DNA of 19,882 bases from Alteromonas sp. (GTDB lineage Bacteria > Margulisbacteria > Marinamargulisbacteria > UBA6595). The DNA lies in the NCBI GenBank assembly GCA_964220215.1, contig CAXPTH010000002.1:1-19882 (forward strand), given 5' to 3'. Made by a program: the position numbers and the translations under genes. The notes under the pieces are model-generated. The model was given only the letters and a program-made list of their open reading frames with translations. It had not been told where the DNA came from and did no database searches. This document shows, piece after piece, positions 1 through 19,882 of this stretch. Within the stretch, counting starts at the first letter, position 1. Every line of letters begins with the position of its first letter.

Positions 1-779
1 CCACCACCACCCCCGTGCTCCTTAAGAGCCACTTGACGCGCCTGAGTCGCTTGAAAAACCCTACGCATGGATATAGCGCCCAGTGTCAAATACGACGACA
101 ACCGAGAACAATGGGTATAAGCCGTCACTGGCGAGGACATGGCCCGTGTATACGGCTGCCCTCGAGTCGCTAAAAACGTCGACAGCGTCTCGGTCGCCAT
201 CGCACTACCCCCCACTTGAATAGCCGTATAGCCATCCTGAACCAAGCCCAACGCCTCAGCCGAAGGCATCGCCTCTGGGTCCACTGGCATCGACTGAATC
301 TGCACAGGGCCGGGCACCAGCGGGGCCTGCATCGTGGCTTTCCAGCGTGCCGCCCACCCGTCCCGATCCTGCAGGCAACGCACCACCCCCGTTTGGGTGG
401 ACTCCTGCCAAACAACACCCCGGGTCTTGGCCCAACGCTGTACCCGACGGTCACGATCATACGTCCAGTGGTTCCCCGTTTCTTGATGGGAAAACACGTG
501 GGTCACCCCCCAGCGCTGAACCAAAGCGTCCAACACCTCGACCGCATCCCCAACCCGAATCACCAAGTGAGCCCCCAGATCTTTTAAATTTTCATCTAAC
601 GACTTTATGCTGTCCACCAGATACTGATACTGCCGATAACTCGTATCTGGTTGTCCCCACAAGTCCGGCTCAACAATATACAGTGCAATAATGGGCCCTT
701 GCTGAGCCGCCAAGCTAAGGGGCTCGTGATCCGTTACCCGCAAATCTCGCTTAAACCAAACAATACTGGTTATGGGCAT
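1..779 (-). CDS. Photolyase/cryptochrome-family protein, N-terminal ~259 aa; runs off the left edge of the window
   Basis: Not in the ORF track because it has no stop in the window. Manual translation from ATG 779 is open to the edge: MPITSIVWFKRDLRVTDHEPL...VFSHQETGNHWTYDRD...GWAARW...CSRLSSYLTLGAISMR. WFKRDLR and SRLSxYLxxGxIS are photolyase-family motifs. Start overlaps the permease stop (770-772). Confidence 0.88.
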   Translation of the reverse strand, partial: MPITSIVWFKRDLRVTDHEPLSLAAQQGPIIALYIVEPDLWGQPDTSYRQYQYLVDSIKSLDENLKDLGAHLVIRVGDAVEVLDALVQRWGVTHVFSHQETGNHWTYDRDRRVQRWAKTRGVVWQESTQTGVVRCLQDRDGWAARWKATMQAPLVPGPVQIQSMPVDPEAMPSAEALGLVQDGYTAIQVGGSAMATETLSTFLATRGQPYTRAMSSPVTAYTHCSRLSSYLTLGAISMRRVFQATQARQVALKEHGGGG

Positions 780-1516
780 CGGGACCCCCAAACCCAATAG
801 CCAACGGCCAATAGACTCCCCACAATAACAACCATAGGGCCAGCCGGAACGTCCAAAAACAAGGCACTCCCACAGCCCACCACCATCATCAGCCCGCCAA
901 ACGACCAGGCGGTTCGCAACGCACACGAGCGCCCCGTAGCCACCAATGCCGGTAAAATTAAACTCGCAAATACCACATACACCCCCACCAATTGCACCGA
1001 TGAGGTAATGGCCAAGGCAAACAAACTATAAAACCCGAGTCCAGACCGCCACCTTGGATGCAAAAACCAGGCCAATACAATGCCAATATAAATCGGCGCA
1101 TGCTTTAGCACGTCCAGCCAAGTGACAAATAACAATTGGCCCGATACCATGTGCTGCAGGGTTTCCCCCCCATGCGGATGGTGCTGCAACACCAAGATCG
1201 CGGCCGATGCTGCGACAACAAAGCTGGTTCCAATAATGGCCTCTTGTCGTTCCGGAACCATCGATTCTATCCATCGAAATGCTGCCGCAGAGAGCAACGC
1301 TGCGCATAACGCCACCCCTTGTATTAACCAAGCGGATGGGTGGTGGACCCAGGTCAACACCCCCACCATGCCCAGCCCCGCAATCTGTGCAACCGCTAAA
1401 TCCATAAAAACAATGCCCCGCTTTAACACTTCCAAACCCAACGGCGCATGGGTTGCCGCAATCATAATTCCGGCAACAAAGGCTGGCAATACCAATACAA
1501 GTAGATCAAGATCCAT
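770..1516 (-). CDS. Metal (Zn/Mn-type) ABC transporter permease, ABC-3/ZnuB family
   Basis: 248 aa, multiple hydrophobic helices; LGLEVLKRGIVFMDLAVAQIAGLG, QEAIIG, SSVQLVGVYVVFASLILPA; directly downstream of a ZnuA-like gene with an 11-nt overlap. Confidence 0.9.
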   Translation of the reverse strand: MDLDLLVLVLPAFVAGIMIAATHAPLGLEVLKRGIVFMDLAVAQIAGLGMVGVLTWVHHPSAWLIQGVALCAALLSAAAFRWIESMVPERQEAIIGTSFVVAASAAILVLQHHPHGGETLQHMVSGQLLFVTWLDVLKHAPIYIGIVLAWFLHPRWRSGLGFYSLFALAITSSVQLVGVYVVFASLILPALVATGRSCALRTAWSFGGLMMVVGCGSALFLDVPAGPMVVIVGSLLAVGYWVWGSRCP

Positions 1517-2405
1517 GATTTAATAGTACAGCAATTGTCTCATCAAATAGGGTTATTAAGTCAACACTGGCATCGGTACCCCCCACTGTATAGGGGAGCC
1601 GAAGCGCTGGAATATTCGTTTTAGACGCCACCCATTCACTGGCTTGGGACGGATCATACGGTGTTCGCAAAATTGCCAATACTGACGGGTCTGTTGCCTG
1701 CTTCAGCACTGTGTTTAAATGAGCAGCCGTTGGCGGCAACCCTGGCACGGGCTCTAGAGATGCAATGGTGGTGACGCCCAACCAATCCAACAGATAATCA
1801 AACGATTGATGATGCACAATCACGGACCGGCCACGCAACGGAGCCGCCTGAATTGTCCATCGCTGAATGGCGGCTTCCCATTGCGCCTCAAAGGCCGTGT
1901 AGCGTTCGGCATACACACCCGCATGATCGGGATCAATCTGCTCCAACCGACCCTGAATTTGACGCGCAATCTGAAGAATATGATGGGGATTTAAATGCAC
2001 ATGGGGGTTGCCGTCCGGGTGCACATCCCCATGGCTGCGATCCACAGAGTCGTTAACGCCCAACATGGGCACATAATCCGCCGCCATAATATTGCCCATA
2101 GCACCCGGTTGGATGCCCACGGGGGCACGCTCCAATAAAATGGGCAACCACCCCACTTCTAAATCTGCCCCCGAGCAAACCAACAACTCGGCCCGTCGAA
2201 TGGCTGCAATTAAACTCGGGCGTGCCCGAATATAATGCGGGTTTTGCTTGGCATGGGTGGCCGAAACCACCCGCACCTGCTCCCCGCCAATTGCTTCGGT
2301 TAAAGCCGCCCATTCGGGCTCACACGTGAACACCGAAACGGCAGCCTGAGCACCGAGCGATGCGGCAATTAAGCTGCCAAAGATGTGTTTAATACTTATG
2401 CGCAC
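1506..2405 (-). CDS. Metal ABC transporter substrate-binding protein, ZnuA/cluster A-I family
   Basis: Signal-peptide-like N-terminus; QNPHYIRARPS, GADLEVGWLP, DRSHGDVHPDGNPHVHLNP, VHHQSFDYL, EPVPGLPPTAAHL. GTG start with GGAG (2412-2415) 6 nt upstream, inside the preceding gene. Confidence 0.92.
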   Translation of the reverse strand: MRISIKHIFGSLIAASLGAQAAVSVFTCEPEWAALTEAIGGEQVRVVSATHAKQNPHYIRARPSLIAAIRRAELLVCSGADLEVGWLPILLERAPVGIQPGAMGNIMAADYVPMLGVNDSVDRSHGDVHPDGNPHVHLNPHHILQIARQIQGRLEQIDPDHAGVYAERYTAFEAQWEAAIQRWTIQAAPLRGRSVIVHHQSFDYLLDWLGVTTIASLEPVPGLPPTAAHLNTVLKQATDPSVLAILRTPYDPSQASEWVASKTNIPALRLPYTVGGTDASVDLITLFDETIAVLLNHGS

Positions 2406-3669
2406 CGTGTGCTCCGATGCTCATCACATATTGAATTATGAACTGATCATCCGACTGATCATTCGCCAACACATTGTGATTGTATTGAAATCGAATTCGG
2501 CTAAATTCACTGTTGGTCCAGTCTAGCATAGCACTCGTTGACCGAGGATTGTGGCCGTTCGCATTAAGAACCTCGTTTGTTTTTAAAGCCGTCGGCACAG
2601 CCGCTGGAGACAGTTCACTGTAGCGAACCCCCACACGCCATTGCGGTGCCAGTTTATAAACAGTTTGTAAATACCAACCCGTTGCATGGGCATTAATCGC
2701 ATGGGGGTCTTGATCTTTAATGGTGCTTTTTCCCCCAATGCGATACACCCCATCGGTATGCTGCCAGAAGTACTCACCCTGAACGATTAGTTCTTGTTGT
2801 CTGGGATTGCCCGTCATCGCCCACGTGTACCGAACATCCACGGCATCCAGCGCCGTATGGCCATAAAAAGCCGTACTATCTGATTCCGATTCTTCGTTTG
2901 CAACAAACCGTTCCCCCACATCGCCGGCCAGCCGGTAAGCCCCGAGTCGCCAGCTTTGATTGTATCCAATATCATCGCCAACGCGAACAAACGCCGACCA
3001 TGCTTGTGTTTTATCCCCAGTTGCGCCACCAAACGGCATATCATCACCTCGGAAAATACCACCCCCCAATTCTGTGTACATCTGTGTGGGCAACACATAG
3101 GTCAATTCCGCACCATCATCATTAAACGCACCATTTAAAAAGGCTCGATTGGGAAGGGGGCGATCCGCAAAATCATGGGCATGCAAATGGTGTTCGTTTA
3201 AATATCCAAATGTCCAAAACGCACGACCAAACTTAGCAGTTAGCCCATCCAATAGCCCAAACCCCGGCAATGTTTGAACATACGCTTCTTCTAGTTCCAC
3301 CTTATCTTCACCGTCTTCTCGAACGATGGCGGCCGTCAAACGTCCATAAAATTTATCATCCACACTGGCTGACATCGCCAATTCAGATTCGCCAATTGCA
3401 AACCCTTCCGACTTTCGATGGCCTTCATGCCCAACCGCAAACCCCGCAATATCCCCATGCGCAGCGGTATAACTGCGGTACCCGCCATTTAGCAATAGTC
3501 CAATGGATGGATTAAACCGATTGCTATACACAGTGGGTTTGACTTCATACTGTTTTTTTAATGCGTCAACCTCAGCACGCAATTCAGCCAATTCAGAATT
3601 GGCAACTGCTGCAGGGGATAGGCCAATAGCCGAGACTAGCAAGGCGGCCATAATTGTATTTAATTTCAT
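2389..3669 (-). CDS. His-rich outer-membrane beta-barrel protein of the type associated with zinc-uptake operons
   Basis: Signal peptide (MKLNTIMAALLVSAIGLSPAAVA), short coiled coil (ELAELRAEVDALKKQ), FNPSIGLLLNG, VELEEAY, YLNEHHLHAHDFADRP, amphipathic beta-strands, SEFSRIRFQY and C-terminal GAHGAHKY. Confidence 0.8.
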   Translation of the reverse strand: MKLNTIMAALLVSAIGLSPAAVANSELAELRAEVDALKKQYEVKPTVYSNRFNPSIGLLLNGGYRSYTAAHGDIAGFAVGHEGHRKSEGFAIGESELAMSASVDDKFYGRLTAAIVREDGEDKVELEEAYVQTLPGFGLLDGLTAKFGRAFWTFGYLNEHHLHAHDFADRPLPNRAFLNGAFNDDGAELTYVLPTQMYTELGGGIFRGDDMPFGGATGDKTQAWSAFVRVGDDIGYNQSWRLGAYRLAGDVGERFVANEESESDSTAFYGHTALDAVDVRYTWAMTGNPRQQELIVQGEYFWQHTDGVYRIGGKSTIKDQDPHAINAHATGWYLQTVYKLAPQWRVGVRYSELSPAAVPTALKTNEVLNANGHNPRSTSAMLDWTNSEFSRIRFQYNHNVLANDQSDDQFIIQYVMSIGAHGAHKY

Positions 3670-3674
3670 AAAAA

Positions 3675-3680
3675 CTCCTC
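3675..3680 (-). promoter_or_regulatory. Shine-Dalgarno GAGGAG of the outer-membrane protein gene
   Basis: Minus strand reads GAGGAG-ttttt-ATG(3669). Confidence 0.85.
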
Positions 3681-3683
3681 GAT

Positions 3684-3707
3684 AATAAGCAGTCCACGCT
3701 GCTTATT
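3684..3707 (-). promoter_or_regulatory. Perfect 9-bp stem-loop between leader ORF and outer-membrane gene; possible attenuator or translation-control element
   Basis: aataagcag (3684-3692) and ctgcttatt (3699-3707) are exact reverse complements around a 6-nt loop; on the mRNA the stem ends 3 nt before the SD. Function inferred. Confidence 0.6.
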
Positions 3708-3731
3708 CAATTAAACCGTTACATGTAATCA

Positions 3732-4019
3732 TTAAAAACGGAGCGGCGGTGCCCGAGGATGGCTACCGACATGGATGCGTCCGCATTGTTGGCCAATCAC
3801 CACAAACACAATACCCAAGGCAATTCGTGGACTTAGAAACGCCGAACGAATAGCGGTGTGTGGCAGGATCGTGATTGAACATACCGAACACGTGCGCGTC
3901 GAATGGTCGTGCCCATCCCAAGTGTGTTCTAGGTCATGGGCCCAGCCCATCGCCATAATGCCCAAAAATAGGACAAACACCAATTTGGGTAACGCACCCC
4001 GACGAATCTTACGCATCAT
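3732..4019 (-). CDS. Putative metal-sensing leader/arrest peptide, DUF2946/CruR-like (signal-like N-terminus, His cluster, CxxC, C-terminal RAPP)
   Basis: MMRKIRRGALPKLVFVLFLGIMAMGWA-HDLEHTWDGHDH-STRT-CSVC-...-HPRAPPLRF*. ATG 4019 (95 aa) or 4016 preferred over GTG 4037 because a -10-like box lies at 4028-4036. Directly upstream of metal-uptake genes. Confidence 0.78.
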   Translation of the reverse strand: MMRKIRRGALPKLVFVLFLGIMAMGWAHDLEHTWDGHDHSTRTCSVCSITILPHTAIRSAFLSPRIALGIVFVVIGQQCGRIHVGSHPRAPPLRF

Positions 4020-4027
4020 ACAACAAA

Positions 4028-4036
4028 ATCGTATCA
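4028..4036 (-). promoter_or_regulatory. Candidate extended -10 (TG-a-TACGAT) for the leader ORF/metal-uptake operon
   Basis: 8 nt upstream of ATG 4019; same geometry as other operon-leading genes in the window. Confidence 0.4.
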
Positions 4037-4092
4037 CAGGATTATTGCAATCAGCTAGCGTTTAAGATTTATAAACTATTATTTTACGTGTG

Positions 4093-4101
4093 TGTTATAC
4101 T
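4093..4101 (+). promoter_or_regulatory. Candidate extended -10 (TG-t-TATACT) for ggt
   Basis: 9 nt upstream of ATG 4111; no SD between them. Confidence 0.55.
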
Positions 4102-4110
4102 AAGAACCCC

Positions 4111-5811
4111 ATGAAAATTAGCGCGTATCTTATTGGATGTCTATGCCTAACGGCTTCTGTGATCGCCTCCCCCATTCTATCCAATATGGCCATTCATCAC
4201 CCCGTGATGGGCACCCGTGGCATGGTCGTCAGCCAAGAGGCGCAGGCAACCCGTATTGGAACCGACATACTCCGTGCTGGGGGCAATGCGATTGATGCTG
4301 CAGTGGCCGTCGGGTTTGCCTTGGCTGTTACCCACCCACAAGCCGGTAATTTAGGGGGCGGCGGGTTTATGATGATTCATATTGCTAGTGAAAACAAAAC
4401 CATTGCCCTGGATTTTAGAGAATCAGCGCCGGCAGCCGCTCATGCTGATTTGTTTTTAGACCCAGATGGCACAGTGAATACCAAACGAGCTCGATTTTCA
4501 ACGCAATCCAGCGGCGTTCCCGGCAGTGTTCATGGGCTGCTAACGGCCTTAGACCACTACGGAACGCTACCCCGCAAGCGTATTATTGCCCCCGCTATTC
4601 GCTTAGCCAAACGTGGCTTTCCTGTGTCGCAACCCTTGGCATTGTCGCTCAAAACCGCCCAGGATCGACTGGCAAAGGATCCCTACATATCCGCTATTTT
4701 TTATCCCAACAATCAGCCCCCCAATCCTGGAGATCCGTTTGTTCAAACCGACTTAGCCAAAACTTTATCGCGCATTTCGAAGCATGGAACCGCCGGATTT
4801 TATACTGGGAAAACCGCCCGGGCGATTGATCAATTTATGCGTGACACCAATGGCCTTATCACCACAACCGATTTGAGTAACTACCGCAGTATCACACGCC
4901 AACCGATTCATATTCAATACCGTGGCCAGCATATTTATACAATGCCATTACCCAGTTCTGGGGGCATTATTATGGCACAAATTCTCAAATTAATTGAACC
5001 ATTTCCGTTGAAGACCTGGGGGCCCAATAGTGCAAAAACAATTCATGCCATGGCAGAGGCCATGCAACTGGCTTATGCAGATCGTGCGGAGTGGCTGGGC
5101 GATAGCGACTTTGTTGCCGTACCGGTGCAGCAATTGTTAAGCGAGTCTTACTTAAATCGACGCCGAAAACGCATCAATTTAAACCAACACACCCCCAGTG
5201 TCGACACAGGACCCGGCCAGCCCTACGATAGTGACGAAACCACCCATTACAGTGTCATGGATCGCTGGGGAAACGCTGTATCGGTGACCACAACACTCAA
5301 TTTTAGCTACGGCTCTGGCATCGGCATACCCGGAACCGGTGTTTTGTTAAACAATGAAATGGATGATTTTTCTGCAAAACCGGGTGAACCCAATGCGTAT
5401 GGGTTGCTGGGCAATGCTCAAAACGCCATTGCCCCCAACAAACGGATGCTCAGCTCCATGACCCCCACGCTTGTTCTGGATGATACCGGCGTGGTGTTGG
5501 TAACTGGATCCCCGGGAGGCAGCCGAATTATTACAACCGTCACCCAACTCATCAGCAACGTCATTGACCATGGCATGCCCCTGGCACACGCAACCGCCTC
5601 TGGCCGATTTCACCACCAAGGGTGGCCCGACACCTTGCGCATTGAACCCTATGGCTTGTCCCCAGATACGCAAGCTGCCCTCACGCAACGGGGGCACACC
5701 CTCGTCACCCGACCGGTTATGGGCTCCACCCAAAGTATTATGAAACACAGTGGCGTTTTATACGGAGCCTCAGACCCTCGCACCCCATCGGGACTCGCCC
5801 AAGGGTATTAA
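4111..5811 (+). CDS. ggt: Gamma-glutamyltransferase (periplasmic precursor)
   Basis: GGNAIDAAVA, GNLGGGGF, LDFRESAP, autoprocessing site ETTHYSVMD, LLNNEMDDF, KRMLSSMTP, GSPGGSRI. Signal peptide begins at ATG 4111 (MKISAYLIGCLCLTASVIA), so the start is moved from 4090. Confidence 0.96.
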   Translation: MKISAYLIGCLCLTASVIASPILSNMAIHHPVMGTRGMVVSQEAQATRIGTDILRAGGNAIDAAVAVGFALAVTHPQAGNLGGGGFMMIHIASENKTIALDFRESAPAAAHADLFLDPDGTVNTKRARFSTQSSGVPGSVHGLLTALDHYGTLPRKRIIAPAIRLAKRGFPVSQPLALSLKTAQDRLAKDPYISAIFYPNNQPPNPGDPFVQTDLAKTLSRISKHGTAGFYTGKTARAIDQFMRDTNGLITTTDLSNYRSITRQPIHIQYRGQHIYTMPLPSSGGIIMAQILKLIEPFPLKTWGPNSAKTIHAMAEAMQLAYADRAEWLGDSDFVAVPVQQLLSESYLNRRRKRINLNQHTPSVDTGPGQPYDSDETTHYSVMDRWGNAVSVTTTLNFSYGSGIGIPGTGVLLNNEMDDFSAKPGEPNAYGLLGNAQNAIAPNKRMLSSMTPTLVLDDTGVVLVTGSPGGSRIITTVTQLISNVIDHGMPLAHATASGRFHHQGWPDTLRIEPYGLSPDTQAALTQRGHTLVTRPVMGSTQSIMKHSGVLYGASDPRTPSGLAQGY

Positions 5812-5817
5812 ATCCTG

Positions 5818-5826
5818 TGGTATACT
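5818..5826 (+). promoter_or_regulatory. Candidate extended -10 (TG-g-TATACT) for the SDR gene
   Basis: In the 27-nt gap after ggt, 12 nt upstream of ATG 5839; no SD. Confidence 0.55.
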
Positions 5827-5838
5827 GCTTAGTATCCC

Positions 5839-7329
5839 ATGCATATTTTACTTACTGGCGTAACGGGTTATATTGCCCAACGACTGTTGCCGGCTATACT
5901 CACAGACGATGTCCGCGTTACCTGCTGTGTTCGAGATTTAGACCGATTTAATTACAATTATCACAACCACCCCAACTTATCTGCTATTGTTGTGGATTTT
6001 CTGGATGACACCATTGAACTACCCCATGATATTGATGCGGCTTTTTATTTTATTCATTCGATGGCAATTCCCACCGCCGATTTTTACAAACTGGAAACTC
6101 AATGCGCCAATAATTTTAAATCAGCGATAGAAAAAACACAGGTTCAGCAGGTGATTTACCTCGGTGGCATTGTGAATGAAGCCAATTTATCGCCCCATTT
6201 AAAATCTCGCTTGCATGTTGAAGCATTACTGCGCAGCGACCAGTACGCACTCACAACACTCCGTGCGGGTATTATTGTGGGATCGGGCTCCGCTTCGTTT
6301 GATATTATTCACGATTTGGTTGAAAAAATTCCCATTATGGTAACGCCCAAATGGATTAAAACACGCTGCCAACCCATTGCCATTCGCGATGTCATTAAGT
6401 GTTTACACCGCAGCATACTCAACCCAGCCACCTATAACCAAAGCTTTGATATTGGTGGCCCCGATATTTTATCGTACAAACAGATGCTCCTCCAATTTGC
6501 TGAAGTCCGTCGACTGCGGCGCTATATTTTTACAACCTCATTATTATCACCCCGACTGTCCTCCTATTGGCTCAACTTCGTCACACGAACCACCTATGCA
6601 CTTGCTCGGCATTTGGTTGATAGCATGAAAAACGAAGTTGTGTGCCGGGACACCCGGTTGCTGGAATTGCTAAATATTAATCCCATGACGTACCGAGAAG
6701 CCATCAAAGCCGCTTTTCATCGAATTGAACAAAACGACGTTGTATCCAGCTGGACAGACTCCCCCCATCATTATTTTTTAAAAAAAGGCATTGCGCATTA
6801 TACCCGAGTGCCCACCCATAGCTGTTTTATTGATCGGCGTCAATTACCCACCCAAAACCCCAAACAATCGCTGGAAAAAATATGGCAATTGGGCGGCCAA
6901 TCGGGCTGGTATTTTGGCAATGGATTATGGAAACTGCGTGGCTTCATTGACCAGTTGGTGGGTGGGGTTGGCTTGCGCCGGGGCCGCCGAAGCCCAACGG
7001 ACATTAAACCCGGGGACTCGTTGGATTTTTGGCGGGTCCTCATTGCCGACAAATCCAAAAAACGCTTGCTCCTCTATGCTGAAATGAAAGTGCCCGGCGA
7101 AGCCTGGTTGGAGTTTCAAATCCGGGACAACACCCTCATTCAAACCGCTACGTTTCGCCCCTTGGGTGTATTCGGGCGGCTGTACTGGTATACCTGCTTG
7201 CCTTTCCATCATTTTATATTTAATAAATTGCTTGAAGCCCTGGCTACAGACTTCCAAACGCCGCCAATGCCTCCCGACGCGAGTGGTCAACCGACACCAC
7301 CGGTCGCGGATAATGCACCCCCAACGTAA
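5839..7329 (+). CDS. Atypical SDR NAD(P)-binding protein with C-terminal DUF2867-type domain (YbjT-like)
   Basis: ILLTGVTGYIA Rossmann motif; FYFIHSM, LSPHLKSR, LRAGIIVGSGSASF, QPIAIRDV; C-terminal GGVGLRRGRR, GDSLDFWRV, LYAEMKVPGEAWLEF, FRPLGVFGRLYWY. Confidence 0.88.
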   Translation: MHILLTGVTGYIAQRLLPAILTDDVRVTCCVRDLDRFNYNYHNHPNLSAIVVDFLDDTIELPHDIDAAFYFIHSMAIPTADFYKLETQCANNFKSAIEKTQVQQVIYLGGIVNEANLSPHLKSRLHVEALLRSDQYALTTLRAGIIVGSGSASFDIIHDLVEKIPIMVTPKWIKTRCQPIAIRDVIKCLHRSILNPATYNQSFDIGGPDILSYKQMLLQFAEVRRLRRYIFTTSLLSPRLSSYWLNFVTRTTYALARHLVDSMKNEVVCRDTRLLELLNINPMTYREAIKAAFHRIEQNDVVSSWTDSPHHYFLKKGIAHYTRVPTHSCFIDRRQLPTQNPKQSLEKIWQLGGQSGWYFGNGLWKLRGFIDQLVGGVGLRRGRRSPTDIKPGDSLDFWRVLIADKSKKRLLLYAEMKVPGEAWLEFQIRDNTLIQTATFRPLGVFGRLYWYTCLPFHHFIFNKLLEALATDFQTPPMPPDASGQPTPPVADNAPPT

Positions 7330-8608
7330 TGCCAGCCTGATCCAGGACTGACTTGGGAGCTTCCCACGGATTAAACAAATACCGATTGGGCATGGCCGAT
7401 AACTCCGGAACATAGCGACGGGTATAATGCCCATCGGCATCAAACTTTTTACCCTGCAAAATAGGGTTAAAAATTCGAAAATACGGTGCCGCATCAGCCC
7501 CCGAACCAGCAATCCACTGCCAGCCAAAGCTATTATTGGCTACATTGGCATCAAACAAACAATCCCAAAACCACTCAAAGCCCCGTCGCCAATGAATCAG
7601 CAAATTTTTAACTAAAAAAGACCCAACAATCATCCGAACTCGGTTGTGCATTGTACCGGTTTGCCACAATTCACGCATCCCAGCATCCACAATCGGATAG
7701 CCGGTTTTTCCCTGTTGCCATGCCTGTAACAACGGGCCGTGGTCCCGCCATGGAAAAGCATCAAACCGCTTGTTGAGGTTTTCAGTGTACAGCATTGGAT
7801 AATCCCGCAGTAAATAATGCGCAAACTCTCGCCAGACTAGCTGCCGGCAAAATGCATCCTGGGTGGGGTCAATGCCACGCTCAGCCACCGCATACCAGAT
7901 CACACGAGGCGATACCTCCCCAAACGCTAAATGCGGAGACAACCGCGACACATGGGGCTCACTGGGCGTGTTGCGACCATCCGCATAATTCTGAATAGTA
8001 TCCAAAAATTCGGCCAATCGAGCCGCCGCACCCTGCTCCCCCGGCTGCCACGTTGCTGTGATTGTAGACGCCCAATCCAAGGCCGGCAGCAACGCCGAAG
8101 TATCCCCCAATCCAACGGGCACAACGCTGGGCTTAGCCATGGGAACCGGTTGGGTAGGCGGGGTTTCAATACAGCGTCGATAATATGGCGTAAAGACTTT
8201 GTAGGGCTGCCCATCCGATTTAACCACCGAGCCTGGCTCCCACAAGCATCCATCACTGTAGCCATAGCAGTCAACCCCCAACGCAGCTAAATGCTCATGG
8301 ACCGGCTGATAATCAATACCCGGAACCGCATTCCAATACACCGCTGTTACCGAATGCTGCCGAATTAGGGCATCCCAATCGCTCATGCTGGTTAAAATGG
8401 ATAAATGGCCACCCAGTTGATCAGACAACTGCTTTAAACTATGGTATAGCCAAACCCGACTCGCAGCCCCCGTGGGGATGGGCGCCCACTCATCGATTAG
8501 GCCATAGACTGGTACCACAGTGGCATCCTGAGTGGCTGCCAATAATGCCGGATTATCGGATAGCCGAAGATCGCGTTGAAACCAATGAATCGTGACCCGT
8601 TTTGTCAT
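7244..8608 (-). CDS. phr: Deoxyribodipyrimidine (CPD) photolyase, class III-like
   Basis: WFQRDLRLSDNPAL, PYKVFTPYY, SRLSPHLAFGEVSPR, WREF, GKTGYPIVDAGMRELWQTGTMHNRVRMIVGSFLVK, GWQWIAGSGADAAPYFRIFNP. ATGA overlap with the antiporter stop. Confidence 0.93.
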   Translation of the reverse strand: MTKRVTIHWFQRDLRLSDNPALLAATQDATVVPVYGLIDEWAPIPTGAASRVWLYHSLKQLSDQLGGHLSILTSMSDWDALIRQHSVTAVYWNAVPGIDYQPVHEHLAALGVDCYGYSDGCLWEPGSVVKSDGQPYKVFTPYYRRCIETPPTQPVPMAKPSVVPVGLGDTSALLPALDWASTITATWQPGEQGAAARLAEFLDTIQNYADGRNTPSEPHVSRLSPHLAFGEVSPRVIWYAVAERGIDPTQDAFCRQLVWREFAHYLLRDYPMLYTENLNKRFDAFPWRDHGPLLQAWQQGKTGYPIVDAGMRELWQTGTMHNRVRMIVGSFLVKNLLIHWRRGFEWFWDCLFDANVANNSFGWQWIAGSGADAAPYFRIFNPILQGKKFDADGHYTRRYVPELSAMPNRYLFNPWEAPKSVLDQAGITLGVHYPRPVVSVDHSRREALAAFGSL

Positions 8609-10374
8609 GGGACCAACGCAATCAGGGTCATGTTGGGCAATCGTGGGGGGCGATTGCCTTCAGAAAAAATATACAGCTCATGGTGTTGCGATACAAAAAA
8701 CAACGGAATAACTGGTGCATCATAGTGCATCAAAATATCCCGCAATTCTTCCCCTTCATTCAGTTTAATCGCCGCAACGGAATACCCAGAAATCATGTGA
8801 TTGACCAATTGCGTATACGTCATCCCCGCTGAAAATAGTGTGGGGATTTCCAAATGCTGTTGATGGGTAACATCTTGAGGGAACAACCGATACACTTTGC
8901 TGCGTCCAAAAACGGTCTTGTATTTGTTAACCGCCAATACATTTAAGTCATCGTTGGGTGTTACCGCTAGAAATCGGCCAATTTTCCGATCCTCCAACTC
9001 GTCTAAAATACTATCATCCAAAATACTGGCTTCAACACACGGAATATGGTGCATTCGGGCTTCATTGATGGACTGCTTGTTGGTATCCACCAACAGCACA
9101 TCTATTTTTTGATCGATCAATTGTTTGGCAATTGCCCGGGACAATGCATTGGATCCCGCAATTAACACGCCATAGAAATGGGGCCGTGTGACACTGAGCC
9201 ACTTCGCCAAATACCCCGCCAATAAGCCAGACTGAGCCACGGTAACAAAAATAACAATAAACGTAAAAAACACCAGCTGTTCAGCATCCACAACGCCATA
9301 GTTACTGAGCTTTAACGCAAATAACGACCCAATACTCGCCGCAATAATTCCCCGGGGTGCTGTTAAGCTCATAAATACTTTATGCCGCCACGTTAACCGA
9401 GAACCCAACGTGCATAAAAACACCCCCAGGGGCCGGGCAACAAAGACAACACTCACCAAAAACAGCACCGTATTCCAGGTGGTATACCCCACCAAATCAT
9501 AAAACGAAATGCGTGCAGCCAACATAATAAACAAGACCGATATTAACAACAAGGTCACATCTTCTTTAAAGCGCAAAATATGCTTAATTTTAACTTGATT
9601 TTGATTGGCTAAAATTAAGCCCATAACCGTTACACTCAGCAAACCCGACTCCAACTGAATAAAGTTGGATAAAACAAACACCGCCATAACAATCGCCAGC
9701 GTAAGTGGCGAATGCAAATACGCCGGTGCCCAACCCCGCTTCAAAATCATAATAATAAACACCCCGCCCGCTAAGCCCAAGCCCAAGCCAACCAGCAAGG
9801 TCATCAGCAAAAAGACAACCGAATACGATAACATAGCCCCCACTTCACTCAAAAACACCCACTCAAAGGCCAGTACCGCAATCACCGCCCCTACTGGATC
9901 AATAATAATACTTTCCCAGCGTAATGTTGAGCCCAAATCGGTGTCCAAGCGGACGTGCTTCAGTAAAGGCCCAATTACTGTTGGCCCGGTGACCACCAAA
10001 ATGGCCCCCAAAATGGTGCTTAACGCACCCGTCATGCCCAGAAAATAATGAGCAGCAATGGCAATCACAATCCAGTTCACCAACACCCCAATGGTATTCA
10101 AATTCCAGACAACGTTGCCCAACCCATGAATATCTTTAACTTTTAAACTCAAACCCCCTTCAAATAATATAATCGCGACCGACAACGACACAAAGGGAAA
10201 CAACAACTCGCCCATTAACTGATCGGGATTTAGCAGCCCACAAATAGGCCCAACCAATAACCCCAATAACAACAACGGTAAGATAGCCGGCAAGCGCATG
10301 CGCCAAGATACCCACTGGGCAAACAAGCCCGTGACAATCATAATAGAAAACTCAAATAAAATGGGAATGTTCAT
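8605..10374 (-). CDS. CPA1/NhaP-type cation:proton antiporter with C-terminal TrkA-N (RCK)-like domain
   Basis: Many TM helices; SVAIILFEGG, VVTGPTVI, WESIIIDPVG, ESGLL, APRGIIAAS; cytoplasmic tail VLIAGSNALSRAIA...VLLVDTN...AVTPNDDLN. Confidence 0.9.
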   Translation of the reverse strand: MNIPILFEFSIMIVTGLFAQWVSWRMRLPAILPLLLLGLLVGPICGLLNPDQLMGELLFPFVSLSVAIILFEGGLSLKVKDIHGLGNVVWNLNTIGVLVNWIVIAIAAHYFLGMTGALSTILGAILVVTGPTVIGPLLKHVRLDTDLGSTLRWESIIIDPVGAVIAVLAFEWVFLSEVGAMLSYSVVFLLMTLLVGLGLGLAGGVFIIMILKRGWAPAYLHSPLTLAIVMAVFVLSNFIQLESGLLSVTVMGLILANQNQVKIKHILRFKEDVTLLLISVLFIMLAARISFYDLVGYTTWNTVLFLVSVVFVARPLGVFLCTLGSRLTWRHKVFMSLTAPRGIIAASIGSLFALKLSNYGVVDAEQLVFFTFIVIFVTVAQSGLLAGYLAKWLSVTRPHFYGVLIAGSNALSRAIAKQLIDQKIDVLLVDTNKQSINEARMHHIPCVEASILDDSILDELEDRKIGRFLAVTPNDDLNVLAVNKYKTVFGRSKVYRLFPQDVTHQQHLEIPTLFSAGMTYTQLVNHMISGYSVAAIKLNEGEELRDILMHYDAPVIPLFFVSQHHELYIFSEGNRPPRLPNMTLIALVP

Positions 10375-10397
10375 GGACGAATTTATTCTCTATTCTG

Positions 10398-10403
10398 TAC
10401 ACT
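10398..10403 (+). promoter_or_regulatory. Candidate -10 (TACACT) for leaderless rnhC
   Basis: 7 nt upstream of ATG 10411 in a 36-nt divergent gap; no SD. Confidence 0.45.
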
Positions 10404-10410
10404 TTAAATA

Positions 10411-11331
10411 ATGAATCAAAATCATAATTTTATACTGGAAGCCACACGTTTATTAAAGCATAATTTAGTCGAAATTGAAAGCGAAAAAGCCATTCAATAT
10501 TGCCACCAATTGGCGTGCCGACTCAACCAAAGCGCTATCACCATTCGTTTGTTTTTTGGTAAAAAAGGCCCAACCGTGGATCTGTCTCAAATTAAAAATT
10601 TGACGATCCAAGACCAGTTGCGTGCCTGGTTAGCGCCCTTAAAGGCTCGCACAACCCCCCAATCAACCGCCCAGCCAACAGCAACCCAATCCCCGATGGC
10701 TGTCACTGATGCATGGCCATTGCCCCTAATTGGGGTGGACGAATCCGGCAAAGGTGATTTTTTTGGCCCCTTGGTCACTGCGGCTGTGTATGTCACACCC
10801 GATACCGCACAGGCCTTACGAGACCGTGGCGTGATGGACAGCAAGCAACTGCGCGATACCCACATTGCGCCATTGGCCGAGTGGATTCAAACCCACTGCC
10901 CCCACACCGTATGCAGTTTATTGCCAGATCATTACAATCAGCGGTATGCCCAAACTCCCAATTTAAACAGTTTATTGGCGAGCTGCCATATTGATGTCAT
11001 TGCGCATATGAACCAACAAACGGGTTGTACGGTTGCCTTATCGGATCAATTTGCCAAACCTGCCGTGTTGCAAACATTGGGAACCAAGCGTATTCCCCAT
11101 GTCACCATTCACCAGGCCACCCGTGCGGAATCCAACATTGCCGTTGCCGCTGCCAGCATTGTCGCCCGTGCCCGCTTTATTGCAGATTTAAGCCAGCTAT
11201 CCACCGCCATTGGCGTTGCACTGCCCAAAGGGGCTACCCATATTCAAGCAGCCTATGATTGTGTTATCAAAACACTGGGGCGCGACCGTTTGCATACGGT
11301 AGCTAAGACTCACTTCAAATGCGCAAAATGA
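10411..11331 (+). CDS. rnhC: Ribonuclease HIII
   Basis: IGVDESGKGDFFGPL, GVMDSK, SDQF, AVAAASIVAR, LPKGA, VAKTHFK, plus a ~100-aa N-terminal extension typical of HIII. Confidence 0.92.
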   Translation: MNQNHNFILEATRLLKHNLVEIESEKAIQYCHQLACRLNQSAITIRLFFGKKGPTVDLSQIKNLTIQDQLRAWLAPLKARTTPQSTAQPTATQSPMAVTDAWPLPLIGVDESGKGDFFGPLVTAAVYVTPDTAQALRDRGVMDSKQLRDTHIAPLAEWIQTHCPHTVCSLLPDHYNQRYAQTPNLNSLLASCHIDVIAHMNQQTGCTVALSDQFAKPAVLQTLGTKRIPHVTIHQATRAESNIAVAAASIVARARFIADLSQLSTAIGVALPKGATHIQAAYDCVIKTLGRDRLHTVAKTHFKCAK

Positions 11332-11945
11332 CGCATCACATTGCGCAATAACTGAACGCCCACTTGCCCACTTTTTTCCGGATGAAATTGCGCCGCAAAG
11401 ACCGTGGGGGTCCATATACTAGACACAAACGATTGGCCATAGTTCGTCTGGGTGTGCCCCATGGACGGATCAATCGTTTGAAGCCAATAACTATGAACAA
11501 AATACACCAATGGACGATCAATGCCCTGCAAATAATACGGGCTGTCTCCTGTGTCGTGCAATTGATTCCAGCCCATGTGGGGAACAACCAATTGGGTATT
11601 GTCAATCGCTTCGATATGCCCAGGAAACACACCCAAGCCGGATACTCCCGGGGATTCCGCACTGCTTTCGAACAACAATTGAAACCCCAAACACAAGCCA
11701 ATGAACGGTTTTTTAGCCTGAACATGATCTAAAATTGGGGCGACAAACCCCCGTTGGTTCAGTTGATGCATGCCATACCCAAACGCACCAACACCGGGCA
11801 AAATCACCCCATCGCTGTTGGCAATGTCTGAGGGGGTGTCAATCCGTCGAACGGAGCACCCTAAGTATCGAAATAATTTCTCAACGCTATATAAATTTCC
11901 AGCGCCATAGTCAATAATGCCAAGCACCGGCCCTGTATTCGTCAT
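11310..11945 (-). CDS. hisH: Imidazole glycerol phosphate synthase glutaminase subunit
   Basis: IIDYGAGNL, LPGVGAF, GLCLGFQLL (catalytic Cys), PHMGWN, YFVHSY, QFHPEKS. Start moved from 11996 to ATG 11945 (MTNTGPVLGII). Confidence 0.94.
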   Translation of the reverse strand: MTNTGPVLGIIDYGAGNLYSVEKLFRYLGCSVRRIDTPSDIANSDGVILPGVGAFGYGMHQLNQRGFVAPILDHVQAKKPFIGLCLGFQLLFESSAESPGVSGLGVFPGHIEAIDNTQLVVPHMGWNQLHDTGDSPYYLQGIDRPLVYFVHSYWLQTIDPSMGHTQTNYGQSFVSSIWTPTVFAAQFHPEKSGQVGVQLLRNVMRHFAHLK

Positions 11946-11955
11946 CTTAATTGCC

Positions 11956-11964
11956 AGTATAGCA
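11956..11964 (-). promoter_or_regulatory. Candidate extended -10 (TG-c-TATACT) for hisH
   Basis: 10 nt upstream of ATG 11945. Confidence 0.55.
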
Positions 11965-11995
11965 TAAAAAACACTGGGGCTTATCGCCCAGAGCA

Positions 11996-12004
11996 TGGTA
12001 AACT
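11996..12004 (+). promoter_or_regulatory. Candidate extended -10 (TG-g-TAAACT) for the djlA-like gene
   Basis: 10 nt upstream of ATG 12015. The spacer contains AAGG, so an SD-led alternative cannot be excluded. Confidence 0.45.
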
Positions 12005-12014
12005 AAGGCATACA

Positions 12015-12851
12015 ATGCGATACAAAAATTATTCAAATGGCGGCAACTACGTTTGGTTGATCTTATTGTTTTTGTTGTTGTTTGGTGGCTTTCGGTTCAT
12101 TATCTTACTGTTTGGAATCACATTAGCGATTCTGATTAATTTTTTCCCTCTGATTGTGATTGGGTTTGTTGTCTACTCCTTAGTCAAAACCATTCGATAC
12201 AATACCGGCATTCATACTAATATTAAAAGCACGACCGTTTCGCATCAACGGTTTACTGAAATTTTAATTCGCATTATTGCCCATGTGATTCACAGCGATG
12301 ACCATGTCAGCGATAAAGAAATGGCCATTGTGATTCAATGTTTTCAGCGCATTGGATTCCCAACCTCACGGATTCCTTGGCTCATGGATTTGCTAAAATC
12401 TGCCTTAAAACAAAACCCCCCGTTGGATGAATTGTGTGCTGCATTTAATGAGTCGTTTCAATACCAATCCAAACTGATTTTGCTAGACATGGTGTATCAA
12501 GTGGCAATCGCCGATGACCACCTCCATGAAAAAGAACGGCAAATCATTCACAGAATTTGCCAATTGCTGGGCATCCGAGACCACGACAGTACCGCTTTTG
12601 AGCGTCAATATGCCAGTCATCAGACCCATCATCCCACCAACTCTCACAGCAATCAGTATGCGGAATGTTTGGCTATTTTAGAATTATCCGGACGCCCGGA
12701 TATAGCAACCATTAAGCAAGCCTATAAAAAACTATGCAAGCAGTATCACCCCGATAAAGTTCAGCATTTGGGGCAAGAATATCGAACCCTTGCTGACAAA
12801 AAAATAAAAGCCATCACCCAGGCCTATACATATCTCAAGAATCACACATGA
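12015..12851 (+). CDS. djlA: DjlA-like membrane-anchored co-chaperone (TM + TerB-like + C-terminal J domain)
   Basis: Long hydrophobic N-terminus; TerB-like repeats VIHSDDHVSDKE and VAIADDHLHEKE; J domain IKQAYKKLCKQYHPDKV...ITQAYTYL. Confidence 0.85.
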   Translation: MRYKNYSNGGNYVWLILLFLLLFGGFRFIILLFGITLAILINFFPLIVIGFVVYSLVKTIRYNTGIHTNIKSTTVSHQRFTEILIRIIAHVIHSDDHVSDKEMAIVIQCFQRIGFPTSRIPWLMDLLKSALKQNPPLDELCAAFNESFQYQSKLILLDMVYQVAIADDHLHEKERQIIHRICQLLGIRDHDSTAFERQYASHQTHHPTNSHSNQYAECLAILELSGRPDIATIKQAYKKLCKQYHPDKVQHLGQEYRTLADKKIKAITQAYTYLKNHT

Positions 12852-13759
12852 GCTACCAAAAAATTCAAAACGCTTTAGATGATCATGACCACAAAGCCTT
12901 TCTGATTCAGTATTTTGAAACGATTTATTCCGGCGTTGATCTGCCCATTCCATCGGGCTTAGAGATGGACCGGATTCAGCAAGGATGGAAAAAAATTTTT
13001 GATGAAGTCATTGAAATCTCGGTTCCGGATGCCTTTATCGAAGCCCTCAGCCAAGAATGGCAAACCATTATTACTCAACAAGGTGGCAAAGTCGATGACA
13101 ATTTTGTCCTTGAAATCTTGGAATTACTCACCGGAAAGCAACCCGAATACAAACAACCCAAATCAACCATTGGGGCCAAACAAACCAACAACGCCCCCGC
13201 TCCGACTCCTTCATCCAAACGCTTCTACCCCCGTCGATCCAAACCCGGTGAACGCCGAGACTTGCCGCCCTTGGCGGATGAAGCCGTGGATGCCGCCATT
13301 AGCGAAACATACCGCGGCCATTCGACTGAATCGGACCCTGACATTCCGGTAATAATCACCCAGCAAATAGACCCCCTCATGGCGACCCTGCGCCAACACT
13401 ATTCAACAAATGATGCCCATGGGTTTTTAATTAGTCTGTTTACTCTGTCCTTTTCCAATGCCCCCCCCTGTGCCCTCCCAGCAATATCGGGGGAATCCCG
13501 GCCGATCTTTCAAACCCATTGGCAAGATACGCTGTTGCTCCTCTTTGAGAAACCGGGGCACGATACCTTCATCAAACACCTGCATCCCGTTTGGCTCGGT
13601 ATTTATCAAACCCTTCGTCAACTGCCCGACACGCCATCGGCACGGAGTGCCTGGCTGACTGAATTAACGGCCACCTATAAAAAACCAGAGACTCCCAAAA
13701 AAACCACGTGGCTAAACTCGTGGATCCAGACGATTCGGGACCTATTTCAAGCCCCTTAA
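12848..13759 (+). CDS. Hypothetical protein with two copies of a ~60-aa helical domain joined by a Pro/Lys/Arg-rich linker
   Basis: 303-aa ORF, ATGA overlap with the djlA-like stop, fills the gap; internal repeat visible in the translation. No family recognised. Confidence 0.8.
   Translation: MSYQKIQNALDDHDHKAFLIQYFETIYSGVDLPIPSGLEMDRIQQGWKKIFDEVIEISVPDAFIEALSQEWQTIITQQGGKVDDNFVLEILELLTGKQPEYKQPKSTIGAKQTNNAPAPTPSSKRFYPRRSKPGERRDLPPLADEAVDAAISETYRGHSTESDPDIPVIITQQIDPLMATLRQHYSTNDAHGFLISLFTLSFSNAPPCALPAISGESRPIFQTHWQDTLLLLFEKPGHDTFIKHLHPVWLGIYQTLRQLPDTPSARSAWLTELTATYKKPETPKKTTWLNSWIQTIRDLFQAP
12887..13603 (+). repeat. Protein-level internal duplication (aa ~14-74 at 12887-13069 versus aa ~189-252 at 13412-13603)
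   Basis: Both copies match D-x3-FLI-x2-F-x4-S ... G-x6-Q-x2-W-x8-E-x4-D-x-FI-x2-L-x3-W-x2-I, with one 3-residue gap between the two blocks. Confidence 0.72.
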
Positions 13760-13770
13760 TCCATCAACAC

Positions 13771-13902
13771 CTAATTCATAAAAAACTGAACAAAAATTGT
13801 TACATTAAACCCTTCCATGACAAATTCTTTTTTCACCGGCACGGTGTTTTGTAGAACAGTCGGCAATTTTTGTTGAAGTTCTTCCATTGAGTAATGGATC
13901 AT
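13771..13902 (-). CDS. Unannotated small protein, 43 aa: MIHYSMEELQQKLPTVLQNTVPVKKEFVMEGFNVTIFVQFFMN
   Basis: ATG 13902 to TAG 13771-13773, preceded by TAAGGAG 5 nt upstream; overlaps neither neighbour; below the ORF-track length cutoff. Confidence 0.68.
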   Translation of the reverse strand: MIHYSMEELQQKLPTVLQNTVPVKKEFVMEGFNVTIFVQFFMN

Positions 13903-13907
13903 GGTAT

Positions 13908-13914
13908 CTCCTTA
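13908..13914 (-). promoter_or_regulatory. Strong Shine-Dalgarno TAAGGAG of the 43-aa ORF
   Basis: Minus strand reads TAAGGAG-atacc-ATG; a TACAAT -10 candidate lies at 13939-13944. Confidence 0.7.
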
Positions 13915-14008
13915 TGCTATGCAACGAATAAATTGGTAATTGTATATAAACTAAATACCCATTGTTTGCAGATTTTAAACATTCGGACTGTTTGATTGCC
14001 CTGATTTT

Positions 14009-14017
14009 TGGTAGAAT
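14009..14017 (+). promoter_or_regulatory. Candidate extended -10 (TG-g-TAGAAT) for the lipA operon
   Basis: 11 nt upstream of ATG 14029; no SD. Confidence 0.55.
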
Positions 14018-14028
14018 ACAAACTAAGT

Positions 14029-14940
14029 ATGACACCAGAGCGGACCTGTGTATTAACAGAATCAGAAAAACTGGAAACAACCGGCGAACGATTGCCCAGT
14101 TGGTTTCGATCCAGCGTTGGGAAGCGCGAAGCCGCTGAAACATTATCCCAAAACTTAAATGCGGAGATTCCCAACACAATTTGCCAAGAAGCGCGATGCC
14201 CCAATCGATCCGAATGCTGGTCCAAAGGCCTACTCACTTTTATGATTTTGGGAACCATTTGTACCCGACGCTGCCAGTTTTGCAGCGTTAAATTTGGAAA
14301 ACCGCTCCCACCCGATACGGCTGATTTGGCCCATATTCTTAATGCCATCGAGCAACTCAATTTACGATTTGTTGTTCTGACATCCCCCAACCGAGATGAT
14401 TTGCCGGACGGCGGGGCTGGGCATTATGCCTTTATTGTATCTGAGATCAAAAAACGCTATCAAAACCGAGTGAAAGTTGAAGTACTCATTCCAGATTTTA
14501 AAGGCCAAGCTGCGCCATTAACCACCGTAATTGAGTCCGGACCGGATGTGATTAACCACAATTTAGAAACCGTCCCATCCCTGTATCGCATTGCCCGAAA
14601 AGGATCGTTGTACACCCGATCCTTGGACGTGTTGTCTGCGGTCAAGGCCAAGGACCCCAATCGATTAACCAAAACCGGTGTTATGCTGGGTCTTGGGGAA
14701 ACCGAAGACGAGCTCATTCAGACATTTCGCGATATTCGCGATCGCAACATTGACATTTTAACCCTAGGGCAATACCTCAAGCCCGACCGAAACAGCCTGC
14801 CGATTGCCCGATATTATCACCCCAAAGAGTTTATTTATTACAAAGACATTGCCACCGATCTGGGTATTCGGCATGTGTTTTCAGGGCCCTTGGTTCGCAG
14901 TTCCTATTTGGCTGAACATGTATTTGATGCGCTAAATTAA
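14029..14940 (+). CDS. lipA: Lipoyl synthase
   Basis: CX4CX5C (CQEARCPNRSEC), radical-SAM CX3CX2C (CTRRCQFC), RDDLPDGGA, NHNLETV, TLGQYL, GPLVRSSY. Start moved from TTG 14008 to ATG 14029. Confidence 0.97.
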   Translation: MTPERTCVLTESEKLETTGERLPSWFRSSVGKREAAETLSQNLNAEIPNTICQEARCPNRSECWSKGLLTFMILGTICTRRCQFCSVKFGKPLPPDTADLAHILNAIEQLNLRFVVLTSPNRDDLPDGGAGHYAFIVSEIKKRYQNRVKVEVLIPDFKGQAAPLTTVIESGPDVINHNLETVPSLYRIARKGSLYTRSLDVLSAVKAKDPNRLTKTGVMLGLGETEDELIQTFRDIRDRNIDILTLGQYLKPDRNSLPIARYYHPKEFIYYKDIATDLGIRHVFSGPLVRSSYLAEHVFDALN

Positions 14941-14942
14941 CC

Positions 14943-15521
14943 ATGCTGATTGGGTTTCTTGCCTGTATCCTAGGTTACTGTATTGGCTCAATTCCGTTTG
15001 CCATTGGCATCCAAACATGGTGTGGCCTAGATCTAAAAACTACCGGCTCTGGCAATCTAGGCACCACCAACATGTACCGACAAGGCGGATGGAAACCCGC
15101 CGTGTCGCTGTTACTATTGGACGCCAGTAAAGCCGCCATCCCCACCGCCTTAGCCATGCACTATTTCAGCAGCCCCTGGTGGCACATTGGCGTTGGCCTG
15201 ATGGCGATTGTTGGGCATATCTGGTCTGTATTTTTGGGATTTAAAGGCGGTAAGGGCGTAGCCCCTAGCCTGGGGTTTTTACTCGTGTTAAGCCCCGTTA
15301 TTTGGCTATCGCTCGCCGGTATGGCAACGGTGGTGATTGGCATCACACGCTATGTATCGGTGGCGAGTCTGTTGGGGGCCCTACTAGCACCCGGTATGGC
15401 CTACGCCTTAGGGTTACCCATTGCCTATATCAGCGCCATCCTTAGTTTGTCTGTTTTGGTCATTATCAAGCACCGGAGCAATATTCACCGGCTCCTGAAT
15501 GGAACTGAAAACAAAGTCTAA
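14943..15521 (+). CDS. plsY: Glycerol-3-phosphate 1-O-acyltransferase
   Basis: GYCIGSIP, GSGNLGTTNMYR, LDASK, GHIWSVFLGFKGGKGVA, TRYVSVAS, KHRSNIHRLLNGTENK. Confidence 0.96.
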   Translation: MLIGFLACILGYCIGSIPFAIGIQTWCGLDLKTTGSGNLGTTNMYRQGGWKPAVSLLLLDASKAAIPTALAMHYFSSPWWHIGVGLMAIVGHIWSVFLGFKGGKGVAPSLGFLLVLSPVIWLSLAGMATVVIGITRYVSVASLLGALLAPGMAYALGLPIAYISAILSLSVLVIIKHRSNIHRLLNGTENKV

Positions 15522-16498
15522 TGAGCCCAGTCCCGACACCCATCTCGGTTGGGGTTTTAGGCTGTGGGGCTTGGGCGACTGTGGTTGCCACACTATTCGC
15601 CCACAACCAGCATCGGGTTCGGTTATGGAGCCGAGATACCCAACGCTGCCACCACATTAACACCCAGCATCGAAACCCCGATTACATGCCCGATTGCCCC
15701 CTCAGCCCGTTGATTACTGCGGACCCATCGCTGGACACCATCACACAGGACGTCGATCTATTGGTGTATGCCTTGCCCGCTAAGCATTACGCACTCGCAT
15801 GCGATGCCACACCGGGTTCTGCCCCATGGTTAATATTAAGTAAAGGGTTAACCGATGAGCCGGATCGGTTATTATCCGCCTATTTAACCCGCATGGGCGC
15901 ACCCGATGTTGCTGTGCTATCTGGGCCAAATCTAGCCACTGAAATTGCCAAACAGCAACCGGCAGCTAGCGTCATTGCCAGTTCCAATCCAGAATTGGCC
16001 GTCACCCTTCAAAATCAGATCAGTACCCCCTGGTTTCGACCCTACACGGCTACGGACTGTGTGGGGGTTGAGCTTGGCGGCATTTTTAAAAATGTATTGG
16101 CTATTGCCGCCGGGCTTTGCGATGCCTTAGACCTGGGCCAAAATGCCAAAGCGGCCCTATTAACCAGAGGGCTCAATGAAATGCGCACCCTAGTCACCCA
16201 CATGGGGGGGCACGCCCAAACAGTCTACGGTTTATCCGGCATTGGGGATTTAATTGCCACCTGCCAATCCCAAACGAGTCGCAATTGGCAATACGGTTAT
16301 GCCATTGGCACCCATGCGTCAACGGATCATTTGCATACCGTTGAGGGTGTGCGAACCACGGAACGCTTACAGGCCTATGCACAGCACGAGCAGTTGCGTT
16401 TGCCGTTGCTGCATGAAATTTATCGGGTATTGCTTGAGGCTAAGCACCCCCAAGACGCTCTACGCTGTTTATTTGAACGCCCGCTCATTCATGAATAA
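15521..16498 (+). CDS. gpsA: NAD(P)H-dependent glycerol-3-phosphate dehydrogenase
   Basis: VLGCGAWAT, LSKG, LSGPNLA, GVELGGIFKNVLAIAAG, GLSGIGDLIATC..SRN; TAATG overlap with plsY. Confidence 0.96.
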   Translation: MSPVPTPISVGVLGCGAWATVVATLFAHNQHRVRLWSRDTQRCHHINTQHRNPDYMPDCPLSPLITADPSLDTITQDVDLLVYALPAKHYALACDATPGSAPWLILSKGLTDEPDRLLSAYLTRMGAPDVAVLSGPNLATEIAKQQPAASVIASSNPELAVTLQNQISTPWFRPYTATDCVGVELGGIFKNVLAIAAGLCDALDLGQNAKAALLTRGLNEMRTLVTHMGGHAQTVYGLSGIGDLIATCQSQTSRNWQYGYAIGTHASTDHLHTVEGVRTTERLQAYAQHEQLRLPLLHEIYRVLLEAKHPQDALRCLFERPLIHE

Positions 16499-17858
16499 AT
16501 TTATTTTGGGGCTGCTATTTGGTCTGGATGTTGTGGCGATTCCCAGCGCTTTTTTACTGGCTTATCGGCTTAAATTCCCTGGGGTTGAACTAACCGATCC
16601 GTATAGCATCTTAAGCCTGGTCGCCACATTGGTATGGATGGTGGCGTTTTGTTTATACGGCGTTTATCGGCAACGGGTCGGCCCGTTGTATATTGTGGAC
16701 ACCCTTCTGGTTGTTGTCAAAGGGTCCACCATTGCCTGCGTGCAATTAATGGCGTTGTCCTTCTTGATCCCTCAACTACCAGAATCCCGAGCTGTGATTG
16801 CCTACGCATTTGTATTGTGCCTCATTGCCACGGGTAGCATTCGTATTGCCCTCTGGAAACTGGAGCAGTTTCACTGGTTTCGATTGCGCCAACATCAAAA
16901 AGCCATTGTCGTTGGTGGGGGGGATACCGAACAAATGATTATCGAAACATTATTGCACCAGCCCAGCTATTGCATCCACTATATCGGCAGCATTTCAGAC
17001 CAAACGCCCCACCAATTTCGATACCGAATCGAGGAGCACTATCAGCGCCTTGGGCCACTATCCGAATTGATGGACCACTTGGACCGCCATACACCCGATA
17101 TTATTTATATCACCGATCCAGCGTTGGATTTACCCTATGATCAGCTATTACAACAATACAAAAACAAATTGTATATATTAGCCAACACGGCATTGTTTCA
17201 GCATGTCCCCGTTCAATCTCGCGCATTGGACAGCCTCACCTTTTTGCGCACCCATCGGGTGTTTAATACCCCCATCCAAAATGCGATCAAAGAGTTGTTG
17301 GATCGCAGCTTAGCCATTGTGCTCTTAATCCTTCTAACCCCACTGATGCTGCTGATTGCCATCGGTATTTATGTATCATCCTCCGGGCCCATTTTCTTCA
17401 CCCAAGAGCGACTCACCCAAACCATGCGCCCCTTCATGATTATTAAGTTCCGTACCATGGGCATCAACGCAGAAGCCGACACTGGCCCGGTATGCGTGGT
17501 CGGGGATGACCCTCGGATATTTCCGTTTGGGGCCCTGCTTCGGCGGTTATCCTTGGATGAATTGCCCCAATTATTCAACATCTTTGTGGGTGATATGAGT
17601 TTTGTTGGGCCACGTCCCGAGCGGCCGCACTTCGTCAATACCTATAGAAAAACAAGCCCCAATTTTACCCAACGCTTTCATGTCAAAGCGGGTCTAACGG
17701 GGTGGGCCCAGGTGAATGGGCGATCCTATCTAACCCCCCGTCCCGATCTAAAGCTTCATTACGATTTGTATTATATTTACAATTGGTCGTTACTCTTGGA
17801 TTTAAAAATCATACTAAAAACATTTTTAGTCGTCCTCAAACGCGAGGCCGTGCATTAA
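16491..17858 (+). CDS. Polyprenyl-phosphate priming glycosylphosphotransferase (WcaJ/WbaP-type, multi-TM)
   Basis: N-terminal TMs, AIVVGGG, then catalytic domain GPIFFTQER, KFRTM, DPRI, LRRLSLDELPQL, GDMSFVGPRPERP, GLTGWAQVNGR, DLYYIYNWS. Start moved from 16254 to ATG 16491 (MNKFILGLL), which overlaps the gpsA end. Confidence 0.92.
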   Translation: MNKFILGLLFGLDVVAIPSAFLLAYRLKFPGVELTDPYSILSLVATLVWMVAFCLYGVYRQRVGPLYIVDTLLVVVKGSTIACVQLMALSFLIPQLPESRAVIAYAFVLCLIATGSIRIALWKLEQFHWFRLRQHQKAIVVGGGDTEQMIIETLLHQPSYCIHYIGSISDQTPHQFRYRIEEHYQRLGPLSELMDHLDRHTPDIIYITDPALDLPYDQLLQQYKNKLYILANTALFQHVPVQSRALDSLTFLRTHRVFNTPIQNAIKELLDRSLAIVLLILLTPLMLLIAIGIYVSSSGPIFFTQERLTQTMRPFMIIKFRTMGINAEADTGPVCVVGDDPRIFPFGALLRRLSLDELPQLFNIFVGDMSFVGPRPERPHFVNTYRKTSPNFTQRFHVKAGLTGWAQVNGRSYLTPRPDLKLHYDLYYIYNWSLLLDLKIILKTFLVVLKREAVH

Positions 17859-18424
17859 TGCCGGCAATACCAGATGCCTTAGCGCTATTTGGCGGCCAAT
17901 TTGACCCCTTTCATTGGGGGCATGACCATGTGATTCAGCAATTACTCCCCCACTTTCGTCACATTGTTGTGCTCCCGTCGGCACACCCCCCGCACCGTGC
18001 GGCCAGTGAAACCCCCTTTCATCATCGATTCGCCATGGTCCAGCATGCAACCGCCCAGTGGCCCACCGTGACCGTATCCGATTATGACGCCCAGCACAGC
18101 CCCAGTTTTGCCCGACACACCGTGCGGCATTTTCATGCCCAATACCCCGGCATCCCCATTACCCTCGTCATTGGCAGTGATCAATACGAAGCCCTGCATA
18201 CCTGGCATCACATTGATACACTCTGCGATCTGGCCCAATTTTTTGTGGTTCCCCGAGACACTCAGCCCCGAACCAATCCCCACCTGCCTGCCGCTGCCCA
18301 CATCACACACTGTACGGCACCGCCCTATCCACTAAGCGCGACTGAGCTGCGTGCGGACTGGCGAGCAACCCTTGTGCCCCCCGCTGTGGCCGATTATTGC
18401 CAAGCACACGGATTATACGCATGA
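17858..18424 (+). CDS. nadD: Nicotinate-nucleotide adenylyltransferase
   Basis: ALFGGQFDPFHWGH (HxGH), PPHR, LVIGSDQ..LHTWH, LSATELR, VPPAVADY..HGLY. Start moved to ATG 17858 (TAATG overlap). Confidence 0.9.
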   Translation: MPAIPDALALFGGQFDPFHWGHDHVIQQLLPHFRHIVVLPSAHPPHRAASETPFHHRFAMVQHATAQWPTVTVSDYDAQHSPSFARHTVRHFHAQYPGIPITLVIGSDQYEALHTWHHIDTLCDLAQFFVVPRDTQPRTNPHLPAAAHITHCTAPPYPLSATELRADWRATLVPPAVADYCQAHGLYA

Positions 18425-18972
18425 CGTGGCTGGGTATTATTGGGCGTGTGGGCTCGGGCAAATCAACCGTGGCTAGCCTCGTCCATGAGGCCTTTGGATT
18501 GCCCATTGTCGAGCTGGACCATATTGGCTGGGCCGTGTTGGAACTGCCCGATGTGATTGCCGCTATTGCCCAGCAAATTTCGCCCGATGTCCGGCAGCCC
18601 AACGGGCAGATTGACCGGAACCGATTGGGGCGTATTGTCTTTCAGGACCCGGTGGCGTTGGCGCGATTAAACAGCATCTCGCATCCCGCCATTCGTGCTC
18701 AACTTCCAACCCCCACAACCCCATCGTTGTTGGTGGGTGCGCTCATTGAGGAAATTGGCTTGCGCGATCGTTGCCAAACCATTGTGACGGTGGACCGTGC
18801 CGATGCGGATATCCTAGCCAGCAATCCCAAAGCGGCCCGCATTTTGCCCCATCAAGCATCTCGGGATATGTTTCAAGCTCGTGGCGATTGGATTTTGCAC
18901 AATACGACCCCCGATCAATTGCGGACCGATACCTTAGCCCTATTCAAACAGTTGCTCAGTACAGTACACTAA
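18421..18972 (+). CDS. coaE: Dephospho-CoA kinase
   Basis: P-loop GRVGSGKST, IDRNRLGRIVFQD, LNSISHPAI. Start moved to ATG 18421 (ATGA overlap with nadD). Confidence 0.9.
   Translation: MTWLGIIGRVGSGKSTVASLVHEAFGLPIVELDHIGWAVLELPDVIAAIAQQISPDVRQPNGQIDRNRLGRIVFQDPVALARLNSISHPAIRAQLPTPTTPSLLVGALIEEIGLRDRCQTIVTVDRADADILASNPKAARILPHQASRDMFQARGDWILHNTTPDQLRTDTLALFKQLLSTVH
18965..18970 (+). promoter_or_regulatory. Candidate internal -10 (TACACT) for leaderless dapA
   Basis: 6 nt upstream of ATG 18977, inside the last codons of coaE; no SD. Confidence 0.35.
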
Positions 18973-18976
18973 TATT

Positions 18977-19840
18977 ATGTTTGGATCATTAATTACGGCC
19001 ATGATTACCCCCTTTGATCAATCCGGGGCTTTGGATTGTGCCGAAGCGCAGCGTGTTGCCCGGCATTTAGCCGCCACCGGCAGCGATGCCCTCGTGTTAT
19101 CCGGTACCACCGGGGAGTCTCCCACCTTGACGCATGCGGAAGAGGCGGACTTGTATCGGGCGGTATTGGATGCGGTAGACATTCCTGTTATTGCGGGTAC
19201 TGGGTCCAATTGCACCCAAACGGCCATTGCGGCTACCCAGGCAGCCGAGGCCCTAGGGGTGCATGCGTCCTTGCAAGTAACTCCCTATTATAATCGGCCT
19301 TCTCAAGCGGGGTTAATTGCGCATTTTACGGCCATTGCCGATGCGACCCAACTGCCCATTATTTTATATAATATTCCGGGGCGAACCAGCGTTAATATGA
19401 CGCCTGAAACAATTGCAACATTGGCGAAGCATCCCCGCATTGTGGGGGTTAAAGAAGCGGGTGGGTGTGTGGACATGGTGCGCAATATTCGTGCTCTGAC
19501 CCCGGAGTCGTTTATTATTTATGCCGGTGATGACGGGTTGATTGTGCCTTTTATGGATGCCGGTGCGATTGGTGTTGTGTCTGTGGCCTCGCATATTGTC
19601 GGGCCTCAGCTCAAGCAGTTGATTAAGCATCACCAAGCGGGTGAAACCGCCGCTAGCCAAACCATTGCGGATGCACTCATGCCGTTGTGCGATGCCCTAT
19701 TTATGACCACCACTCCGGTGCCTGTCAAAGCAGCCATGAATCAGCTGGGATTTTCAGTTGGCAACCCACGATTGCCACTCGTCCCGTTAACAGCTAATGA
19801 ACTGGATGCCTTACAAAAGGCGCTGGCTCCGTATGTCTAG
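18977..19840 (+). CDS. dapA: 4-hydroxy-tetrahydrodipicolinate synthase
   Basis: TAMITPF, SGTTGESPTL, IAGTGSN, VTPYYNRP, LYNIPGRT, Schiff-base Lys in IVGVKEA, AGDD, RLPL. Confidence 0.97.
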   Translation: MFGSLITAMITPFDQSGALDCAEAQRVARHLAATGSDALVLSGTTGESPTLTHAEEADLYRAVLDAVDIPVIAGTGSNCTQTAIAATQAAEALGVHASLQVTPYYNRPSQAGLIAHFTAIADATQLPIILYNIPGRTSVNMTPETIATLAKHPRIVGVKEAGGCVDMVRNIRALTPESFIIYAGDDGLIVPFMDAGAIGVVSVASHIVGPQLKQLIKHHQAGETAASQTIADALMPLCDALFMTTTPVPVKAAMNQLGFSVGNPRLPLVPLTANELDALQKALAPYV

Positions 19841-19882
19841 GCAACTAAATCCAAAGCACCCAATCCCCAGGCCCCTAAATCC

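Follow-up and report, generated by a model that had tools for sequence, protein, structure and literature searches.

One of the closest known counterparts of the gene reported here is cruR (Bp2923; DUF2946, PF11162) of Bordetella pertussis, the product of which has a CXXC motif at residues 90-93 and a RAPP motif at residues 139-142, a spacing of 48 from the first Cys to the Arg, and in which lengthening by five residues impairs copper control (PMC9426467). Arrest by CruR was shown in vitro (PMC12992588). CutF of Rhodobacter capsulatus is an exported protein with a Cys site (CxxxC) and a C-terminal proline motif (PPP); copper induces its stall, which exposes the next gene's Shine-Dalgarno (SD) sequence in a system with an intergenic stem-loop and turns on a detoxifying oxidase, with sensing placed in the periplasm (bioRxiv 2022.11.11.516240, 2025.02.05.636593). 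ApdA, ApdP and SecM are small exported proteins encoded upstream of the regulated gene with a RAPP core near the C terminus; they monitor export and precede sec genes, and the accessible sections of PMC12992588 describe no conserved metal site for them. ZrgD (DUF2607, PF10795), a 101-aa one-helix protein whose gene comes first in the Zur-regulated zrg zinc-uptake operon of Vibrio, is assigned no function in the accessible parts of the papers that describe it, and its knockout had no growth effect (PMC9817125, PMC9820375). Control of bacterial zinc uptake in the cited papers is transcriptional, via cytoplasmic Zur. RAPP upstream ORFs that precede ZrgA and zinc-regulated receptors are listed in published source tables, where zinc is not discussed; as far as accessible, the main text of PMC12992588 has no mention of 'zinc', DUF2796 or DUF2607, and the CutF paper associates His-only clusters with Ni/Co, the word 'zinc' being absent from the accessible main text (bioRxiv 2022.11.11.516240). 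No test of a zinc-sensing arrest peptide was found among the top-ranked matches in the literature searched, the coverage of which leaves most subscription journals outside.

The window, by which is meant the whole 19,882-nt stretch of DNA analysed, carries an ORF that is likely to encode a zinc version of the switch shown so far only for copper. The preliminary description of this DNA had read the ORF as a candidate RAPP arrest leader, of the CruR kind, that heads a zinc-type operon, a proposal the core of which is well supported by conservation, spacing, neighbouring genes and Zur-like boxes, all of them properties of sequence. The positions that it had given for the ORF, for the segment HDLEHTWDGHDH, for CSVC and RAPP, for the 41-residue spacer between these two motifs and for the 62-nt gap between the leader and the porin ATG (3669) were all confirmed (Table 1). 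The ORF encodes a conserved leader peptide of the CruR/CutF superfamily, and by analogy a ribosome translating it likely stalls at RAPP. Because published tables already pair such ORFs with zinc genes, and the mechanism class has been described for copper, the result builds on an established idea and does not open a new one.

Table 1. Positions in the window of the leader, its parts and the downstream genes.
Feature	Position	Strand	Basis or remark
Leader ORF, 95 aa, ATG start	3732..4019	-	candidate ribosome-arrest peptide
Hydrophobic helix near the N terminus, residues 11-27, either a signal peptide or a signal anchor	3939..3989	-	hydropathy, AlphaFold
His cluster H28, H32, H37, H39, predicted metal ligands, HDLEHTWDGHDH	3903..3938	-	conservation in profile matches
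CSVC, C44-S-V-C47 (residues 44-47)	3879..3890	-	C44 invariant, C47 variable
RAPP putative arrest motif, residues 89-92; Pro91 in the P site at the putative stall	3744..3755	-	
Extended -10-like hexamer, 8 nt 5' of the leader ATG	4028..4033	-	possibly leaderless mRNA
Predicted anti-SD in the His87-Pro88-Arg89 codons	3753..3761	-	MFE fold, pair probability
9-bp hairpin, intergenic, directly before the SD	3684..3707	-	RNA folding
SD of the porin gene	3674..3682	-	sequence, RNA folding
Outer-membrane beta-barrel, 426 aa, predicted plug-less porin of 'omr' type	2389..3669	-	fold search
ZnuA-like cluster A-I metal-binding protein	1506..2405	-	PF01297; three His align with ZnuA (H57, H135, H199)
ABC-3 permease, ZnuB-like	770..1516	-	PF00950

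Of 3369 ORFs between 60 and 200 aa long, read in six frames from the window's genome (82% complete), only 5 end in R[AG]PP, which argues that the motif of the leader is not due to chance. The hydropathy maximum of the leader is at residues 9-27, bearing out the signal-like N-terminus claimed earlier, and a second hydrophobic stretch lies at about residues 57-75. The AlphaFold model has a helix at residues 10-32 with pLDDT above 90 for residues 11-30; since it is confident only for this helix, the model is silent on the metal site. Searches of Pfam and NCBIfam returned zero matches for the leader. Compared with the closest relative (locus L001), the leader has 16 non-synonymous and 10 synonymous codon changes, and all six His and Cys residues and RAPP are identical. 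An ORF on the opposite strand (3775-4065, plus) overlaps the leader and is largely open in L001 too, so the comparison with that locus does not discriminate between the two strands; it is the minus strand that carries the motifs shared between phyla. In RNA runs at most 17% of sequence words were matched. RNA contigs from four studies cover parts of the leader and porin genes at depths of 2-5, none spanning the junction, and this coverage is not evidence of expression. A sigma-70 scan gave one site, at chance level, and zero terminators. In 14 of 17 leaders of the window's phylum (L039-L062, L152, L153) a -10-like hexamer has its end 5-9 nt ahead of the ATG, against a background of 19% of long ORFs in the window's genome; no SD is evident in the phylum leaders with this hexamer, and its placement is absent from proteobacterial sets. 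The arrangement suggests that the phylum leaders may be translated from leaderless mRNAs.

The likeness to CruR is close in several respects, the leader being encoded by the first gene of a metal-uptake operon, bearing an export signal and having RAPP three codons before the stop; metal is predicted to relieve the stall in both. The leader differs in its length (95 aa versus 145 aa), in the position of its His cluster directly after the membrane helix, in a second Cys that is dispensable in the family, and in cargo, which is of zinc type with a plug-less porin where CruR precedes a TonB copper receptor. The DUF2946 model (PF11162), proposed in the preliminary description as a check, had no match to the leader at E<=1 and matched 20 of 137 relatives weakly, the best at 2.4e-5. 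With respect to the features that define DUF2946, CXXC and a RAPP near the C terminus are both present, but the two motifs are 41 residues apart rather than 45 ± 2 (45 in CruR), and the operon consists of porin, ZnuA-like and ZnuB-like genes rather than of genes for copper homeostasis. The leader belongs to the rule-based CutF-like class of Ozturk et al., which comprises proteins under 150 aa that have a signal peptide, a PP among the final 15 residues, a same-strand gene within 1000 nt and a Cys/His site (bioRxiv 2022.11.11.516240), as it is 95 aa long with an N terminus hydrophobic by hydropathy, PP at residues 91-92 and the porin gene 62 nt away. Like CutF, it would be an exported protein that combines a Cys site with a proline motif near its C terminus. 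However, metal should release the stall of an uptake leader, the opposite of what copper does to CutF, and the predicted anti-SD is in the leader's own last codons rather than in an intergenic stem-loop. An RNA structure that hides the SD and is opened by the stall, as in CutF, was predicted for the window and for the family average but not for L001. The leader is predicted to resemble CruR in sign and CutF in output.

The resemblance to ZrgD extends to size (about 100 aa), a single membrane helix, a His cluster with Cys and the position at the head of a zinc-uptake operon, which for the window is drawn from the cargo's annotation and an inferred substrate. ZrgD ends in R[AS]PP with a spacing of 43-44, like the window leader. 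Two members of the leader family, L100 (30.4 bits) and L133 (36.7 bits), pass the PF10795 cut-off of 24 and are both matched by the family profiles; on these scores the leader family overlaps DUF2607. The window leader itself had no match to PF10795. A search of the ESM Atlas with the window leader returned a DUF2607 cluster at 0.94, rank 17, which is taken as a lead only. Over 401 gammaproteobacterial genomes PF10795 had only 2 matches.

Conservation of the leader was evaluated at loci encoding homologs of the porin, 34 in total of which 32 had upstream DNA. The preliminary description had predicted that the motifs would be conserved in such syntenic loci, and this held for the majority, with an R[AG]PP leader at 19 of the 32 and a first-Cys-to-Arg spacing of 47-50 in 19 of 21 leaders picked by synteny alone; it did not hold throughout, since 10 loci had no leader, 2 had HAPP and 1 had a half leader cut by an N-gap. 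Among more distant porin loci of the window's phylum with room upstream, 17 of 26 had a leader and 9 had none, one of the loci lacking it in these two sets being in a genome of the same genus. The loci are interrelated by descent, so the statistics given for them are overstated. A close porin relative bears the label UBP8, which we take to be Candidatus Margulisbacteria. In the same-genus genome (G001; L002 / L037) the operon is found at the same place with a Zur-like palindrome upstream and no leader. Leaders L033, L034 and L143 end in HAPP instead of RAPP and constitute a natural test of the essential Arg.

A family profile built from 22 leaders (threshold E<=0.001) matched 831 cluster representatives at 50% identity, and the window leader still scored 28.1 bits against it after rows at least 50% identical to the leader were removed. 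In the best 150 of the 831 matches His28 was present in 149, His37 in 144, His39 in 146 and H32 in 79, while Cys44 was present in all 150 and Cys47 in 27; R[AG]PP was found in 141 (RAPP 123, RGPP 18). The site claimed earlier, a His cluster with CxxC, was therefore borne out for His28 and the first Cys but not in general for the second Cys, although His plus CxxC was found in 19 of 19 phylum leaders. Judged by this conservation, the His cluster with CxxC is the local form of a site with a fixed core of His28 and the first Cys. The membrane helix is common to relatives, and one cultured bacterium with a family member is Methylophaga thiooxydans. Gln22 is kept in 145 of the best 150 matches and is Met in the window leader. 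The first-Cys-to-Arg spacing was 47-49 in 123 of 134 measured among the best 150 matches, whereas the spacer sequence between Cys and Arg is unconserved. The 48 of CruR is the family mode; the 44 of the window leader is 4 residues short of it and below all 19 phylum leaders (45-49), but 43-44 is also seen in DUF2607 proteins (L133 and, counted by eye, two supplement rows).

The short spacer, the change of Gln22 to Met and the displaced anti-SD would also fit a real family of which the window copy has decayed or is merely a small secreted metal-binding protein. The absence of the leader from the same-genus genome, the excess of non-synonymous over synonymous changes against L001 (16 versus 10) and the report that a Vibrio zrgD knockout grows normally under zinc chelation (PMC9820375) point the same way. 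Against decay are the six unchanged His and Cys residues and RAPP in L001 and the occurrence of the same 43-44 spacing in DUF2607 proteins, and we regard this explanation as highly improbable. A growth defect would not be expected from loss of zrgD, because deletion of a leader acting in cis also removes the anti-SD.

The downstream genes agree with the zinc-type uptake operon claimed earlier, in that a porin, a ZnuA-family protein (PF01297) and an ABC-3 permease (PF00950) were found. The fold search with the porin gave OprP as top match (4.4e-12); there was no Pfam or NCBIfam match beyond a sub-threshold one to DUF3237, and relatives of the porin were absent from the viral contig collection searched. 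The binding protein matched PF01297 at 3.6e-39, with ZnuA as the top solved relatives, and the permease matched PF00950 at 1.1e-13. The starts and stops of the three genes overlap. An ATPase gene is absent from the operon, and the ZnuB-like gene is the only ABC-3 permease gene found in the 82%-complete genome. The porin is 30.5% identical to the first gene product of a porin-znuA-znuB operon of Vibrio campbellii, which has the same three genes (binding protein 40% identical) without the leader and two Zur-like boxes directly upstream. By annotation it is likened to the omr-znuAII-znuBII operon of V. parahaemolyticus, induced 283-1034-fold by zinc limitation (PMC9817125), the orthology of the two Vibrio operons being based on names and order only.

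Searched with the profile alone, sets of 401 genomes each from Alphaproteobacteria and Gammaproteobacteria gave matches in 27 and 46 genomes, respectively, and inspection of leaders found in this way further addressed the metal. The 56 loci inspected (26 alpha, 29 gamma and 1 extra second match, two of the 56 duplicating the first leader set, with 16 gamma matches having come without loci) had downstream of the leader the same porin family in 40, ZnuD-like TonB receptors in 10 and ZrgA in 3; the remainder were one PAS protein, one unknown gene and one contig end. The 40 porin neighbours are partly circular evidence, since the profile was built from porin-linked leaders, and the ZnuD and ZrgA partners are free of this circularity. 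ZnuD was the best NCBIfam match of the receptors, which are truncated by the locus edge and score below the curated cut-off. No recognised copper gene was present among 55 downstream neighbours, one of which was unidentified. In a metagenome scan with Photobacterium ZrgA, 10 loci were obtained and a leader was found in 2 of the 7 examined upstream, the other 3 having 104 or fewer bases before the match.

Boxes of the form TGTTAT-N3-ATAACA, with at most 2 mismatches, were present within 300 nt upstream in 10 of the 56 loci (16.7 kb) compared with 6 matches in the other 160 kb. Its sequence agrees with the Zur site that PMC9817125 gives for the zrg operon of Vibrio, and the two boxes upstream of the V. 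campbellii operon are of this type. None was found upstream of the window leader, where there is only a weak, 2-mismatch match to a second palindrome, TGCAA-N5-TTGCA, which is similar to a Zur site predicted in Desulfovibrio (PMC545781). The latter palindrome, counted with two mismatches allowed as a pattern picked after looking and among kin that are non-independent, is upstream of 7 of 9 leaderless versus 2 of 19 leader-bearing porin loci in the window's phylum. The single Fur-family protein of the genome matched Fur best, with all models below cut-off and no assignment to Zur.

The same arrest switch could respond to a metal other than zinc (Cu, Co/Ni or Mn) or be promiscuous. The CxxC of the window leader is the copper motif of CruR, His-rich CutF-like clusters are tied to Ni/Co genes (bioRxiv 2022.11.11.516240), the binding protein scores against MntC too, and zinc has a moderate effect on the target mRNA of CruR. 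This alternative is nonetheless unlikely in view of the absence of recognised copper genes from the 55 neighbours, where three unrelated classes of zinc-uptake genes are found instead, the enrichment of Zur-like boxes upstream and the position of ZnuA as the top solved relatives of the binding protein. Moreover, a separate CruR-like locus in the genome could serve copper. A second RAPP-ending ORF (G000:C7:36179-40100; L126:1680-5604) is followed there by genes for a TonB-dependent receptor and a PepSY_TM protein, the layout of cruR-bfrG-bp2921; the ORF has no Pfam match or CxxC, and its start is uncertain.

RNA folding predicts an output that the preliminary description had missed, a ribosome-binding-site switch as for CutF or SecM. 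In the window four of six SD bases pair with the anti-SD at a probability of 0.8-0.95, and placing a ribosome footprint at RAPP lifts the computed probability of an unpaired SD from 0.07-0.10 to 0.42-0.53. Averaged across 22 loci, SD opening cost 6.2 kcal/mol for the free RNA, 3.4 kcal/mol for the stalled state and 7.1 kcal/mol with the footprint 10 codons upstream; the cost fell by more than 1 kcal/mol in 15 of the 22. In 51 further loci (the 56 inspected minus 4 skipped and 1 without a start), complementarity to the SD peaks at the P site at -11.0 kcal/mol, whereas segments lying at least 10 nt upstream gave -5.7 to -7.6 kcal/mol. It exceeded that of synonymous recodings at p<=0.05 in 17 of the 51 (median p 0.09). 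Most relatives have the anti-SD just after RAPP and running into the stop codon, with its changes matched in the SD. The anti-SD of the window is instead upstream of the P site; its advantage over synonymous recoding was not significant (p 0.18), nor was the fold z-score of the whole region (-1.09). In the full-length fold of L001 the switch was absent (SD 0.31 to 0.31-0.32), and clear anti-SD pairing was not seen in L133, the one ZrgD-type locus folded. Since the last codons of the leader are predicted to pair with the porin ribosome-binding site, stalling would likely turn uptake on and metal binding turn it off.

The weak switch signal in the window's own genus, together with the presence of genes for both Rho and EF-P in the genome and the Rho termination by which CruR acts, would be in accord with a zinc-sensing stall the output of which is mainly Rho-dependent transcription termination. 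The intergenic regions are short for such a mechanism (62 nt here, median 80 in 51 loci, versus 162 nt in CruR). Pairing of anti-SD with SD is family-wide, cognate pairs having -11.7 versus -8.9 kcal/mol for non-cognate pairs in 17 loci, a comparison confounded by GC content and kinship. Termination as the main output is accordingly considered quite unlikely, although Rho termination and SD occlusion are not exclusive.

We consider it reasonably probable that the leader stalled at RAPP frees the SD of the porin gene and that zinc binding releases the stall, switching the porin-ZnuA-ZnuB operon off. Observed are the ORF, the family conservation, the spacing, the neighbouring genes and the sequence complementarity. 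The leader would be targeted to Sec with its His/Cys segment outward, and by analogy with CruR and ApdP the ribosome would stall with Pro91 in the P site, a position taken from the CruR toeprint (PMC12992588). The stalled ribosome would uncover the porin ribosome-binding site, so that the uptake genes are on. Zinc as the presumed ligand would then close the His/Cys site, whose His28 lies where the membrane helix ends, and the folding induced would pull on the chain, release the stall and turn uptake off. That metal relieves the stall is deduced from the uptake cargo and from the geometry in which the stall opens the SD.

At the putative arrest Cys44 would be 47 residues from the P site in the window and about 51 in the family. 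The peptidyl transferase center is about 50 extended residues from the periplasmic end of SecY (bioRxiv 2021.02.06.430026), and folding force is transmissible from the periplasm (PMC7513700). The earlier claim that the spacer is one exit-tunnel length is consequently only one of two equal fits, since a distance of 47-51 residues fits the exit tunnel plus the SecY channel as well as the tunnel alone. Periplasmic sensing is favoured slightly over sensing in the cytoplasm, the mode proposed for CruR, which is nearly as likely because CruR, with the same spacing, works without its export signal.

A stalling peptide that monitors secretion, membrane insertion or thiol oxidation in the manner of SecM or ApdP, or boosts downstream translation, would involve no metal sensing. 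Secretion monitoring is an established role of RAPP peptides that carry export signals (PMC12992588), and the second hydrophobic stretch of the leader could be read in this way. That stretch, however, starts only about 30 residues from the P site where 45-50 are needed for SecY, His28 and Cys44 hardly vary and stand at a fixed distance to RAPP, and the neighbours are zinc-uptake genes and not sec genes. A monitor of this kind is therefore very unlikely.

A wider form of the zinc-released stall is offered tentatively, as somewhat short of probable. The leader may belong to a widespread zinc-sensing arrest branch including ZrgD (DUF2607), in which a His/Cys site anchored in the membrane would read periplasmic zinc through SecY, its folding would pull the ribosome off an anti-SD in the last codons, and the leader would stand in for Zur in the phylum. 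The last part derives from the leader-bearing operons of the phylum, which are mostly without the palindrome carried by leaderless ones. If true, a translational switch, maybe reading zinc outside the cytoplasm, would be a second and faster layer of control, and DUF2607/ZrgD and hundreds of unannotated small genes would acquire a function. The natural series His3Cys, His2Cys2 and CxxC would let one ask how a single arrest scaffold is adapted to different metals and opposite signs.

The window porin shares 39-59% identity with its counterparts in Proteobacteria and other phyla and only 25-38%, in partial matches, with porins of its own class outside the genus (L038-L064), hinting that the gene may have been acquired horizontally. 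In L027, L030 and L031 the ZnuA-like gene and the porin gene about 2 kb upstream of it open with almost identical signal peptides and 5' sequences, which suggests that a translation-start region was duplicated. Divergent cbtA-like genes (PF09490) are near the operon in L012, L014 and L017, and a sequence resembling a cobalamin riboswitch was recognised by eye upstream in leaderless loci (L012-L015, L026 group). The gene 3' of the permease (window 1-770, minus strand) runs off the window and has a DNA photolyase as counterpart in L002; a second photolyase-like ORF was recognised by eye at 7244-8608.
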